Positions 1 to 64,000 of a stretch of DNA of 64,000 nucleotides are shown in pieces. Numbering within the stretch: the stretch's first letter is position 1; each line of letters opens with the position of its first letter. Location: positions 74,882 through 138,881 of the forward strand of contig CBDAFS010000039.1 of NCBI GenBank assembly GCA_965195285.1. Reading direction: 5' to 3'. Source of the stretch: an uncultured Aminicenantes bacterium. Its GTDB lineage: Bacteria > Acidobacteriota > Aminicenantia > UBA2199. The notes under the pieces are model-generated. The model ran no database searches and had not been told where the DNA came from. It saw nothing but the letters and a program-made list of their open reading frames with translations. A program made the translations under genes and the position numbers.

Positions 1-17
1 AGAACCAATTGTGCCAT
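1..17 (-). CDS. 5' start of a gene running off the left edge (MAQLV...)
   Basis: ATG at 17-15 preceded by a GGAGG Shine-Dalgarno (29-25), just downstream of the stop of the 45..839 gene. Confidence 0.45.
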
Positions 18-44
18 TCAAATTCCTCCATATCCATATTAATA

Positions 45-839
45 CTAATATTGAATATACTGCAATTTCTCAAATGTTTCAATTTGAGTTGAATAACTCC
101 CTGCTTTCGTTTTTCCTGCAGTAATCACTAATTTTACTTTATTCTTTAATTCAAAATCCTTCTTAAGATCAATTGTTGAAATTGCTAATATATCATCTGC
201 TAAAGCAAAATCTCTAATTTCAATATTATTATTGAGTACATCTTTTCTATTACAAACTTTTAAAGTTATATTAGCTTCTTTGGAATTTTGCCCGAGCAGA
301 CTTTTCTCTAACTTTTTGTATGTAATTGTCTCATTAGTAGGTATTATATATCGTGTTTTTTTGATATCTTTTACTTTTAAGAGATTATTATATTCTTTTA
401 GATGTTCGTTATATTTATACCAATCACTTAGATGAATTGTATAGGTGGTTTCCCATTTTTTTTCTGCGAAATATAATCCACTAATCAAAAATTTTATATA
501 CTCCTCACATGTTACATTAAAAGGAATTTCAATTTCATTTCCTTTTAAAGCTGAATTCAGTATTGTGAATATTATAATTTTTGACTTTGTTAATGCACTT
601 ATATTACATTCTTTTAATACTTTGAGTAGATTGGGGCAGATATTTTTATATTCCAAAATAAATGAAGTAGTGAAGTAAGAAACAATAGCTATACTTATGA
701 GGCCAAGATAATAATATAAAAGTTTTGAGATAGAGCTATCATCAGGTGTGTTTATAATTACATCAAAAATAAATGTTATAAGTAATGAAAAAAATATCGA
801 AAATAGAATATTTGAAGTATTTTTTAATTTATCTTTCAT
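45..839 (-). CDS. hypothetical membrane protein (2 N-terminal TM helices plus soluble C-terminal domain)
   Basis: 264-aa ORF with two hydrophobic segments near the N-terminus; 17 bp downstream of the binding-protein gene. Confidence 0.7.
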   Translation of the reverse strand: MKDKLKNTSNILFSIFFSLLITFIFDVIINTPDDSSISKLLYYYLGLISIAIVSYFTTSFILEYKNICPNLLKVLKECNISALTKSKIIIFTILNSALKGNEIEIPFNVTCEEYIKFLISGLYFAEKKWETTYTIHLSDWYKYNEHLKEYNNLLKVKDIKKTRYIIPTNETITYKKLEKSLLGQNSKEANITLKVCNRKDVLNNNIEIRDFALADDILAISTIDLKKDFELKNKVKLVITAGKTKAGSYSTQIETFEKLQYIQY

Positions 840-856
840 AATTATTATTGGTTATA

Positions 857-1981
857 TTATTCATATATTTGAAACTTCCCACCCCTTACAATTTTGATTA
901 CAGCTTGTTGAATCACATCACCATTTTTATCAAATGTTGTATCACCAACAATTCCTGGATAATGCTTTACTGTATATATATAATTTTTAATACTTTCCGC
1001 AGTTAATTCAGCATTTGATTCTAATATCGCCAATGATATAATCTTAATAGCATCATAACTCAAGGCAGCAAAAATATCTGGTTCCACATTATATTTATCT
1101 ACATATTTTTTTACAAATTTTTTGATATTATGGGCATTACTTTTTGGATCATAAGTTCGAGCTGAATATATAACACCTTCGGCAGAATCACCTGCAATCT
1201 TAAGAATCTCAGGATCCTCAAACATCACAGTGCTTAAAAACTGTTTGTTAATGTCAAGCTCTCTTGATTGTCTAAGTAATTGCGCTAGTTCTTTATAGCC
1301 GATAATATAGATTGCATCTGGATTATACTTTTTTATTTTAGATAATTGTAAACGAAAATCTGTAGTTCCTTGATCAAAAGTTTCTGAAATCAAGATTTCT
1401 CCGCCTAATTTTATATAATTTGTGGTAAATACATCTTTTATTCCTAAGCCATAGTCATTATTTACATAAAGAATAGCAACTTTTTCCAATTTCATTTTTC
1501 TAATTGAAAATTCAGCCATAATATTCCCTTCAAAAATATCAGATGCACAATTTCGAAAAATATAATCACCAGCATTAGTTATTTCAGGTGCAGAAGATGT
1601 TGGAGAAAGTAATACAACTTTGTTTTTATTCAAAATTGGCGATACTGCCAAAGTCACACTACTGAACAAACCACCAATTATAACTGGTACATTATGTGTT
1701 GATATCAACATTTGAACTGCTAAAACACCTGTTTTTGGATCACCTTTTGAATCTTCAAAAATTACTTCGATTTTTTTCTTAGTACTTTTTTTTTCATTTA
1801 TTTCATCAATAGCAAGATTAATAGCATTTTTTGCTGTTTCCCCATATTTAGCACCATCTCCAGTTAAAGGCATAATAGCGCCAATCTTTATTACAGTTTC
1901 CTCTTTTATTGGTTTACAACTTTGAGCACAAATAATCAACAATACTAAACAGACTGCTAATGAATAATTTTTTTTACTCAT
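857..1981 (-). CDS. LivK/LivJ-like ABC substrate-binding lipoprotein
   Basis: Lipobox-like AQSC, IKIGAIMPLTG, EDSKGDP, YIFRN, NNDYG, TDFRLQL and TFDKNGD motifs; GGAGG RBS. Confidence 0.88.
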   Translation of the reverse strand: MSKKNYSLAVCLVLLIICAQSCKPIKEETVIKIGAIMPLTGDGAKYGETAKNAINLAIDEINEKKSTKKKIEVIFEDSKGDPKTGVLAVQMLISTHNVPVIIGGLFSSVTLAVSPILNKNKVVLLSPTSSAPEITNAGDYIFRNCASDIFEGNIMAEFSIRKMKLEKVAILYVNNDYGLGIKDVFTTNYIKLGGEILISETFDQGTTDFRLQLSKIKKYNPDAIYIIGYKELAQLLRQSRELDINKQFLSTVMFEDPEILKIAGDSAEGVIYSARTYDPKSNAHNIKKFVKKYVDKYNVEPDIFAALSYDAIKIISLAILESNAELTAESIKNYIYTVKHYPGIVGDTTFDKNGDVIQQAVIKIVRGGKFQIYE

Positions 1982-2132
1982 AAAAACCTCCCAACAACCT
2001 TAATTATAAAATTAATTAAATCAAATTCAAAAAAAAAAGTCAAATTGAAAAAAGTATTTTCATAAATTAATATACATAAACATTTAAATAAGAAGAATTG
2101 AATAAATTCGATTTAAAATCCCAATTCAAATA

Positions 2133-2161
2133 TTGACAAAAAAAAAGAATTTATTAATAAT
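2133..2161 (+). promoter_or_regulatory. putative sigma70 promoter of the methyltransferase operon
   Basis: TTGACA at 2133-2138, 17-nt spacer containing an A run, then AATAAT. Confidence 0.45.
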
Positions 2162-2221
2162 ACAAATGGGATACAGAATTTATTTCTTATAGTTAAAATT
2201 AGTTTTTTCAAAATAAAACAA

Positions 2222-3454
2222 ATGTATTACATAGAACTATTTTCAGGTGCCGGTGGATTATCCGAAGGTTTCATAAAAGCAGGGTTTAAACCAATAGCCC
2301 ATATTGAGATGGATAAAAATTCATGTTGTACATTAAAAACCAGACATGCTTATCACTATTTAAAAAAAAAGAGGAAACTGGATATATATCAATCCTATTT
2401 AAAAAAAGAAATATCACGCGAAGATTTGTATTCAACAATCCCTGATGATTTAATTGAATCAATTATAGAGACAGAAATTACAGAAAATAATCTAAAACTT
2501 ATTTTCAATAAAATAAAATATTTTCAAAAAAGTAAAAGTATATCAGATATTGATTTAATTATTGGGGGCCCTCCCTGTCAGGCATATTCAACCATTGGAA
2601 GAGCAGCAACAAAAAACAAAAAGTCTTTTGACCTTAGAAATTATTTGTATCAACTATACGGTCGTTTTTTATTGGAATTCAAACCAAAATTATTCTTATT
2701 TGAAAATGTACCGGGTATAAAAACAGCAGGAAATGGTCAGTATTATTGTAGTTTGAAGGACGAATTCAGAAATTTTGGATATGAAATTGAAGATAGAATG
2801 CAAAATGCTGCAGATTATGGCGTCATACAGAGAAGAGAAAGAGTTATCATAATTGGCTGGCGGAAGGATATACAGTTTAGATATCCTGAATTTGAGAATA
2901 TTGAGAATAAATGGACGGTTAAGGATATATTATTCGATTTACCTGAATTGAAAGCTGGAGAATCAATTAATATTGGAAAGTATATAAGTAAACCATCTGA
3001 ATATATAAAAATGTTCAATATCCGTAATGGAAGTGATATTTTGACCCAACATATAGCTAGACCTCATAATAAAAAAGATTTAAGAATTTATAAACTGGCA
3101 ATTGAAAAGTGGAACAAAAACCATAAGAGAATAATGAATTTCGAAATTCCAGACAAAATTAGAACCCAGAAAAACATTTCATCATTCCTTGATCGATTTA
3201 AAGTTGTATCAAAAGATGATTTATCACATACATTAATAGCTCATATAGCAAAAGATGGACATCATTATATTCATCCGGATATTGAACAGTTAAGATCTAT
3301 TAGTATTAGGGAAGCAGCAAGGATCCAATCTTTCGAAGATAATTACTATTTTGAAGGCCCAAGAACTTCTATTTTTAATCAAATTGGAAATGCAGTCCCT
3401 CCACTCTTGTCCTATGCTATTGCTTCAAAAATAAGGGATATTATAAATGTCTAA
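2222..3454 (+). CDS. dcm: DNA (cytosine-5)-methyltransferase
   Basis: Motif I ELFSGAGG, catalytic motif IV GGPPCQ, motif VI ENV, motif VIII QRRER, motifs IX-X REAARIQSF...QIGNAVPP. Confidence 0.96.
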   Translation: MYYIELFSGAGGLSEGFIKAGFKPIAHIEMDKNSCCTLKTRHAYHYLKKKRKLDIYQSYLKKEISREDLYSTIPDDLIESIIETEITENNLKLIFNKIKYFQKSKSISDIDLIIGGPPCQAYSTIGRAATKNKKSFDLRNYLYQLYGRFLLEFKPKLFLFENVPGIKTAGNGQYYCSLKDEFRNFGYEIEDRMQNAADYGVIQRRERVIIIGWRKDIQFRYPEFENIENKWTVKDILFDLPELKAGESINIGKYISKPSEYIKMFNIRNGSDILTQHIARPHNKKDLRIYKLAIEKWNKNHKRIMNFEIPDKIRTQKNISSFLDRFKVVSKDDLSHTLIAHIAKDGHHYIHPDIEQLRSISIREAARIQSFEDNYYFEGPRTSIFNQIGNAVPPLLSYAIASKIRDIINV

Positions 3455-5543
3455 AGAGCTAGCTTTTAAGCCCAAGGCAAGATTATTGTTACAATTAGGT
3501 GAACAACTAATCCGTAATGAAAGCATAGCACTTATGGAAATTATCAAAAATTCATATGATGCTGATGCCTCTAAAGTATCAATATCCATGAAAAATGTTG
3601 ATGACACAAAAAAAGGTGAAATAATCATTGAAGATAATGGTATCGGAATGGATGAAAGAATTATAGAAGATGTATGGATGCAACCAGGAAGTAATTATAA
3701 ATCATCATTATTTGAAAAAAGAGTTAGAACCGTAAAATATAAAAGATTACCAATAGGAGAAAAGGGAATTGGAAGATTTGGGGTACACCGTCTGGGTCAG
3801 GAAATTGAGATAATCAGCAAGAAAGAAGGTAAAAATGAAGTTTATTTAAAAATTAATTGGAGTAAATTTGAGAAAGATGACTTTTTGTCAAATATAAAAG
3901 TAAATTTATTTGAAAGACTACCTCAATATTTTCTTAAGGGAAATACAGGTACTAAAATAATAATTAATAAACTACGAAAATCCTGGAGTCGTATTGAAGT
4001 GAGAGAATTATATAGATCAATAAACACTTTGAATTCCCCTTTTAAATCATATGACTCTTTCGAAGTTGACTTTTCAATTGATAAAAAGAAATGGTTAGAA
4101 GGACTTCTTTCATTTGATGATATAAAAAAATATGCCCTTTATTATTCCATAGCCTCTATTGAAGGAAATGAAATCAAAGATTTCAAGTATGAATTCCGTC
4201 CCTGGGATACAATGGTAAAACTAAATGAAAGGAAAGTTGAAGATAAGCATATCAGGATGGTAAAAAAGATTTATGATGAAGAAAAAAGAAAAAATGTTTA
4301 TGTTGATATTGATCTAAATAAATCTAAAATAGGAAAGATAAGTTTTGAGATTTTAATTTTCGATAGGGAAAGAAGAATATTATCTTTAGGAGTTACCGAT
4401 AGAAAAGGATTTGATGAATACCTAAATGAAAATGGTGGTATAAGGGTTTTCAGGGATGGAATTAGAATATATGATTATGGTGAAAAAAGTAATGATTGGC
4501 TTGACCTTGACATAAAAAGAGTTAATCGACCCGGGGAAACAATTAGTAATAATCTTGTTATGGGTGCAGTCTATCTTGATCGAGAAAGTAGTACTGATTT
4601 AGTTGAAAAAACAAATAGAGAAGGTTTCATTGAAAATAATGCGCTATCTGAATTTATATTGGCTATTGATTTTGCTTTAAACAATATTTTGACATATAGA
4701 AGTATTGATAAAAATAAAGTCAGAACAATATATAGTAATATTGATACAAATGAACCTGTTACTGAAAATTTGCGAGAACTGAAGAACAAAATAGAAAAAA
4801 ATATTGAAAAAGGGGAATTTAAAAAGGAACTATTAAAAACAATAAAAAACATTGATAAAGATTACAAATATATAAAAGAGATTTATGTAAAAAGCGCTAG
4901 TGCTGGTTTAAGTCTTAGTATTGTCATCCACGAAGTTGAAAAAATTTTAGCAGAATTGGTAAAAATAGTAGAAGCAACAGGATCAAGAGAAAGAATAAAA
5001 TTTCTAGTAAACCACCTCGATAAAATTGTTAATGATTATGCAACCATAATTAAACAAAGCAAAAAGGAAAAAAGTAATCTAAAATCTCTCATCGATCAAT
5101 CTCTTTTCAATTTAACCTATAGGATTAAGGCACATAATCTGAACGTAATCAGATCTTACGAAAAATATAAAGAAAATCCAGTTGTTACATGCGCACAAAA
5201 TTTGGTAATAAGCGTAATCATGAATATCATTGATAATTCAATCTTCTGGATAAATTATGCAAATAGACAAGTAAAAAAACTATATATCACATTAACCGAT
5301 GAAATACCGGAACATACTTCAATATTAATTGCAGATAATGGTCCGGGATTTCATATTTCTCCAGAAGACGCAATAAAGCCCTTTATAACGGAAAAACCAG
5401 GAGGTATGGGGCTAGGATTACATCTCGCAGATGAAGTTATGAATGCACAGGGCGGAAAACTATTATTTCCTGAAAAATTTGATTTCAAGCTACCAGTAGA
5501 CCTTCAAAATGGTGCAAAAATTTTACTAGCTTTTAAAAATTAA
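3447..5543 (+). CDS. MORC/Hsp90-like GHKL ATPase fused to a C-terminal histidine kinase
   Basis: N-terminal GHKL motifs EIIKNSYDA, DNGIGM, GEKGIGR, GTKI; C-terminal H-box IVIHEV, N-box NIIDNS, G1 DNGPG, F/G2 PFITEKPGGMGLGL; no TM segment; overlaps dcm by 8 bp. Confidence 0.88.
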   Translation: MSKELAFKPKARLLLQLGEQLIRNESIALMEIIKNSYDADASKVSISMKNVDDTKKGEIIIEDNGIGMDERIIEDVWMQPGSNYKSSLFEKRVRTVKYKRLPIGEKGIGRFGVHRLGQEIEIISKKEGKNEVYLKINWSKFEKDDFLSNIKVNLFERLPQYFLKGNTGTKIIINKLRKSWSRIEVRELYRSINTLNSPFKSYDSFEVDFSIDKKKWLEGLLSFDDIKKYALYYSIASIEGNEIKDFKYEFRPWDTMVKLNERKVEDKHIRMVKKIYDEEKRKNVYVDIDLNKSKIGKISFEILIFDRERRILSLGVTDRKGFDEYLNENGGIRVFRDGIRIYDYGEKSNDWLDLDIKRVNRPGETISNNLVMGAVYLDRESSTDLVEKTNREGFIENNALSEFILAIDFALNNILTYRSIDKNKVRTIYSNIDTNEPVTENLRELKNKIEKNIEKGEFKKELLKTIKNIDKDYKYIKEIYVKSASAGLSLSIVIHEVEKILAELVKIVEATGSRERIKFLVNHLDKIVNDYATIIKQSKKEKSNLKSLIDQSLFNLTYRIKAHNLNVIRSYEKYKENPVVTCAQNLVISVIMNIIDNSIFWINYANRQVKKLYITLTDEIPEHTSILIADNGPGFHISPEDAIKPFITEKPGGMGLGLHLADEVMNAQGGKLLFPEKFDFKLPVDLQNGAKILLAFKN

Positions 5544-5561
5544 ATAGGGGGTACAATATTG

Positions 5562-6890
5562 ATGTATCATATTGATATACCTAAGAATGGATCCGTAGTA
5601 ATTATAGATGATAAAATCAAAGAAGTTATACCTTTATTTAATATACTTTCAAAAGCTGGAATTTCCTTTACTTATTATTCAGGTACTGATCTTGAAGAAT
5701 TACCTGAAAAACCTATCCAAACGATAAGGGCAGTTTTTCTTGATATTCAATTAATACCTGCTTTAAATGCTCATAGCTATTCACAAATGGCTCTAAATTT
5801 GCTTGAAAAAATTATTCCAGACGATAATGGTCCTTATATTCTGTTAATCTGGAGTACAAATCAAAGGCAATATGCAGAAACACTTGAAGCACAGATTATA
5901 GGCCCTAATTATTCAAGAAGACCAGCAATAATAATACATTTAGATAAAATAGATTATTTTAAACAAGAAATACTACAAAAAAATAGTAACACACAAGAAG
6001 TGAAATTTATCCCTAAATCTGATGCATTTAAATCTATCACAAAAAAAATAAATTCTGAATTAGAAAAGGTTAAGGTTTTCCACCTTTTCACCTTATGGTC
6101 CGATATAATAAATAATTCTGCAAATGAACATGTAAACAATTTTCTAACTCTATTTCCTTATGATAATCAATGGCAAAATAATCTGAAGAAAACAATATTT
6201 AAATTAGCAAAAGCTGTTGCGGGTGATACAATTAATAATATAGAAGATGATGAAAAAATCAAATACGCTTTTTTTTCTTTAAATAGAACATTAATAGATA
6301 CAATCGAAAAAAATACTAATCTTAATTTCAAAATCAGCTTAAAAAACATTAAAAATGGAGTAATTAATCAGTCGATTATAGCAGATATAAATTCAAAATT
6401 ACATCTAATGCTAATAAATAGTGATTGGAAAATTAAAACTGGTAACCTTTATATTATTCCTCAAAACCACACAAGAATATATTCAGAACATTTGGATCTA
6501 ATTATTTCTGAAAGAAATTTCAAAGCAACAAGATGTGAAGAAATAAAACTTAATAGACCAAAACTATTTAGACTGGATATAACTCCAGTTTGTGACTATG
6601 CACAGGATAAAGGATATGTGAGATTTCTATATGGTTTTATTATTGATTCAAGATTTGAGGATGAGGTTAAAAAGAAAAATTTTAATAATTATGTTAGTCC
6701 ATTATTATACATTAATAACAAAATTGTGTTTCTATTCATTGATTTTAGATTTTCAAACTCTGTCCAAAATGAAAAAAAATTCAATATAAAACTAAAACCA
6801 AATTTTGTTGTAAAAAAGGAGATCATTACAGATATGCAAACACACTTTTCACATTATATAAATAGACCTGGGATTATCAAAGTAGAGTGA
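5562..6890 (+). CDS. response-receiver domain protein with uncharacterised C-terminal domain
   Basis: Receiver residues VVIIDD, FLDIQL, IWST, LDK; C-terminal TGNLY...ITPVCDYAQDK; AGGGG RBS before ATG 5562. Confidence 0.78.
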   Translation: MYHIDIPKNGSVVIIDDKIKEVIPLFNILSKAGISFTYYSGTDLEELPEKPIQTIRAVFLDIQLIPALNAHSYSQMALNLLEKIIPDDNGPYILLIWSTNQRQYAETLEAQIIGPNYSRRPAIIIHLDKIDYFKQEILQKNSNTQEVKFIPKSDAFKSITKKINSELEKVKVFHLFTLWSDIINNSANEHVNNFLTLFPYDNQWQNNLKKTIFKLAKAVAGDTINNIEDDEKIKYAFFSLNRTLIDTIEKNTNLNFKISLKNIKNGVINQSIIADINSKLHLMLINSDWKIKTGNLYIIPQNHTRIYSEHLDLIISERNFKATRCEEIKLNRPKLFRLDITPVCDYAQDKGYVRFLYGFIIDSRFEDEVKKKNFNNYVSPLLYINNKIVFLFIDFRFSNSVQNEKKFNIKLKPNFVVKKEIITDMQTHFSHYINRPGIIKVE

Positions 6891-7660
6891 AAAAGAAAAG
6901 TCCTGGTTGGTCTTATAATGAACTTTTGGTCGCCTTTAATTTGTACTGTAAAATTCCTTTTTCGAAAATAAATTATAGAAAAAAAGAAATAGTTAAGCTC
7001 GCAAAATTGATTAATAGGACCCCATCAGCAGTTGCATTAAAACTTGCTAATTTTTCAAGGTTTGATCCAGAACTAAAATCCCGTCAAATTTCAGGTATGA
7101 CGCATGGAAGTAAAGAAGAAGAAATAATATGGAATGAATTCAATGAAAACCAGGAAAGATTTGTTTATGGGAGTGAGAAAATACTTGCTCATTATAAAGA
7201 TCAAACACTTGAAAAATCTTTTGACCTGGATATTGAATTGCTTGTAAAAGATGGAAAAGAACGTGAGGCAATTGTAAAAATGAGAGTGAATCAGAGTTTC
7301 TTCAGGAAAATGATTCTGGCGTCATATAACAATATGTGCTGTATAACCGGAATTTCTATATCCGATTTACTGGTGGCCAGTCATATAATTCCATGGTCTA
7401 TTGATATAAAAAATAGAATGAATCCAAAAAATGGCATTTGTTTAAATGTTTTACATGATAAAGCTTTTGATAAGGGGCTGATAACCATTACTCCGGATTA
7501 TAAAATAATGATATCACCTCAATTAAAAAATAATAGGAACAAGTTTTCAGAATTATTTTTCTTAAAATATGAAGAATCTAAAATAATTCTACCACAGCGA
7601 TTCTTTCCGGATATTGAATTTTTAAAATATCATAACAAACACATCTTTCAAAAAAATTGA
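6887..7660 (+). CDS. HNH endonuclease (putative restriction enzyme) with N-terminal helical domain
   Basis: RVNQSFFR...CCITG...ASHIIPW...NPKNGICLNVLHDKAFDKG HNH signature; 4-bp overlap with upstream gene. Confidence 0.88.
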   Translation: MKKKSPGWSYNELLVAFNLYCKIPFSKINYRKKEIVKLAKLINRTPSAVALKLANFSRFDPELKSRQISGMTHGSKEEEIIWNEFNENQERFVYGSEKILAHYKDQTLEKSFDLDIELLVKDGKEREAIVKMRVNQSFFRKMILASYNNMCCITGISISDLLVASHIIPWSIDIKNRMNPKNGICLNVLHDKAFDKGLITITPDYKIMISPQLKNNRNKFSELFFLKYEESKIILPQRFFPDIEFLKYHNKHIFQKN

Positions 7661-8295
7661 ATAAGCAACTAAAAAAATCAAGAAGAATCTTAATAAAAAA
7701 TTGGGATAAATATAAAAGAGATTTCATCTGGAGATACTTTAAAGATCCTTATAAAATAATGATTGCTGAATTTATGCTCCAGAGGACAAAAGCCCCTCAG
7801 GTAGAACCGGTATATAAAAACTTTCTGGAAAAGTATCCTGATGTTTTCATTCTTTCTAGAGCAAAACATAAATCAATTTCAAAATTTACTACAAATCTAG
7901 GATTACATGGGAGAAGCCGGAACTTTATTGAAGCTTCGAAATTTATAATAAAAAAATATACTGGTAATTTCCCATCTACCAGAAAAGAATTGTTAAAAAT
8001 TCCGGGTATCGGTGATTATGTTGCTGGAACTATTCTTACAATATGCTTTAATAAACAGGAATATGTTATAGATAGTAATATTGCCAGATTCATTAATCGT
8101 TTTTGGGGCTTAAATTTATCAGGAGAAATAAGAAGAAAAAAAATAATAATCTCACTTGCAACAGAATTGTTTAAATATAAAAATACAAGAGATTTATTAT
8201 TCTGCTTATTGGATTTTTCAGCCTTAATATGTAAACCCCGAAATCCAGTATGCGAAACTTGTGTTTTGAGAAAACCTTGTTTCTTCTATCAATGA
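7657..8295 (+). CDS. HhH-GPD DNA glycosylase, short MutY/Mig (G:T mismatch) type with 4Fe-4S loop
   Basis: WR...DPY...EFMLQRT, HhH LKIPGIGDY, catalytic IDSN, C-x6-C-x2-C-x5-C; no MutY C-terminal 8-oxoG domain; 4-bp overlap with HNH gene. Confidence 0.85.
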   Translation: MNKQLKKSRRILIKNWDKYKRDFIWRYFKDPYKIMIAEFMLQRTKAPQVEPVYKNFLEKYPDVFILSRAKHKSISKFTTNLGLHGRSRNFIEASKFIIKKYTGNFPSTRKELLKIPGIGDYVAGTILTICFNKQEYVIDSNIARFINRFWGLNLSGEIRRKKIIISLATELFKYKNTRDLLFCLLDFSALICKPRNPVCETCVLRKPCFFYQ

Positions 8296-9929
8296 GAATC
8301 TTTTTCGGTTTTTAGTTTCTTGTATTTGAAAAAATCTCCGCTTTCGTCGACGATCCGGCGGTACCAGTCTTCCGGGTAACCGGGGTGTTTAACCTTGTTC
8401 AACTCATTTTTGACATTGCCATCCAGGTATTTGAAAATTAAAAACTCACCCAATTTTTTCCAGCTTTTCACCGTCGATTCAGCTATTTTGATTGAATATT
8501 TATTGAGGTATTCCCTGGACAGTTGCGAAGACTTTTTATAAAGCTCCAAAGCCGCTTTTTCAATCTCCGGCTGATTGGACATGAAATTTCCTTCCAGCTG
8601 ACGCTGGACTCTTTGTATATCCTGAATCATATCCGAATATCGTGAATAAGCATAATTCGAGACAAAGTTGAAGACCCAGAAAGCCGAATCCCAGTTGAAA
8701 TGATTGAAATCAGCAGTTCCCACGGCATAGGCTTTTGGAATCTCGCGGATACTGCAATACATGGGCACATATACAGTGCTATATGTATCATCTACCGAAA
8801 ACCAGATTATCCCTCCAACCACATCCGGAAGCCAGGACCTGGACTGGGTCACAAAAGAAAATCCGGTTTGCTGGGTGGAGGTAGCCCTTTCATTGAAATA
8901 TTCTACATCATCCACTTTCCAGGTTAGGGGACGCCAGCGGTAGGGCAATTTATAAGGTCCGGCCCCTACTCCCCGGGTCATATCCAGTTCACTTCCTTCA
9001 AAATGATCCCTCATCAGCTCCATTACATCCCTTACCGATAATTTCTTATCCGGTTTAATCCACAGGGGCATGGGTTGGGCTCCGTCAACTCCCTTGATAA
9101 AATCAGATGAAAGATTCAAGGACGGAGCTACCCGTCTGAACATACTCCAGACTCTGGCTTCACAGAAACGAAGGCCACCGAAATCCAGAGGGGCATAGGC
9201 ATCGACAAAACTGAAATCTTCATCCTTTCCTTTAAAATATCCTTTGTCCCTGGCAAATGAAATGACATCCTTGGCATACAGGCAATTTTGTTTATCATTC
9301 AAAGGAAACTGCCGGATTCTGGCCTGATTGGCATGGGCGCAAACATATCCATCCGGAATCAGTCGGGCCACCCAGACTGCCCCTTTGTTATCAGGTCCTT
9401 TGCCAATGATCTCCATGATCCATACTTCATTCTTATCTGAAATGGAAAACGATTCACCGGAACTGCAATACCCGTATTTTTCAACCAGATCACCAATTAT
9501 CAATACGCCTTGGCGAGCGGTTTTGGCCCGCTGAAGCATGATGTACATCAGACTTCCGTAGTCCATAACACCCTTAGGATCCTTCAATTCCTTGCGTCCG
9601 CCATAGGTGGTTTCACCGATTGCAACCTGATACTCATTGATATTACCGACAACCGAATAGGTCTGTTCAACCTGTTTGATTTTTCCCAAATACTTTCCAG
9701 TATCCCATTCATATATATCCAGAAAAGACCCCTTGATATGACGGGCTGCCGGCGTGTAATACAATTCACCATAGAGGACATGCGAATCTGCCGCATAAGT
9801 GATCATGGTACTTCTGTCAACTGAAGCGCCCTTGGTAATCAAAAAATTGGTGCATGCCATTAGCTCAAAATCCAACCATAAAACCATTAAAATGAGAATA
9901 AATATTGTTTTGAAAATTTTAGCAATCAT
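8289..9929 (-). CDS. C69 family dipeptidase (secreted Ntn-hydrolase)
   Basis: Signal peptide then ACTNFL (N-terminal Cys nucleophile), GETTYGGR, GESFSISD, HANQARI; AAGGAGG RBS before ATG 9929. Confidence 0.88.
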   Translation of the reverse strand: MIAKIFKTIFILILMVLWLDFELMACTNFLITKGASVDRSTMITYAADSHVLYGELYYTPAARHIKGSFLDIYEWDTGKYLGKIKQVEQTYSVVGNINEYQVAIGETTYGGRKELKDPKGVMDYGSLMYIMLQRAKTARQGVLIIGDLVEKYGYCSSGESFSISDKNEVWIMEIIGKGPDNKGAVWVARLIPDGYVCAHANQARIRQFPLNDKQNCLYAKDVISFARDKGYFKGKDEDFSFVDAYAPLDFGGLRFCEARVWSMFRRVAPSLNLSSDFIKGVDGAQPMPLWIKPDKKLSVRDVMELMRDHFEGSELDMTRGVGAGPYKLPYRWRPLTWKVDDVEYFNERATSTQQTGFSFVTQSRSWLPDVVGGIIWFSVDDTYSTVYVPMYCSIREIPKAYAVGTADFNHFNWDSAFWVFNFVSNYAYSRYSDMIQDIQRVQRQLEGNFMSNQPEIEKAALELYKKSSQLSREYLNKYSIKIAESTVKSWKKLGEFLIFKYLDGNVKNELNKVKHPGYPEDWYRRIVDESGDFFKYKKLKTEKDSH

Positions 9930-10097
9930 GATTTTTAAAACCTCCTTTGCTTTCAAGTGAATGATCAACGAATTTTGAATACTTAAAAAACGCATCAACT
10001 ATTTTATCTAAATCAAAATCCGAAGTAAAGAAAATAATTTGTTGCAATAGTAAAATATTTACTTTAGAATGAAATATTATTTACATTCATCTTTATC

Positions 10098-11693
10098 ATG
10101 AAGAAAATCAAGGGTTATAATTTAAAAAAAATTGTTTATCTAGACGGTATACGACTCAGGAATGCAATCCTGTCCAGTCTAGCTTTAATAAAAAATAAAA
10201 AGAATTATCTGAATAAAATAAATTTTTTTCCCATACCTGATAAAGATGCCGGAACAAATTTTTTCCATACATTGAACTTCATCGTTTCCGAACTATACTT
10301 TCTTGAGGATCGTTCGGTTACCTTAATGAGCCATCAATTATCCAAATCTGCCCTATCCGCTGCCCAAGGATATTCAGGTACTATTCTGGCCCAGTTCTTT
10401 CAAGGTTTTGCCCAGGGATTTTCAGGACAGGTCAGAATTTCAACAGTGGATTTTGCGCTTGCTTCACAAAAAGCCTCCAAAGCAGCTTATGCGTCACTCT
10501 CCGAACCTATAGAAGGCACAATTTTAAGTGTTATGAGAGATTGGGCCAATTCGGTTTCCAAAATCGCCGAACAAACCGATGATTTTGTCGAACTTCTAAA
10601 TATGAGTTTGCTAGAGGCAAAACAATCCCTGGCTGAAACAAAAAAAATATTACCGGTTTTGAAAAAGGCCGGTGTGGTTGATGCAGGTGCTCAGGGATTT
10701 ATTTTTTTACTGGATGGAATCCTGAATTTCATAAAAAAAGGAAATTTAAAAGATCTTCGAACTTTATCTCGAAATAATAAATCCAGTCAAGGTCATAAAT
10801 ATGAAAAAAAAATTCACGATTATTCAGGTGCTCCGCCAGTAGATGAATTTGGCATCGTGACCGACTCATCGTGTGATCTTCCCGATCATTATTTAATAAA
10901 TTATCAGATCCATGTAATTCCACTCAAAATCATATTTGGATCCGAAACCTTTCTGGATAAAGTGCAGATCACTCCAACTGAATTCTATAATAAATCGATC
11001 AAATCACCGATACATCCCAAAACCTCACAACCGTCATTGGCAGATGTCACCCGGCTATTCGATGAGATTGTACCCAAATACAATCATATCCTGTCCATTC
11101 ACATCCCCCGGGCAATAAGTGGAACCCTGTCGGTCGTTGAAAAAGCAGCCCAAAAATACGGGAAAAAGATCACCTGCATAGACGGAAAAAATATTTCAGC
11201 CGCTTTGGGACTGGTGATCATGGAAGCGGTATATGCAATAGAGAAAGATCTATCCCGGGAAAAGGTTATTGATCGAATTGAACAATCAATAGATAATATT
11301 AAAATTTTCATTGTTTTGCCAACGGTAAAATATCTGGTCAAGGGAGGAAGGCTCAGTAAATCCAAGGGATTCATCGGACGTCTGCTTCGGTTGAATCCGA
11401 TTTTATCTTTTGATACTCGGGGACATATTGTGCCCCTGTCCAAAGCATTTGGAAACAAAGCAGCCTTGAAAAAAGCATTTAAAATCGTACAACTAGCGGT
11501 TAAAGATTATAAGCGAATTAAATTCATGATTGCCCATGCCAATGCCCCGGTGAAAGCCAGGTGGGTATCGGTCAAGCTGTCCGGATTGTTTCAGCTGCAA
11601 GAGGAGATAGAAATTGTTGAGGTGGCCCCGGTTCTGGGTGTACATGTCGGACCCGGAACCGTTGGATTCGGATTTATCGGTTATCATCAATAA
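10098..11693 (+). CDS. DAK2 (FakA-like)-DegV (FakB-like) fusion protein
   Basis: INFFPIPDKDAGTN, EGTILSV, VVDAGAQG (DAK2); IVTDSSCDL, KTSQPS, YLVKGGR, HVGPG (DegV). Confidence 0.88.
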   Translation: MKKIKGYNLKKIVYLDGIRLRNAILSSLALIKNKKNYLNKINFFPIPDKDAGTNFFHTLNFIVSELYFLEDRSVTLMSHQLSKSALSAAQGYSGTILAQFFQGFAQGFSGQVRISTVDFALASQKASKAAYASLSEPIEGTILSVMRDWANSVSKIAEQTDDFVELLNMSLLEAKQSLAETKKILPVLKKAGVVDAGAQGFIFLLDGILNFIKKGNLKDLRTLSRNNKSSQGHKYEKKIHDYSGAPPVDEFGIVTDSSCDLPDHYLINYQIHVIPLKIIFGSETFLDKVQITPTEFYNKSIKSPIHPKTSQPSLADVTRLFDEIVPKYNHILSIHIPRAISGTLSVVEKAAQKYGKKITCIDGKNISAALGLVIMEAVYAIEKDLSREKVIDRIEQSIDNIKIFIVLPTVKYLVKGGRLSKSKGFIGRLLRLNPILSFDTRGHIVPLSKAFGNKAALKKAFKIVQLAVKDYKRIKFMIAHANAPVKARWVSVKLSGLFQLQEEIEIVEVAPVLGVHVGPGTVGFGFIGYHQ

Positions 11694-11712
11694 TTAAACA
11701 AAACAGGAAGGC

Positions 11713-12900
11713 TTAAGTGGATTTATTAAGTTCCAGACGATTGATGATATGTTGGTATTTCTTTTCAATCACCGGCCAGGAATAGTTGTCCTGAAAAAAT
11801 TGCACGCCATTTTCACCCAGCCTGGATCGAATCCCGGGGTTCCCCTGCAACAATAACACAATGGCCTTGAATTCCTCATAATCGGAATACCATAATCCCG
11901 CATTGCTGCGTTTGCATTGACCCTGGAGTACTTCGGTTCTTCCATTGGCAACCACCGGCTTCCCAATGGCCCAGGCCTCCAATGCCACCATGGAAAGCGA
12001 CTCAAACTGTGAGGGTATAATCAAAAAATCAGATCCTTTCAAGGCATCAAACTTTTCACTGTCAGATACAAATCCCAGATACCTGATTTTCGGGTGATCT
12101 GGAATTTCAATCAGTGATTTCCCCATCAGGACCAGGGTATAATCTATCTTCGTCTCCTCCAAGAATTTTAGATAAAATGAAAGCAGTTCCGGTATTCCCT
12201 TGTTTTCATCCAGGCGCCCGATATAGACAAAATAATTTTCAGGGATTTTGTATTTCTCCCGGAATACCCAAGGCGAAAATGAAGAGGGAATCTCCGAGCC
12301 CACACCCACGATATCTCCGATTACCGATTCATTTCCCGCCATTTGATTGATCATTGCCTTCTCTTCATGTGAATTGTAAACAATGGCTCCGGGTAAATTA
12401 AAAAAATTCTTGAACATCCTCAAATATATTACATCATCATGTTCGGCAGTGGGAACCAGAATTGATTTTTCCCGAAACCTGGTAATACCTTGAAAAGAAT
12501 GATAATAACGATATGAGAAAAAAATGAAATAATCAAATTCCCCTTCCCGGTTCTCCAGTTCTTTGATCAGGGCAGGTACCCTGGGTCCCTCTTCATCCAG
12601 CCAGGTTATTTCTTCCTCCAGGCTGTGTTCGTTGTTGAAAATAAAATTCTGAATTTTCCCGAACCGCTCCGGATCCCGGGTTTGATGGACATTAAAGCGG
12701 TTTACCCGGATACCATCCACTTGATCCTGACCCGGGGGGAAATGATGCTCCCAAGTAATGTAATCCAGGGCCGTGGTGGTAAAAACTTCAATTGCATAGT
12801 ATTTTGCCATTTTCTCGGTAATCAATTTGGCATGATATTCGGCACCCCCATTTATTTCCGAACCGTATCGCTGAACCACAATTGCAATTTTTTTAGCCAT
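11713..12900 (-). CDS. GT4 family glycosyltransferase
   Basis: GGAE near the N-terminus, GRLDENKG, PSQFESLSMVALEAW (EX7E). Confidence 0.9.
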   Translation of the reverse strand: MAKKIAIVVQRYGSEINGGAEYHAKLITEKMAKYYAIEVFTTTALDYITWEHHFPPGQDQVDGIRVNRFNVHQTRDPERFGKIQNFIFNNEHSLEEEITWLDEEGPRVPALIKELENREGEFDYFIFFSYRYYHSFQGITRFREKSILVPTAEHDDVIYLRMFKNFFNLPGAIVYNSHEEKAMINQMAGNESVIGDIVGVGSEIPSSFSPWVFREKYKIPENYFVYIGRLDENKGIPELLSFYLKFLEETKIDYTLVLMGKSLIEIPDHPKIRYLGFVSDSEKFDALKGSDFLIIPSQFESLSMVALEAWAIGKPVVANGRTEVLQGQCKRSNAGLWYSDYEEFKAIVLLLQGNPGIRSRLGENGVQFFQDNYSWPVIEKKYQHIINRLELNKST

Positions 12901-12906
12901 GATTTA

Positions 12907-12934
12907 ATTATAACACAGTACTGGATTCTGTCGA
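12907..12934 (-). promoter_or_regulatory. extended -10 promoter for the GT4 gene, probably leaderless
   Basis: TCGACA-N16-TATAAT with TGn; ATG 6 nt after the -10; no SD. Confidence 0.55.
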
Positions 12935-12964
12935 ATAATCCATTCCTGGCGGAAAAACAATAGC

Positions 12965-12993
12965 TTTACATTTAACAATAATCTTGCTAAAAT
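12965..12993 (+). promoter_or_regulatory. putative sigma70 promoter for the RiPP cassette
   Basis: TTTACA-N17-TAAAAT with extended TGn. Confidence 0.55.
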
Positions 12994-12996
12994 CAA

Positions 12997-13287
12997 ATGA
13001 TCGTCATGAAACCAACCGCCAATCCCACGGCCAACCCCACGATAGTACTCAGGGAAGAATTCGACGACTGGGCCATTCTTTTTGATCCCGATACCGGTAA
13101 CGCTCATGGCATCAACCCGGTGGGTGTGTTTGTCTGGAAGCATCTGGACGGCCTGCATACTGCCAACCAGATATTGCAGAAGTTGCATGAAAGCTGTGAA
13201 ACTGTGCCCCAGGATGCTGAAAAAGATGTAAATGATTTTATTGAGGATCTTGTAAAAAGAGGATATGCCGGATATGAAGCCCGATAA
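12997..13287 (+). CDS. scmD: PqqD-family RiPP recognition element (SynChlorMet ScmD-like); real start may be 13006
   Basis: NPTIVLREEFDDWAILFDPDTG...INPVGVFVWKHLDG...DVNDFIEDL PqqD pattern, directly upstream of rSAM genes. Confidence 0.88.
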   Translation: MIVMKPTANPTANPTIVLREEFDDWAILFDPDTGNAHGINPVGVFVWKHLDGLHTANQILQKLHESCETVPQDAEKDVNDFIEDLVKRGYAGYEAR

Positions 13288-14395
13288 CCTTCATACCTCC
13301 ATGCGGCTGATGAAGACCCCGCGAACCGTTGATATTGCTATCACCAACAAGTGCAACCTGCGTTGCACTTACTGCTACCATTTTTCCAGTGCCGGCGATG
13401 TTGACGAGGACTTGCCAAAAGAGGAATGGCTCGGATTTTTCGAAGAATTGAAGCGCTGTGCAGTGATAGATGTTGTTTTGGCCGGTGGCGAGCCTTTCTT
13501 CCGCAAGGATTTAAGCGAACTGATAGAAGGTATTGTCAAAAACAATATGCGGTTTTCTATCCTCAGTAATGGTACCCTCATTACCGATGAAATCGCCGAA
13601 TTTCTATCTTCCACGGGACGATGTGATTATATTCAGGTTTCCCTTGACGGATCCAAACCTGAAACCCATGATACCTGCCGGGGTAATGGAAATTTTAATC
13701 GAGCCATTAAGGGTATCGAGTGTCTCCGAAAACATTCTGTTAATGTCCAGGTTCGCGCCACGATTCATAAGCATAACGTCACGGATCTTGAGGAAATGGC
13801 CCGGTTTTTATTGGAGGAAATCGGGCTTGAGAGCTTTTCCACTAATGCCGCTTCCTACATGGGCCTCTTAAGACAACATGTGGAGCAAGTGGGATTAACC
13901 GTTGAAGATCGAATGCTGGCCATGGAGTCCCTTGTCAGGCTAAACAAAAAATATGCCAATCGCATCAACGCCCAAGCCGGACCACTGGCAGAGGCTGCCA
14001 TGTGGGCCGAAATGAAGATCGCCCGCGACCAAGGAAAAAAACAGATTCCCGGTCGAGGGCATCTAACCGCCTGCGGCTGCGTGACGGTGAAAATTGCCGT
14101 CCGTGCCGACGGTGCCATTGTCCCTTGCACCATGCTCAGTCACATGAAACTCGGGCAGATCAATAAGGATGATTTTAAAGCAATCTGGCAAGACCATCCG
14201 GAAATGCGAAAAATGAGAGAACGACGAAATATCCCTTTAAGTGATTTTATATTCTGCCGGGAATGCGAATACATCAATTTCTGCACGGGAAACTGCCCGG
14301 GTCTTGCTTACTCGATTGTCGGGATAGTGAATCATCCGAGCCCGGATGCATGCCTGCGGCGATTTCTTGAGGATGGGGGAAGGCTTCCTTTATAG
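13265..14395 (+). CDS. scmE: radical SAM/SPASM peptide maturase (ScmE-like)
   Basis: CNLRCTYC, GGEP, SPASM cysteines CGC...PC...CRECEYINFCTGNC...C. Confidence 0.88.
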   Translation: MPDMKPDNLHTSMRLMKTPRTVDIAITNKCNLRCTYCYHFSSAGDVDEDLPKEEWLGFFEELKRCAVIDVVLAGGEPFFRKDLSELIEGIVKNNMRFSILSNGTLITDEIAEFLSSTGRCDYIQVSLDGSKPETHDTCRGNGNFNRAIKGIECLRKHSVNVQVRATIHKHNVTDLEEMARFLLEEIGLESFSTNAASYMGLLRQHVEQVGLTVEDRMLAMESLVRLNKKYANRINAQAGPLAEAAMWAEMKIARDQGKKQIPGRGHLTACGCVTVKIAVRADGAIVPCTMLSHMKLGQINKDDFKAIWQDHPEMRKMRERRNIPLSDFIFCRECEYINFCTGNCPGLAYSIVGIVNHPSPDACLRRFLEDGGRLPL

Positions 14396-14405
14396 TGAAC
14401 GATCG

Positions 14406-15533
14406 ATGAGTATCAACAAAGACCGAAAAGGACGAGCATATCCCTTGAATCAGATATATTTTTACCTGACCAAAGGATGCAACCTGCGCTGCCGTCACTG
14501 CTGGATTGCGCCGAAATTTCAGACCGAAAAGCGTTCCTATCCCGTTCTATCCACGGATCTTTTTCGATCCATCATTGAGCAGGCTAAAATACTGGGCCTT
14601 TACGGTGTCAAATTGACCGGTGGAGAACCCCTGATGCACCCTGATATTCATGAGATTCTCAAGTATATTAAGGAAGAAGATCTTAAACTTACGGTGGAGA
14701 CCAATGGGATTCTCTGTACCCTCGAAATTGCCCAAAAAATGGCGAACTGCAACAATCCATTTGTCTCGGTGAGCCTGGATGGTGCCGATGCCCCAACCCA
14801 TGAATGGGTGCGCGGAGTTTCCGGCTGTTTTGAGGAAACTCTTCAAGGCATACGGAATCTTGTTGATGCCGGATTAAAACCCCAAATCATCATGAGCCTC
14901 ATGCGGCGCAACAAAGATGAGATGGGGCGTCTTGTACAGCTGGCGGAAAAACTGGGAGCAGAATCGGTCAAATTTAACCTCACCATGCCCATCGCAAGGG
15001 GGAAGAAGCTGCATGATAGCGGAGAGACCCTGACCATTGAAGAGCTTGTAGAGCTGGGCTCGTGGGTGGAGAATACGCTTTCCGCTTCAACCGAACTGCG
15101 GCTGGTATACGATCATCCGACAGCCTTCCGTCCATTGGGAAAGATGTTTGGAAATAACGGGGATGGATGCAGCCGATGTGGAATCCTTGGCATTCTGGGA
15201 GTACTGGCAAATGGATCTTATGCCCTTTGCGGTATCGGGGAGAATGTGGCTGAATTGGTTTTTGGGCATGCGGAAACAGAACGCCTGGAGGATATATGGA
15301 AAAAGACCGATATTCTAAATGAATTACGTGAAGGACTTACAGAGCGCTTCGAAGGGGTCTGTGGAAGTTGTCTCATGAGATACTTGTGCCTGAGAAGCTG
15401 TATCGCCCAAAATTATTACCAGAACAAGAATCTTTGGGCACCTCATTGGTTTTGTGAAACGGCCAGGGGAAAAGGGCTCTTTCCGAAAACCCGGTTACAT
15501 TTTTCCAGCTCGAATAACAATTTAAATAAGTAA
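14406..15533 (+). CDS. scmF: radical SAM/SPASM peptide maturase (ScmF-like)
   Basis: YFYLTKGCNLRCRHCWIAP, GGEP, CGI...ALCGIG...CGSCLMRYLCLRSCIA...WFC. Confidence 0.88.
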   Translation: MSINKDRKGRAYPLNQIYFYLTKGCNLRCRHCWIAPKFQTEKRSYPVLSTDLFRSIIEQAKILGLYGVKLTGGEPLMHPDIHEILKYIKEEDLKLTVETNGILCTLEIAQKMANCNNPFVSVSLDGADAPTHEWVRGVSGCFEETLQGIRNLVDAGLKPQIIMSLMRRNKDEMGRLVQLAEKLGAESVKFNLTMPIARGKKLHDSGETLTIEELVELGSWVENTLSASTELRLVYDHPTAFRPLGKMFGNNGDGCSRCGILGILGVLANGSYALCGIGENVAELVFGHAETERLEDIWKKTDILNELREGLTERFEGVCGSCLMRYLCLRSCIAQNYYQNKNLWAPHWFCETARGKGLFPKTRLHFSSSNNNLNK

Positions 15534-15562
15534 TAGACAATATTGCAAAAGTATAGTATTCT
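15534..15562 (+). promoter_or_regulatory. possible internal promoter for the precursor peptide gene
   Basis: TAGACA-N17-TATTCT in the AT-rich gap after scmF. Confidence 0.3.
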
Positions 15563-15585
15563 CAAAGTAGACAAAGATAGCAGCG

Positions 15586-15822
15586 ATGAAATACGAAAAA
15601 CCATTACTCGTTGAATTGAATAATCCGAATATCGCGTATGGACTCTGTGCAAATGGTTCCGGCGACGAAGGGCCTTGTGGATCAGGGACTTCACCAGTTA
15701 CCAGATGTGTAATCGGTAGTAACGCTGGCGCGGCTTGTAATTCAGGTAATATCGCGAATAATAACTGTGTGAACGGAAGCTCGGCAGGAGGTCTATGTAA
15801 CCCTGGCAGCACCGCAAATTAA
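15586..15822 (+). CDS. RiPP precursor peptide with six CxxG repeats at 10-residue period
   Basis: Leader MKYEKPLL (YxxPxL); Cys at 21, 31, 41, 51, 61, 71; Gly/Ser/Asn-rich; lies between rSAM genes and scmC. Confidence 0.85.
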   Translation: MKYEKPLLVELNNPNIAYGLCANGSGDEGPCGSGTSPVTRCVIGSNAGAACNSGNIANNNCVNGSSAGGLCNPGSTAN

Positions 15823-15893
15823 GAGAACCTCAAACATCCGCCAGCGGTCTTGTATGAAACGATCTGTCAAGCAAAGAAGATGAGAGCCATATA

Positions 15894-16778
15894 ATGGAAG
15901 AACCCGAAAAATCCGAACCAGTGACCGTTCAAAGATCATATCATCTATCATTGAGTGATGGAAACCGATGGTGTTTTTCTGCAGATCACCGCAACACCCA
16001 TGTGTTAGATAACCTGGCTCGCATTATGCGACTCAATCAAGGGATCGTAAACGGCTCACCCAGGCTTATTTTCTGCAGTAATGGGTCCAATAGGGGAAAG
16101 GGTGCCAACAGGCATACCAATACGCATAAGCCCTTTCGGTTTTGGAAACATAACGGTGGACCTGATGTCTTTTGTGAGACAAATGACAACAGAGGACTTG
16201 AAATTCAATACTTACATATGTGGCATGGCCTTTTGCCTATCTACCGACAAAGTGTTCGTAAGGGAGGACTGGCTATACATGGGGCCTTGACTGAGCTAAA
16301 CGGCGAAGGATTTTTGATTATAGCACCGAGTGGTGGCGGAAAATCAACCTGCTATCACCGGTTTCCTGGTTACTGGCAGCCATTGTGTGATGATGAAGCA
16401 CTGGTTGTTCTCGACGAGCAAAAAAAATACCGGGCCCATCCATTTCCAACCTGGAGCGATTATCTTTGGAAACGTTCCCAAAGGACCTGGAATGTTCAGT
16501 ATTCGGTACCGCTTAAGGGATTATTTTTTCTTGAAAAAGCCGACATTGATACAGTCGAATCATTGGGAGAGGGTAAGGCCGTCGTATTAATGAATGCATC
16601 GGCCAACCAAGTTTTTGAAAAATACTATCGAATATTAAATAAAAAAGATCAAAGAACGCTTCGGCAGAGGTTCTTTAAAAATACCTGCCGTATGGCAAAG
16701 CAGATTCCGTCGTATCGTCTGTGTGTCAGCCGTGATGACAAATTTTGGGAAAAGATGGAAAAGGTCCTGGACCGATAA
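15894..16778 (+). CDS. scmC: ScmC-like HprK-related P-loop protein
   Basis: GGLAIHGAL, Walker A APSGGGKST, LCDDE, HPFPTWSDY. Confidence 0.82.
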   Translation: MEEPEKSEPVTVQRSYHLSLSDGNRWCFSADHRNTHVLDNLARIMRLNQGIVNGSPRLIFCSNGSNRGKGANRHTNTHKPFRFWKHNGGPDVFCETNDNRGLEIQYLHMWHGLLPIYRQSVRKGGLAIHGALTELNGEGFLIIAPSGGGKSTCYHRFPGYWQPLCDDEALVVLDEQKKYRAHPFPTWSDYLWKRSQRTWNVQYSVPLKGLFFLEKADIDTVESLGEGKAVVLMNASANQVFEKYYRILNKKDQRTLRQRFFKNTCRMAKQIPSYRLCVSRDDKFWEKMEKVLDR

Positions 16779-16791
16779 TCAAGGGAAATTA

Positions 16792-16860
16792 ATGAGACCC
16801 AATATGAACTATATGGGTCCCAGCATGAATCCCATCCTGAAAACGGGTGACATCGTTTGA
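16792..16860 (+). pseudogene. truncated S24/S26 (signal peptidase-like) gene, 22 codons
   Basis: Translates to MRPNMNYMGPSMNPILKTGDIV-stop, matching the GxSMxPxLxxGD catalytic-Ser box; AAGGGA RBS upstream. Confidence 0.65.
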
Positions 16861-16885
16861 CATTTCAGACCAAATATTATATATA
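16857..16885 (+). promoter_or_regulatory. putative sigma70 promoter of etfBA
   Basis: TTGACA 16857-16862, 17 nt, TATATA; AGGAGG RBS downstream. Confidence 0.5.
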
Positions 16886-16937
16886 GGACTATAATCTTTT
16901 GAGTATAAATATTCATTTCAATCATTAGGAGGTAAGC

Positions 16938-17717
16938 ATGAATATATATGTATGTATAAAACAGGTTCCTGATACCGAAGCTGTTTTAAATATTAAAGAA
17001 GGCAAGTTTATCAATGAAGAAAACATCAAATGGATTATCAGTCCCTATGATGAAATTGTCCTGGAATTTGCCCTGCAGTTAAAAGAGAAGAATCCGGACT
17101 TCAAGGTCACCCTGATTACGGTAGGTCCTCCCCGGGCAGAGAGCACTATTCGCAGTGGTCTGGCCATGGGTGCTGAAAGTGCCATTCATATTGAAGCGAG
17201 CGATTACCTTGATCATAAGACCATTGCCAAGGCATTGGCCCAGGCCTTGAAAAATGAGGGCGATTTCGGTGTCATCTTCACGGGGAAACAGGCCATTGAT
17301 GACGATGCGAGTTTGACCCATATTTATCTTGCTCAAAGCCTGGATATTCCGGTAGTCACAAATGTTATCGGATTTCAGATGGAAGCGGAGAAAGTCATTG
17401 TTGAGAGAGAGATTGATCAGGGAGCCAGGGAAAAAATCGAAATGGGTATCCCCTGTGTAATCGCTGCCACCAAAGGTATTAATGATGTTAACGAGCCCAG
17501 ATACGCTACCCTGATGGGTATCATGAAAGCCAAGAAAATACCCATTAAAAAAATATCGATTCAGGATCTGGGGATTAAAGATGCCACTCCTACGGTCACA
17601 CAGGAAAAACTGGAAGCACCGCCCGAAAAACCGTCCGGAAGAATCATTGAAGGCGAAGTTACAGAATCCATTAAAGAGCTGGTTAGATTGTTGAAAGATG
17701 AAGCTAAGGTATTATAG
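16938..17717 (+). CDS. etfB: electron transfer flavoprotein beta subunit
   Basis: VCIKQVPD, ISPYDE, LAMGA, GKQAIDDD, NEPRY. Confidence 0.96.
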   Translation: MNIYVCIKQVPDTEAVLNIKEGKFINEENIKWIISPYDEIVLEFALQLKEKNPDFKVTLITVGPPRAESTIRSGLAMGAESAIHIEASDYLDHKTIAKALAQALKNEGDFGVIFTGKQAIDDDASLTHIYLAQSLDIPVVTNVIGFQMEAEKVIVEREIDQGAREKIEMGIPCVIAATKGINDVNEPRYATLMGIMKAKKIPIKKISIQDLGIKDATPTVTQEKLEAPPEKPSGRIIEGEVTESIKELVRLLKDEAKVL

Positions 17718-17726
17718 GAGGAATCA

Positions 17727-18671
17727 ATGTCAAACATAGGCGTTTATATTGAGTTAAGAGGAGACGAGTTCAAAAAAGCAAACCGTGAAGCCCTTGGTCT
17801 GGCGAGATCAAGTGGAAAAGATGTATATGCAATTATTTTTACCAGAGACATCTCAGCCTATGAGAATGAATTCAAAGGAATACCCAAAGTCATTCAAATA
17901 AAAAATGAGAACTTGACCTATCAACCGGATGTATATGCAGCAACCATTGCCAACATAATGAAGGAACATCAATTAAACGACCTTTTAGGGGTTGCTTCCG
18001 CTCAGGGAAAGGATTTATTCCCTCGCATTGCAGCCAATACCGATGGCAGTATCATTAATGACTGCATCGCTGTGGATTTTGATAACCATACGGTTAAAAA
18101 ACCGGTTTATGCCGGGAAACTGATATCCACTTTCAAGTTAGGCGGTGAATTCCGGATTATTACCATCAGGCCCAATGTTTTTCCTGTAAAAGAAAAAGAA
18201 TCGGACAGCCAACCGGAAGTAATCGAGACTGGTATCGTGAAAATTGAAGAAAAATCAAAAATTATCGATATAATAAAAAGTGAAACCAAAAAGATTGATT
18301 TAACCGAAGCCGAGATTATTATTTCCGGTGGAAGAGGAATGAAGTCCAAAGAGAATTTTAAAATACTGCAAGAGGTGGCCGAAGTCCTGAATGCCGGTGT
18401 GGGGGCATCCCGCGCAGCAGTTGATTCCGACTATGCCACTCCGGATATGCAGGTCGGGCAAACCGGAAAAGTGGTAAACCCAAAACTCTATATTGCCTGC
18501 GGTATATCGGGAGCCATTCAGCACTTTGTTGGCATGAAAACATCTAAATTCATTGTGGCCATAAACAAGGATCCGGAAGCACCCATATTCAAAAAAGCGG
18601 ATTACGGCATTGTTGCCGATCTGTTTAAAGCCGTTCCCCTGCTGAAAGAAGAGCTGGAGAAAATTCTATAG
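17727..18671 (+). CDS. etfA: electron transfer flavoprotein alpha subunit
   Basis: SGGRG, GASRAAVD, QVGQTGK, GISGAIQH, AINKD. Confidence 0.96.
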   Translation: MSNIGVYIELRGDEFKKANREALGLARSSGKDVYAIIFTRDISAYENEFKGIPKVIQIKNENLTYQPDVYAATIANIMKEHQLNDLLGVASAQGKDLFPRIAANTDGSIINDCIAVDFDNHTVKKPVYAGKLISTFKLGGEFRIITIRPNVFPVKEKESDSQPEVIETGIVKIEEKSKIIDIIKSETKKIDLTEAEIIISGGRGMKSKENFKILQEVAEVLNAGVGASRAAVDSDYATPDMQVGQTGKVVNPKLYIACGISGAIQHFVGMKTSKFIVAINKDPEAPIFKKADYGIVADLFKAVPLLKEELEKIL

Positions 18672-18704
18672 ATTGATTTCTGTCTGCGACTGATTTAGGA
18701 AAAA

Positions 18705-18776
18705 GTAACCGGTATCAGTTATAAAAAAAGGTAAAAAGGTGGGAGACATATTGAAAGGAAAACTGATACCGGTTAC
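18705..18776. terminator. perfect 16-bp inverted repeat with 40-nt loop; T-tract follows on the minus strand
   Basis: GTAACCGGTATCAGTT (18705-18720) and AACTGATACCGGTTAC (18761-18776). Confidence 0.6.
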
Positions 18777-18794
18777 GGATATACATCCAAACCT

Positions 18795-19350
18795 TCAGGG
18801 AAATGTAAAATTCCGACCCCCACTATCAATATAAAGCTTGCAGGAATCATATTGCCTATAGCCGAATAAGGTATGAATACTGATATAGGGGGTTCCGTTC
18901 ATGGCTAATGATTCATGAAATTCCAGCCAGTTCATATGATGTTGACCATTGCTGGCACCCTCGGGGAAAAAAGCCCCCCCCTGGTAGCCAAAGCCGGTTT
19001 TATTGCGGTTTGACAACTCGGTTTGATACAACTCATGCCATTGGAACCATAATGATATAAACCGGGTAGTACAGGCCATTTCAATTAGATTCTTATCCAT
19101 TTAAACAAGTCCCATGTCCCCAGAAGATGCCACGCCCAGTGCCAGTGTTACTTTCAATGATATGGCAGGAATATGTTGCAACATCTGGCACTGGTGTGGC
19201 TGTATAAGAAGGGTATTTTGAAAATTGGCAATTCAACAACCCATCCAAACCTGATTCCGGGGCACTAAGCCTACCATTTGCCAATAATGTATTAGCAATT
19301 ATGCTTCCAATAATTTCAAGTTTGAAAACATCTATAATAAATGATTTCAA
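18795..19350 (-). pseudogene. possible frameshifted remnant of an outer-membrane beta-barrel gene (two overlapping short ORFs)
   Basis: ORFs 19093..19350 and 18795..19100 overlap; Gly/aromatic strand-like segments GFGYQGG, PYISIHTLFGYRQ, GGRNFTF; no clear start. Confidence 0.25.
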
Positions 19351-19617
19351 GATTCTTCTTTTTTTATGACTTTTTTAACTGTTCCATATTGAAACACTTT
19401 TCTAAAGTTTTTTTGCTTTTATGACTATATACCTTTCAATTGAACCGGGATCCAATTGTAATGGTTTGAAACACCATTTTTCATTAAAATGAAATCACCT
19501 CATTGACAAACGATTTCAGGATCTTAAAGAGTGTACTGAAACGGGACGATCCCCTTAAAATGGACTTTTTGCTTAGAACAAAATTCAAACTTTATTTATT
19601 CAGAAAAAACAGAAATT

Positions 19618-20205
19618 TTAATAAAAAACAGATGATACGACTTTGTGTTTGTATTTCTGGTTATTGTGAAGGTAACCATTGTTATATAGATGCAAAGTCT
19701 TCAACAGATCTCCCCTGGCTTCATCATAATATCTCTTCAGAATTTGCATTCCCAAATCAATATTATATTCAATATTAAAAATCCGTAGATTATCAATGTC
19801 CAATTCTTCCTTCCACACCGAGTAATTCACCTGCATCAGGCCATAGGCTCCTTTTGAAGATTTAGCCCGGGGTTTGAAATTGCTCTCAATCTGAATTAAA
19901 CTCAAAATCAAATTGGGATTGAAACCGTATTCCTTACTTTTATAGTAAACCACATCTACAATTTTGGAGAAAACCGAGTATTTTTTCCGGACCACCTTAT
20001 CTCTGTAGATTAAAAAATCAACTTTCTCCATCTGAACTTGATGGGTATGCATTTTCTGTTTCATTTTATCAAGCCGGATATTCAGTATTTCAATTTCCTT
20101 TTTTCTGTGTTTATTTTCAACCGATACATTAAGCAGGTTTGCCGTCAATATGGCTACAATCAAGGTTGAAGATATTAATATAAATATTGTTTTTTTTAAA
20201 TTCAT
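19618..20205 (-). CDS. SLT-domain lytic transglycosylase with N-terminal anchor and coiled coil
   Basis: IQIESNFKPRAKS, GAYGLMQV, YNIDLG...L, LYNNG; GAGGGG RBS before ATG 20205. Confidence 0.9.
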   Translation of the reverse strand: MNLKKTIFILISSTLIVAILTANLLNVSVENKHRKKEIEILNIRLDKMKQKMHTHQVQMEKVDFLIYRDKVVRKKYSVFSKIVDVVYYKSKEYGFNPNLILSLIQIESNFKPRAKSSKGAYGLMQVNYSVWKEELDIDNLRIFNIEYNIDLGMQILKRYYDEARGDLLKTLHLYNNGYLHNNQKYKHKVVSSVFY

Positions 20206-20217
20206 TTTTCTACCCCT

Positions 20218-20264
20218 CAACTATATATTGTGTATATACTATCATAAAACACTATATATGTCAA
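20218..20264 (-). promoter_or_regulatory. promoter overlapped by tandem NrdR-like boxes
   Basis: CAACTATATATTGTGT (20218-20233) and ACACTATATATGTCAA (20249-20264), 31 bp apart; minus-strand TTGACA-N17-TAGTAT with TGn. Confidence 0.65.
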
Positions 20265-20355
20265 TTTATTTTAATTTTTTTAAAGCCTGAATTCTATCAG
20301 TCAAAGGCTGTTTGTGTCAAGCCAATAACTCCAATAAATTGACCTGAAATTAACC

Positions 20356-20384
20356 TTGATTTTTGTGATGGTTGCCTTTACAAT
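20356..20384 (+). promoter_or_regulatory. putative sigma70 promoter of purH
   Basis: TTGATT-N17-TACAAT. Confidence 0.5.
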
Positions 20385-20459
20385 ACGTTCAGAATGAACA
20401 AATTACTCAGGCTTAAAAACGAAATATGATTTATTACAACCTATCGATAAGGAGTATAC

Positions 20460-21980
20460 ATGAATATTGCCCTAATAAGTGTTTATCATAAAAAAGGTAT
20501 CGAGACGGTGGCACAAAAATTGAAAGATAAGGGATGGAAAATCATTTCCACCGGAGGAACCGCTGAATATCTGAAGAAACATCATGTCGATGTGATCGAA
20601 ATATCCGATTTGACCCAATTTCCGGAAATCCTGGACGGCCGGGTAAAAACCCTGCACCCGCTTGTTTTTGCACCGATTCTGGCTAAAAAAATCGATCATC
20701 ACTTGCAGCAACTTAAACAGCTGGATACATCAAAAATCGATCTGGTTATGGTCAATTTCTATCCCTTTGAAGATGCCCTGATAGAAAAACAAAAAGGAAT
20801 CGATTATATGGTTGAAAATATCGATATCGGGGGTCCTTCAATGGTCAGGGCAGCGGCAAAGAATTTTATGGCCACCATTGTTGTTGTGGACCAGGAAGAT
20901 TACCTACCCGTGGTTGAACAATTAATCATGGATGACGATATCACGACCGATCATCGCAAGGCCCTGGCTCAGAAGGCATTTGCCTATTGTTCATTCTATG
21001 ATTCACTGATTGCCCGATACCTTGATGACGGTTCAGAGTTTTTCCCCCCCTATTTTACCCTGGGAGGCCGCAATAAACTCAAGCTCAGATACGGAGAAAA
21101 TCCGCATCAAAATGCATCTCTTTATATTCGGGATAAGAATTCTCCGATGGGGAACTTCCTCAAAATCCAGGGTAAAGAACTTTCCTTTAACAATATCCTG
21201 GATCTTTCCATGGTTTACGAAGTGTTGAATCATTTTCAGGATGAGGAAAGCTTTTGCACAATTGTCAAGCACCAGAATCCCTGTGGGGCTGCCCAGGATC
21301 CACAACAAAGGCAGGCATTTAAAAAGGCCTTTTCAGGAGATTCAAAATCAGCCTTTGGCGGTATTGTCGGCTTCAACAATACCCTGAATAAAGATACTGC
21401 AGAGGAAATGAGCAAAATCTTTTTTGAAGTGATTATAGCCCCGGATTTCTCCGAAGAGGCCTTGGCTATTTTAAGAAAGAAGAAAAATCTCAGGGTGATA
21501 AAAATGTCGCCTGGCTATACAGAATTGCTGGATATGAAAACCATCCCCGGTGGATTTTTACTGCAGAAAAAAGATATTGATCTGAAAGATTCGAAACATT
21601 TTGAATTAAAAACATCCAGAAAACTACAAAAGGGTGAAAGGTCAGATGTGGCTTTTGGCTGGAAATTAATAAAGTTTGTAAAATCAAACGGGATTATCCT
21701 GGTGAAGGGCCACATGTTGATCGGTGTGGGAGCCGGACAGATGAGCCGGGTGGATGCCGTGGATCTTGCCATTCGAAAAAGTCAATTTCCTTGCGAAGGA
21801 GCGGTTCTCCTATCCGATGCCTTTTTTCCATTCGCCGATTCCATAGAGATAGCCGCCAGGGAAAAAATCCGGGTTGTCGTGGAACCGGGTGGATCTATAC
21901 GGGATAACGAAGTTATCGAGGCAGCAGAAAAAAACAGCATTTCACTTCTGTTTACCGGGATGCGACATTTCAGACATTAA
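20460..21980 (+). CDS. purH: bifunctional AICAR transformylase/IMP cyclohydrolase
   Basis: STGGT, GRVKTLHP, IDIGGPSMVRAAAKN, RYGENPHQ, SDAFFPF, TGMRHFRH. Confidence 0.98.
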   Translation: MNIALISVYHKKGIETVAQKLKDKGWKIISTGGTAEYLKKHHVDVIEISDLTQFPEILDGRVKTLHPLVFAPILAKKIDHHLQQLKQLDTSKIDLVMVNFYPFEDALIEKQKGIDYMVENIDIGGPSMVRAAAKNFMATIVVVDQEDYLPVVEQLIMDDDITTDHRKALAQKAFAYCSFYDSLIARYLDDGSEFFPPYFTLGGRNKLKLRYGENPHQNASLYIRDKNSPMGNFLKIQGKELSFNNILDLSMVYEVLNHFQDEESFCTIVKHQNPCGAAQDPQQRQAFKKAFSGDSKSAFGGIVGFNNTLNKDTAEEMSKIFFEVIIAPDFSEEALAILRKKKNLRVIKMSPGYTELLDMKTIPGGFLLQKKDIDLKDSKHFELKTSRKLQKGERSDVAFGWKLIKFVKSNGIILVKGHMLIGVGAGQMSRVDAVDLAIRKSQFPCEGAVLLSDAFFPFADSIEIAAREKIRVVVEPGGSIRDNEVIEAAEKNSISLLFTGMRHFRH

Positions 21981-22020
21981 TCAATCCACATAAGGGATCG
22001 TTAAAACATTGATGGAAAAG

Positions 22021-22599
22021 TTATTGGTTGGAATAAATTTGGATGTCGATTTTTTTTAACATCTGCATAATCATATGCAGAGGTAATCCCATTACATTGA
22101 AATAACAACCATTTATTTTTTTTACAAAAACCGATGCCCTACCCTGAATCGCATAAGCTCCGGCCTTGTCCAAATATTGCTCATGATCAAGATAGTATTC
22201 AATTTCAGAATGGGAAATCTTCTCAAAATACACGTTGGTCCGCTGGTAATCAAAATAAATTTTTTGTTGATAAAGAATGGAAATACCGGTCCACACCTCA
22301 TGCATTTGATCGGAAAGGGAGGCCAACATGGTGGTGGCATGCCTTCGATCAACCGGTTTTCCCAGAATCTTATCATGCAAAAGAACAATGGTATCGGCGC
22401 TGAATATAACTGAATTCAAATAGGTATTCCGGTAAATACTCCAGGCTTTCTCAGCTGTGATCCTTTCCAGGAACTTTTCCAGGGATTCTCCATCAATTAA
22501 ATTTTCCTTTATATCCGGAGAGATCACCAGGGGATCAATACCAACCAAATTCAAAAGCTCTTTTCTCCGGGGTGAAGAAGAAGCCAAAATGAAATCCAT
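22021..22599 (-). CDS. maf: Maf/YhdE nucleoside triphosphate pyrophosphatase
   Basis: ILASSSPRRKELL, ADTIV, LGKP, DKAGAYAIQG, NVMGLP; GGAGGAG RBS before ATG 22599. Confidence 0.94.
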   Translation of the reverse strand: MDFILASSSPRRKELLNLVGIDPLVISPDIKENLIDGESLEKFLERITAEKAWSIYRNTYLNSVIFSADTIVLLHDKILGKPVDRRHATTMLASLSDQMHEVWTGISILYQQKIYFDYQRTNVYFEKISHSEIEYYLDHEQYLDKAGAYAIQGRASVFVKKINGCYFNVMGLPLHMIMQMLKKIDIQIYSNQ

Positions 22600-22619
22600 A
22601 TTTCTCACTCTCCTCCGGC

Positions 22620-24014
22620 TCAAACTTTTAAATTGAATTTGCTGATCAGGTACCGTAAAGAACGGTAACTTATATTTAACATTTCAGCGGTCATTTTCAG
22701 ATGGGAATGATTTTTTTCCAATGCTTTGACAAGAACCTGTTGACTGATTTTATCCATATATTCAGTATAATCGAAATCACTTTCAGTCAGTAAGGAATCA
22801 ATACTGTCTTCGGACATGACACTTTCGGTTATGTTGTATACCAATTCTTTGGGCAATGATTTTGTGGTGATAACATTTTCTTTCTCCAGAGCCACTGACC
22901 TCTCTATAAAATTCTCCAGTTCTCTGACATTTCCCGGCCAGGGATACTTAATGAACAGATCAATCACTTCCCGCTCATATCCCTCAATCCGTTTGTTAAA
23001 CCTTTTGTTCAGGTTATTTAAAATATTATGCATTAACAAAGGGATATCATCCTTTCTGTCCTTCAGAGGCGGGATATTGATGGATATGACATTCAGGCGA
23101 TAAAATAAATCGGAGCGGAACTTACCCTTGGTCATGCTGTCCAACAAATCCTTATTGGTCGCCGATATAATCCGGACATCAATGGCAATCTCATTGTTGC
23201 TTCCGACTCTTCTTATTGTCCTTTCCTGAATAGCTCGTAGGAGTTTCACCTGCATGGGTTGAGGCATTTCGCCGATTTCATCCAAAAATAAAGTGCCCTT
23301 ATCCGCTACTTCAAACAATCCAGTCTTGTCCCGATAGGCATCTGTGAATGCTCCCTTTGAATGTCCAAATAATTCGCTCTCCAGTAAATTTTCTGGCAAG
23401 GCCCCACAGTTAATTGACACAAAGTCATTTTGGGCACGGGGACCTTTATTATGAATGGCCCTGGCAATTAATTCCTTTCCGGTTCCGCTCTCACCACTTA
23501 TAAGAACTGTTGAATCGGTCTGGGAAATGGTATCGATCAAATCAAATATCTTCAGCATTTTGGAATTTTTGCCAACAATATTTTCGAATTTTTCTTTTTC
23601 CGTTAACTTTGATTTGAGTTCAATGTTTTCCTTTTCAATGGTTTTTCTGTAAATCGACTTATTGATGATGATTTTCAACTCATCCAGGTTGAACGGTTTG
23701 ATGATATAATCCTCAGCCCCCAACTTCATGGCTTCAACCGCATCATTTGTACTGGCAAATCCAGTGATCATGATAACCGGGATTTCCTGATCAATCGACT
23801 TTACTTTACGCAACAGTTCAATACCGCTGATTTCCGGCATTTTGATGTCTGAAATGATCAAATCGATCATTTCTTTTTTTAATTTTTTCAAGGCGACAAT
23901 GGCGCTCTCTACCGCAATCACTTCATAACCCTCATTCTTCAATACAATTGATAACATATTGCGGATACTGTGATCATCATCAATGATCAAAACCTTTATC
24001 CCTTTATCCTGCAT
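22620..24014 (-). CDS. pilR: sigma54-dependent response regulator (PilR/NtrC family)
   Basis: Receiver domain, GESGTGKE, GAFTD loop, WPGNVREL, C-terminal HTH; follows pilS-like gene. Confidence 0.88.
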   Translation of the reverse strand: MQDKGIKVLIIDDDHSIRNMLSIVLKNEGYEVIAVESAIVALKKLKKEMIDLIISDIKMPEISGIELLRKVKSIDQEIPVIMITGFASTNDAVEAMKLGAEDYIIKPFNLDELKIIINKSIYRKTIEKENIELKSKLTEKEKFENIVGKNSKMLKIFDLIDTISQTDSTVLISGESGTGKELIARAIHNKGPRAQNDFVSINCGALPENLLESELFGHSKGAFTDAYRDKTGLFEVADKGTLFLDEIGEMPQPMQVKLLRAIQERTIRRVGSNNEIAIDVRIISATNKDLLDSMTKGKFRSDLFYRLNVISINIPPLKDRKDDIPLLMHNILNNLNKRFNKRIEGYEREVIDLFIKYPWPGNVRELENFIERSVALEKENVITTKSLPKELVYNITESVMSEDSIDSLLTESDFDYTEYMDKISQQVLVKALEKNHSHLKMTAEMLNISYRSLRYLISKFNLKV

Positions 24015-25617
24015 GCCTTTTCCCCTTCTCCTGTTTGTTAAAATGGATGATCACTTCGGTTCCAATATTTTTCTCGGAATTGATTTCAATTCCAAAGCCA
24101 TGATCTTCGACAATCCTGTGTACAATAGCCATTCCCAGGCCAATACCGGAAGTGAATTTGGAATAGAACGGAGTAAATACTTTACTCATTTCACTTTTAT
24201 CCATGCCACGGCCGTTATCTTTTATCGATAGGATCAGATGGTCCGTTTTATCATAAACATTCACTTCGACAATACCGTTGCCATTAACCGCCTTGACCGC
24301 ATTGCTAAACAAATTCCAAAACAGTTGTTTGATTTGTTCGGAATCAGCCATCACCATTTCCTGTTTGCCATATTTTTGGATGAATTTTACTTCCTTATGA
24401 TTGATCCGGAGTAATTTTGTGATATCATCAATGATTTCAGATAGGTTGATTTGAGTTTTTTTCAAAGGAGTTACTTTGGCAAATTCAAGAAATTCTTCAA
24501 CGGATTTCGAAAGACGGTTTGACTCGGTAATGATGATATCCATCAGGTTCCTATATTCACTTCCCAGTTTGAGTTTTTTCTGAAGAAATTGAACAGAGCC
24601 CGATATTGAAGCGAGGGGATTTCGTATTTCATGGGCAATACCGGCAGCCATTTCGCCAATAATGGCAAAATTTTCCTTTTTTTGCAATGCATGCTCAATC
24701 TCTTTCGTCTTGGTTAAATCCATAATGATAAAGACAAATATTTTATTGAAAGAATAAATATTCCTTAACATTGATACCGAAATACCCAGGATAAACCTGT
24801 TTGTCTTTTTCTCAAAATAATATTTATGATGAGATTCGGTTATCCCCTTCAGTTCCTGTTGATCATGCGCTGATAATAATATCTTAAAAATGTTACTCTT
24901 GCTGTTGAGATTTAAAAGCTTTTTGGATTTTTCATTATAAGATATGATCCTCCCACGGACATCACAGATAAAAAATCCATTCTCCATTTTTTCCATGACG
25001 GCATTGTTGATCAAAACCAAATCCTTTAAATTCTCCTGTATGTTCTTCAATTCCTCATCTGTTTTTTTGATTTTGTCAAAATAATAAGAAGCAATTATGG
25101 CCACAGCCGAAAAGGCAATGAAACTCATCAACAGATTATAAATAAAGCTGCTAAATGATATGTCAGGTAAATAATTTCCTGAATAAAACGGAATAATCTT
25201 CAGGTACATAAAGTCTGATAAAATTCCAAAAATGATGAAAGACAACGTGGCAATATACAAGGTGTCTCTCTTGGTCAAAAATATGGCTGAGGTAATAATG
25301 GGCAAGATATAGAGAAAATAAAAAGGGCTGATGATTCCTCCTGAAAGATAAACCAGGAGGGTGATAACCAGGATATCGATAAAGAGTTGAAGATAGATAT
25401 TAAATCTGAAATTCAAGTATTTGAATAAAGGGAAATAGGAAATGGCAAATAACACGGCAACAAACAGTGAAATAATGATGGGGAATATTTGAGAAGGGTA
25501 TTCGGTAAAATTCAGTAAAAATAAAGATATGAGAGCCAGAGCGGAAAGAATAGTGATGCGGATAGAATTCAGAAATAAGAATCTTCTTCTTAAGCTTTTA
25601 TCTTTTAAAAAAATCAA
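24004..25617 (-). CDS. pilS: membrane sensor histidine kinase (PilS family)
   Basis: About six TM helices, PAS-like region, AHEIRNPL, NAVKA, DNGRG, GIGLG; downstream of pilC. Confidence 0.85.
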   Translation of the reverse strand: MIFLKDKSLRRRFLFLNSIRITILSALALISLFLLNFTEYPSQIFPIIISLFVAVLFAISYFPLFKYLNFRFNIYLQLFIDILVITLLVYLSGGIISPFYFLYILPIITSAIFLTKRDTLYIATLSFIIFGILSDFMYLKIIPFYSGNYLPDISFSSFIYNLLMSFIAFSAVAIIASYYFDKIKKTDEELKNIQENLKDLVLINNAVMEKMENGFFICDVRGRIISYNEKSKKLLNLNSKSNIFKILLSAHDQQELKGITESHHKYYFEKKTNRFILGISVSMLRNIYSFNKIFVFIIMDLTKTKEIEHALQKKENFAIIGEMAAGIAHEIRNPLASISGSVQFLQKKLKLGSEYRNLMDIIITESNRLSKSVEEFLEFAKVTPLKKTQINLSEIIDDITKLLRINHKEVKFIQKYGKQEMVMADSEQIKQLFWNLFSNAVKAVNGNGIVEVNVYDKTDHLILSIKDNGRGMDKSEMSKVFTPFYSKFTSGIGLGMAIVHRIVEDHGFGIEINSEKNIGTEVIIHFNKQEKGKRHAG

Positions 25618-25634
25618 GGCAATTAAACTCTATT

Positions 25635-26852
25635 TTACACCCTTCCGATAATATCAAACATGGGCAGATACATGGCAACAATGATCGAACCAACCAGGCC
25701 TCCCAGAATCAAAATTAAGATGGGCTCCATAACCGCAATCAGGGCTGTAACCGCTGTTTCCACTTCTTCATCATAAAAATCCGCAATTTTGCCCAGCATG
25801 GTGGAGAGTGAACCGGTTTGTTCTCCGACTGAAACCATCTGGGTAACCATAAATGGGAATATCTTGGCTTCTTCCCAGGCCTCCCACAATGGCTTTCCCT
25901 CCTGAACCGAACCCCGGCTTTTTAATACCGAGTCCTCGATAATGGCATTTCCCGAGGTCTTTGCCGTGATGGTGATGCCCTCAATGATCTCAACACCAGC
26001 ATTTAGAAGTGTTGAAAGGGTTCTGGTCACCCTGGCAACACCCAGTTTTAAGAGCAATGGTCCAAAAATCCAGAGTTTCAGTTTGATTCGATCGATCACC
26101 CTTCGCCCGCCAAAGGTGGCATAGTAAGACCGAAAAGCAAAAACTAGAATTCCAATGCCGATTAATACAAAGAAAAAATTACCCTGTAGAAATTCTGAAA
26201 TACTCATGATTACCTGGGTGGGAATTGGCAATCCTGCTCCCAATTGATCGAACATTCCCTTAAAGATCGGAACCACCTTCCAGAGTATGACCGAAGTGAT
26301 GACCACTGCCATAATTAAAACAGCAATAGGGTAAGCCATGGCGGATTTAACTTTGGCGGTTAACCTGGTCATGTTTTCAATATATTGGGATAACCTTAGC
26401 AGGATGGTATCCAAACTACCCGAAGCTTCTCCAGCCTGAATCATACTACAATATAGTTCATTAAAAATTTTCGGGTGCTTTCTGAGAGCGTTGGAAAAAT
26501 TTGACCCTGATTCCACATCTTTTCTCACCTCGGATACCACTTCCTGAAAATACTTATTCTTCTGCTGAGTGGCCAAAATCCCAAGCCCCTGGGTGATGGG
26601 TAATCCGGCATTGAACATAACTGAAAGTTGTCGGTTAAAGACCGAGAGCTCACGGAGGGTAACCTTTTTTCTCTGAAATCCTCCGGCTGAGGTAAATGGC
26701 AGCTGCATTTGAATTTTCTTCTTTTCAACACTCAGTACCTGGATGGATTCCTTTTCCAGAGTTGAGATGACCTCCTGTGGGGTCCTTGCTACCCGTTCTC
26801 CTTCGATAAGAGTTCCAGTTTTATTTTTCCCCTTGTATTTATAAATTGCCAT
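25635..26852 (-). CDS. pilC: type IV pilus inner-membrane platform protein
   Basis: RQLSVMFNAGLP, AGEASGSLD, KVKSAMAYP, VGEQTGSL, AMYLPMF. Confidence 0.95.
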   Translation of the reverse strand: MAIYKYKGKNKTGTLIEGERVARTPQEVISTLEKESIQVLSVEKKKIQMQLPFTSAGGFQRKKVTLRELSVFNRQLSVMFNAGLPITQGLGILATQQKNKYFQEVVSEVRKDVESGSNFSNALRKHPKIFNELYCSMIQAGEASGSLDTILLRLSQYIENMTRLTAKVKSAMAYPIAVLIMAVVITSVILWKVVPIFKGMFDQLGAGLPIPTQVIMSISEFLQGNFFFVLIGIGILVFAFRSYYATFGGRRVIDRIKLKLWIFGPLLLKLGVARVTRTLSTLLNAGVEIIEGITITAKTSGNAIIEDSVLKSRGSVQEGKPLWEAWEEAKIFPFMVTQMVSVGEQTGSLSTMLGKIADFYDEEVETAVTALIAVMEPILILILGGLVGSIIVAMYLPMFDIIGRV

Positions 26853-26861
26853 AATTCCCCC

Positions 26862-27992
26862 TTAAAAATTATTGGATTCGAAACTTGCCCCATAGCCATG
26901 CTTGAATTGGCTGGACAGTGAAGACGGGCCTCTCTTGATTAATTCAGCCAATTCTTCAGGATTATGGGATATCGATAAAGCCAGTTCATTGCTGATCTCT
27001 CTTTTAAAATATAGATTGGCCAGGGATTGATTGAAAGTAATCATTCCATATTTATCCTGTCCGGTTTGCATGGAAGAATATATCTGGTGGATTTTATTAT
27101 CCCTGATTAAATGACGAATGGCTGAATTGGGAATCAGAACTTCACAGGCAACACACCGTCCCCGGCCATCTGCCCGGGGCAACAGACTCTGGGTAACAAT
27201 GCCTTCCAGGTTCATGGCGAGCTGGGTTCTAACCTGATCCTGCTGATGGGGAGGAAACACATCAATGATTCGGTTGATGGTTTGTGAGGCTGAATTGGTA
27301 TGCAGGGTGGCAAAGGTTAAATGCCCGGTTTCCGCAATGGTAATTGCCGCTTGAATGGTTTCCAGATCCCTCATTTCCCCGATTAAAACTACATCGGGAT
27401 CCTCCCGGAGAACAGACCTCAAGGCAGGGCCGAAGCCCTTGGTATCAACACCTAATTCCCTCTGGTTGACAATTGCCTTTCGATGGGTATGCAAATATTC
27501 AATGGGATCTTCGATGGTAATGATATGTACCAATTTTTCCTTATTGATTTTATCGGTTAAAGACGCCAGGGTAGTGGTTTTTCCTGAACCGGTCGGACCG
27601 GTTACCAGTACCAAACCCCTGGGCCTATCGGCCAGGGTAGCCACAACCGGCGGAAGTCCGAGTTTTTCAAGTCCCCAAATTTCATAAGGTATCCTTCTGA
27701 AGGCACCGGCAACCGCTCCCCTCTGCATAAAGACATTGGCTCGGAAACGGGCAACCCCTTTAATCCCAAAGGAAAAATCCAATTCCCAATCCTCTTCGAA
27801 TTTATGTTTCTGGGTATCATTTAATATGCTATAAATCACCTGTTTGGTTTCAGCCGGACTAAGCGGGGGATGTTCAATTCTCTTGATCTTTCCATGTACT
27901 CGAATAATCGGAGCCGTATTGGTGGTAATATGGAGATCTGTACCCCCTTCATCAACCATTATTTTTAACAACTGGGGAAGCGGTAGAGCCAT
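26862..27992 (-). CDS. pilT: type IV pilus retraction ATPase
   Basis: GPTGSGKTTT, TIEDPIE, LREDPD, AETGH, TLHTNS, AIRHLIR. Confidence 0.96.
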   Translation of the reverse strand: MALPLPQLLKIMVDEGGTDLHITTNTAPIIRVHGKIKRIEHPPLSPAETKQVIYSILNDTQKHKFEEDWELDFSFGIKGVARFRANVFMQRGAVAGAFRRIPYEIWGLEKLGLPPVVATLADRPRGLVLVTGPTGSGKTTTLASLTDKINKEKLVHIITIEDPIEYLHTHRKAIVNQRELGVDTKGFGPALRSVLREDPDVVLIGEMRDLETIQAAITIAETGHLTFATLHTNSASQTINRIIDVFPPHQQDQVRTQLAMNLEGIVTQSLLPRADGRGRCVACEVLIPNSAIRHLIRDNKIHQIYSSMQTGQDKYGMITFNQSLANLYFKREISNELALSISHNPEELAELIKRGPSSLSSQFKHGYGASFESNNF

Positions 27993-28003
27993 TTATCATC
28001 TCC

Positions 28004-29713
28004 TTAAATTTTTGATGTTTCCCTTAAAACTTCATCAATAGAGGTTGCACCCGCTTTAATTTTAGTAATCCCACTCTCTCTCAAAGTCAACATCCCTTTT
28101 TCTTTGGCCTTCATTCTCAGCTCTGATGTGGATGCCCCGACCATTAACAATTCTTTGATTTCCTCATCAATTTCCATTACTTCATACAATCCCACTCTAC
28201 CTTTATAACCGGTATTATTGCATTTCTCACAACCACTGGGCTCAAAAATATCGACAGATTTTGCTTCTTCCGGGGAAAATCCGATATCAATAAGGGTTTG
28301 CGGTGGTACCTTCGCTTTCTTTTTGCATGAACCGCATATCCGTCTGACCAGGCGTTGAGCCACAATGAGACGCACTGAACTGGATACCAGAAAAGGCTCG
28401 ATTCCCATATTAATTAAACGGGCAATGGTTGATGGTGCATCATTGGTATGCAAGGTTGATAATACCAAATGGCCCGTCAGAGCAGCTTTGATGGCAATAT
28501 CAGCAGTCTCAAAATCCCTAATCTCTCCAACCAGAATGATATTCGGATCCTGTCGCATAAACGATCTCAAACAGGCCGGAAAGGTCAACCCTATCTGTTC
28601 TTTTATATTCACCTGATTGATGCCGAAGATATTGAATTCCACGGGATTTTCAGCAGTCAGAATATTGACTTCTTCATCATTCAGTTTGGATATTGCCGAA
28701 TAAAGAGTGTTGGTCTTACCGGAACCAGTGGGACCGGTAACCAGAATAATGCCCCAGGGTTCGTTGATGTTTCTTTCAAACTTTTGCAAAGATTGAGGCT
28801 CAAAACCAAGCTTGGTCATATCGAGCATCAAATTGTCTTTATCCAGAATTCGGACAACGATCTTTTCACCGTGAATGGTTGGTAAAGACGACACCCTCAT
28901 ATCCACCAGCTTGATTTTGTCATTGACTTCCATTTTGGTTTTGATTCTGCCATCCTGTGGCAGTCTTCTTTCGGCTATGTCAATTCCGGCAATCAATTTA
29001 ACCCGGGAAAGGATTTTATTCTTCAGATTCATGGGCGGGGTCATATATTCGTGCAAAACACCGTCAATTCTTAATCTAACCCTGAATACTTTTTCATATG
29101 GTTCGAAATGAATATCGGATGCTCCCTTGGAAATACCATCTTTAAAGGTCAGATTAACCAATTTAACAGCGGGTGCATTCTCATCCAGCTCTGCTTCTCC
29201 GAGTATATCTTCTTCTTCATCTTCTATCAATTCAATTGAGGAATCATCATCCAGTTCTATCTCCTCCAGAAATTTCTGGGCTTCGATTCCCGTGGAAGAA
29301 CCGTAATACTTGTCAATGGACCGAAGTATTGAACTTTCGGGAGCGATAACAGCCTGAATTCTTAAATTGGTGGTGAACCGAATTTCTTCCTGTACGAACA
29401 AATTGGACGGATCAGCCATGGCCAGGGTTAAAATGCTACCGATCCGGTGTACGGGAAGAACGATATGTTTTCGGGCAATCTCCGGCTTTATCAACTGGGT
29501 TATTCTTTCATCGATATCAAACTTGGAAATATTAATAGATGGATAACCAAATTGCTTACTGAGAACTTGGGAGATATCTTCCTCGGTAACATAACCCAGT
29601 CGAATCAGAATACTGCCCAGTTTACCCGGTTCTTTTTTCTGGACGTCAAGGGCATGTTGAAGATTTTCTTCGGTTATGCTTTCATCTTTTTTAAGCAACT
29701 CTCCAATCTTCAT
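28004..29713 (-). CDS. pilB: type IV pilus assembly ATPase
   Basis: N-terminal KIGELL, ASDIHFEP, RLPQDG, GPTGSGKT, RQDP, GEIRD, tetra-Cys zinc motif. Confidence 0.96.
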   Translation of the reverse strand: MKIGELLKKDESITEENLQHALDVQKKEPGKLGSILIRLGYVTEEDISQVLSKQFGYPSINISKFDIDERITQLIKPEIARKHIVLPVHRIGSILTLAMADPSNLFVQEEIRFTTNLRIQAVIAPESSILRSIDKYYGSSTGIEAQKFLEEIELDDDSSIELIEDEEEDILGEAELDENAPAVKLVNLTFKDGISKGASDIHFEPYEKVFRVRLRIDGVLHEYMTPPMNLKNKILSRVKLIAGIDIAERRLPQDGRIKTKMEVNDKIKLVDMRVSSLPTIHGEKIVVRILDKDNLMLDMTKLGFEPQSLQKFERNINEPWGIILVTGPTGSGKTNTLYSAISKLNDEEVNILTAENPVEFNIFGINQVNIKEQIGLTFPACLRSFMRQDPNIILVGEIRDFETADIAIKAALTGHLVLSTLHTNDAPSTIARLINMGIEPFLVSSSVRLIVAQRLVRRICGSCKKKAKVPPQTLIDIGFSPEEAKSVDIFEPSGCEKCNNTGYKGRVGLYEVMEIDEEIKELLMVGASTSELRMKAKEKGMLTLRESGITKIKAGATSIDEVLRETSKI

Positions 29714-29742
29714 TTCTTTCGTCTCAACCTTATAATATCATA

Positions 29743-29771
29743 ATCATATAAAAAATGACAAAATATGTCAA
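29743..29771 (-). promoter_or_regulatory. pilB operon promoter with overlapping TGACA-N5-TGTCA palindrome
   Basis: TTGACA-N17-TATGAT on the minus strand; palindrome at 29756-29770. Confidence 0.55.
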
Positions 29772-29803
29772 ATTGTCGGCTGTTTTATATTTCAAATGTT
29801 TCA

Positions 29804-30970
29804 TTAAAACATAAAAAAACCGGAAATCGCCATACTATTTATTGCCCCCCCGCTATCAATGCCAATTGCAAAATCAACCAGAATCTTACTCATATTGAAC
29901 CCGAAACCAACTCCATACAAACTGTTGGATTTGCTTCCTAAAAAATACTTCTCGGTTAAATCACTTAAAAATCCCGCTCTCAGCAGCAACTTGTTTTGAA
30001 AAAATCCCTTTTCAACACCGATAGATATCAATTGAACATCCTCCCCGTTATAGTAAAGATCGGTTTTATTGATGTCCATATCCAGATATATCCCCCATTG
30101 AACGGTGGGCCTGAAGGCAATACCGGCGATAATCCTTCTCTCCATAACAATATCTCTTTCTGTGGTTACCAAGGTGGGATTTCCAACATTTTTGGCAATA
30201 ATACCCAGTTTAAAATATTGCCCGATATCGGCTGTGAGTGAAATATCCATATTCAGTTTATAGAAAGTGTCTTCGGCATCATCCCAGGCATATTCCAGAT
30301 AATCCCGTATGGAAGAATCGGTATTAAATATGGGTTCAACAATGGAAGAACCAAATTCCGTAATTTTTCCATATAAATAATGCAGACTGATTCCAAAACT
30401 GACTCCGGTTGAAATATTCAACCCATATGATAATGAGAACTGGGTATAACTCAATCCAATAAGATTAAATTTCAAGCTGGCAATATCTTCATTGGTGACT
30501 TCTCCGACCTCTTTTTTAAATATAGTATTCTGGATTGGATTGATAATCGCGGTATTGACAAATGAAACCGAGAAACCATAATCTTTGGAAACCATGCCCG
30601 GAATACTGGCACGGAATCCATTGAATCCGTGCTTGGAGGTAAACAGATCATTAAGTCTCGAAAATAGAATTTCCTTATCACTCAAGCTCAATGAGTTGAA
30701 GTTGCTCAAATCAAATTCCAGGGCTTCATCCAGTTGATCCTTAAAATCCTTATAATCGGAGTAACTGTACTGAAACTGATATCCGCTTAATGAACTGGTG
30801 ATATAGGTCAATAATGCCGGATTAATAAAAATGGCATTGATATCATAGTTAAAGGCCATTGAGGAATATCCGAGAGATAAAGATCTCGCCCCGTAGAAAG
30901 TGGGAATATAAGCCAGGACAAGCGAATTTATTGATATGATGATGATAAATACACCAATGGCTCTTTTCAT
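29804..30970 (-). CDS. outer-membrane beta-barrel protein (TraF/PorV/FadL-like)
   Basis: Signal peptide, GARSLSLG...AIFINPALL motif, amphipathic strands, C-terminal Phe. Confidence 0.72.
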   Translation of the reverse strand: MKRAIGVFIIIISINSLVLAYIPTFYGARSLSLGYSSMAFNYDINAIFINPALLTYITSSLSGYQFQYSYSDYKDFKDQLDEALEFDLSNFNSLSLSDKEILFSRLNDLFTSKHGFNGFRASIPGMVSKDYGFSVSFVNTAIINPIQNTIFKKEVGEVTNEDIASLKFNLIGLSYTQFSLSYGLNISTGVSFGISLHYLYGKITEFGSSIVEPIFNTDSSIRDYLEYAWDDAEDTFYKLNMDISLTADIGQYFKLGIIAKNVGNPTLVTTERDIVMERRIIAGIAFRPTVQWGIYLDMDINKTDLYYNGEDVQLISIGVEKGFFQNKLLLRAGFLSDLTEKYFLGSKSNSLYGVGFGFNMSKILVDFAIGIDSGGAINSMAISGFFMF

Positions 30971-31031
30971 TTATATTTAATATACAATACAATGTTTGAT
31001 AATGTCAACAAAAGACTGATAGCTGTCCAAT

Positions 31032-31682
31032 TTACTGATCATGTCCTTTATTTCGAAAATGTTTCATGATAATCTCTTTGACTATTTCATGGGTGTTTTC
31101 ATTATCATAAAGTCTTTTCAACTGTGCTGTTTTCAAAATGGGAATCATATCCAGAATTAATTTTATCGGAGCCTCCTGGTCCCGTATGATCGCCTCGGAA
31201 ATGGCTGGCCTCTTGTACCAATCAGATAATTGCAGGGCTCGATAGAACTCTGATTTCTGAGTTTTCCTGTTTATAAATTTTAATATCAATTCCTCGGTGC
31301 ATTCCTGGTTTTTGAGAATGCCCTTCAGAATTCTGGAATCATTCTCTTCGATAAAATGATTCAAAACCTGAGTCGGTGCTATTTTCAAAATCGATATTTT
31401 TTCACCCAGTTCGAGTCGTTGGTAGCGGGTGAGAAATTCAGTCTCGGCCTTTTTCCGTATAAAAGGATTGGTCCTTCTGTTCTTGATCACTCGGATCATA
31501 TCCATGGTAAATAACTGGTGAATAATATTCAGAGCTATCTTTACCGGAAACTTGGGATGTTGGACCAAATGAAATCGAATACGGTAATTATTCGGTTGAT
31601 TATCAAATATATCGATTAAATCTTTTTCTTTTACACTGCCAAAACGGATTTGTCTGATAATCTCAATTTCGCTTTTTTTCAA
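31032..31682 (-). CDS. hypothetical alpha-helical repeat protein
   Basis: 216-aa ORF directly after the UbiA-family gene; recurring L..HP/NP-type helical-repeat segments. Confidence 0.6.
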   Translation of the reverse strand: MKKSEIEIIRQIRFGSVKEKDLIDIFDNQPNNYRIRFHLVQHPKFPVKIALNIIHQLFTMDMIRVIKNRRTNPFIRKKAETEFLTRYQRLELGEKISILKIAPTQVLNHFIEENDSRILKGILKNQECTEELILKFINRKTQKSEFYRALQLSDWYKRPAISEAIIRDQEAPIKLILDMIPILKTAQLKRLYDNENTHEIVKEIIMKHFRNKGHDQ

Positions 31683-31683
31683 T

Positions 31684-32568
31684 TTAATAAATTATAAGCA
31701 ATATAAAAACAATTACCCATAGAATGATATTCAGAGTAAATGGAAAATCCGAAAAAATGACCTCTTCGGGACTTTCTCCTTTTTCCTCGATGTATATTAA
31801 ATATAAATAGCGAAATATTCCGAAAACCACGAAGGGGATAGTGAAATATAAATTATCCGTATTGAACTTCATCTGGATACCCGGATTTAATACATACATA
31901 ATATATGAAATCAAGGTGGTGGCAGTGGTCAGAGAAATTAATTGATCCAGAAGAGAAATATTGTACAGTTTCAAGGTATAGCGGGTACTGATCTGGCCAT
32001 CAGGCGGAGCTAACCGGACCAATTCCTGACGCCTTTTAACCAGCCCGAGAAATGTTGAGAGTAAAAAGGTCATGATCAAAATCCATGGAGATAAGTTGAT
32101 TTGATCGATAACCCCCCCGATTAACACCCTTAGCACAAATCCGAAAGCAATAATCAACACATCAAGGATAACCACTTTTTTTAGATAAAAGGAGTAAAGA
32201 ATATTAATACTGATATAAATAAGTGAAATCAAGAAAAAATCAGTATTAAACTGATAGATTAGAAATAAATCCACCACCAGCAAAAACACAACTCCCAGCA
32301 AAGCGGTTTTCACTTTCAATTGTCCGGAAGCTATGGGTCTCAGTCGTTTTATTGGATGAAATCGATCATTATTTTTATCAATACAATCATTGATGATATA
32401 AACACATCCGGTAACAATTCCAAATAAAACAAAGGCAATTATTCCATTCTTTATATACCTCAGCTGAAGAAAATGGAGAGCAAATACCATGGGGGCAAAA
32501 ATAAACATATTTTTTACCCATTGCTGCTTGAATCTCAATGATTTGATAAACAATAAGATGATTCTCAT
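31684..32568 (-). CDS. UbiA family prenyltransferase (decaprenyl-phosphate phosphoribosyltransferase-like)
   Basis: QWVKN, YIINDCID...DRFHPIKRLRPIASG, KRRQE, GIFRY; multi-TM. Confidence 0.88.
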   Translation of the reverse strand: MRIILLFIKSLRFKQQWVKNMFIFAPMVFALHFLQLRYIKNGIIAFVLFGIVTGCVYIINDCIDKNNDRFHPIKRLRPIASGQLKVKTALLGVVFLLVVDLFLIYQFNTDFFLISLIYISINILYSFYLKKVVILDVLIIAFGFVLRVLIGGVIDQINLSPWILIMTFLLSTFLGLVKRRQELVRLAPPDGQISTRYTLKLYNISLLDQLISLTTATTLISYIMYVLNPGIQMKFNTDNLYFTIPFVVFGIFRYLYLIYIEEKGESPEEVIFSDFPFTLNIILWVIVFILLIIY

Positions 32569-32633
32569 TCTACATTATAATCATTTTACCTGTTTATTTA
32601 AAACCGACTGCTCAAATATTTGATTGTACATTT

Positions 32634-33650
32634 TCAGAATAATGAATTTTGCCCCCGGGATTTACCGGTTTTAAAGTGCTTCAGTGCTTTTTCTGTCGCC
32701 ACCCGACCCCTGGGCGTGATTTTTAAATAACCCTGCTGTACCAGAAAGGGTTCATAAACATCTTCCAGGGTTTCCTTTTCCTCCTGAATTGAGGTTGAGA
32801 GCGTTGACAATCCCACCGGCCCCCCGGAAAAATTCTCAATGATAGTCATCAAGATTTTTCGGTCAATTTCATCAAAACCATTTACATCAACTTCTAAGGC
32901 CTCAAATGAACTCAGTGTGATTTTCAGATCAATAAATCCCTCTCCTTTTACCTGGGCAAAATCCCTCACCCGCCTCAACAGCTTATTGGCAATCCGGGGA
33001 GTGCCTCTCGAGCGCCTGGCAATTTGATCTGCGGCTTCATTCGAAACATGAATATTTAAAATTTGAGAACTTCTCATCAAAACCCTGATTAATTCATCGG
33101 TGGAGTAGAAGTCGAGATGGATCAAAATACCAAAACGATCCCGAAACGGAGAAGAAAGGAGCCCGGTACGGGTGGTAGCACCGATCAGGGTAAAAGGATT
33201 CAAAGATATGGAAATATTCTTGGCCCCAATTCCTTCACCGATTATCACATCAACCTGAAAATCCTCCATTGCTTTATATAGAATCTCTTCCAATGATGTT
33301 TTTAGCCGGTGTATTTCATCAATAAACAACACATCATAGGTTTCCAGTTCGGTAAGTAAAGCCGTAATATCCCCCTTTTTCTCCAGCACAGGCCCTGCAG
33401 TCTGCTTGATTTGAACTCCCATCTCAGCAGCAATGATGTTGGCCAAAGTGGTTTTTCCCAATCCGGGAGGGCCATGAAATAGGACATGGTCCAAAGGTTC
33501 TTTTCGTTTAGTTGCCCCTTCTATATAGGTCTTCAGGTTTTCAATTTTTTTCTTCTGCCCGATAAATTCCTCGATATGAGTGGGTCTGAGTTTATTATCA
33601 AATTTGATATCCTCATTTTTTTTAGAAGGCAGAATATTGGATTCGGTCAT
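32634..33650 (-). CDS. ruvB: Holliday junction branch migration helicase
   Basis: LRP...FIGQ, GPPGLGKTTLA, FIDEIHRL, GATTR, RGTPRIAN, EPFL. Confidence 0.98.
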   Translation of the reverse strand: MTESNILPSKKNEDIKFDNKLRPTHIEEFIGQKKKIENLKTYIEGATKRKEPLDHVLFHGPPGLGKTTLANIIAAEMGVQIKQTAGPVLEKKGDITALLTELETYDVLFIDEIHRLKTSLEEILYKAMEDFQVDVIIGEGIGAKNISISLNPFTLIGATTRTGLLSSPFRDRFGILIHLDFYSTDELIRVLMRSSQILNIHVSNEAADQIARRSRGTPRIANKLLRRVRDFAQVKGEGFIDLKITLSSFEALEVDVNGFDEIDRKILMTIIENFSGGPVGLSTLSTSIQEEKETLEDVYEPFLVQQGYLKITPRGRVATEKALKHFKTGKSRGQNSLF

Positions 33651-34234
33651 TATTTACTGATTTTCTTTAACACTTTTTTAAATAAAATTTCAAATGAAGT
33701 TTCTTTCGAATTTTCCTTAATGATTGTATCAATATATCCGGAAATACTGCGGGAAGTAAACCCGAGGTTAACCAGCCCGGAAATCAGATCACCCTTCATT
33801 TTCAGTCTTGCATCATCCAATTCATCCTCATCATAATCGAGCTTACCGGTTAGCTCCAGTATAATCCGCTGAGCTGTTTTTTTACCGATACCGGGTATAG
33901 AAACCAGCTTGTTCAAGTCCCCCCGGTTGATTGCATCGGTGAGCTCGGTATTTGAAAAGGCGGAGATAAACGACAATCCGGTTTTCCCTCCCACTCCGGT
34001 GATGGATATTAATTTTTCAAAAAATTCTTTTTCTTTAATCGATAAAAACCCATAGAGGATGCTTTCCTCCTCTTTTTGCCGAAAAACAGTGTGGAGCAGA
34101 ACATTTTTCTCATTCTTTATTTGTGAATAACTGGAAACCGGATAGAAGATCCGGACGATAAACCCATTTCCGGTTTCAACATAAACCACTCCAGGTTGAA
34201 TTCTGAAAACCGTACCCTTTACCGCTGCAATCAT
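33650..34234 (-). CDS. ruvA: Holliday junction DNA-binding protein
   Basis: LYGF, ITGVGGK, IPGIGKKTAQRIILEL, LVNLGF. Confidence 0.95.
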   Translation of the reverse strand: MIAAVKGTVFRIQPGVVYVETGNGFIVRIFYPVSSYSQIKNEKNVLLHTVFRQKEEESILYGFLSIKEKEFFEKLISITGVGGKTGLSFISAFSNTELTDAINRGDLNKLVSIPGIGKKTAQRIILELTGKLDYDEDELDDARLKMKGDLISGLVNLGFTSRSISGYIDTIIKENSKETSFEILFKKVLKKISK

Positions 34235-34698
34235 CCTATCCTCAATAAATGGCAATAAGCTACTGCCAGCGCATCACTTTCATCGCTTTCCAATTCTTTA
34301 TTCCCAAACTGTAAAAGTATCTTCATGGCTTTGATCATCTGGGATTTCATGGCATTGCCACTTCCGGTCACAGCCATTTTAACCTGTCTGGGTGAATAAA
34401 AAGTCAAATTCAGATCTTTTTCAATCAGGAAACCCAGCGCCACCCCCCGGACTTGGGCCAACAGGTTCATTGAACTGACATTTTTGCCCAGATACCCTTC
34501 TTCGATTGCAGCGTCCTCTATATCAAAAGAAGCAAAAATTGCTTCCAGGCGATGCCAGAGTTGTTTCATCCTGTCATTAAAATGCTTACCGGTCATTTTA
34601 ATTTCTTCCGAATGAATATAATGAATCATCCGGTTTTTTCTCTGCAGAATACCAACTCCGAAACTGATTGAACCCGGATCAAACCCAACCACTACCAT
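34231..34698 (-). CDS. ruvC: crossover junction endodeoxyribonuclease
   Basis: GFDPG, AIEE, YSPRQVKMAVTGSGNAMKSQM, DESDALAVAYCH. Confidence 0.95.
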   Translation of the reverse strand: MVVVGFDPGSISFGVGILQRKNRMIHYIHSEEIKMTGKHFNDRMKQLWHRLEAIFASFDIEDAAIEEGYLGKNVSSMNLLAQVRGVALGFLIEKDLNLTFYSPRQVKMAVTGSGNAMKSQMIKAMKILLQFGNKELESDESDALAVAYCHLLRIG

Positions 34699-35450
34699 CA
34701 ACTATTCTGATAATTTTCAATATCTTCTTCGGTGATATCAAAATTGGCCCATACATTTTGGACATCGTCCAAATCTTCCAGTTTTTCAAACAATCGAAGC
34801 ATGCTTTCTGCCTGTTTGCCCTCCAATTTAACAACTGAAGATGGAATCATGGCTATTTCAGATGATTCGATATCTAAATTTCTATCTTTGATTGCTTTTA
34901 AAACCTGATCAAACTCCTCAACCGTAGTGATGACCTCATAGATTTCTCCTTCAATCTTTAAATCTTCGGCACCACTTTCCAGAACAATTTCCAACAATTC
35001 ATCTTCTTCGATTAAGCCCCTGTCAACAATAATAAGCCCCTTTCGGGCAAACATCCAGCCGACACAGCCGTTTTCACCCAGATTTCCGTTGTATTTACCG
35101 AAAACATACCTGACCTCTGCCACCGATCTGTTTTTATTATCGGTCAATACTTCAACCAGAATCGCCACACCTCCAGGACCATAGCCCTCATAAGTACTGG
35201 CTTCATAGGTAACTCCATCCAATTCACCGATTCCCCGCTGGATGGCTTTCTTGATGTTGTCACTGGGCATGTTCACCGATTTGGCTCCATCAATGGCATG
35301 TCGCAGTCGTGGATTGGCTTCAGGATCCCCGCCTCCCAGTCTGGCGGCAATGGTGATTTCTTTTATGTACCTTGTAAAAATCTTACCGCGTTTTGCATCA
35401 GTGGCTTCCTTTTTATGTTTTATGGAATGCCATTTTGAATGACCCGACAT
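34698..35450 (-). CDS. yebC: YebC/PmpR family protein
   Basis: [37 protein letters not shown]. Confidence 0.97.
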
Positions 35451-35452
35451 GG

Positions 35453-36307
35453 TTAACTCCTTATTCTGAATTTCATTAATTCTCTGGCCAGATAGGTTTG
35501 TTTGAACCCCCCTCTGGCTTTTTTTAACATTTTTTTAAGTTTTTTATCTGAGTAATCTGGATGATAATGAAATAAATACAATTTTTCAACCTCGCAGGTC
35601 AACGCATTGCGAACCGCCATGGAGCAGGTACTGTGACCAAAACCGATTCTTGAATCGTTCCGGTTATGATAATGTGAATCAAAATACTGTGAATCATGGA
35701 TCAATATATGACTGCCTTTGATAAAATCAACCATTTCATCATTAAACCCGTCCGGAGATTCCACATCGGTTGCAAATACCATATGCCGGTCATCAACCGA
35801 TAATTTATATATCAACACCCCGGACAAGGGGTGGGAATCTTCCTTTTTACAGGAAACCGAAATATTCCCGTTAATGGCAATCGTTTTAACTTCAGTCAGG
35901 GGCAACTTGACGATGTTTATTTTGGCTTTGATGCCATGATCACTGATGGGTGAAATGGGATCATTGAATAAAGAATAAATAAAATCCTCAACCGATATAT
36001 TCTGATAATCCGGGCAAAAAATGTTAATCTGGAAATCCGGATCGAATATGGGCTTAAAAAACGGAAGCCCCTGGATATGATCCAGATGAAGATGGGTCAG
36101 GAATATATCAATCTTCTTTCTCTCTATTTCATTCTTCTCAATTTCTTTACCAATATTGATAATTCCGGTGCCTGCATCAAAAATCAACCTCAAATTTTCC
36201 CCGGAAATGAGTATTGATGAGGTATTCCCACCATAGAGGGCCACTTTTGGGCTGGAAACCGGAAAACTGCCCCTAACCCCGTAAAATTGAATAAATACAT
36301 CCTGCAT
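35453..36307 (-). CDS. MBL-fold metallo-hydrolase
   Basis: [33 protein letters not shown]. Confidence 0.9.
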
Positions 36308-37581
36308 TATAAAAGATTCTCTAATAATTTATAAACACAAAATTCCCCGCACATGGAACAGGCTTCGGTGTTGGAACTGCGATTTTCTCTAATGTGGCGA
36401 AACTTCTCGGGATCAAGACAGAACGCTTCCTGTTTTTTCCAATCCAATTCCTTTCTGGCCTGAGCCATTCCCTCATCCCGTTTCAATACATTGGGAACGC
36501 CTTTGGCAATATCTGCCACATGGGCAGCAATTTTTGAAGCCATTATCCCGTTTTTCACATCTTCATTATCGGGTAATCCCAGGTGTTCACTTGGAGTAAC
36601 ATAACAGAGGTAATCCGCTCCGGCTGCACCGGCAATGGATCCCCCAATGGCTGAGGTGATGTGATCATATCCCGGTGCGATATCGGTAACGATAGGCCCT
36701 AAAACATAAAACGGAGCCTCCAGACAGATTGTTTTCTGCAGCTTGACATTCATTTCAATTTGATCAATGGGGAGATGTCCCGGGCCTTCAACCATCACCT
36801 GAACACCGGCTTCCCGCGATTGTTTCACCAGCTCCCCCAGGGTCAGCAACTCTTCCATCTGCCCCCAGTCAGAACCATCTGCCAGTGATCCGGGTCTTAA
36901 TCCATCCCCCAACGACAACGTAACTTCATATTTCTTGCATATTTCAAGTATTTGATCAAAATGAGAGTAAAACGGATTTTCCAGGTTATTATGGAGCATC
37001 CAACCGGTCAGCAGCGACCCTCCCCGGGAAACGATTCCTGCTTTTCTCTGTTGCCTTTTGACTTTTTCCACAGCCCTGCGGGTCAGACCCGCATGAATGG
37101 TCATGAAATCAACTCCATCCTCGGCCTGGGTAATGATGTATTCAACCATTTTTTCAAAAGTCAGGTCAACAAATATTTTTCCTTTTTTGACACTATCAAC
37201 ACAAATTTCATAAATGGGAACATTTCCAAAAGGCAGGGTAGCCCGATTCAGTAGAGTCCGTCGAATTCTCCCGATCTCTCCACCTGTGCTCAAATCCATG
37301 ACCGTATCGGCATGATACCGGATGACCATTTCCATTTTTTTCAATTCATCTTCGATCTGTTCAAAGTCTCCGGATGTTCCGATATTGGCATTGATCTTGG
37401 TTTTTAATTGTTTTCCGATTCCAATTGGAATTAAATTTTTATGATTAATATTGGCAGGAATTACCACTTGTCCCCGGGCAATCAGTTCTCTTAAATCTTC
37501 CTCAGAAATTGATTCTTTCCGGGCAACCTGTTTCATTTCCGGGGTGATGAATCCCCTTTTTGCACTTTCCAGTTGTGTCAT
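36307..37581 (-). CDS. thiC: phosphomethylpyrimidine synthase (ThiC family, short type)
   Basis: KINANIG, MDLSTGG, GIVSRGGS, SLGDGLRPG, EGPGH, PGYDH, CSMCGEFC. Confidence 0.92.
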   Translation of the reverse strand: MTQLESAKRGFITPEMKQVARKESISEEDLRELIARGQVVIPANINHKNLIPIGIGKQLKTKINANIGTSGDFEQIEDELKKMEMVIRYHADTVMDLSTGGEIGRIRRTLLNRATLPFGNVPIYEICVDSVKKGKIFVDLTFEKMVEYIITQAEDGVDFMTIHAGLTRRAVEKVKRQQRKAGIVSRGGSLLTGWMLHNNLENPFYSHFDQILEICKKYEVTLSLGDGLRPGSLADGSDWGQMEELLTLGELVKQSREAGVQVMVEGPGHLPIDQIEMNVKLQKTICLEAPFYVLGPIVTDIAPGYDHITSAIGGSIAGAAGADYLCYVTPSEHLGLPDNEDVKNGIMASKIAAHVADIAKGVPNVLKRDEGMAQARKELDWKKQEAFCLDPEKFRHIRENRSSNTEACSMCGEFCVYKLLENLL

Positions 37582-37709
37582 CTTTGTATCTCCTGGAACT
37601 TATATTATCTCATTTTTTCTATTAAATCAAGTGTAAAATCTGGATGCCTTTCAAGTAAAAAACATCAATCAGCCAAAACCTTCTTCATCCGTTTTGGATC
37701 TATCGAGTA

Positions 37710-37738
37710 TTGACAAATATCGGAAAACGCCTTATCAT
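37710..37738 (+). promoter_or_regulatory. putative sigma70 promoter
   Basis: TTGACA-N17-TATCAT upstream of the DnaJ-like gene. Confidence 0.6.
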
Positions 37739-37762
37739 TTATCATAATCAAAAGGAAATAAA

Positions 37763-38665
37763 ATGGCTGCTGATTATTATAAAGTATTAGGTGTCAGTCG
37801 GAAAACATCCCAAGAGGAAATCAAGAAAGCCTATCGAAAACTGGCCATGAAATACCATCCGGATAAAAATAAAGATAACAAAGAAGCCGAAGAAAAATTC
37901 AAGGAAATCAGTGAAGCCTATGCCGTTCTGAGTAACGATGAAAAAAGGAAACAGTATGACCGGATTGGTGCCGAGGGATTTTCGCGCCGTTATTCCCAGG
38001 AGGATATTTTCCGTGGTTCTGATATTGGCAGTATATTCCAGGAATTTGGTTTTGGAGACCGTTTTAGTGGCAATGACCTCTTCTCTAATCTGTTTGGAGG
38101 AGGACGACAATCAAGAGGCCAACAATTCAACTTCAATTCTCGCTCCCCCCAGCATGCTGAAGCGGAACTCCTGGTAAACCTTGAAGATATTGTAAAGGGA
38201 TCCACCAAGCGGGTATCCTTCAAAACCACTGAAGGTCTTGAACACCTGAATATAAAAATTCCGAAGGGAATCGAAGCCGGAAAAAAATTGCGCCTGAAGG
38301 GAAAAGGTCCTCTGGACCCTGTCAGCGGACAGCGGGGGGACCTCTTTTGTAAAATAATGATCGAACCCCATCCCCGGTTTCACAGAAAGGGCAATGATTT
38401 GGTTCATGAAGTAGAAGTGAATATCAGTACCCTGGTTTTAGGAGGAAAAGTACAAGTTACCACCCTCGAAGGGAAGACCATCGAATTGAAAATCCCTCCC
38501 TACACCCGGGACAATGCCTGTTTGCGAATCAAAGGCAAGGGAATCCCAGCCTCCGGAAATAAAACGGGTGGACATTTATTAGTCAGGCTTCATCCCAAAA
38601 TCCCGACTCAATTAAGTCCTGAACAGAAAAAACTGTTTGAAAAACTCTCCGAACAGGGCTTGTAG
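37763..38665 (+). CDS. class B J-domain chaperone (CbpA-like, no zinc finger)
   Basis: [11 protein letters not shown] motif, G/F-rich linker, DnaJ C-terminal domain. Confidence 0.92.
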
Positions 38666-38670
38666 ATTCG

Positions 38671-41034
38671 TTATTTTACCTTTCTCTGAATCAATGAAAC
38701 CGACCCGATTTTCCAGATCCCCCGGCCATAGGTGGCACAGACCAGGGTATTGTCCCGGGGATGAACAAACAAATCCCAGACAAAGCAGGTAGGCAATCCG
38801 TTTGCCAGTGCATGCCACGACTGTCCTTTGTTCAGGGTGACATAAACACCAAAATCAGTGCCCACATATAATATTTTATCTTTCTTTGGATCCTCAAATA
38901 CCACATTTACCGGTCCGCCCGGCAAGTTGGTTGAAATATCAACCCAGGTCCGGCCGAAATCGGTAGATTTGTACAAGTAGGCGTTGAAATCATCATCCCG
39001 CTTGCCATTCAGAGAAACATATATGGTTCCTAATTCATAGGCCGATGCCACCACTCTGGACACATGCTTCTTAACGGGTAAACCCCTGGTAATTTCTCTC
39101 CACTTCAAACCGTGATTTTCCGTACACCAGACCCGTCCGTCATCGGTTCCCACAACCAACAACCCAAATTTCAGGGAAGATTCAGATATGCTGGATATGG
39201 TGGCAAAGGATATTTTTGCCGGGGAGACTCCCTGTTGAGCCGGATCATTATAGGTCAGATCATTGCTTATTCTCTCCCAGTCATCCCCTTGGTTTAAAGA
39301 CCGGAACACAACCTGCATACAGTGATAAATGATCTTATTGTTGTGAGGAGAAATGATAAAGGGCGCCAGCCATTGCCCCCTCAAAAGAGGTTTTCCCTTT
39401 TTTATTTTCGGTAAAATATTAACCGTTTTGGCCGGGGTTTTTGAAAAATCCGTGCGAATGATTCGGCCATAAAAACTGGCCGAGTAAAAAATATTGGAAT
39501 CGGTGGGATCAACCGCACAATAACATCCCTCTCCTCCCGGAACCATGGTCCAGGGGGTCTTTAAGCGGTCAAAGGCATTGGGAAGTTCCGGCTTATAGTC
39601 AATGTTTCCCTTATAGGTTCCATGGTCCTGCACCGAACCGTAAATATTGAAGGGTTTCTCCATATCATAGGTAATATTACAGAACTGCACCACCGGATGA
39701 ATGGTACGAAAGTTCTGCCAGGTTTTACCGGCATCATAGGAGACATTCACCCCTCCGTCATTTCCATTAACAACAAATTTCGAATTGTTGGGGTCAATCC
39801 ACATGGCATGATGGTCGACATGAAGCCCGGGATAACGAATGACTTTAAAATTTTTTCCGCCGTCCGTTGATTTGGCCAGGGGAACGCCCATGATGTATAC
39901 GGTATTCTCATCGCCGGGATCCACCCGGATCTGGCCGAACACCCAGCCATATGTACTCAGTAAACGCTCCATCACTGCATTGCTTTTGCTGACCTTGACA
40001 AAGGAGTCCCCCACGTCATCCGATCGGTAAACCTCTGCGCCCTTGATTCTTGGTTTTTTCAATACCCGACCGTAAGAATCCCTTTCCCCGGCACCCGGTT
40101 TTTTTCCTGCTTCATGGTTATCAATTAGAACATAAACAACCCGGGGATTGCTTCGGCAGATATCAATTCCAATCCGACCCGTGTATTTGTAGTCGGGTAA
40201 TCCCTGGGTCAGGATCTTCCAGGTTTGTCCGCCATCAAAGGTTTTAAAGAGACCGTCACCCGGTCCTGGTACCGGATCACTCCAGCGTTTCCGGGTTCTA
40301 TTCCACATGGATACGATCAGGGTTTGTGAATCCTCCGGATGCATGATGAGATCGATGGCTCCGGTAGTTTGATTGAGATAAAAAATCTTTTTCCAGGTTA
40401 TTCCGCCATCCACGGTTTTGTACAACCCGCGTTCGGGATTGACGGTCCATTCATTTCCGGATGCCGCCACATACACAATATCCGGATTGGTGGGATGAAT
40501 GATGATGCGTGCGATGGTATGGGTCTCTTCAAGCCCCATATGCTTCCAGTCCTGACCGCCATTGATGGATTTGTATATTCCCACTCCGGCAACCGAACCC
40601 CGAAATATATTGGCTTCTCCTGTCCCCACCCAGACAGTATCGGGTTGAGAGGCTGAAATGGCAATATCACCGATGGATATGGATGCCACATCATCCATGA
40701 TGGGGAACCAGGTAGTTCCCGAATTTTCGGTCTTCCAGACCCCGCCAGTTGCCGCCCCGGCAAATATAATCCCCCGGTTTTGGGGATGAACTTCTACATC
40801 CGTGATTCGCCCGCTGATAATATCCGGGCCCACAAACTTCCACTTCAACAACTTGAATGGAGATTTTTTCTTTAAAACCTGATGCTGGGCGAACCAGGCC
40901 AGCCTCTGCTTGGCCGGTGTATTTACGATCAGCTTCCCCTTTCGGCTTTTGGCATAAACCTGATCGGTTTGAACCGAAAGCAATATCAGGGATAATACCA
41001 GATAAAAAAGTAATTTAATTGATTTTCTTTTCAT
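38671..41034 (-). CDS. secreted BNR/Asp-box (VPS10/sortilin-like) beta-propeller protein
   Basis: Signal peptide; repeated S/T-x-D-G-G-x-T-W boxes; HVDHH; ATYGRGIW. Confidence 0.86.
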   Translation of the reverse strand: MKRKSIKLLFYLVLSLILLSVQTDQVYAKSRKGKLIVNTPAKQRLAWFAQHQVLKKKSPFKLLKWKFVGPDIISGRITDVEVHPQNRGIIFAGAATGGVWKTENSGTTWFPIMDDVASISIGDIAISASQPDTVWVGTGEANIFRGSVAGVGIYKSINGGQDWKHMGLEETHTIARIIIHPTNPDIVYVAASGNEWTVNPERGLYKTVDGGITWKKIFYLNQTTGAIDLIMHPEDSQTLIVSMWNRTRKRWSDPVPGPGDGLFKTFDGGQTWKILTQGLPDYKYTGRIGIDICRSNPRVVYVLIDNHEAGKKPGAGERDSYGRVLKKPRIKGAEVYRSDDVGDSFVKVSKSNAVMERLLSTYGWVFGQIRVDPGDENTVYIMGVPLAKSTDGGKNFKVIRYPGLHVDHHAMWIDPNNSKFVVNGNDGGVNVSYDAGKTWQNFRTIHPVVQFCNITYDMEKPFNIYGSVQDHGTYKGNIDYKPELPNAFDRLKTPWTMVPGGEGCYCAVDPTDSNIFYSASFYGRIIRTDFSKTPAKTVNILPKIKKGKPLLRGQWLAPFIISPHNNKIIYHCMQVVFRSLNQGDDWERISNDLTYNDPAQQGVSPAKISFATISSISESSLKFGLLVVGTDDGRVWCTENHGLKWREITRGLPVKKHVSRVVASAYELGTIYVSLNGKRDDDFNAYLYKSTDFGRTWVDISTNLPGGPVNVVFEDPKKDKILYVGTDFGVYVTLNKGQSWHALANGLPTCFVWDLFVHPRDNTLVCATYGRGIWKIGSVSLIQRKVK

Positions 41035-41166
41035 AAAACCTCCTGAAATAATTCCGTTATTTTAATGGGTTGACAATATCAGATCCACATCATTGTCAAT
41101 GCATCACAACATATCATTGTATATGAATTTTTATTTTATTTCAAAATCAATCTATTTCTCTCACAA

Positions 41167-41619
41167 TCACTTCAGGGCGGCCCAGCATTCGATTTCCACC
41201 CGGGCTCCCAGGGCCAGGCCGCTGGCTCCAAAGGCGCTTCGGGCCGGTTTATGCCCTGGGAAATAGGTCACATAAATCTGGTTCATGTCTCCCCATTCAC
41301 TGATATCTGCCAGCATAGCCGTGCATTTGACCACCCGGTTCATGGAACTCCCGAATTTTTCCAAAGTGACTTTGATGTTTTTCATGGTCTGGCGGGTTTC
41401 CGCTTTAATGCCACCCGGAACCAATTTACCGGTATCGGGGTCAACTCCAAGCTGTCCGGAAAGAATCAATAAATCACCCACTCGAACCGCTTCACAAAAG
41501 GGTTTGGTCGCATCCGATCCCAGATATTCCACCGATACCGGTTCATCATTACCCTTTTCCCCCTGACAGGAAACCAGTGAAAACAAGAATAAAACAGCAA
41601 GCAATGATTTTACTCTCAT
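41167..41619 (-). CDS. RidA/YjgF family protein with lipoprotein signal
   Basis: LSGQLG, MNQIY, PARSA, VEIEC; signal ending LVSC; GGAGG RBS before ATG 41619. Confidence 0.88.
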   Translation of the reverse strand: MRVKSLLAVLFLFSLVSCQGEKGNDEPVSVEYLGSDATKPFCEAVRVGDLLILSGQLGVDPDTGKLVPGGIKAETRQTMKNIKVTLEKFGSSMNRVVKCTAMLADISEWGDMNQIYVTYFPGHKPARSAFGASGLALGARVEIECWAALK

Positions 41620-41739
41620 GATAATCCTCCTTATAAAATGTATCAGGTCATATATCCCGGTCAATTTAAATCAATATAATTATTTTAAATGATTGATGTT
41701 CTGATTTCAAATGGTTGTACTGATTCCTCAAAATACTCA

Positions 41740-41768
41740 TTGACAAAGAATCGGTTTCTACCCATAAT
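41740..41768 (+). promoter_or_regulatory. putative sigma70 promoter
   Basis: TTGACA-N17-CATAAT; AAGGAGG RBS downstream. Confidence 0.6.
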
Positions 41769-41797
41769 ATTCCTGATATGGTAAAGGAGGAAAACCC

Positions 41798-42658
41798 ATG
41801 GATACAAAAGTGATTAACTTATATCATGAATACAGGAATCAGCATCTGGACCGCCGATCATTTCTCAGAAGGTTGATCACCCTGGCCGGAGGCTCAGTTG
41901 CTGCCGTGGCTCTGATTCCCCTACTGGAAAATAAATCTGGCCGGGCCCGGGTGGTTTTCAGAGATGATGCCCGTCTGGATACAGCAACCATCCAGTATCC
42001 CGGTGAAACCGGCAGGGTAAGCGCCTATCTGGCCAAACCCAAAGACGACGGCAAACATCCGGGTATAATTGTCATCCACGAGAATAAGGGCCTTCGCCCC
42101 CATATCAGGGATGTGGCCCGGCGTGTGGCTCTGGAAGGATTTATGGTGATTGCACCGGATGCCCTGTCTCCTCTGGGCGGAAGTCCTGGTGATTCCGATA
42201 AGGCCCGGTCACGCATGAGAGAACTGGACCCCCAATCCACGGTTAAGAATTATGTGGCTGCAGTCAAATATCTGAAAACCCATCCCCAAACCACGGGAAA
42301 GGTGGGATGCATGGGATTCTGCTGGGGAGGCGGAGTAACCAATCAAGTAGCAGTCCTTTCTGCAGATCTCACCGCTGCGGTTCCCTTTTACGGGAGGCAA
42401 CCAAAATCTGAAGATGTCCCCAACATCAAAGCCTCCTTGCTCTGCCATTACGGAGAACTGGACAAACGGATCAATGAAGGAATTGAAGCCTTTGAAGCGG
42501 CACTGAAAGCCAATTCTGTTAAATACAAAATATTTATGTATGAGGGGGCCAAACATGCTTTCTTCAATGATACCCGGCCGGACCGGTATCACCCGGAAGC
42601 ATCCAGACTGGCCTGGAAGCGGACCATCGATTTTTTCAAAGAAGAGTTAAAGATCTAA
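41798..42658 (+). CDS. dienelactone hydrolase family protein (YghX-like) with twin-arginine motif
   Basis: DRRSFL, VIHEN, GFCWG nucleophile, HAFFND. Confidence 0.9.
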   Translation: MDTKVINLYHEYRNQHLDRRSFLRRLITLAGGSVAAVALIPLLENKSGRARVVFRDDARLDTATIQYPGETGRVSAYLAKPKDDGKHPGIIVIHENKGLRPHIRDVARRVALEGFMVIAPDALSPLGGSPGDSDKARSRMRELDPQSTVKNYVAAVKYLKTHPQTTGKVGCMGFCWGGGVTNQVAVLSADLTAAVPFYGRQPKSEDVPNIKASLLCHYGELDKRINEGIEAFEAALKANSVKYKIFMYEGAKHAFFNDTRPDRYHPEASRLAWKRTIDFFKEELKI

Positions 42659-42679
42659 ATACCAGGATTATGTAAAAAA

Positions 42680-42937
42680 AACGTAAATCGTGAGGACGTA
42701 AGACGTGAAACTTCTGGCTTCTGACTCCTGGCTCCTCAGACTTAGGTTAAGGCAAAGGTAAAGGAAAATAATTTTTTTTTGAATATCGAATATCGAATGA
42801 CGAACAAGGAATAATGAAGTGTTATCAAAAAATGAATCTTTCCCTTCGATATTCATGATTCGACATTCGGTGTTCATCATTCAATGTTTAATAAGAATCA
42901 CTTCGTTTCGGATTTCGAATTTAGGTTTTCGGATTTT
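42680..42937. repeat. intergenic degenerate heptamer-repeat arrays, partly inverted
   Basis: CTTCTGG/CTTCTGA/CTCCTGG; GAATATC GAATATC GAATGAC GAACAAG GAATAAT; TTCGATA TTCATGA TTCGACA TTCGGTG TTCATCA; TTCGGAT TTCGAAT. Confidence 0.7.
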
Positions 42938-44069
42938 CCCGGCGCCACTGGGCAGCCACTTCATCCACAAATGGCTTACAGTGGGTAAAAAACTGTTTAT
43001 ACCCCTGGCACAGGTAATTGAGCCCCAACTCCCCGTCCGGTGTCTTTATGAAACGATTTTTTGGGCATCCGCCATTGCACATGTCCAGAACCTCACACTG
43101 TTTGCAATATCCCGGGAGTCGATCCGATTTTGCCCGGCCAAAGGACCTCTGAGCCGGGCTTTCGAGCAATTCCGATAAAGGCATTTCTATGATATTACCC
43201 AATCGATGATCGGCATCTACAAAATGATCACAGCTATAAAAATCCCCGTTGTGCTCCACCACCGGGATATCACCACAGGTTTTGCGAAATATGCACAGTG
43301 AATGATCCAGCCCAAAGGCGGTTCTGGCAGCTTCTTCGAATATTTGGATTTTGATCTGTCCGATATCCTGGTTCATCCATTCATCAAAAATAGTACAGAG
43401 AAAATTTCCAAATGCCTTTGAGGGAACGGTGCGCCGGCTCACTCCTGTAGTTCTCTCCGGTTCGGATTCTACCAGAGGGAGAAAACTCACATATTGTACA
43501 CCAATCTGCTTGAAGAACCGGTATATTTCTTCAGGATAACGGACATTGGTATCATTGACCACACAGAGTATCTCGGTATTGGCTCCCTGACCCCTCAGGA
43601 GATCATATCCCTTCCTCACCTGGCTGAAGGTGGGTTTTCCGCTTTTGGTTCGACGGTAGCGGTCATGCAGCTTCCTGGGCCCGTCCAGGCTCAATCCCAC
43701 ATAGAAGCTTTCTGCTGCCAGAAATTGGCACCATTGCTCATTCAGCAGGGTACCGTTGGTCTGTATTCCGTTGAATATTTTCCGGTTTCCCGGCAGGTGT
43801 TTTTTCTGCAGGGCTACAATTTTACGGAAATAGTCCAGTCCCAGAAGCGTGGGTTCGCCGCCGTGCCATGAAAAGCGGATCACCGGTTCGCCGGAGGCCT
43901 CGATATGCTGGACAATATACTCTTCCAGGATTATATCCGGCATCCGGAAGGATTCGGTTTCTGGGTAGAGCCGGTTTTTTTTCAAATAATAACAATACTC
44001 ACAATTCAGGTTGCAGGCAGCCCCGATGGGTTTGACAAAAACCTGAAACATCCGGCTTACTGAATCCAC
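42921..44069 (-). CDS. anaerobic sulfatase maturase (radical SAM/SPASM, anSME)
   Basis: KPIGAACNLNCEYCYY, WHGGEP, QTNG, YSCDHFV, CKQCEVLDMCNGGCPKNR, NYLC. Confidence 0.93.
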   Translation of the reverse strand: MDSVSRMFQVFVKPIGAACNLNCEYCYYLKKNRLYPETESFRMPDIILEEYIVQHIEASGEPVIRFSWHGGEPTLLGLDYFRKIVALQKKHLPGNRKIFNGIQTNGTLLNEQWCQFLAAESFYVGLSLDGPRKLHDRYRRTKSGKPTFSQVRKGYDLLRGQGANTEILCVVNDTNVRYPEEIYRFFKQIGVQYVSFLPLVESEPERTTGVSRRTVPSKAFGNFLCTIFDEWMNQDIGQIKIQIFEEAARTAFGLDHSLCIFRKTCGDIPVVEHNGDFYSCDHFVDADHRLGNIIEMPLSELLESPAQRSFGRAKSDRLPGYCKQCEVLDMCNGGCPKNRFIKTPDGELGLNYLCQGYKQFFTHCKPFVDEVAAQWRRENPKT

Positions 44070-44160
44070 TTCTCGACCTTCAATCTCCTGATAAAATTGT
44101 AGGGAAAAGCGGTCAAAATATCAACTTTTAAATCCGGTGCCTTGATTTTTGAGTGAGAAA

Positions 44161-44715
44161 TTATTTTTTCGGTGGAAAGTTTTTTAAGATTTGAGCAACT
44201 GTTTTCTTAACCAGACTACCGAGTTCTGTCGGAGACAGATCAGCCGGAATGACTTTTGAAGCATACCCCCTCCATATTAATTTTTTCTCCCGGGTAGACA
44301 CCACATCAATAAACAAGGTCCCTTCTGCAAGTTGTTGCACATATCCACTTCCCGTAGAATGATACTGAACCCCGCGCCAGTAATGGGGATCCATGCTATA
44401 CCCCCAATCGGTCAGTTTGAGCATATCTTTCCTTTTGGTATGAATGGCAATCAGTATATCGGGATTCTCTATATTTCTTTTTAAGCCTTTGGATTGTAAA
44501 CTCGTGGTTACCGCTTCTATTCCATTGGTTAAAACCACCGGATTTGTCTTTACATTGGCCGGAATGGGCATAAAAGAAAATGTTTTAAAATCATAGAAAT
44601 TCTTTCCGGTATGATACTCATAAACAATTTTTGTTTGAGTGGAACAATTGGATACCAAGCCCAGCAATAATATTATAAAAAATAGTATAAGATTTATTAA
44701 TAATATTCGCTTCAT
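44161..44715 (-). CDS. DUF4136-type lipoprotein
   Basis: Lipobox VSNC, FKTFSF, LQSKG, EGTLFID, LIWRG, NFPP; AGGAGG RBS before ATG 44715. Confidence 0.8.
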   Translation of the reverse strand: MKRILLINLILFFIILLLGLVSNCSTQTKIVYEYHTGKNFYDFKTFSFMPIPANVKTNPVVLTNGIEAVTTSLQSKGLKRNIENPDILIAIHTKRKDMLKLTDWGYSMDPHYWRGVQYHSTGSGYVQQLAEGTLFIDVVSTREKKLIWRGYASKVIPADLSPTELGSLVKKTVAQILKNFPPKK

Positions 44716-44842
44716 GAAAACCTCCTGGCAAATACGCTTCATAAATGAAACATACCTGAATACCTACGATATTATCATGAAAAGAGAGTCATATCAACTG
44801 GATTTCAGTCAAATACACCTCTCTTTGGAAAAAAGACTGAAC

Positions 44843-47167
44843 TTATTGAGTTGATTTTATACGCATCTCGATGAAATCTGACAGCCGCTTGGCCATGGGA
44901 TGTTCCGGATGGATTGAAATCAATTTGTCTGCAAACTGTTTGGCCCGGGGATATTCCCCGGTTTTGACATAATGATCGGCCATGGCAAAGAGAAAATCAG
45001 CATTATCCGGTTCCTGCCCGAGGGCTCTTTTAAGGGAAGCTTCTGCTTCGGAATAGCGATTCAAAACCTGGTAGATCAGGCCCAGGTTGTAGTGAATGCG
45101 GGCCCGCTGGGGTAGTCCCCGGGCAGCCCTTTCCAGATAAGGGGCTGCCTTGTCATATCGCTTCATTTCAGCCAGTAAAAGTCCCAATGAGTAAGCCACT
45201 TCAGCTGAATCAGGTTGGCCTTTTTCTACTTCCCGAAGCATCGCCAAGGCCTTGTCATTTTTTCCCATCTGGTTATACAGGATGGCCAGGTTGTTTTTGG
45301 CTTGGAGGAAAAGGTTGTCTATCTTTATGGCCGCCTGGTAATGCTGAACGGCCAGTTCATGTAATCCCTGGTTGGTGTACAGGTTTCCCAGGTTGAACCG
45401 CCCGGAGGCAAAATCCGACGCATAAAGCATAAATTCTTTGTATTCACCCAGGGCGCGTTCAAAAGCAGCCCGTTCCGGGTTTTTGAACTGTTTGGCCGGG
45501 ATGGTGGACAAATTCATGGCAGCCTGGGCCCGGACTGACTTACGGGGGTCATACAACAGCGGTGCGATTATATTCAGACGTTCCCGGGGATCAATCCAGC
45601 TATAGAAATGAACTGCCGTGTGACGGATCAGAGATTCTCCATCCGTTAAAGCCTTTTTTAATAATTCTATATTTGCATATCCGGGATACATGCTCAAAAG
45701 TGAAAGCGCCGTGGCCCGAACATTTACCGGATATAATTCATTCTCTACCAGTTTGATCAGGTTGGGTATGGCTTCCGGTTTTCTCCTGCGGCCGGCATCC
45801 AGTAAAGTACCATAGTGAGGTTTTCGGCCGATACCATACCACTTGGTGAATTCTTGGTTGGCCCATTCATCCGATTTGTCCCGATGGCAGCGGGTACAGG
45901 CGTTGGGAGTCTTTATGTTTAAACTAAGATCGGGCCGGGGAATTCGAAAACTATGGTCATTTCGCAGGTCATTCCCCATGTAGTACCGGGCGGGCATATG
46001 ACATTCGATGCATTCAGCACCCTTCCCTACCGCAACAATCTTATTGCCAGACAACCTCAGCGGCTCACCTTCTTCGCCCTTTTTTTTATGAAAATGGTGG
46101 CTGTACCGGTCATAGACATCCTGTTGATGACAGGTCAGACACATGTCATTGGGTTCCTTCCCTGCCAGCAACTCCAAACTGTGGGCATCGTGACAGTCCC
46201 GGCAGCTGACCTCATTTCGATACATCTTACTCTGGATAAAAGATCCGTACACATAGACCTCACCCAGAATCTGACCGTCAGCAAAATAGAGATCTTCGGA
46301 AAGCAGCGCAGGAATGGCAATATCCAGTAGATCTTTAGAAGGATGGTCAAAATCACCCAATTGAGAGCGGCGGGAATGGCAGCGGGCACAGATATCAACA
46401 TACCCTTTGGAAGTCAGGTTGGAGGTTTGCGTGGCCAGTTCATAATTGCTGGCTTGCGGCCGGGCCATTTCCGGTAATTCGGCCCACTCCACATGGCGGG
46501 ACCCTGGCCCATGGCAGGCCTCACAATTGACATCGATTTCAGACCAGGTGGTGTTGAAGGTGTCTGTCTCGGGATCATAGCCCTTCCTGAGATGGGTGGA
46601 GTGACACTCGGCACACATGGTGTTCCAATTCTGACCGGGATTGGTCCAGTAGAGCCAGTCATCCGGTAGAATTTTTTCATCCGGATACACCTCAGTAAAA
46701 AGATGGAACCATTTTTTCTTCTCCGTATCCCAGGCAATGGGCAAACACTGAAGACGTCCACCCTCAAAAGGTACTAAATATTGCTGAAGCGGAGTAATTC
46801 CAAAGGTATGGGTAATCTCAAAATCAGCCATCCTGCCATCCGGACCCGGTGTGTTAATAAAAAACTTTTCGCCTTGGCGAAAAAAACGAGAGGTAACACC
46901 GTCATGTTCAAGGGTGGCATTGTTAAAATCACCTTTAACACTTTTTTCACTGGCAATATCCATGGCATCATCGTGATGGGAACCCAGCCACTTATCATAT
47001 TCCTTCCGGTGACAGTCCACACATTTTTGACCCCCCACGAATGTGGCCTCCCGAAGAGGACTCTGGGTATGGAACAGACCGAATATATGGACCTTCAGAA
47101 GATATATGGGTATGGCCAGAACAATGGCAACCGCTGCCAAAAAACCGGTTATCTTCCAGGCTCTCAT
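44843..47167 (-). CDS. octaheme c-type cytochrome with HEAT and TPR repeats
   Basis: Eight CxxCH motifs (CVDCH, CAECH, CEACH, CARCH, CRDCH, CLTCH, CIECH, CTRCH); N-terminal anchor; C-terminal TPRs. Confidence 0.92.
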   Translation of the reverse strand: MRAWKITGFLAAVAIVLAIPIYLLKVHIFGLFHTQSPLREATFVGGQKCVDCHRKEYDKWLGSHHDDAMDIASEKSVKGDFNNATLEHDGVTSRFFRQGEKFFINTPGPDGRMADFEITHTFGITPLQQYLVPFEGGRLQCLPIAWDTEKKKWFHLFTEVYPDEKILPDDWLYWTNPGQNWNTMCAECHSTHLRKGYDPETDTFNTTWSEIDVNCEACHGPGSRHVEWAELPEMARPQASNYELATQTSNLTSKGYVDICARCHSRRSQLGDFDHPSKDLLDIAIPALLSEDLYFADGQILGEVYVYGSFIQSKMYRNEVSCRDCHDAHSLELLAGKEPNDMCLTCHQQDVYDRYSHHFHKKKGEEGEPLRLSGNKIVAVGKGAECIECHMPARYYMGNDLRNDHSFRIPRPDLSLNIKTPNACTRCHRDKSDEWANQEFTKWYGIGRKPHYGTLLDAGRRRKPEAIPNLIKLVENELYPVNVRATALSLLSMYPGYANIELLKKALTDGESLIRHTAVHFYSWIDPRERLNIIAPLLYDPRKSVRAQAAMNLSTIPAKQFKNPERAAFERALGEYKEFMLYASDFASGRFNLGNLYTNQGLHELAVQHYQAAIKIDNLFLQAKNNLAILYNQMGKNDKALAMLREVEKGQPDSAEVAYSLGLLLAEMKRYDKAAPYLERAARGLPQRARIHYNLGLIYQVLNRYSEAEASLKRALGQEPDNADFLFAMADHYVKTGEYPRAKQFADKLISIHPEHPMAKRLSDFIEMRIKSTQ

Positions 47168-47739
47168 TCCGGTTTCACCCAGTTCTTCGGTTCCTGCGGC
47201 TTTTTAGCCTGAGAGGGATTGTACCGTTTTCTCTGCAGGGCTTTGGCCGTATCCACTTTAACGATCTCATTTTCAATAATGACCGGAAACAGGTCCAGAG
47301 CGCGCGGGGCAGGTGGATTAATCACATCCCCCTTTATATCAAAGCTTGAGGAATGACAGGGGCAGAGAAACTTGTTTTGTTTTTGGTACCAGCTGACCGT
47401 ACAACCCAGGTGGGTACATCGCCGGGAAAAAGCTAAAAAACCACCGTCTTCCAGCCGGGACAGGAAAAAATGACCCCGGGCAAAGGCAGTAACCGTGCCG
47501 GGTTCAAAGCTTTCGGCAGCACCGGCTTCAATAAGACTGCCGAATTCTCCGCCTTTGGCAGGGCGTTTTCGGGGTTTTAAAAAAGCAGTAATGACCGCAA
47601 TGGCTTCGACTATGGCCAGCCCACCCAGTCCCAGAAGGATTTTGGTCAGGAATCCCCGGCGGCCGTGATCGGGTTGATCGGTATCCGAATTCAATTGTTT
47701 TTTCGTTTCGGTTTTATTCTTAGAGATTATATTATTCAT
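47164..47739 (-). CDS. Rieske [2Fe-2S] subunit (QcrA/PetC-like)
   Basis: Tat motif GRRGFL plus TM helix; CTHLGC and CPCH boxes; PPAPRAL. Confidence 0.93.
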   Translation of the reverse strand: MNNIISKNKTETKKQLNSDTDQPDHGRRGFLTKILLGLGGLAIVEAIAVITAFLKPRKRPAKGGEFGSLIEAGAAESFEPGTVTAFARGHFFLSRLEDGGFLAFSRRCTHLGCTVSWYQKQNKFLCPCHSSSFDIKGDVINPPAPRALDLFPVIIENEIVKVDTAKALQRKRYNPSQAKKPQEPKNWVKPE

Positions 47740-47777
47740 TGGCTCAATCCATACCCATTATCCAGGTTCATCCCGAA

Positions 47778-49163
47778 TCAATTCCAGGGCAACACCAGGG
47801 CCATGCCTTCCCCTCTGAACCAGATACCCGCTATGGTAGTAATCAGGAAAGCCACCAGCAATAGGATAAACAGGGTTTGCAACGCTTCATTATTGGAAGC
47901 GGCATATCTCTTTTTCATCCCTCTGTAGAATAAAATCAGAAATGAAGTTAAAATCAATACCGGAACCAGACCCAGGGTAACCAGGCTTGGAATTCCGGGT
48001 AGCCAGAGCTCGATTTTCAGTAAAAATTCATCCATCAAAATGAAAGCGGGTGTGAGGATCAATGCGGTAACAGCAGCCACAACACCCATCTTCCGCCCTT
48101 TGGTTGAATGAAACCATATACCTTGAGGAGTCTGATCGTAGCGGATATAAGGGATGAGAAATATAATAACAATAAACAGAAGGGGTATAACCAGAGCTGC
48201 AAATACAGGATGAAAATGCATCAGCAATTCCTGAAAACCCATAAAGTACCAGGGTGCTTTGGTGGGATTGGGGCTAAGTCCCGGGTTGGCCTTTTCGGCC
48301 AGGGGAGCATTGAAAAATATGGCTAAGAACAGGATTAATCCAATCAACACCAGCGCCACAACCCCCTCTCGAACCACCAGATGGGGAATGGTTGAAACAA
48401 ATTTTCCTTTTGATTCAACCCGGTCTTCAGGCCGGGGAGGCCGCATAACCCCGCCGGCTTTTCGTACCCTCCAGAAGTGAAATCCCATAAGCGTAACCAG
48501 GCTGGCCGGTAGAATAAACGTATGAAAGGTATAAAAGATTGAAATGGTGACAGGGCCCACCTCAGAACCCCCTCTGATCATATCCTGGAGCCATGGACCT
48601 GCCCAGGGAATATAACCCACAATTCCGACACATATGGTAATGGCCCAATAGGCTAACTGATCCCAGGGAAGTAAATAGCCGGTAAAATTGGAAAAAATCA
48701 CCAGGAAAAACAAACCGAGTCCGATTACCCAGTTGAACTGGCGGGAATGGGTAAAAGCCCCGGTAAAATAGACCCGCAGCAGGTGTAAAAAGGTCACCAG
48801 CAACAGCAGAACCGCACTCCAGTAATGGATGTTTCGGATCAATTGGCCGAACATGATCTCATTTTGAAGGGCGATAATAGACTCATAGGCTTTTCCGGGA
48901 AACGGAAGGTAAACAAATTTCAAAAACACCCCGCTGATAAACTGAATCAGGATCAGCAGAAGGGCCATGCCGCCGAGTCCCCAGGTACGGGAAAAGCCGA
49001 GAGTGCTTTTTTCGACAACCGGGGGATGGATATGCAGGATAAGGCTGTTCAATATGGCTCGTCTTCTCTCCGTTTCGGTTTTGGGCTGGAAAGTGCGGGG
49101 AAATATCGACCGATAAATGCGATAAAAAAGACCTTTCCGGCTTACCTGTTCTTTTTCATCCAT
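47778..49163 (-). CDS. cytochrome b (b6-like domain fused to subunit IV-like domain)
   Basis: RNIHYW...LHLLRV, FTGYLLPWDQLAYWA, FHTF...FHFW, NPTKAPWYF. Confidence 0.92.
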   Translation of the reverse strand: MDEKEQVSRKGLFYRIYRSIFPRTFQPKTETERRRAILNSLILHIHPPVVEKSTLGFSRTWGLGGMALLLILIQFISGVFLKFVYLPFPGKAYESIIALQNEIMFGQLIRNIHYWSAVLLLLVTFLHLLRVYFTGAFTHSRQFNWVIGLGLFFLVIFSNFTGYLLPWDQLAYWAITICVGIVGYIPWAGPWLQDMIRGGSEVGPVTISIFYTFHTFILPASLVTLMGFHFWRVRKAGGVMRPPRPEDRVESKGKFVSTIPHLVVREGVVALVLIGLILFLAIFFNAPLAEKANPGLSPNPTKAPWYFMGFQELLMHFHPVFAALVIPLLFIVIIFLIPYIRYDQTPQGIWFHSTKGRKMGVVAAVTALILTPAFILMDEFLLKIELWLPGIPSLVTLGLVPVLILTSFLILFYRGMKKRYAASNNEALQTLFILLLVAFLITTIAGIWFRGEGMALVLPWN

Positions 49164-49168
49164 AGGCT

Positions 49169-49197
49169 ATTATAAAAAATATCAAAATACCTGTCAA
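49169..49197 (-). promoter_or_regulatory. consensus sigma70 promoter for the cytochrome b/Rieske/octaheme unit, leaderless
   Basis: Perfect TTGACA-N17-TATAAT; ATG begins 5 nt after the -10; no SD. Confidence 0.72.
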
Positions 49198-49238
49198 TTG
49201 AGTGGGAAATAGAATCAAAGGTTATCCGGTTGCGCCCA

Positions 49239-50633
49239 TCATGGATTGAGTGATTTTTGTAAAACCGGATACAAAACTGATTTTTTCCTCTTTAGCAACC
49301 GGTCTCTGACCCGGGAAACCGATTTGATCAATTTTCGAGAAGACCAACTCAGTTCATTAAGTCCGGCTGCTGTTTTTCCAAACAACTCTTCCTTTAGTCC
49401 ATTCAGCTGGTTTTTCAACTGAGAATCCTCCGTCTTCCCCAGCAGCCAGGTCAGGGTGGCGGCTCCGGGGCTGGGATAAATCCGATCCAGCCAGGCCATT
49501 AACAGATTATACGCCATTTTGGCATCATTCTGCCTGCATCCCCGTATAAATCTTTTAAAATAGGCGGCTTCTGATTCTTTTTTTTCCTGCCTTCTTTTCT
49601 TTCTCCAACGAACATAACGTTTGATCATGGGGATCAGCAACAGCCAGCAGCAGGCAACAATTACTGCCAGGGCCAGGACAATTTGTATTAAACGGGAAAT
49701 GTCAAAACCGCTTTTTTCCCTGACCTCCTCTCCTTCACCTGCAGTGGGGATTTGTTTCTCAAGGGTTTCCAGCATTTCCTTTTCGAGATCTGGATTTGTT
49801 TTCACCGACAGATGATAAACCGGAAGCTCATCTTTGTGCAGGCTTTTATTTTTTATATCCCACCAGTAAATGTTTAATGCCGGAAGCTGATATTCCCCCT
49901 CCTTTTCAAAAAGGTAAGTAACCGATTCAATACGCTTTCCAGTTGATTCACCGCGAATGACTTGCTCCGACACCTGCGGGGGATCCGGGTAAATAGCGAT
50001 TCCCTCGATCTGGTCAAAAGAAAGCGTGGGCAGCAGCATGCCCACTGAGTCTTCAGCTACCATGGTAATGGTGCGGTTGAGTGAATCCCCCACTCTTAAA
50101 TTCTGCAAATCTTTATCAAATGTGTCTTCAACGCTCAGGTTCGGCGTGGTCACAAACGAATCAATATTTTCAGCCCCCGGGGGAATCCGGACATTGAAAG
50201 TCAGCGAAGGTGACGTTAAAGTGGTTTTTCCCGGAGTTCTGCCGGGGATGGCATAGCTGACCTTGACCTCCAGACTGGGAACCGTATAGTTTCCGGCCCG
50301 CTGGGGAAAAACCACATATTCCCTCCGCTGGACCGCCCAGGTTTCTCCGTTAATGCGCTCGGTGAAATTGATGCCAAACTGACTCAACTGCAGGGTTATT
50401 GCCTTGGCAATTCTCATTTCGGGAAAGTCCGGCGCTTGGGCAAACCAGGTATTGGTCAGCACATCTACCCAGAGCATAACCTTCTGTCCGACCACAATTG
50501 AATCTCCTCCAGCCAAGCGGGCCCGGATTTTGGTTGGATTTAGGGTATTGTCTTCTGCTGAGGGCAGGGCATTCTGGGCTGGAATCCCTCCGAAAACCAT
50601 AAAAGAAACCAAAACCAACCACACTATTTTCAT
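49239..50633 (-). CDS. BatD-like protein
   Basis: Signal peptide, FPQRAG, VGDSLNRTI, IYPDPP, WWD, C-terminal TM, ends LNP; follows vWA genes. Confidence 0.8.
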   Translation of the reverse strand: MKIVWLVLVSFMVFGGIPAQNALPSAEDNTLNPTKIRARLAGGDSIVVGQKVMLWVDVLTNTWFAQAPDFPEMRIAKAITLQLSQFGINFTERINGETWAVQRREYVVFPQRAGNYTVPSLEVKVSYAIPGRTPGKTTLTSPSLTFNVRIPPGAENIDSFVTTPNLSVEDTFDKDLQNLRVGDSLNRTITMVAEDSVGMLLPTLSFDQIEGIAIYPDPPQVSEQVIRGESTGKRIESVTYLFEKEGEYQLPALNIYWWDIKNKSLHKDELPVYHLSVKTNPDLEKEMLETLEKQIPTAGEGEEVREKSGFDISRLIQIVLALAVIVACCWLLLIPMIKRYVRWRKKRRQEKKESEAAYFKRFIRGCRQNDAKMAYNLLMAWLDRIYPSPGAATLTWLLGKTEDSQLKNQLNGLKEELFGKTAAGLNELSWSSRKLIKSVSRVRDRLLKRKKSVLYPVLQKSLNP

Positions 50634-52288
50634 TTTTTCTTCTGCTGACCTGTTTTTTTATCATCCAAAAGGAGCTGATAGCTGAATTTGAAGCGCAGAA
50701 AATCAGCCGGGCTGGTTTGTACCCGGCGCATCCACATCTCATTGATCTGTTCATCGGTCAGCATATCCATTTTTATCTCCTGGGGATCCCCTTCTATCTC
50801 CGGCCGTTTGGTTTTATCCTTGGGATCGGATATTTTAATTTCATCCGCTCCTATCAGAGAACCGGGCTGGGATTCTTCTTCCTCATCTTTTTTACTTTTT
50901 TTATCTTCAATTATCTTTTTTATTAGCTTAAAATTGTGTTGGGCATCAACATGACCCGGTTTCCTTTTCAATGCCTGCTGAAAACTCTCTAGGGCATTTT
51001 CGTACTGTCCCAGACGGGCATAGGCATTCCCCAGATTTAAATAACTTTCAGCAGTATCCAGCCGGGAAAACTGTTGTATAGCATTCTGATAATCTTTATT
51101 AAAATAAAATGAAATTCCTTTCCACAACGGATTTTCAAACAGCTGGGCCGCTTTTGCATAATCACTGCGTTCAAAATAATATCGTCCCTGCTGGTCGGCA
51201 GTCATCCACAGATTGATAAAACCGGAGCTGTCTGCTTTCAGGGTCACGGGTTGCATGAAAAACAAAAAAACAATCAGACCGGAAACCCAGCGGATGGTCC
51301 AGCCCCGACGGAACCAGAAAAGAGCCAGCAAAGCAGCAGGAAACAGTAAAAAATAGCCAAAATCCTTCCAGTTGCGGTTTTCATCCTCACTCAACACATT
51401 CTGCAAATGTCTCTGGATATTGCGGTTAATGCGCCCCACATCACTGTCATCCACGGTAACCGAAGTGACATAAACATCGGCTCCCCTGGAAAGAGTTAAC
51501 AAACCCTCCCGGTCGAGCCGGCTGGTCACCCGGTTTCCATTTTCATCTGTTAAGAAAAGATTGTTACCCAGTGGAATGGGTCCCCCGGATTCACGCCCCA
51601 TCCCCAGGATTAAAATTTTGGATTTGTTTTCCCGGCTCCAGTCATCAAACGCAGGGAAGTATTTTGATTCGATTCGGTTGGTTATAAACAGGATAGACCC
51701 GGGAGTGATTTCCTTTGCCAACATCTTTTCAGCTAAATCGATGGCCAGGTCAGCCCTTTTACCCGGCTTGGGCATGATTTCCGGATGGAGTGAATCCAGA
51801 TAGGTTTCCATAATTTGTTGATCATCGGTTAGAGGGAGTATCAGGTGGGCACTGCCCGCATAGACAAGGAGAGCGGTCCTGGAACCGCTTCTTCGTTCCA
51901 TCAGGTCGCGAATCTTTTGTTTGGCCCGTTCCACCCGGGAGGGTTGAATATCAACAGCGTTCATCTCCACTGAAAGATCCAGGGCAATAACCAGGGGAGC
52001 CTGGTCTTCGGTAAATGGCAGGGGCTCCTGCTGCCAGGTGGGGCCGGCCATGGCCATGATTAATAAAAAAACCACCGGGAAAAACAGATTGGCCGGCCGC
52101 AGTTTTCCTTTTTTATCCTTGCCCACCAGTAAATGTGCCAGCAGGTGGGGGGCAATGGTTTTTTTCCAGGTGCGGGAAACATCCTGTCTCCTCAGCAATA
52201 GCCACTGCAGCAACACAGCCGGAATTAGCAACAGCAGCCATAAAGAACGGATAAAATGGAATTGGGAAAGTAGACTGAGGTCAGGCAT
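50630..52288 (-). CDS. vWA plus TPR protein (BatB/BatC-like)
   Basis: FHFIR, AGPTW, DLSVEM (degenerate MIDAS), PLTDD, TPR repeats, FLRFKF. Confidence 0.85.
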   Translation of the reverse strand: MPDLSLLSQFHFIRSLWLLLLIPAVLLQWLLLRRQDVSRTWKKTIAPHLLAHLLVGKDKKGKLRPANLFFPVVFLLIMAMAGPTWQQEPLPFTEDQAPLVIALDLSVEMNAVDIQPSRVERAKQKIRDLMERRSGSRTALLVYAGSAHLILPLTDDQQIMETYLDSLHPEIMPKPGKRADLAIDLAEKMLAKEITPGSILFITNRIESKYFPAFDDWSRENKSKILILGMGRESGGPIPLGNNLFLTDENGNRVTSRLDREGLLTLSRGADVYVTSVTVDDSDVGRINRNIQRHLQNVLSEDENRNWKDFGYFLLFPAALLALFWFRRGWTIRWVSGLIVFLFFMQPVTLKADSSGFINLWMTADQQGRYYFERSDYAKAAQLFENPLWKGISFYFNKDYQNAIQQFSRLDTAESYLNLGNAYARLGQYENALESFQQALKRKPGHVDAQHNFKLIKKIIEDKKSKKDEEEESQPGSLIGADEIKISDPKDKTKRPEIEGDPQEIKMDMLTDEQINEMWMRRVQTSPADFLRFKFSYQLLLDDKKTGQQKKK

Positions 52289-53279
52289 TTTTTTTCTTAC
52301 CCCTCCTTCTAAGCAAACTTCCCGCTGCGGCAATCAAATGAAAGGAAATCAGGAGAACCAGCAGCAGGGCTATAGGATAAAAAAACAATGGTCTTCGGGG
52401 CCGGTAAGAGAGGGTTTCGAACTCGACTTTTTCCAGGTCATCCAGTTTCTGGTATATTTGTTCAAGTTCTTCCCGGTCCACGGCCTGGAAAAACTGGCCG
52501 CCAGTAACCTCTGATATTTCTTTAAGGGTATCAACATCCATCTCGTTCTCACCGGCGGTTTCCGGGTCTCCCATGGCAATGGTATGGATAGTAACCCCTT
52601 TCTGAGCGGCAATTCCGGCTGCCCGCACCGGCGGCACCTTGCTTCCGGTATCGTTGCCATCGGTAAGCAGGATCAAAACCCGGTTCTGGGTTTCACTGTT
52701 TTCGAATAATTTCATACTCAATCCGATTGCATCGCCGATCATGGTCTGGGGGCCGGCCATGTTCACCTGGGCTTCATCAAGCAAGAGGCGGAAGGTTTCG
52801 AAATCCTGGGTAAAGGGCACCTGGAGAAAGGCCTGGGTGCCAAAAAAAATTAATCCCAGCCGGTCACCCTCACGGCGCTTGATAAAATCATTTAAGACCA
52901 GTTTTACTGCTTTTAAGCGTTCGATTTTTTGCCCATCTGGATCCAGAAAATCAGCTGTCTCCATGGACCCGGAAAGATCAACAGCTAACATCAAATCGCG
53001 TCCCGATTCAATTTTAGTGATGGGTTCTTCCACCCATTGCGGACGGGCCATTGCACCCACCAGCAGCAGCCAGGCAATCGGAAGCAACACCATCTGAAAC
53101 CAGTTTCGACGCAGAATGACAGCTCCCCTGGATGGAGTACGTCCTGATATCTCAACCAGATCCTCAAAAAAGGGCGCTCTTATGGCCTGGGTTTCTTCTC
53201 TGTAGACAGGTAGCAAAAAACGGATAAACAACGGCAATGGCAGCAGCAGGAAAAACCATGGGCAGGCAAACTCAAACAC
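52281..53279 (-). CDS. vWA domain protein (BatA-like)
   Basis: ARPQW, MIDAS DLSGSM, GDRLGLI, TMIGDAIG, LLTDG. Confidence 0.9.
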   Translation of the reverse strand: MFEFACPWFFLLLPLPLFIRFLLPVYREETQAIRAPFFEDLVEISGRTPSRGAVILRRNWFQMVLLPIAWLLLVGAMARPQWVEEPITKIESGRDLMLAVDLSGSMETADFLDPDGQKIERLKAVKLVLNDFIKRREGDRLGLIFFGTQAFLQVPFTQDFETFRLLLDEAQVNMAGPQTMIGDAIGLSMKLFENSETQNRVLILLTDGNDTGSKVPPVRAAGIAAQKGVTIHTIAMGDPETAGENEMDVDTLKEISEVTGGQFFQAVDREELEQIYQKLDDLEKVEFETLSYRPRRPLFFYPIALLLVLLISFHLIAAAGSLLRRRGKKKNA

Positions 53280-53778
53280 GGTGCCTCCTGATCCAGCGTC
53301 GAATCAGGCGGATTAATCCGTCTACATCCTGTCCGGAAGCCTCTTTTATCTTACTTTCTGCGCCATAGGCCAGTTTAGGCAAAAGCCGGCCCGGACCGCT
53401 TTTAAAACCCGAGCTTTTAAAAGAGTTGTCCAGAAAGGTGAGCCATTCATCACCACTGAGCCGTGCTACCTGTTTACGGCCATAGCACTGAAGAGCTGTC
53501 CATTTGACCAGTTCAGGTATCTCTCTGATCTTGACGTAATCTTCACCCCGATCCAATCCTTCGGAAACGCCCTTAAGCTTAACCAGAGCTATTCTCCGGT
53601 AGCGGTTTTGTTTTCTTTTTCGAAAAAACCGGTATATAAACCAAATCATTAAAAGGAATAAAATTCCAAAAAGTATATACCAGCCAATGGACTGGGGAAT
53701 ATAGGGGACCGGATCAGGAAGAGAGATCTCTTTCAACCCCTCTAATTCTTTATTTACCGTTTGTTGATTAAATATCAT
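53272..53778 (-). CDS. DUF4381-type membrane protein
   Basis: LKEISLPDPV...PQSIGW, TM helix, YRRIAL, LSGDEWLTFLD; position in MoxR operon. Confidence 0.8.
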   Translation of the reverse strand: MIFNQQTVNKELEGLKEISLPDPVPYIPQSIGWYILFGILFLLMIWFIYRFFRKRKQNRYRRIALVKLKGVSEGLDRGEDYVKIREIPELVKWTALQCYGRKQVARLSGDEWLTFLDNSFKSSGFKSGPGRLLPKLAYGAESKIKEASGQDVDGLIRLIRRWIRRHRV

Positions 53779-53817
53779 TTCAATCCATATCCAAAATCCG
53801 AAATCGGATTTTAAGTT

Positions 53818-54792
53818 TTATTTCCTTCTGGTTCCAGGCGAATAACCGAGTATTTCCCGGATCTGTTCAGCCACTCCTGTGGCTGTATGGATGGGCAAAA
53901 CCGGGACTCCATATTTTGTCAGTTCATCGGTCAACCGTTTTAATCTGCCTGCCAGGATTTCGGGGTATCTTTCCCGCAATTTTTTACTGTTAATGTCCAC
54001 CTCAAGCTGTTGTTCACCATCACTGACCACGATTTTTCCGATATTCGGAAGTTCTTTGGCGATGGGATCGTAAATCAAACCAATCAACACATCGTTGTGC
54101 CGAGTGATGATTTTGATCAGGCGCTCTGTCTGGGCAGAGATTCCGAAAAAATCGCTAATGATTACCACCAGATAATCATGTTTGGCCAGATGAACCACTT
54201 TCTCAAGAGTTTGATTCAACATATCAGCGGATGAGTTAATATCACGATTAATGCCCAGGGCATGGTTTTGGGATACAATCTCACCCAGTATATGCATGAC
54301 GGTTTTTTTGCTACGGTGGGGTTTAATTTCAACAATCCGTGAATCATTAAAAACCAGAGCCCCTACCCGATCACCCGCATCCAGCACCCGCCAGGCAGCC
54401 AGAGCCGTTGCTTCGGCAGCAGTCACCGATTTCATGTTCAGTTTGGTGCCGAAAAACATGGACAGGCGCTGATCAATTACCAACAGCACTGGCCGGTCCC
54501 GTTCTTCGGTGTACACCCGGGTATGGGCCTTCTGGGTGCGGGCGGTTACTTTCCAGTCCATGTTGCGGATGTCATCACCGGGAAGATAACGGCGGATTTC
54601 CTCAAAGTTGAGTCCCCGGCCTCTTAAACGGGAGGTATGACGCCCGGCCAGCAGGCTGTGAATGGGCTGTTTGGGCAAAAAACTGAATCCCCGGGCCTTG
54701 AACTGCAGCCGCACCAAATCATCCAGGTTGGCATAGCCCCCTGCAACTGTCTCTGCTTTTTGCTCCCGTCGTTTTACCTTTGTATACTGCAT
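53818..54792 (-). CDS. DUF58 family protein
   Basis: RGRGLNFEEIRRYLPGDDIRNMDWKVTAR, EERDRP, GDRVG, ISDF. Confidence 0.93.
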   Translation of the reverse strand: MQYTKVKRREQKAETVAGGYANLDDLVRLQFKARGFSFLPKQPIHSLLAGRHTSRLRGRGLNFEEIRRYLPGDDIRNMDWKVTARTQKAHTRVYTEERDRPVLLVIDQRLSMFFGTKLNMKSVTAAEATALAAWRVLDAGDRVGALVFNDSRIVEIKPHRSKKTVMHILGEIVSQNHALGINRDINSSADMLNQTLEKVVHLAKHDYLVVIISDFFGISAQTERLIKIITRHNDVLIGLIYDPIAKELPNIGKIVVSDGEQQLEVDINSKKLRERYPEILAGRLKRLTDELTKYGVPVLPIHTATGVAEQIREILGYSPGTRRK

Positions 54793-54854
54793 AACTAAAT
54801 CATAATAATACCTGAGAATATTCTATTTAAAAACCTAGCTTATTTTTATCCTCT

Positions 54855-55403
54855 TTAAAAACTTTTGCCGATACTAAGCCCAAATACCAGGAATAATTTT
54901 CCATCTACAATATCAACATCTATACTTGGGGTTATGGCAAAACCAGCAATATCAAAATGGTATCCCATTCCAATTCTATAGAGAAATTCCTTATGTGATT
55001 CTGTTTCATGATCTCCATGTTCGCTTTCCACATTGCTCATCTCGATTCCGGGACCTGTTCGCACCCATATGTTCTCAGTCAGATAATAATAAAAGGCAAA
55101 ACCCAACAACCATTCTGTGTGGCTGGCCATAATGGCTTCCCCGAACACACCTATTCCGAACCTCATGGTTGAAAAGGGTCGAATTGAATAATCAAGACCC
55201 AGGGTAAAATGAGTTTCTTTTCCTTCTAACTGGCTGGTTGCTCCAATAAAAACAGCAAAGTGATGGCGATGAAAATGAGAATCATCTTCCTTATGGATTT
55301 CTTGCGATTGATGAGTTGTTAATCCTTCCGGTTGTCCAAAAACTTGAGCGAGATTAAAACATAAAAAAATAACCAGAAATATTATCAAACTAAATTTCTT
55401 CAT
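54855..55403 (-). CDS. small His-rich outer-membrane beta-barrel protein
   Basis: Signal peptide MKKFSLII..., HFHRHH and EHGDHETESH segments, strand pattern, C-terminal GKSF. Confidence 0.68.
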   Translation of the reverse strand: MKKFSLIIFLVIFLCFNLAQVFGQPEGLTTHQSQEIHKEDDSHFHRHHFAVFIGATSQLEGKETHFTLGLDYSIRPFSTMRFGIGVFGEAIMASHTEWLLGFAFYYYLTENIWVRTGPGIEMSNVESEHGDHETESHKEFLYRIGMGYHFDIAGFAITPSIDVDIVDGKLFLVFGLSIGKSF

Positions 55404-55538
55404 TTTACATCCACAACCTGTTTTAGGTTCCATAACTCCTTATTTCAATTTAAAAAAATCATTCAGCAATAAGTTTAATTTTTTCATTATGTCTTCCTTA
55501 AAAATATTATTTTTGCAGCAATTTTAATATTTATAAAC

Positions 55539-56519
55539 TTAAGCCACGGCCACCAGCTTAACAATCTCGGTGATAACATCGTTGGCACTGATGCCCTCGG
55601 CATTGGCTTCGTAACTGAGAATTAAGCGGTGACGCAACACATCGTGGATAATGGCGCGAACGTCATCGGGAGTAACATGGTCCTGTCCTTTAAACCAGGC
55701 ATGCACCCGGGAACATTTATCCAGGGAAATACTGCCGCGCGGACTGGCCCCCACCTGAATCCACTTTTTCAGATCTTTGCTGTATTTTTCCGGATAACGG
55801 GTAGCAAAAATCAGGGTAACGATATATTTTTCCACTGCATCAGCCATGTGTACAGCATCAATCTCCTGGCGGGCCTCAAACACCACAGATTGGGACAACG
55901 TATCGGGTTTTGAATCCGAACCTTTGGTCTGACTGGTTTCTCCTCTGACCAGGTGGATGATCTCCTGTTCAGCACTCTCATCCGGATAGTCGATATACAG
56001 ATGCATTAGAAAACGATCCATCTGCGCTTCTGGTAAAGGATAGGTGCCTTCCTGTTCAATGGGATTCTGGGTGGCCAGCACCATAAAAAGATCGGGTAGT
56101 TTGTGGGTTTCACCGGCCACGGTCACCTGGCGTTCTTCCATGGCTTCCAGTAATGCTGCCTGGACCTTGGCTGGAGCCCTATTGATCTCGTCTGCCAGAA
56201 TCAAGTTGGCAAAAATCGGCCCGGGTTGAAATTTGAACTGACCCTGCCCCCCTTCACTGAAGTATACCTCAGTTCCAGTCACATCCGAGGGCAAAAGGTC
56301 CGGAGTAAACTGAATACGCCCGAAATCAGATTCCAGATTTTTCGATAAGCTCTTAATCGCCCGGGTCTTGGCCAGACCGGGCAGCCCCTCCATCAACACA
56401 TTGCCATTGGCCAGCAAGGCGAACACGAGCCGCTCGACGATCCTCTCCTGGCCGATAATGGATTTTTCCACCCACTGTTTCAGATTATTTATCTTTTCCA
56501 GCACTGAATTATTTGCCAT
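55539..56519 (-). CDS. moxR: MoxR family AAA+ ATPase
   Basis: EGLPGLAKT, RIQFTPDLLPSD, DEINRAPAKVQ, ATQNPIEQEGTYPLPEAQMDRF. Confidence 0.96.
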   Translation of the reverse strand: MANNSVLEKINNLKQWVEKSIIGQERIVERLVFALLANGNVLMEGLPGLAKTRAIKSLSKNLESDFGRIQFTPDLLPSDVTGTEVYFSEGGQGQFKFQPGPIFANLILADEINRAPAKVQAALLEAMEERQVTVAGETHKLPDLFMVLATQNPIEQEGTYPLPEAQMDRFLMHLYIDYPDESAEQEIIHLVRGETSQTKGSDSKPDTLSQSVVFEARQEIDAVHMADAVEKYIVTLIFATRYPEKYSKDLKKWIQVGASPRGSISLDKCSRVHAWFKGQDHVTPDDVRAIIHDVLRHRLILSYEANAEGISANDVITEIVKLVAVA

Positions 56520-56554
56520 AATTCCTCCTGAGACAAATGATAAAAAACCTCTTT

Positions 56555-56595
56555 AAAAAAAAGAAACCATGGCAGTCTAAGACCACCATGATTTC
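56555..56595 (-). terminator. intrinsic terminator between sulfatase and moxR
   Basis: Minus-strand hairpin GAAATCATGGTGGTC-TTA-GACTGCCATGGTTTC (with G-U pairs) followed by a T8 run. Confidence 0.65.
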
Positions 56596-56703
56596 ATATT
56601 CAATTATTAACTTTATTTTTTAAATTTTTTCAGCGCTTATATGACCTTCATTTTTCGTGCATATTTAAAGTTTTTAGACCCTGAAATAACTTTTGCAAAT
56701 CCC

Positions 56704-58239
56704 TTATTGACCTGCGGCCTTCGATGATTGTTGTAAAGACTTCACCACCTTATCAATACCCAGTGACGATCCCATGACCGGCGGGAACTCTTTGAAGCTC
56801 AACAAAAATTTTGTAGTAATTTCCTGAGCAGGAACAAAGGTCCACATATTATCAGCATACCAGCGGGTATACAAAGCGGATTTATAAGATACTTCTAAGG
56901 GATCAGCGCGGAGGTTGATAAGTATCGGCCAGGCCGGTGATTTGCGATAGGCAGTGTTAATGCCTCCTTCCATAATGGTGAAGTGGACTTTCCAATCCAT
57001 GTAGCGCAGGGCATTCAGGTTGCCGCCTTGATCAAAGTAGAAGTACTCCTTGCGGGGAGATTCTTTAACTTTTCCCTGGAAAAAGGGCATCATGTTATAA
57101 CCATCAAGGTGAACCTTAAAGGTTTTTTTACCAATTCTATACCCTTTCAGCAGTTTTTGTTTGACATCGGGAATACCGGCTGCAGCCAGCAAGGTAGGCA
57201 TCATATCTTCATGGGAGAAAATGTCGTTGTAAACAGTACCGGGCTTGATTACGTCGGGCCAACGAATCATGGTGGGTACCCGATGACCACCTTCCCAGGT
57301 GGTACCTTTTTCTCCAGCAAACGGTGTGGTCCCGCCGTCGGGCCAGGTAAATTTCTCTGCGCCGTTGTCAGTGGAATACATGATAATGGTTTTGTCAATG
57401 ATACCAAGATCTTCCAGCTTCTTGAGTACATCGCCAATAGCAGCATCATGTTCTACCATACCATCCGGATAAAGTCCAATGCCTGTTTTTCCATAACTTT
57501 CAGCTTTCAGGTGCGTCCAAACATGCATCCGGGTGGAGTTTAGCCATACAAAAAATGGCTTGTTGGCGTTGTGAGCTTTTTCGATAAATTTAATGGCGGC
57601 ATTTGTAAATTCTTCGTCAGCGGTTTCCATCCGTTTCCGGGTCATGGGGCCGGTATCCTGGATTTTACCGTCCGCATAACTGTGGAGAACCCCGCGGGGT
57701 CCGAATTTTTTGTGGAAGGCATGATCTTTTGGGTAATAATAGGTTTCCGGTTCTTCTTCGGCATTTAAATGATAAAGATTTCCAAAAAACTCATCAAAAC
57801 CATGGTTGGTGGGAAGATGATCATCCCGGTCTCCCAGATGGTTTTTCCCGAATTGTCCGGTGACATATCCAAGCGGTTTGAGTAACTCGGCAATAGTGAC
57901 CTGATTGGGCTTAATCCCCTGTTCTGCCCCGGGCATACCGATAGTGAGCAGACCGGTTCTGAAGGGATGCTGCCCCAGTATAAAGGCAGCCCGTCCCGCT
58001 GTACAGGATTGCTGGGCATACCAGTCGGTAAACATGGCGCCTTCTTTGGCCAGCCGGTCGATGTTGGGGGTTTTGTAGCCCATCATACCGTGGTTGTAGG
58101 CGCTGATGTTGAACCAGCCAATATCGTCACCCCAGATAACCAGGATGTTGGGTTTCTGGGTTTCGGCTATGGCGGGACTTGCCAAACATGCAACGACAAT
58201 GAGTAGCGTTAAAAATTTTACGAATTGATTTTTACTCAT
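56704..58239 (-). CDS. arylsulfatase (Cys-type formylglycine sulfatase), secreted
   Basis: Signal peptide, KPNILVIWGDDIG, SCTAGRAA, GKNHLG, TDNG, KGTTWEGG. Confidence 0.95.
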   Translation of the reverse strand: MSKNQFVKFLTLLIVVACLASPAIAETQKPNILVIWGDDIGWFNISAYNHGMMGYKTPNIDRLAKEGAMFTDWYAQQSCTAGRAAFILGQHPFRTGLLTIGMPGAEQGIKPNQVTIAELLKPLGYVTGQFGKNHLGDRDDHLPTNHGFDEFFGNLYHLNAEEEPETYYYPKDHAFHKKFGPRGVLHSYADGKIQDTGPMTRKRMETADEEFTNAAIKFIEKAHNANKPFFVWLNSTRMHVWTHLKAESYGKTGIGLYPDGMVEHDAAIGDVLKKLEDLGIIDKTIIMYSTDNGAEKFTWPDGGTTPFAGEKGTTWEGGHRVPTMIRWPDVIKPGTVYNDIFSHEDMMPTLLAAAGIPDVKQKLLKGYRIGKKTFKVHLDGYNMMPFFQGKVKESPRKEYFYFDQGGNLNALRYMDWKVHFTIMEGGINTAYRKSPAWPILINLRADPLEVSYKSALYTRWYADNMWTFVPAQEITTKFLLSFKEFPPVMGSSLGIDKVVKSLQQSSKAAGQ

Positions 58240-58336
58240 GTTTTCTCCTTGTTTTTATTTGCATTTTTTATTAACTATAACACGATTATTTTTTTTTTCA
58301 ATCAAAATTTTAAAAATATTACCATTTTTGTAGCTT

Positions 58337-59254
58337 TTACCTGCCTCCCCAGCGGTACTGGTACGACAATGCCAGGATATCAAAATCAGCTCCGTAACGA
58401 ACCGTAAGCCCGGACATATAGGTAAGCATGACAGCATGTCCCCTGCGCAATGGAACGGCCAGAGTTACCCCCAGGCGGGTATTGTTTTGAGAGTCCTCTC
58501 TGTCATCCTCATTTAGGGTTGTTTTGCCTCCCCAGCTGCGGCCCGCTGATAGGGCTACCCAAAACCCTCTCTTAAAACGGTAGGCCAGGTGCAATTGAAG
58601 CGCATAGAGGGGCTCCTGGGAAATGATATTGCCCACGTAGTAGCTGGTATTATCGGTAAAAAACTTGACGCTGGCTGAGGTCTCCAGAATAAATCTACCC
58701 AGATTTAACGCCGCCCCGATACTGGGTTTAAACATCCAGCGGTTGGTGCCCAGATTGACCAGTTTGTCGCCATCATACTGCCCCAGCGGGATTCGAACCT
58801 GAAAACTGGCACCCATAACGAACCTTTCGGTAAATCTGATAAAATCCCGGCTAACCATGGCCGGGGTGCCCACGATATTGATCCCAAAACTTACCTGTGG
58901 ATCACCAAAACCGGTACGGGTAGCACTGGCTGGTTCCCCCTCGAGCAATCCTTGCCAGGTACCGTGGCTGAATGGAATAGCGACATTAAGTTTCGCCAGT
59001 CTGCCAAATACATTGATAGTGGTCGCATAGGCCATTACCAGAGAATGTATCTTGGCCTCGGCTCCCTCAACCGGTAAGGATGCATCAAGCAAGATATTAC
59101 CGTCCGAATAGCTGTAGCCAACCATCAGGATATTCAAACCGACCGGAGCACTCGCCTGTGCTCGCGGTTCAAGGTCCTGGGCAAGAACACTCACATTCAG
59201 GAGCATGAGACCGAATATCAGCATGAGGATAATTCTTCCACTCAATGTGATCAT
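58337..59254 (-). CDS. outer-membrane transporter-like beta-barrel (phenol degradation meta-pathway/SphA-like)
   Basis: Signal peptide, QDLEPRA, GFGDP, PLGQYD..KLVNLGTNRW, C-terminal YQYRW. Confidence 0.78.
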   Translation of the reverse strand: MITLSGRIILMLIFGLMLLNVSVLAQDLEPRAQASAPVGLNILMVGYSYSDGNILLDASLPVEGAEAKIHSLVMAYATTINVFGRLAKLNVAIPFSHGTWQGLLEGEPASATRTGFGDPQVSFGINIVGTPAMVSRDFIRFTERFVMGASFQVRIPLGQYDGDKLVNLGTNRWMFKPSIGAALNLGRFILETSASVKFFTDNTSYYVGNIISQEPLYALQLHLAYRFKRGFWVALSAGRSWGGKTTLNEDDREDSQNNTRLGVTLAVPLRRGHAVMLTYMSGLTVRYGADFDILALSYQYRWGGR

Positions 59255-59305
59255 TATTTTTATTGCTTATTCCTGTTGACTTTTTTTAAAGAAGTCAATT
59301 CTGTT

Positions 59306-59719
59306 TCACTTTTTTGATTTCCGGATAAATATCACTTCAAAGGTCTGCTTCAAATGGGCCTGATAGTAAAAACCGGCCAACGCATCCTTTTCAGCGTAAT
59401 AATAGAGTGTATAGGTGGATCCGGGATAGCCTTTATCCTGTAATTTGATAAATAGTTTTACATATCCCTTCCACAAGGAAACCTTGGCTTCCGCTATGTT
59501 GATTTGATTGGGATTATAGTACCCTGCATCAACCGAACCATCGGGTTCGATCTTCTCTACACGGATCACATATCCCCCATCTTGCCGAATCCAATCACCG
59601 ATAATAACCTTAAAATCAGGCTTTTTTTCAGACATTGCTGCTTCCACTATGGGAAAACCCAAAAACCCTACCAATAGGGCCAGCAGTACCCCTGCTTTTA
59701 CATGGCTTCTTCTTTGCAT
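59306..59719 (-). CDS. conserved hypothetical exported protein
   Basis: Signal-like segment; GDWIRQDGGYVI, YYNP, YPGSTYTL; AGGAG RBS upstream of ATG. Confidence 0.7.
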   Translation of the reverse strand: MQRRSHVKAGVLLALLVGFLGFPIVEAAMSEKKPDFKVIIGDWIRQDGGYVIRVEKIEPDGSVDAGYYNPNQINIAEAKVSLWKGYVKLFIKLQDKGYPGSTYTLYYYAEKDALAGFYYQAHLKQTFEVIFIRKSKK

Positions 59720-59820
59720 TTTATTTCTTCTTCTCCTTGCCCTCAACCATCAGACCCTCTTAAAAATTATCTTTACCTTTTTCCTCCTCAGGTTATTTTT
59801 TTCCTTTTACTTTTTTGAAG

Positions 59821-60642
59821 TTATTTTTTTGGAAACAACAGGGTTAATTGCATACGCAAGGACCAATCCGCATATAAAGTATCCGGATGCACAACATTGT
59901 AGTAAGCCTGAACAGTGACATTGATGGGTTGTCGACCCAATTTGTGCAGCTTTCCAATACCAATACCGAATGGTAACAGCCATTTGTTACTGCCGGAGGC
60001 TTTCCAGTTGGCCGTTATAATGGGAGAACTAGTAATGTACCAACCTTTGGGTAAATTATAGTTGATAAAATACTGAATCACCATTTGATTAATATCAGCT
60101 CGGTCGGATTTTCCGGCAACGGACCAGATATTGCTGGCCAGGATGCCGATGGTCCACTTTCCCGGCATGGCCAGCAAAACCACTGAAGGCCCGATTCCCC
60201 ACTTACCCGTTCCCAGTGTTTCCTGGGTGGCAGTGGGAAGCAGAAAAGTGGGTCCGACACCCCAAATTATTCTGCCCGGTTTGGCCGGGGATATAAAAAA
60301 GGTGGGATTAATATCGCCCAGGCCGAAATCGCCGCCATTTGTCTGAGCAAAATCAGGTTGATATACAATGGGAACTATGGTACGGGTAATGATATTCCAT
60401 TTTTTACCTGAAAAGGGATAAACCGGCTGGATGTTTATAATATTCTGAGTCCGGTCATACTCCCCCATTCCAAAATTGGTATTGTTCTGTAAAGGGAAGC
60501 TGATCATGTTGGCCACCGGATTCTGAGCTGCTTTGGCTAAATCTTCGGCACTGACATCTTCACCAAAACAAGGTATTGAAATTGGACCCACCATTATTAC
60601 TAAATTAACGGTTAATGACATAATTATATTCTTTATCTTCAT
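59821..60642 (-). CDS. outer-membrane beta-barrel protein
   Basis: LAKAAQNPVANMISFPLQNN, NIQPVYPF, GLGDI, WGVGP, LGTGKW, ends LLFPKK. Confidence 0.78.
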   Translation of the reverse strand: MKIKNIIMSLTVNLVIMVGPISIPCFGEDVSAEDLAKAAQNPVANMISFPLQNNTNFGMGEYDRTQNIINIQPVYPFSGKKWNIITRTIVPIVYQPDFAQTNGGDFGLGDINPTFFISPAKPGRIIWGVGPTFLLPTATQETLGTGKWGIGPSVVLLAMPGKWTIGILASNIWSVAGKSDRADINQMVIQYFINYNLPKGWYITSSPIITANWKASGSNKWLLPFGIGIGKLHKLGRQPINVTVQAYYNVVHPDTLYADWSLRMQLTLLFPKK

Positions 60643-60809
60643 TTTCACCTTCTCATTTTTATTTTAACAAAATTACTTTTTTTAAGATAATCTTTTTTTG
60701 AAAAATATTATAAAAATAAAAATTTAAGTTTTAGATCATGCTATAATCGGACCAAATTTCGATTTGTTTTTTTTCCCAAATAATATAAAATATAATCAAA
60801 AAGGAGAAC

Positions 60810-61373
60810 ATGATGAGAATATTAAAAACCTTGTTCCTTTTGACTTTTGGTCTTTTATTTTTAAACTCAGCCTGTAAAGTCAGTACCACACCAGGTAATT
60901 CCCAAGACACCTTCAGCGCCCGAATCGCTCAGGTTACAGGCACTGTTTCCGGTAGACTGACATTGACAGTTGAGCAATGGACCACTCCGGTGGAGAGACA
61001 ACATCTCTTTAACATTCTTCAGACAGGTGGTTCAGATGCCCTGGTTAAAGAGTTAAGAAATAAGAAAGTTGGTTATTTTCGCCTGGCCAGAGCGACTTCC
61101 GAGTCCATAAATTTTGCCATTTCCCGTCAGACCGAAAAGGGGCTTTTGATTCGTCTGGTGGCGGCACGTCCCATCCATTTCGGAGAGTTCAAGGCTCATA
61201 CCCAATCCCAGCAATATGAATTCGGATTCATTGAATTTATTCTGGATCAGAAAGGCAAGGGCGAAGGCCGGATTTTGCCGGCAGTAAAAATCAGGATCAA
61301 TAAACAAGGAATGCTGAATATAGAATCTCTGGGTTACGAACCATTAAAGCTCAGCAATGTAATTAAAAAATAG
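60810..61373 (+). CDS. hypothetical lipoprotein
   Basis: Signal with LNSAC lipobox; AAGGAG RBS. Confidence 0.75.
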   Translation: MMRILKTLFLLTFGLLFLNSACKVSTTPGNSQDTFSARIAQVTGTVSGRLTLTVEQWTTPVERQHLFNILQTGGSDALVKELRNKKVGYFRLARATSESINFAISRQTEKGLLIRLVAARPIHFGEFKAHTQSQQYEFGFIEFILDQKGKGEGRILPAVKIRINKQGMLNIESLGYEPLKLSNVIKK

Positions 61374-61383
61374 AAAAAGAACA

Positions 61384-62412
61384 TTGAGAATAATAAACTT
61401 CTTCCTGATTTCATTTTTTTTCTTCGGAACCTCATTGGGAGCAACTACTCCGGGAGAGAATCAATCTTCCGATGGCGGGTTTGTCTTTTTCAGCCGTCCC
61501 GATCCCATCGGCACTCCAACTCTGGTCAAGGCCGGCATGGTGTTTCTGGATGTTAAAAAAATTGATGATGTGGAACAAAACTTTGATGCGGATATTTTTA
61601 TGACGGTTGGATGGTTTGATCCCAGGCTGGCAGATAAAACCGCCTCCGGTGTGCGTTTTTTCAGGATGAATGATATCTGGCAGCCACATGTGACCATTTA
61701 TAATCCCCGGAAACTGGACAAACAAATGGATGATGTTTTTATAGTTGATCCCCAAGGAAATGTCCAATACCAGCAGCGCTTCATCGGAAAACTCTCTTCT
61801 CCTCTGAACCTGAAGGATTTCCCATTCGACCGGCAGACCTTACCGGTCACCCTGCTCTCCATCCGTTATGGACCGGAAGAGATTGATCTACAGGTGGATG
61901 AAAAGCGTTTTACTATGCAGAAAGGTACTTCAGTTGTGGGCTGGTCAGTAAAATTAGACAAACCCAGGGTGGGGAGTGAATACTTTGACGTTCAGGACCG
62001 CTATCTGTCCCGTATCGATTTCAATCTGGCTGCTCAACGCCATACCCGGCATTACCTGTTAAAAATTATCTTCCCGATGCTGTTAATCATTTTTATGGCC
62101 TGGGCCGTATTCTGGATCGATCCCTCCATGATCGGTACCCAGATCGGTGTGGCTACCGCCTCGGTCTTTTCTCTGATTTTGTTTCATTTCCGGGTTGGCC
62201 AGTTGCTCCCCAAGGTTTCTTATCTCACCCGTTTGGACAAGGCAGTACTGGGTGCCACCCTGGTAGTCTTTTTTGCCCTGGCCATAACCATCATTACCAG
62301 CCGGCTGGCAAAAAGCGGGAAGGAAGAACTGGGAAGAAAATTTGACCGCTGGTCCCGCTGGATCTACCTGGGTTTGGTGGTTTTTTTAGCTCTTTACAGC
62401 TTTGTATTTTAA
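61384..62412 (+). CDS. pentameric ligand-gated ion channel (GLIC/ELIC-like)
   Basis: Signal peptide, WFDPRL, IWQP, Pro-loop LKDFPFDRQTL, M1 KIIFPMLLI, M2-M3 loop LPKVSYLTRLD, four TM helices. Confidence 0.9.
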   Translation: MRIINFFLISFFFFGTSLGATTPGENQSSDGGFVFFSRPDPIGTPTLVKAGMVFLDVKKIDDVEQNFDADIFMTVGWFDPRLADKTASGVRFFRMNDIWQPHVTIYNPRKLDKQMDDVFIVDPQGNVQYQQRFIGKLSSPLNLKDFPFDRQTLPVTLLSIRYGPEEIDLQVDEKRFTMQKGTSVVGWSVKLDKPRVGSEYFDVQDRYLSRIDFNLAAQRHTRHYLLKIIFPMLLIIFMAWAVFWIDPSMIGTQIGVATASVFSLILFHFRVGQLLPKVSYLTRLDKAVLGATLVVFFALAITIITSRLAKSGKEELGRKFDRWSRWIYLGLVVFLALYSFVF

Positions 62413-62418
62413 GACAGC

Positions 62419-63930
62419 TTATTTATTGTTGGTTAGCTGTCGCTTCATTTCCAGGACCGTTTTGGAAAGCAAAAAAGAAAGGTAATAGCGGTTGATATTG
62501 CGTACATAGTGGACCGGTTCCAATCCCACGGCACTCAGAGTGCCCATCTCGGTGTGAGAAAACCAGCGATTGGGATCATGACCCATTTTTTGAGTCATTC
62601 GTCTCGATTTCCTGATGTTTCCCGGGCCGGTATTATAGGCAGCCAGCGCGAAACGCAATTGGTCGTCTTTGGTCATCGATTTGTCACTGAAGTAGTGAAC
62701 TATCAACCAGTGCATATATTTCACCCCGGCATGTATGTTTTTCTCCGGGACAGTAATATCTTCGAAACCCATATCTTTGGCAGTTGCCGGCAATAACTGC
62801 ATCAGGCCTATAGCTCCCATATTTGAGCGGACCTGGGAGTTAAATCCCGATTCCTGAAAGGCCTGGGCAGCCAGGAGTATCCAGTCCAGTTTGTAGCGAT
62901 CACCGTATTTTTTGAACAGGGGAGCATAATGGGAAAAACGATCCATATCTCCTCTGGAAAGGGCCTGTCGGGCCCAGGGATTTTTCTTGAAGTAGCGGTT
63001 AAAAAAGATATTCCCCTTCAGGGTTCCCTTTTTAACCGTTTTGATAAAATCATTTAGGCTCTCTCTGAGTTGGGGATTGTTCCGGCGCACCATCCAACCC
63101 AGATTCACTTTATCATTTAGAACCACTCGACGATGAATTTTAATTTCCGGCAGCAACTTTTCAGCTATGTTAGCAATGTGACTATCGGCGATCGTTCGTT
63201 TAATAATCCCGGCATTTACCATTTCGATAATCTCGCCTGTATTCATAAATCCGGACAGGATTTTGATCGAGATGGGCGATAATTCCTTGGCTTTTAATTG
63301 TTTGTTGAGCTGTACTAAACGATAATAATAGCTACTCTCTTCTCTGACATAAATTTCAGTTCCGGCTAGATCTTCGAGTTTATTTATCTCTTTTATCCCC
63401 TTTTGAGTGACCAGAAGTTCTTTTAGTTCCAGTAGATAGGGATTAGTAAATTTCACTTCATTTTCTCTTTGCGGCAGGATAGTCAGGTTTGCGGCAACAA
63501 TGTCTCCGTAGCCTTTCCTCAGAGCCTTAAGCAACAAATGATAGGGAATCGGGATGTAATAAAATTGCAGGGGAACCAACCTGCGGCTGCGATTTCTGTT
63601 CAAATGTTTTTTATATTCCTCCATCATGGCGTATTCAAAACCAAGGGTCTGTCCCTCGTGAATAAAATAGTTTCCATAACCGTAGGTGGTCAAAACCCGG
63701 ATTCTGCCCGTTTTTAACATCTGGTCGAGGTCGTTGCGATACTCTTCCAGGATTCCTGAATCCATTTTTAGGACTTCGGTTAATTTAACGCGGAAAGTAT
63801 CCTGCTCCTTTTCCGCCTTTTCAGATTGGCCTTCCCGGGTTGGAGATGAGGATAAGAACAAAAACATGGCAATGGTCATTAAACCAAATACTCCAACAAA
63901 AACTTTTTTCTTAGAATAAAAACTTTTCAT
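62419..63930 (-). CDS. mltF: MltF-like lytic transglycosylase (PBP2 substrate-binding domain plus SLT domain); start uncertain
   Basis: GFEY, GYGDIVAANLT, AQAFQESGF, GAIGLMQ, AAYNTGPG, EPVHYVRNI. Confidence 0.85.
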   Translation of the reverse strand: MKSFYSKKKVFVGVFGLMTIAMFLFLSSSPTREGQSEKAEKEQDTFRVKLTEVLKMDSGILEEYRNDLDQMLKTGRIRVLTTYGYGNYFIHEGQTLGFEYAMMEEYKKHLNRNRSRRLVPLQFYYIPIPYHLLLKALRKGYGDIVAANLTILPQRENEVKFTNPYLLELKELLVTQKGIKEINKLEDLAGTEIYVREESSYYYRLVQLNKQLKAKELSPISIKILSGFMNTGEIIEMVNAGIIKRTIADSHIANIAEKLLPEIKIHRRVVLNDKVNLGWMVRRNNPQLRESLNDFIKTVKKGTLKGNIFFNRYFKKNPWARQALSRGDMDRFSHYAPLFKKYGDRYKLDWILLAAQAFQESGFNSQVRSNMGAIGLMQLLPATAKDMGFEDITVPEKNIHAGVKYMHWLIVHYFSDKSMTKDDQLRFALAAYNTGPGNIRKSRRMTQKMGHDPNRWFSHTEMGTLSAVGLEPVHYVRNINRYYLSFLLSKTVLEMKRQLTNNK

Positions 63931-64000
63931 TGTTTTACTTATTGTAGGCCCAGCCAAGTGAGACAGAAATACCAAAATCATTTTTTTCAAAATCAATATC

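Follow-up and report, generated by a model that had tools for sequence, protein, structure and literature searches.

A putative methylase-kinase-receiver defence cassette with a predicted CcdB/MazF-like output domain

Introduction

What does a soluble histidine kinase, together with its receiver, do between a DNA methylase and a nuclease? The question is raised by positions 2222–8295 of the window, a 64,000-nt stretch of DNA from an uncultured Aminicenantes bacterium, where five + strand open reading frames (ORFs) encode, in order, a C5 methylase (M), a dual-GHKL kinase (K), a receiver protein (R), an HNH_2 nuclease (H) and a Mig-like glycosylase (G). The initial annotation of this DNA proposed a five-gene restriction system gated by a soluble phosphorelay, which would license the nuclease or an abortive effector.

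Results

The five co-oriented genes are coupled as originally proposed, with intergenic spacings of −8 (M–K), +15 (K–R), −4 (R–H) and −4 nt (H–G). The operon was also said to be AT-rich relative to the rest of the window. This is true in comparison with the downstream DNA (GC 0.288 in 2222–8295 and 0.431 in 8296–64000), but the AT-rich stretch starts before the operon, as positions 1–2221 have a GC content of 0.263. About 60 nt upstream of the methylase start, a promoter-like site (TTGACA, 17 nt, AATAAT; 2133..2161, + strand) has 11 of 12 consensus matches and is the top-scoring + strand site within 1900–8500. The whole region holds 34 promoter-like sites against a mean of 41 in shuffles, so naming this site as the candidate operon promoter is a guess based on its position. 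We found no + strand terminator-like site inside the operon and no XRE regulator gene accompanying it among the ORFs.

K (698 aa; 3447..5543, + strand) is a soluble protein that fuses an N-terminal GHL-type ATPase to a histidine-kinase core (DHp + CA). Both GHKL modules that had been assigned to it are present: residues 27–152 (3525..3902, + strand) form the GHL ATPase module (HATPase_c_3, PF13589, 4.7e-22), and residues 586–674 (5202..5468, + strand) form the catalytic (CA) ATP-binding domain (PF02518, 4.5e-16). In the N-terminal ATP site, E31, N35, D63, G65 and G67 are kept in 83–84 of 84 homologues, and in the CA domain N593, D630, G632, G634, G653, G655 and G657 are kept in 82–84 of 84. 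H495-E496 (4929..4934, + strand), the predicted phospho-accepting histidine of the H-box and its adjacent acid, is kept in all 84. In profile comparisons, residues 459–680 align to the DHp+CA region of the solved sensor kinase 3a0r (5.6e-06) and residues 520–674 to HK853. The absence of a membrane sensor was likewise borne out, since a search for Pfam sensor domains in K found none and no 19-residue window reached a Kyte-Doolittle value of 1.6 (maximum 1.46).

The earlier label of this N-terminus as MORC/MutL-like proved to be loose. In the profile comparison with solved structures, Hsp90-family ATPase domains are the best matches (HtpG, 3.2e-05), while MutL gives a weak one (5.8e-04). In addition, residues 14–193 match the N-terminal GHKL part of the BbrUII/HgiDII restriction-enzyme family (NCBIfam NF050001, 1.6e-25), which ties the sensor half of K to enzymes acting on specific unmethylated DNA sites. 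K is nevertheless distinct from that family, as its score of 89.7 is far under the family cut-off of 550 and its other two thirds are the kinase core instead of the rest of that enzyme.

R (443 aa; 5559..6890, + strand) has no match in Pfam, NCBIfam or PADLOC, and its relatives fill 1027 representative clusters at E ≤ 0.001; in the public copy it starts at the ATG at 5562 (442 aa). The full-length structure model (pLDDT 85.1) predicts a receiver domain followed by a helical linker and, at the C-terminus, a CcdB/MazF-like domain. Despite the lack of a Pfam match, the identification of this gene as a receiver holds. For the N-terminal part (residues about 8–170; 5580..6068, + strand), every Foldseek match at E ≤ 0.001 is a response regulator, and CheY 6tg7 aligns over 119 residues (VIA; Z 10.0, rmsd 2.9). 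The predicted phospho-acceptor D62 and K130 are kept in 71 of 71 homologues, D17 in 70 and D18 in 67. This conservation, along with that of H495/E496 and the ATP sites of K, supports a soluble His-to-Asp relay. The three long helices that follow in the secondary structure of the model (residues 172–262; 6072..6344, + strand), a linker or a bundle, have only generic helical structural matches (Z ≤ 5.6).

The C-terminal part of R (residues about 290–438; 6426..6872, + strand) was predicted as a CcdB/MazF/Kid-like barrel in a separate domain model (pLDDT 91.7, pTM 0.85). In a Foldseek search of the PDB, MazF chains account for eight of the ten top matches (probability 0.96–0.99, but E only 0.0096–0.042), and in BFVD, PemK-like phage proteins also rank high. 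A VIA scan of 48,161 chains, which is independent of Foldseek, returned members of the CcdB/MazF/Kid/CptN superfamily as its top 12 matches (Z 5.7–7.9), and after re-alignment all of the top 50 entries belong to this toxin superfamily, the best being CcdB 3tcj_B (Z 8.4, rmsd 3.2, 103 of 103 residues); the whole span of Z from 5.7 to 8.4 is "middling" on the tool's own scale. The predicted fold covers entire chains of the CcdB, MazF, Kid (PemK) and ToxN-type toxins, from which R differs in having no detectable sequence relationship to them: hhalign of the 71 C-terminal domains against 29 PemK/MazF proteins gave a probability of 0.43%, and searching a profile against every PDB sequence yielded no match. 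R also differs from these toxins in that its domain is fused behind the receiver and the helical linker, and no separate antitoxin gene is present. Thus, the output domain of R looks like a CcdB/MazF fold in the model, with no sequence-level link to the toxins. A shared fold does not by itself show a shared function. C345 and D346, as well as N278 and G295 upstream, are invariant in 71 of 71 homologues, and K351, R355, G359, R436 and G438 are kept in 68–70. To our knowledge, the Cys-Asp pair is not a catalytic feature in MazF or CcdB.

The domain labels first given to the remaining three genes are right. M (410 aa; 2222..3454, + strand) is a C5 cytosine DNA methyltransferase of the Dcm type (PF00145, 2.4e-60; TIGR00675, 2.8e-50) with PCQ and ENV motifs that all 62 cassette methylases retain. 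H (257 aa; 6887..7660, + strand) contains an HNH_2 domain at residues 151–201 (PF13391, 3.9e-13) behind a conserved N-terminal domain without a known fold, with H166, N182 and D191 invariant in 12 of 12. Residues 122–214 of H match PDB 6yex, annotated as "HNH endonuclease" (1.6e-10), which we take to be a modification-dependent enzyme; H may therefore not be the classical restriction partner of M. G (212 aa; 7657..8295, + strand) is a Mig-like T:G mismatch DNA glycosylase, an HhH-GPD protein with a 4Fe-4S loop.

Whether the five genes form one system, as first claimed, was assessed in 80 related loci, with ORFs from our own crude caller and labels by jackhmmer. R lies directly 3' of K in 69 of the 75 loci with room downstream, at spacings of −29 to +15 nt, and M lies directly 5' of K in 56 of the 74 with room upstream and nearby in 8 more. 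The other genes are found near K far less regularly (HNH 12/80, glycosylase 8/80, Vsr 33/80), and the full five-gene order recurs in a single related locus out of 80. The conserved unit is hence methylase-kinase-receiver, with HNH, glycosylase and Vsr as optional additions, and the claim of a five-gene system does not hold.

Homologues of K number at least 3481 among 8000 scored candidates, and 540 loci were confirmed in the species-genome collection; K is 53% identical to a Kordiimonas "sensor histidine kinase". It is spread over many bacterial groups and was also found at 4 archaeal loci. Of 41 related genomes, 5 carry it, this one included, and none of the 3 genomes from the same genus does. 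K is also found on plasmids, with 9 of 134 matching records covering 80% or more of its length, and its neighbours include AIPR, Z1, GmrSD, AbiEii, HEPN and Tn7-like genes. Mobile defence genes typically show such a distribution, and its patchiness points to lateral transfer.

The initial annotation knew of no comparable layout. That statement is outdated: the gene set is an already described class, not a new system, and a related system is anti-phage. In 2021, Bellieny-Rabelo, Pretorius and Moleleki (PMC8011034) described by computation HEF_HK / Response_reg_2 elements linked to C5 methylases and paraMORC ATPases. According to the available text of that paper, these elements pair a soluble kinase-like protein (HATPase_c_3, H-box and HATPase_c) with an adjoining receiver-like protein that has no other known domain; the C5 methylase is mostly upstream, neighbouring nucleases are most often HNH_2, and Vsr is also common. 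They occur in Bacteroidetes and many other phyla, and one of the examples shown is from Kordiimonas. The Pfam models built from this work, PF19191 and PF19192, do not recognise the present branch. Neither matches K or R at E ≤ 10, PF19192 has no match in this genome at E ≤ 10 or in 70 R homologues at E ≤ 0.01, and PF19191 gives only sub-threshold matches, elsewhere in five cassette-holding genomes. Two further differences are that the available text assigns no output domain to the receiver protein, whereas the one here has a predicted CcdB/MazF-like fold, and that a Mig-like glycosylase here takes the place of Vsr. What appears to be new is the modelled fold of the conserved C-terminal domain of R, with its invariant Cys-Asp pair.

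Prokaryotic MORC and paraMORC restriction-modification (R-M) operons (Iyer, Abhiman and Aravind 2008, PMC2292703) also encode a GHKL+S5-type ATPase alongside cytosine methylases, Vsr and nucleases of the HNH or other types, and have been proposed to manipulate DNA in R-M-like defence. The available part of that description gives no histidine-kinase core or receiver partner, whereas the ATPase here is fused to a complete DHp+CA kinase.

Discussion

We favour, at roughly even confidence, the reading that the locus is a putative horizontally acquired R-M-like defence cassette with an M-K-R core, in which a kinase relay would release a toxin-like effector, the HNH nuclease or both. M would methylate host cytosines as a self mark. 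K would act as a cytoplasmic sensor whose GHL ATPase engages DNA lacking the cassette's methylation, or another infection cue, and would then autophosphorylate at His495 and pass the phosphate to Asp62 of R, as the conserved residues suggest. Phosphorylation of the receiver would release the CcdB/MazF-like domain as a growth-arresting or nucleic-acid-targeting effector; the abortive effector suggested earlier may thus, judging from the modelled fold, be R itself. In the minority of cassettes with an HNH gene, including this one, phosphorylation may also enable H. Of the phosphorelay-gated restriction system first envisaged, the soluble relay tied to a C5 methylase stands and the fixed five-gene unit does not. 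Several observations count against our reading: the R-toxin link lacks sequence support and its Z-scores are middling, the invariant Cys-Asp pair is not known as a catalytic feature of MazF or CcdB, the nearest structure to H is 6yex, the reading of DNA sequence or methylation by K is a proposal, and PADLOC 2023 models miss K and R as parts of a defence system.

The output logic could also differ, as suggested by Ambrosia (AbrR-AbrA-AbrB-AbrC-AbrD; van den Berg et al., bioRxiv 10.1101/2025.09.30.679545). According to the available text of the preprint, Ambrosia protects against phages. For each of its five proteins, mutating a conserved residue in the predicted functional domain abolished this defence, as did D60A at the receiver Asp, which speaks for our reading too. 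Reporters in the operon showed hardly any expression at rest and strong expression on infection. The relay appears to raise operon transcription, and the receiver protein is reported to have a winged helix; this counts against our reading. By description, the order of methylase, sensor kinase/HSP90-like ATPase, receiver protein and HNH nuclease (of a type associated with modification-dependent enzymes) is identical to that seen here. Ambrosia, mainly from Gammaproteobacteria, is set apart by its N6-adenine methylase, XRE regulator gene and reported winged helix, and this operon by a C5 methylase, the absence of an XRE gene, the predicted toxin-fold output and a glycosylase. It seems unlikely that the K–R relay here is likewise purely regulatory, with phosphorylated R turning on operon transcription during infection and a nuclease killing. 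The corresponding view of R, with killing by HNH or a nuclease elsewhere and a C-terminal module for DNA binding or dimerisation, is doubtful to the same degree: family searches of R and 70 homologues detected neither an HTH nor a winged helix, the structure matches listed for the C-terminal part of R are toxin folds or generic helices and include no DNA-binding regulator, and 68 of 80 cassettes have no HNH nearby, so that the effector must lie within the M-K-R core.

It is quite improbable, in our view, that M, a cognate nuclease H and G as the "V" gene form an ordinary Type II R-M system into which an unrelated or modulatory kinase-receiver pair was inserted. M does have every catalytic motif, and both H (full-length, 4.6e-48, one of two PADLOC HNH matches, the other at 3e-93) and G (9.5e-41) match PADLOC models, labelled Type II restriction enzyme and Type II nicking endonuclease, respectively. 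However, K and R separate M from H, in overlapping or near-abutting frames, M-K-R recurs without H in most loci, and the catalytic domain of H is nearest to the presumably modification-dependent 6yex. M and K are also similarly conserved across cassettes (median identity 51% and 47%), as expected if both travel as one unit.

We regard as very improbable a non-defence role for the locus as a mobile epigenetic and repair module, in which K, through its MutL/Hsp90-like ATPase, would assist Vsr or Mig in very-short-patch-type repair of deaminated 5mC, and the relay would signal damage to DNA or its methylation state. In favour of this reading, Vsr or a Mig-like glycosylase is near K in 41 of 80 loci and a functional link between MutL and Vsr was noted by Iyer et al. 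(PMC2292703, in its available part), but neither repair gene is nearby in the other 39, and the toxin-like R fold, patchy distribution and defence-island neighbours better fit conflict systems, as does the phage defence described for Ambrosia.

The same 41 loci argue for M activity on host DNA, and G, judged by its family, is probably a housekeeping partner of M that replaces Vsr and stands outside defence proper. It would remove T:G mismatches left by deamination of 5-methylcytosine, the job of Vsr in most sister cassettes. Residues 3–212 of G align to PDB 1kea ("Possible G-T mismatches repair enzyme"; 3e-39), which we take to be Mig.MthI, paired with a GGCC methylase on an archaeal plasmid. 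G resembles this enzyme in its GIG hairpin, catalytic D139 and C-x6-C-x2-C-x5-C iron-sulfur loop, and likewise adjoins a C5 methylase; it differs in being the last gene of a kinase-receiver cassette, in place of the Vsr found in 33 of 80 sister loci.

A five-gene operon within a low-GC tract

The operon consists of five genes on the + strand, which encode a Dcm-type C5 methylase (M, 2222-3454), a kinase with two GHKL ATPase modules (K, 3447-5543), a receiver protein (R, 5559-6890), an HNH_2 nuclease (H, 6887-7660), and a Mig-like glycosylase (G, 7657-8295). The spacings between consecutive genes are -8, +15, -4, and -4 nt. The initial annotation had described this five-gene operon, and we found the same ORFs, coordinates, and couplings. 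A promoter-like site is located ~60 nt upstream of M (2133-2161), and no terminator-like site was found on the + strand inside the operon.

The GC fraction is 0.288 for the whole operon and 0.26-0.30 for the individual genes, against 0.431 in the window downstream of it. The 2.2 kb upstream is equally AT-rich (0.263), indicating that the low-GC tract extends beyond the five genes. This upstream tract (1-2221) contains a 264-aa ORF without assignment (45-839) and a divergent periplasmic-binding-protein gene (857-1981; Peripla_BP_6, 4.2e-55). Neither an integrase, a tRNA, nor notable flanking direct repeats were found at the operon borders. On the downstream side, a 531-aa ORF at 10098-11693 encodes a Dak2 domain (2.2e-31) fused to a DegV domain (6.9e-72).

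The methylase, nuclease, and glycosylase

M belongs to the Dcm-type C5 methylases (PF00145, 2.4e-60), and its catalytic motifs are intact, as in the methylase of a type II restriction-modification (R-M) system; PCQ and ENV are kept in 62/62 cassette methylases. H contains an HNH_2 domain and matches two PADLOC HNH models over its full length, one of which is labeled as a Type II restriction enzyme. The nearest solved structure to its catalytic region is PDB 6yex (1.6e-10), which we take to be VcaM4I, a 5mC/5hmC-dependent EVE-HNH enzyme. The N-terminal 120 residues of H are conserved and have neither a family nor an informative Atlas neighbor. G can be aligned over its whole length with PDB 1kea (‘possible G-T mismatches repair enzyme’, 3e-39) and carries the HhH hairpin, the catalytic Asp, and the 4Fe-4S loop of the Mig/MutY branch without the MutY C-terminal domain. 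Its score of 148.9 bits against TIGR01084 lies below the cut-off of 286.5, as expected because the MutY tail is absent.

K is a predicted soluble histidine kinase

The two ATPase modules of K are an N-terminal HATPase_c_3 (residues 27-152) and a C-terminal HATPase_c (586-674), and no segment of the protein is as hydrophobic as a typical membrane helix. In profile comparisons, residues 459-680 and 520-674 align to the DHp and CA cores of solved sensor kinases, including HK853, while the first 130 residues align to Hsp90-family ATPase domains. Residues 14-193 also resemble the front of the BbrUII/HgiDII-family restriction enzymes (1.6e-25), far under the family cut-off. The ATP-site residues of both modules and the H495-E496 pair are kept in 82-84 of 84 homologues; H495 is present in all 84, and N593, D630, G632, G634, G653, G655, and G657 in 82-84. 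Judged from these residues, K is predicted to be a HisKA-type kinase, with the H-box His and the N, G1, and G2 boxes of the CA domain.

R joins a receiver domain to a CcdB/MazF-like fold

Standard annotation leaves R blank, with no match in Pfam, NCBIfam, or PADLOC. A word-indexed search found 29 relatives and an exhaustive search 1027 representative clusters; no match was obtained against plasmids by tblastn at 1e-5. The full-length model, built on 28 sequences (pLDDT 85.1), shows a CheY-like N-terminal domain, followed by three long helices and an alpha/beta domain. Every Foldseek match of the N-terminal domain with E ≤ 0.001 is a response regulator, and alignment to CheY (6tg7) with the structure-alignment tool VIA gave a Z of 10.0 and an rmsd of 2.9 over 119 residues. 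The domain has the (beta-alpha)5 fold, the acidic pocket, and the conserved Lys of CheY-like receivers: among 71 homologues, D17 is kept in 70, D18 in 67, and D62 and K130 in all. The region behind the receiver is constrained as well, in that N278, G295, C345, and D346 are kept in 71/71 and K351, R355, G359, R436, and G438 are nearly invariant.

We modeled residues 172-443 separately on 71 sequences, which gave a pLDDT of 91.7 and a pTM of 0.85. Against the PDB, MazF chains make up 8 of the top 10 Foldseek matches (probability 0.96-0.99, but E no better than 0.0096-0.042). A scan of 48,161 chains, independent of Foldseek, placed MazF, CcdB, Kid, or CptN in all of the top 12 positions (Z 5.7-7.9), and when the best 1000 Foldseek matches were re-aligned, the top 50 entries all belonged to the CcdB/MazF superfamily. 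The best of these is CcdB (3tcj_B), with a Z of 8.4 and an rmsd of 3.2 over 103/103 residues. Whole chains of the superfamily fold are thus covered, at moderate Z values (5.7-8.4). In BFVD, the high-ranking matches likewise include PemK-like phage proteins.

We considered R as a member of the CcdB/MazF family and dropped this assignment, as a profile-profile comparison (hhalign) with 29 PemK/MazF proteins gave a probability of 0.43% and no PDB sequence was matched in a profile search. We therefore describe the output domain as CcdB/MazF-like in fold and do not place it in the family. A word-indexed search of limited reach for stand-alone short forms of the C-terminal domain gave 64 candidates, none of which scored at E ≤ 0.001. 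The Atlas contains unnamed look-alikes of this domain of 118-180 aa. A full-text literature search for receiver domains joined to MazF-like or CcdB output domains listed one paper, which is unrelated. The predicted CcdB/MazF-like fold of the R output domain is the new feature of this operon.

The operon is a C5-methylase variant of a described class

The architecture itself has been described. The sections of Bellieny-Rabelo et al. (2021, PMC8011034) on these proteins report a soluble protein that combines HATPase_c_3 and HATPase_c with a new H-box domain and is encoded beside a receiver-like protein without another domain, with a kinase-like/receiver-like linkage of 91.6% in 644 regions. In the same sections, the usual upstream neighbor is a C5 methylase, the nucleases are most often of the HNH_2 type, and Vsr is common. 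K matches this description: it is predicted to be soluble, has both HATPase_c_3 and HATPase_c, and carries an acid directly after the H-box His. R adjoins K and has retained the phospho-acceptor Asp, the Lys, and the acidic pair; a C5 methylase gene lies upstream in the cluster, and an HNH_2 gene is nearby. In contrast to those cassettes, the Vsr slot is filled here by the Mig-like G. A related association was described by Iyer et al. (2008, PMC2292703), who assigned paraMORC ATPases to R-M operons that also encode cytosine methylases, Vsr, and HNH.

The Pfam models derived from the 2021 work do not recognize these proteins. Membership in HEF_HK (PF19191) requires at least 24.1 bits between the two ATPase domains and membership in Response_reg_2 (PF19192) at least 27 bits; at E ≤ 10, PF19191 has no match in K, and PF19192 has none in R or in the source genome. 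Whole-genome scans of the source and four other cassette-holding genomes with PF19191 gave sub-threshold matches only, none at the K coordinates, and a Kordiimonas homologue had no match at 1e-4. PF19192 matched 0/70 R homologues at E ≤ 0.01. We conclude that K, R, and their homologues form a branch outside PF19191 and PF19192 as Pfam delimits them, with the same architecture. A distant Acinetobacter kinase relative scores 18.8 bits with PF19191 at the expected position, below the threshold, and its 637-aa neighbor is not an R homologue. One Atlas cluster, in which 18% of the members carry PF19192, resembles the C-terminal part of R (score 0.80), a weak lead. A literature search by the Pfam names of the two models found no functional study.

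Ambrosia (AbrR-AbrA-AbrB-AbrC-AbrD) is a related anti-phage system that was validated in P. aeruginosa (van den Berg et al. 2025, bioRxiv 10.1101/2025.09.30.679545). Its parts are an XRE regulator, an N6 methylase, a kinase/HSP90-like ATPase, a type IV-like HNH, and a receiver protein for which a winged helix is reported. Defense there depends on each of the proteins and on the receiver Asp, infection raises expression, and phage gains no protection from methylation by the methylase. Compared by description, our operon differs from Ambrosia in that no XRE gene lies in or beside it and M is a C5 rather than an N6-adenine methylase. A gene-order search for Ambrosia-type loci around one gammaproteobacterial-labeled locus returned that genome only (1/286). 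We also ran PADLOC (2023 library), in which R has no match and the only matches of K are to the N-terminal part of a Type II enzyme model and, weakly, to MzaB, so that the operon is not a catalogued system there. The class to which the operon belongs has been described and partly validated; the operon represents a C5-methylase variant of it that Pfam does not see.

The methylase-kinase-receiver core is widespread and the nucleases vary

Methylase-linked kinase-receiver cassettes are very common, as seen from the 1027 R clusters and from a pattern scan of 185,579 species genomes (one genome per species), which confirmed at least 540 K loci. The best 80 of the 540 loci, from many bacterial groups and including four archaeal loci, were kept for a neighborhood survey with crude ORF calls (longest non-overlapping, at least 70 aa) labeled by jackhmmer. 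The kinase-receiver pairing of the initial annotation is upheld by this survey, in which R directly follows K at 69/75 loci with room, but the complete M-K-R-H-G order occurs at only 1/80 loci (L001). M lies directly before K at 56/74 loci and nearby at 8 more. Vsr is nearby at 33/80 loci and G at 8/80, so that one or the other is present at 41/80; H is nearby at 12/80 and directly after R at 10. Elsewhere, the genes after R encode AspBHI-like/Mrr, NOV_C, GmrSD, EcoO109I, XhoI, or a second HNH type, and cassette neighbors include AIPR, Z1, DUF4420, AbiEii, HEPN, and Tn7-like TnsD/TnsE. Median identities to the proteins of the window are 51% for M, 47% for K, 28% for R, 54% for H, and 55% for G; by this sequence measure, M and K are similarly conserved and R evolves fastest.

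The distribution among relatives is patchy. K is present in 5/41 related genomes, the source genome counted, and in 0/3 genomes of the same genus (completeness 70-91%); the sole close full-length copy among the related genomes is in another family (51% identity). On plasmids, 134 records match K, and 9 of them cover at least 80% of it.

A proposed phosphorelay-gated defense cassette

The initial annotation had read the operon as a restriction system gated by a soluble phosphorelay that licenses the nuclease or an abortive effector. This reading holds in part: a mobile R-M-like defense cassette is the best-supported account, and the framework of defense and relay as a whole is probably correct, while the nuclease is better seen as an optional component. 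In this framework, M would mark self DNA, and G, or Vsr elsewhere, would pay the mutational cost of 5mC. K would sense DNA state or infection and phosphorylate R at D62, and phosphorylated R would act as the switch for an effector. Since the core occurs without a recognized nuclease at most loci and the R output has a toxin fold, our tentative preference is for R as the effector, to which H would add an optional second arm. The predicted complex of R and H scored 0.00 against a mark of 0.32, which has no bearing on binding either way.

Three other accounts were weighed. The relay could be purely transcriptional, as proposed for Ambrosia, whose receiver protein is reported with a winged helix; the output domain of R has a predicted CcdB/MazF-like fold instead. 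Alternatively, a regulator could have been inserted into a conventional Type II system, which would agree with the intact methylase motifs and the Type II label on one model matching H, and less readily with a kinase-receiver pair that recurs far more often than H. A repair or epigenetic role would draw on G and Vsr, one of which is nearby at 41/80 loci.

Taken furthest, the preferred reading of R as effector would make R the first response regulator with a CcdB/MazF-type toxin output, restrained by its own receiver domain and linker without an antitoxin. The very widespread M-K-R triad would thereby become an abortive-infection switch keyed to methylation, in which a GHL ATPase reading unmethylated DNA drives a His-Asp relay to an RNase-like or gyrase-poison-like effector, and HNH and other nucleases are bolt-on extras. 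We regard this full scheme as rather unlikely. The toxin-like fold turns an ‘unknown effector’ into a concrete experiment and poses the question of how DNA methylation could control a two-component relay. If the toxin reading is true, bacterial immunity would gain a phosphorylation-gated toxin, as would the known range of response-regulator outputs; if it fails, the cassette is an ordinary variant of an already described R-M-like system.

Variant loci

Several loci depart from the common arrangement. In a Burkholderia glumae plasmid (L081, 5959-11405), the genes are rearranged to K-R-Vsr-M, and the R encoded there clearly belongs to the family (2.1e-38). The annotated R begins at the phospho-acceptor Asp; probably its start was mis-called or the gene is 5’-truncated. 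A Klebsiella variicola plasmid (L083, 4706-9575) encodes a K homologue beside an N6 methylase, annotated as three CDS and followed by two short hypothetical genes, which looks like a decayed adenine-methylase form of the cassette.

At L009 (11693-12838) and L016 (9381-10520), the gene directly after R encodes an AspBHI-like/Mrr protein (RE_AspBHI_N, 2e-41 and 2e-38), a family of 5mC-dependent enzymes. A cytosine methylase beside a methyl-dependent nuclease echoes the Ambrosia puzzle of a system that ‘targets its own modification’. At L019 (4492-7896) and L060 (4494-7810), K follows a DUF4420-AIPR pair, which belongs to the Z1/AIPR methylase-linked gene set, with no R gene after K and no Dcm detected in the locus, suggesting that the kinase is occasionally joined to other R-M-like modules. 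In two Firmicutes genomes (L063, 4311-7740; L077, 4317-7738), the cassette lies directly behind Tn7-like TnsD and TnsE genes, a position that suggests that it travels there as transposon cargo. Two matches from a phage collection (H16 and H17), unannotated faecal contigs of 5-6 kb labeled ‘Bacteriophage sp.’, encode near-full-length K homologues with 33.6% and 28.9% identity, respectively.

Follow-up and report, generated by a model that had tools for sequence, protein, structure and literature searches.

The open reading frame (ORF) at positions 15586-15822 of the window, that is, of the whole 64,000-nucleotide stretch of DNA analysed here, is very probably a real gene which encodes a RiPP precursor of the ScmA type, the substrate for the SynChlorMet (Scm) cassette next to it. 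The cassette is arranged in the order ScmD - ScmE - ScmF - peptide - ScmC, with the precursor gene lying between, and on the same strand as, those of ScmF and ScmC, and its four other proteins all score above the cut-offs of the corresponding models (TIGR04248, TIGR04250, TIGR04251 and TIGR04249, respectively). The features are as follows:

12997..13287, + strand: ScmD, discrete PqqD-type peptide chaperone (RRE), 96 aa; TIGR04248 132.8 bits (cut-off 100)
13265..14395, + strand: ScmE, radical SAM/SPASM protein, 376 aa; TIGR04250 618.9 bits (cut-off 400), Pfam Radical_SAM and SPASM
14346..15533, + strand: ScmF, second radical SAM/SPASM protein, 395 aa as the longest ORF; TIGR04251 589 bits (cut-off 400)
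15586-15822, + strand: precursor ORF, 78-residue peptide
15586..15642, + strand: precursor leader, residues 1-19, MKYEKPLLVELNNPNIAYG, carrying the Y-E-K-P-x-L motif and ending in A-x-G
15643..15822, + strand: precursor core, residues 20-78 and stop, six C-x-x-G-(S/T/N) decamers
15894..16778, + strand: ScmC, P-loop protein of the HPr-kinase/PEPCK fold, putative peptide kinase, 294 aa; TIGR04249 270.3 bits (cut-off 125)

The first-pass annotation of this DNA described a 78-residue peptide with phased CxxG(S/T/N) units, and the translation of the ORF matches the sequence quoted there exactly. Cys residues occupy positions 21, 31, 41, 51, 61 and 71, as had been reported, each with Gly at +3, and the residues at +4 are, in order, S, T, S, N, S and S. 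Equal spacing of six Cys is found in only 570 of the 256,851,595 possible placements in 78 positions (2.2e-6); among 1,000,000 shuffles of residues 20-78, such spacing arose in 9, and Gly fell at +3 of all six Cys in 14. Tandem Repeats Finder (minimum score 30) detected no tandem array in the DNA from 15500 to 15900, consistent with the original remark that the DNA is not a simple repeat, and the Cys periodicity is therefore a property of the protein. AlphaFold predicts no fold for the core, with a pLDDT of 40-50 over residues 27-78, which leaves the reading of the precursor as a folded mini-protein, whether a solenoid or a disulfide-rich domain, unsupported. Ahead of the first Cys lies a small-residue site with A at -3 and G at -1 (A-Y-G), which presumably marks the boundary between leader and core.

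Judging from its sequence, the precursor belongs to a type that is already catalogued, ScmA (TIGR04252), and appears to be a sub-threshold member of this uncharacterised family. The only NCBIfam match in a scan at E <= 1 was to TIGR04252 (SCM_precur_ScmA; 15.2 bits, E = 0.018), with residues 3-48 aligned to model positions 1-49. As this score lies below the 35-bit cut-off of the equivalog model, annotation would miss the precursor. The cut-off discriminates poorly, however, as it is reached by none of the 25 Scm-type cassette peptides that we scored on the model, the best attaining 28.1 bits, and such genes are therefore named 'hypothetical' or left uncalled. The peptides scored came from this window, from 24 foreign loci and from a divergent cassette on another contig of the genome, C42. 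The suspicion that such a peptide is easily left as hypothetical is borne out by its relatives, all of which, where the source gives a name, are called 'hypothetical protein'; the nearest clusters in the ESM Atlas, unnamed 'hypothetical protein' entries (scores 0.89-0.92, low recognition), added no information. The same scan, at E <= 1, yielded no match to a precursor of the SCIFF (six cysteines in forty-five) type, a negative that counts provided that the release holds the SCIFF model, TIGR03973.

The related-locus set comprised 80 ScmC loci, all from other genomes. A pattern combining the leader with CxxG units identified 65 peptides in 45 of the 80 loci and none in reversed sequences. A peptide profile produced matches at E < 0.01 in 63 loci, compared with E = 0.59 for the best reversed-sequence match; its training peptides came from 45 of the loci, which leaves only the other 18 matched loci as independent of it. 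CxxG peptides, which the first-pass annotation had suggested looking for beside homologous cassettes, are thus widely present there. The peptide directly precedes ScmC in 55 of the 80 loci, and the orders F-peptide-C and D-E-F-peptide-C are found in 40 and 29 loci, respectively. Position, leader and core are accordingly common to the window precursor and the peptides of other cassettes, in agreement with its proposed identity as the precursor of an Scm radical SAM cassette. When a leave-one-out profile, built from the 65 foreign peptides, was searched against 57,293 six-frame segments of the genome, the precursor ranked first (E = 5.6e-18, 66.1 bits) and the C42 peptide second (E = 4e-8), whereas the best match in the reversed genome had an E-value of 0.76.

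Beyond these loci, an alignment-based protein search retrieved 20 proteins, and an exhaustive search with a profile of 25 peptides, the precursor included, matched 2,532 representatives at E <= 0.001. Among the best 150 matches of the exhaustive search, 8 cover the repeat part only and were set aside. One of these, an 816-residue protein (P0144) with perfect CPDGSSDVKD decamers but without the leader, was considered unrelated. A leader-like third ORF on contig C15 (E = 0.03), which lacks a Cys core and has no RiPP enzymes in its vicinity, was rejected as a cassette. In view of the syntenic peptides, the placement and shuffling statistics, the breadth of the profile matches and the gap between the leave-one-out E-value and its best control, the notion that the precursor is a chance ORF rather than a gene is effectively refuted. 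The observations in its favour are that a single-sequence search of a collection of 5.8 billion proteins, in which the neighbouring ScmC was matched, returned no match to the precursor, a result which reflects a limit of the word index of the search, and that no clear ribosome-binding site precedes the ORF, with no Shine-Dalgarno-like motif evident by eye upstream of the ATG.

Other expression signals are sparse. A promoter-like site at 15534-15562 is only a 9/12 match to the consensus, and a consensus scan found no terminator-like site after the precursor ORF. In metatranscriptome run X6, a contig of 472 letters matches positions 15424-15870 over 447 of them without differences, a weak hint of transcription over the precursor, given that contigs from RNA libraries cannot prove it; the parts of the cassette without cover in runs X6 and X9 are uninformative.

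The features conserved in the family were assessed in 66 related peptides. The Y-x-x-P-x-L leader pointed out in the first reading is kept family-wide, with Y/W in 99%, P in 100% and L in 80% of the peptides, and a discrete PqqD-type partner, ScmD, is encoded in the cassette. The modal unit is C-x-x-G-(S/T/G)-x-A with a modal Cys spacing of 10, and the number of Cys per peptide ranges from 3 to 14. Gly is found at +3 of 85% of the 368 family Cys, and still of 116 out of 170 once the three per peptide forced by the search pattern are discounted; A is present at +6 in 37%, and S/T are frequent at +2, +4 and +5. At +4, Gly accounts for 21% and Asn for 10% of cases, and there is no conserved position for a side-chain acceptor. 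Perfect decamer phasing, which the first-pass annotation emphasised, is not conserved but specific to particular members: of 304 Cys-Cys intervals, 118 are exactly 10 residues and 228 are 9-11, and all spacings are equal in only 7 of the 66 peptides, among which the window precursor, with its 6 Cys, is the longest. For instance, the peptide of the closest relative (locus L003) has Cys at 22, 34, 44, 54, 65 and 74. Of 92 peptides, 68 end 6-8 residues after the last Cys and only 8 have a tail shorter than six, so that the modified unit apparently requires some six residues following the Cys.

ScmD is 52-89% identical to its homologues in 24 related loci and also shows weaker matches (34.5 bits) to the models of lasso PqqD chaperones. 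Complex prediction for ScmD and the leader gave a score of 0.49 compared to 0.02 for the best control (contact agreement of at least 76% and partner pLDDT of at least 54 in runs with custom alignments), which lends weak support to their interaction. Of the solved complexes, 116 of 157 pass the mark applied, compared with 2 of 215 mismatches, but passing scores of 0.60 or less include only 18 of these 157 complexes and both mismatches. Given that RRE-leader complexes have already been solved, the pass may reflect likeness only.

Both radical SAM proteins contain CX3CX2C and the full SPASM Cys pattern, the former as CNLRCTYC in the translation of ScmE and as CNLRCRHC in that of ScmF, which also contains CGSCLMRYLCLRSC. 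The TIGR04251 match in ScmF starts at residue 32, and the true start of the protein may be the Met at 14406, past the ScmE stop. The closest solved chain to ScmE is the thioether synthase SkfB (E = 5.6e-21), with anSME also among the solved relatives, and those closest to ScmF are BlsE, SkfB and PqqE. On models of the characterised thioether-synthase families, ScmE scored 101.6 bits for PapB (cut-off 340), 115.4 for StsB (625), 83.9 for AlbA (850) and 86.6 for SkfB (300), and ScmF scored 97.3 for StsB and 75.4 for AlbA against the same cut-offs, so that both fail membership in these families. Outside the Scm models, ScmE scored highest on WgkB and on the heme enzymes NirJ/AhbD, and ScmF on AhbD/NirJ2. 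Because neither protein comes near the thioether-synthase cut-offs, homology is not specific for thioether chemistry.

For ScmC, previously suggested to be a kinase, that suggestion holds at the level of the fold. A ScmC family profile retrieved only HPrK/P chains from the PDB (best E = 0.027), and the HMM alignment pairs the GtGKs and DDE motifs of ScmC with the corresponding motifs of HPrK/P. The structure model (pLDDT 85.8) matched PEPCK in Foldseek (E = 1.4e-8) and in VIA-align (Z 13.3, 256 residues aligned), and residues 121-294 aligned with HPrK/P in VIA-align at Z 8.5-9.3 (119-125 residues aligned, rmsd 3.5-4.0). Residues H129, G149, K150, T152, D166, D167 and E168 are invariant across 20 ScmC homologues. 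The precomputed Pfam assignment of the protein is PF27840. By its modelled fold, P-loop Lys and acidic DD motif, ScmC is thus a protein of the HPrK/PEPCK type with putative kinase activity.

Most related cassettes include further genes. An S26-like peptidase gene adjoins ScmC in 53 of the 76 loci with room for it and is present anywhere in 65 of the 80, and a PF14907 nucleotidyltransferase and an ABC exporter are encoded in 35 and 33 of the 80 loci, respectively, whereas none of the three lies beside the window cassette. In this genome, all three are present only in a second, paralogous cassette on contig C42. The peptidases that adjoin ScmC, both there and in the related loci, scored 54-64 bits with signal peptidase I models and 23.5-38.8 bits with the NiSOD protease model, and the archaeal-type signal peptidase I model was the only one whose cut-off (51.85) they exceeded. 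In one locus (L040), the nucleotidyltransferase is fused to a putative leader peptidase. Cleavage after A-Y-G by a -3/-1 rule, as proposed in the first-pass annotation, is thus supported by the site itself and by the co-occurring S26-like genes but not by the window cassette, which has no peptidase gene; cleavage would therefore be supplied in trans, with the C42 cassette as a candidate source. Small residues at -3 and -1 are shared with the substrates of S26 maturation proteases (NiSOD maturation protease, TIGR02754; signal peptidase I), although the precursor differs in having no hydrophobic signal-peptide core. Of the genes flanking the window cassette, ETF beta/alpha (16938-18671), a GT4 glycosyltransferase (11713-12900) and a DegV/Dak2 gene were considered as cassette parts and rejected, with homologues in 0 of the 80 related loci.

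The window cassette thus agrees with SynChlorMet as catalogued in its enzymes, in the position of the peptide and in the sole model that the precursor matches, and differs in the low TIGR04252 score and the six perfectly phased repeats of the precursor, as well as in the missing accessory genes. Among other RiPPs, freyrasin (PapA/PapB) is comparable in that several Cys at regular intervals should each close a small local ring, and in the iterative action of a SPASM radical SAM enzyme. The freyrasin motif is C-X3-D, whereas ScmA peptides have no conserved Asp acceptor and instead a conserved partner Gly at +3, ScmE scores far below the PapB cut-off, and the Scm system involves two radical SAM enzymes, a discrete PqqD and a kinase-fold protein. 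According to the accessible part of the source, freyrasin is a ranthipeptide whose six thioether bridges run from Cys to the C-beta of Asp (PMC8326336). Sactipeptides (SkfA/SkfB, subtilosin/AlbA and streptosactin) resemble the Scm system in that a SPASM radical SAM enzyme and an RRE act on a Cys-containing core, and a C-alpha link to Gly in an ScmA peptide would be a sactionine; SkfB is the closest solved relative of ScmE, and the score of ScmE on the AlbA model is about a tenth of the cut-off. Furthermore, in the known sactipeptides, as covered in the accessible text, the Cys are clustered and form nested hairpin bridges (PMC8326336), in contrast to the single Cys of each decamer here.

The phosphorylated and phosphoglycosylated lasso peptides paeninodin and pseudomycoidin also have a Y-x-x-P-x-L type leader, a discrete PqqD/B1-like chaperone, an HPr-kinase homologue and, as in related Scm cassettes, a nucleotidyltransferase; one family peptide weakly matches NF033521, a model of lasso leaders (E = 0.023). 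According to the accessible part of the source, the kinase of lasso clusters acts on a Ser, and hexoses are attached to the resulting phosphate by the nucleotidyltransferase, which in some cases is fused to the B2 protease (PMC8498205). The Scm system differs from these in that radical SAM enzymes replace the lasso cyclase and a conserved C-terminal Ser is absent from the family peptides. Pfam searches revealed neither a B2 transglutaminase-type protease nor an asparagine-synthetase-like cyclase in the window cassette and its neighbours, among representative accessory genes of five related loci, or among the genes of the C42 cassette other than the ScmF-like, ScmC-like and peptide ORFs. The repeat precursors described in PMC9062424, TVGG and Asp-Cys, do not include the ScmA type, and the accessible text of PMC10288494 contains no Scm or TIGR terms (term search).

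With moderate confidence, we propose that the window encodes an ScmA-type precursor on which ScmD, ScmE and ScmF would form per-repeat thioether rings, followed by phosphorylation by ScmC and S26-type cleavage in trans. ScmD would bind the N-terminal K-Y-E-K-P-x-L-V-E-L leader and offer the disordered core to ScmE and ScmF, which would act repeatedly, once per ~10-residue unit C-x-x-G-(S/T/N)-x-A-x-x-x. Formation of one small thioether ring per Cys would be the likeliest outcome, with an acceptor within the next six residues, the candidates being the C-alpha of Gly +3 and S/T/N at +4; the precursor would then acquire as many as six rings in tandem, each at the cost of 2 Da. ScmC would phosphorylate Ser/Thr of the peptide, and an S26-type peptidase would remove the leader after A-Y-G. 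Thioether formation in each repeat by ScmE and ScmF is, taken by itself, a tentative assignment, to which we give a little less than an even chance. We infer these steps from what was directly observed, namely, the sequence, gene order, family peptide pattern, domain and fold assignments and co-occurrence counts.

The same precursor and cassette could also operate with radical SAM enzymes that make no Cys thioethers at all but use radical reactions of another kind in each repeat, for example H-abstraction towards formylglycine-type oxidation, epimerisation or C-C/C-O cross-linking, in which case the Cys would stay free thiols, disulfides or metal ligands. This would suit the best non-Scm models of ScmE and ScmF, which are WgkB, NirJ/AhbD, MftC and BlsE-type enzymes rather than thioether synthases, and the SPASM family includes anSME, one of the solved relatives of ScmE, which, according to the accessible part of the source, acts at the C-beta of Cys or Ser (PMC8326336). 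With two conserved radical SAM enzymes, at least one further reaction is in any case expected. Nevertheless, an invariant Cys per repeat, followed by a conserved Gly at +3 and needing a tail of some six residues, is the pattern expected of a donor Cys and a local acceptor, SkfB is the closest solved relative of ScmE, and the six bridges of freyrasin provide a precedent (PMC8326336, accessible part), so that we consider a wholly thioether-free outcome unlikely, if far from negligible.

Two further readings appear considerably less probable than either of these. The precursor might contain multiple cores, with the S26-like peptidase cutting at recurring A-x-G sites and freeing several decapeptides instead of one 59-residue product. 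The number of repeats is indeed variable, S26-like genes are common in the loci, and the residues found before the first Cys (39% of family peptides have A at -4 and 62% have G at -2) recur before internal Cys (33% and 35%, respectively); yet these internal frequencies are modest, only about 2 of the 5 internal junctions of the window precursor, as read from its translation, are A-x-G-like, and no precedent was found, making this arrangement improbable. A lanthionine-type route, in which ScmC would phosphorylate Ser/Thr at +4/+5, with subsequent elimination and addition of Cys, and the radical SAM enzymes would do something unrelated, is more improbable still. Class III/IV lanthipeptide synthetases proceed by phosphorylation and then elimination, and both the kinase fold of ScmC and the frequency of S/T downstream of Cys are compatible with such chemistry, but the cassette has no lyase or cyclase domain, the +4 position is often occupied by Gly or Asn, and no role would remain for the two radical SAM enzymes at the only residues that are invariant.

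The Scm family is so far a database prediction of a widespread peptide natural-product system of anaerobes, and no experiment or published chemistry on any of its members was found in the literature searched, namely papers outside the subscription journals, without their supplements. The cassette and the precursor type being catalogued, the gene itself is no discovery. What is newly defined here is the leader motif, the C-x-x-G-(S/T/G)-x-A unit of ~10 residues and the tail of about six residues beyond the last Cys, along with an extended gene set consisting of the S26-like peptidase, the PF14907 nucleotidyltransferase, the ABC exporter and ScmC with its HPr-kinase fold. In the absence of experimental work in the searched literature, the family therefore represents a large and well-defined target for radical SAM peptide chemistry, for which the perfectly phased precursor with six repeats offers a clean substrate. 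It is possible, albeit doubtful, that ScmA peptides constitute an uncharacterised RiPP class, widespread in anaerobic bacteria and Methanocella, in which two cooperating SPASM radical SAM enzymes install one small ring per ~10 residues, with Gly +3 or a neighbour as the acceptor, followed by phosphorylation by ScmC and, where PF14907 is present, decoration on the phosphate as in pseudomycoidin. If so, there would be up to six tandem rings in this precursor and relatives with up to 14 Cys, and the ring topology would be unlike both the nested hairpins of sactipeptides and the C-X3-D rings of freyrasin.

Translation of window positions 15586-15822 (+) reproduced exactly the 78-residue sequence reported in the first-pass annotation, and its reading of this ORF as the precursor of a radical-SAM (rSAM)-modified peptide proved right in outline. 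The ORF is located within a SynChlorMet (Scm) cassette encoded on the plus strand, and the CX3CX2C and SPASM cysteine patterns are visible in the translations of both ScmE and ScmF.

Scm cassette of the window, in gene order
ScmD, first in order, plus strand: 96-aa PqqD-type chaperone; TIGR04248, 132.8 bits (cut-off 100)
ScmE, after ScmD, plus strand: rSAM/SPASM enzyme; TIGR04250, 618.9 bits (cut-off 400)
ScmF, after ScmE, plus strand: rSAM/SPASM enzyme; TIGR04251, 589 bits (cut-off 400)
15586-15822, plus strand: precursor peptide ORF, 78 residues (translation)
ScmC, after the peptide, plus strand: TIGR04249, 270.3 bits (cut-off 125)

The Cys residues of the peptide occupy positions 21, 31, 41, 51, 61 and 71; all six are followed by Gly at +3, and +4 holds S, T, S, N, S and S in turn. 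This periodicity is real and far from chance: of the 256,851,595 ways to place six Cys along 78 residues, just 570 have equal spacing, and 1,000,000 shuffles of residues 20-78 gave equal spacing nine times and Gly at +3 of all six Cys 14 times. Because Tandem Repeats Finder reported no tandem array in 15500-15900, the periodicity belongs to the protein rather than the DNA. AlphaFold predicts no fold for the core (pLDDT 40-50).

The precursor type belongs to an already named, predicted family, of which the window peptide is a divergent, sub-threshold member. Neither Pfam nor NCBIfam gives a match to the peptide at E ≤ 0.01, and the sole match at E ≤ 1 is TIGR04252, 'SCM_precur_ScmA, SynChlorMet cassette protein ScmA' (E 0.018; 15.2 bits versus a 35-bit cut-off). 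This model is narrow: among 25 cassette peptides tested, comprising those of 24 foreign cassettes, the window and a second cassette of the same genome, 12 gave a match at E ≤ 1 but all stayed under the cut-off, the top score being 28.1. Relatives bearing a source name are called 'hypothetical protein', and a word-index search of a 5.8-billion-protein collection found the neighbouring ScmC but not the peptide, so that the expectation that annotation would miss such a peptide was borne out.

A profile of 20 ScmC homologues identified 80 loci in other genomes, which the record titles assign to Desulfobacterales, Syntrophobacterales, Syntrophales, Nitrospirae, Chlorobiaceae, Omnitrophota, Aminicenantes, Calditrichaeota, KSB1, Poribacteria, Fibrobacterota and Methanocella. 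The leader followed by three CxxG units was recognized in 65 peptides from 45 of these loci and in no reversed sequence. A profile built from these peptides matched 63 of the 80 loci at E < 0.01 (top reversed-sequence match, E 0.59); it is circular for the 45 training loci, and independent support comes from the other 18. Eight of the 17 loci lacking a match have fewer than 400 bases upstream of ScmC. The peptide lies immediately 5' of ScmC in 55 loci, with the order F-peptide-C in 40 and D-E-F-peptide-C in 29 of the 80. Scanning the 57,293 six-frame segments of the window's own genome with the leave-one-out profile of the 65 foreign peptides placed the window ORF at the top (E 5.6e-18; top match in the reversed genome, E 0.76). 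An exhaustive search with an alignment of 25 peptides, the window's included, yielded 2,532 representatives at E ≤ 0.001, including 68 at E ≤ 1e-10; among the best 150, 142 align from the leader onward and eight through the repeats only. P0144, an 816-aa protein, aligns with the repeats of the profile at E 7e-26; it carries dozens of perfect CPDGSSDVKD decamers at its end and no leader, and was rejected as a look-alike in period and composition. Also probably unrelated is a 67-aa leader-like ORF elsewhere in the window's genome (contig C15, locus L086, 5320-5523, minus strand; start KKWEKPELIKL; profile E 0.03), which has no Cys core and no RiPP enzymes nearby, its neighbours being LpxA-like, DUF6599, DUF362, cold-shock and GH127 genes.

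Some loci contain many precursor genes encoding long peptides of 100-130 aa (L064, L075 and L020), with up to eight profile matches and three ScmC copies in L064 and very Cys-rich cores with CC pairs in L020, which suggests expanded or variant sub-families. Among relatives of the window's genome, the TIGR04249 cut-off is exceeded in three of 60 (four of 61 genomes including the window's own) and in none of three from the same genus; the canonical cassette is therefore patchy there. In genome G017, an ScmC match above the cut-off (128.1 bits; contig C10, 64647-65171, locus L090) contains two in-frame TGA codons and may be a broken copy; two more ScmC-like matches are present on this contig.

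The leader logo of 66 peptides reads (K)-(Y 73%/W 26%)-(E)-(K/R)-P(100%)-x-L(80%)-(V/I)-x-L(74%). Gly occupies +3 in 85% of 368 Cys, or in 116 of 170 once the three pattern-forced Cys per peptide are subtracted, and +4 and +5 are mostly S, T or G; A at +6 (37%) and G at -2 (35%) are also frequent, and upstream of the first Cys, A at -4 reaches 39% and G at -2 62%. Cys-Cys spacing is exactly 10 in 118 and 9-11 in 228 of 304 intervals, and the decamer is thus the modal unit of the family. Exact phasing throughout is seen in only seven of 66 peptides, the window peptide being the longest of these. Among 92 peptides, the last Cys is followed by six to eight residues in 68 and by fewer than six in only eight; therefore, the event at each Cys seems to need approximately six downstream residues.

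ScmC is a putative phosphotransferase, consistent with the possible kinase role suggested in the first-pass annotation. Against the PDB, the ScmC family profile matched only HPr kinase/phosphorylase (HPrK/P) chains, over the P-loop and DD region (best E 0.027). The AlphaFold model (pLDDT 85.8) has a Foldseek match to PEPCK (E 1.4e-8), with which VIA-align superposes it at Z 13.3 (rmsd 5.6, 256 aligned); by the same method, residues 121-294 align with four HPrK/P chains (Z 8.5-9.3, 119-125 aligned, rmsd 3.5-4.0). All 20 homologues compared share H129, G149, K150, T152, D166, D167 and E168. In the window's genome (contig C14, 19739-20050) and in the relatives G001, G024, G026, G028, G035, G038 and G048, open reading frames of ~650-720 aa include a segment similar to the P-loop part of ScmC (E 1e-7 to 1e-11) and may represent a larger HPr-kinase-like protein common in that genome family.

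Clustering of neighbouring ORFs and scanning of the representatives with Pfam and NCBIfam revealed three additional recurrent genes. The first, an S24/S26 signal-peptidase-like gene (~200 aa), is the immediate downstream neighbour of ScmC in 53 of the 76 loci with room for it and is present in 65 of 80 loci overall; a nucleotidyltransferase of PF14907, to which the lasso nucleotidyltransferase presumably also belongs, is found in 35 loci, and an MsbA/bacteriocin-type ABC exporter in 33. In L040, the peptidase and nucleotidyltransferase are fused. The extended cassette parallels lasso-peptide clusters, in which an HPr-kinase homologue phosphorylates a Ser and a nucleotidyltransferase, in some cases fused to the leader protease, adds hexoses to the phosphate (PMC8498205). 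None of the three genes is present in the window cassette; all occur in a second, divergent Scm-like cassette of the same genome.

Second cassette, contig C42, locus L083 1-7849, minus strand, in gene order
PqqD-containing protein, 212 aa
rSAM/SPASM enzyme, ScmE-like (tblastn, query the window's ScmE)
ScmF-like enzyme, 398.5 bits
peptide of 77 aa: KYEKP leader, five Cys spaced ~11-12 apart
ScmC-like protein, 37.2 bits on TIGR04249
S24/S26 peptidase, then ABC exporter
PF14907 gene, truncated at the contig end

Given the peptidase and exporter encoded here, the window peptide might be processed and exported in trans. Contig C41 opens within a PF14907 gene, carrying its later portion, and the two contigs may join.

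ETF beta and alpha genes (16938-18671) lie 160 bases beyond ScmC in the same orientation. Homologues of these, of the upstream GT4 glycosyltransferase and of the DegV/Dak2 gene occur in none of the 80 related loci; all were rejected as cassette parts, and the ScmC-ETF adjacency looks incidental.

Cassette DNA is present in runs of several studies. A 472-letter contig of the metatranscriptomic run X6 matches 15424-15870 over 447 letters with zero differences and covers the whole ORF plus 162 upstream and 48 downstream bases; further short contigs from X6 and a second RNA-library run, X9, fall on ScmC, the ScmE/F junction and the ETF genes. Such contigs neither prove transcription nor rank genes, and give a weak hint that the peptide ORF is transcribed. 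A promoter-like site (9-of-12 match) lies at 15534-15562, and a consensus scan after the ORF found no terminator-like site.

Y-x-x-P-x-L is the recognition motif of lasso leaders, and ScmD, as an RRE, would bind the conserved leader. The well-identified ScmD, the leader conservation and a weak match of one family peptide to the lasso leader model NF033521 (E 0.023) point to this step, with weak support from the predicted ScmD-leader complex, which scored 0.49 against 0.02 for the best control, with at least 76% of contacts shared between runs and partner pLDDT of at least 54. Of 157 solved complexes, 116 attained the pass mark, as did two of 215 mismatches; both of these mismatches, and only 18 of the 157, passed with scores of 0.60 or below. 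Custom alignments were used and similar complexes have been solved, so that the pass may only reflect likeness.

The rSAM step might then form one local thioether ring per Cys, an assignment to which we give slightly less than even odds. It is favoured by the single invariant Cys per unit, the conserved Gly at +3 and the required downstream tail, by the thioether synthase SkfB being the closest solved relative of ScmE, and by the precedent of freyrasin, with six iterative bridges (PMC8326336). Counting against it, homology does not point to this chemistry alone: the best non-Scm models for the two enzymes are WgkB, NirJ/AhbD and MftC, BlsE is the best match of ScmF among solved structures, and all thioether-synthase models fall far below cut-off. 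Furthermore, the family logo has no conserved side-chain acceptor position, +4 being Gly in 21%. If thioethers do exist, the Gly +3 C-alpha, the example offered initially, and the +4 residue are equally good candidates. The leader would be removed after A-Y-G; signal peptidases favour small residues at -3 and -1, and the site fits both this rule and the S26-like genes of the family. The open-access main texts searched contained no experimental study or chemistry of Scm peptides, and the family is large and clearly defined by the present analysis.
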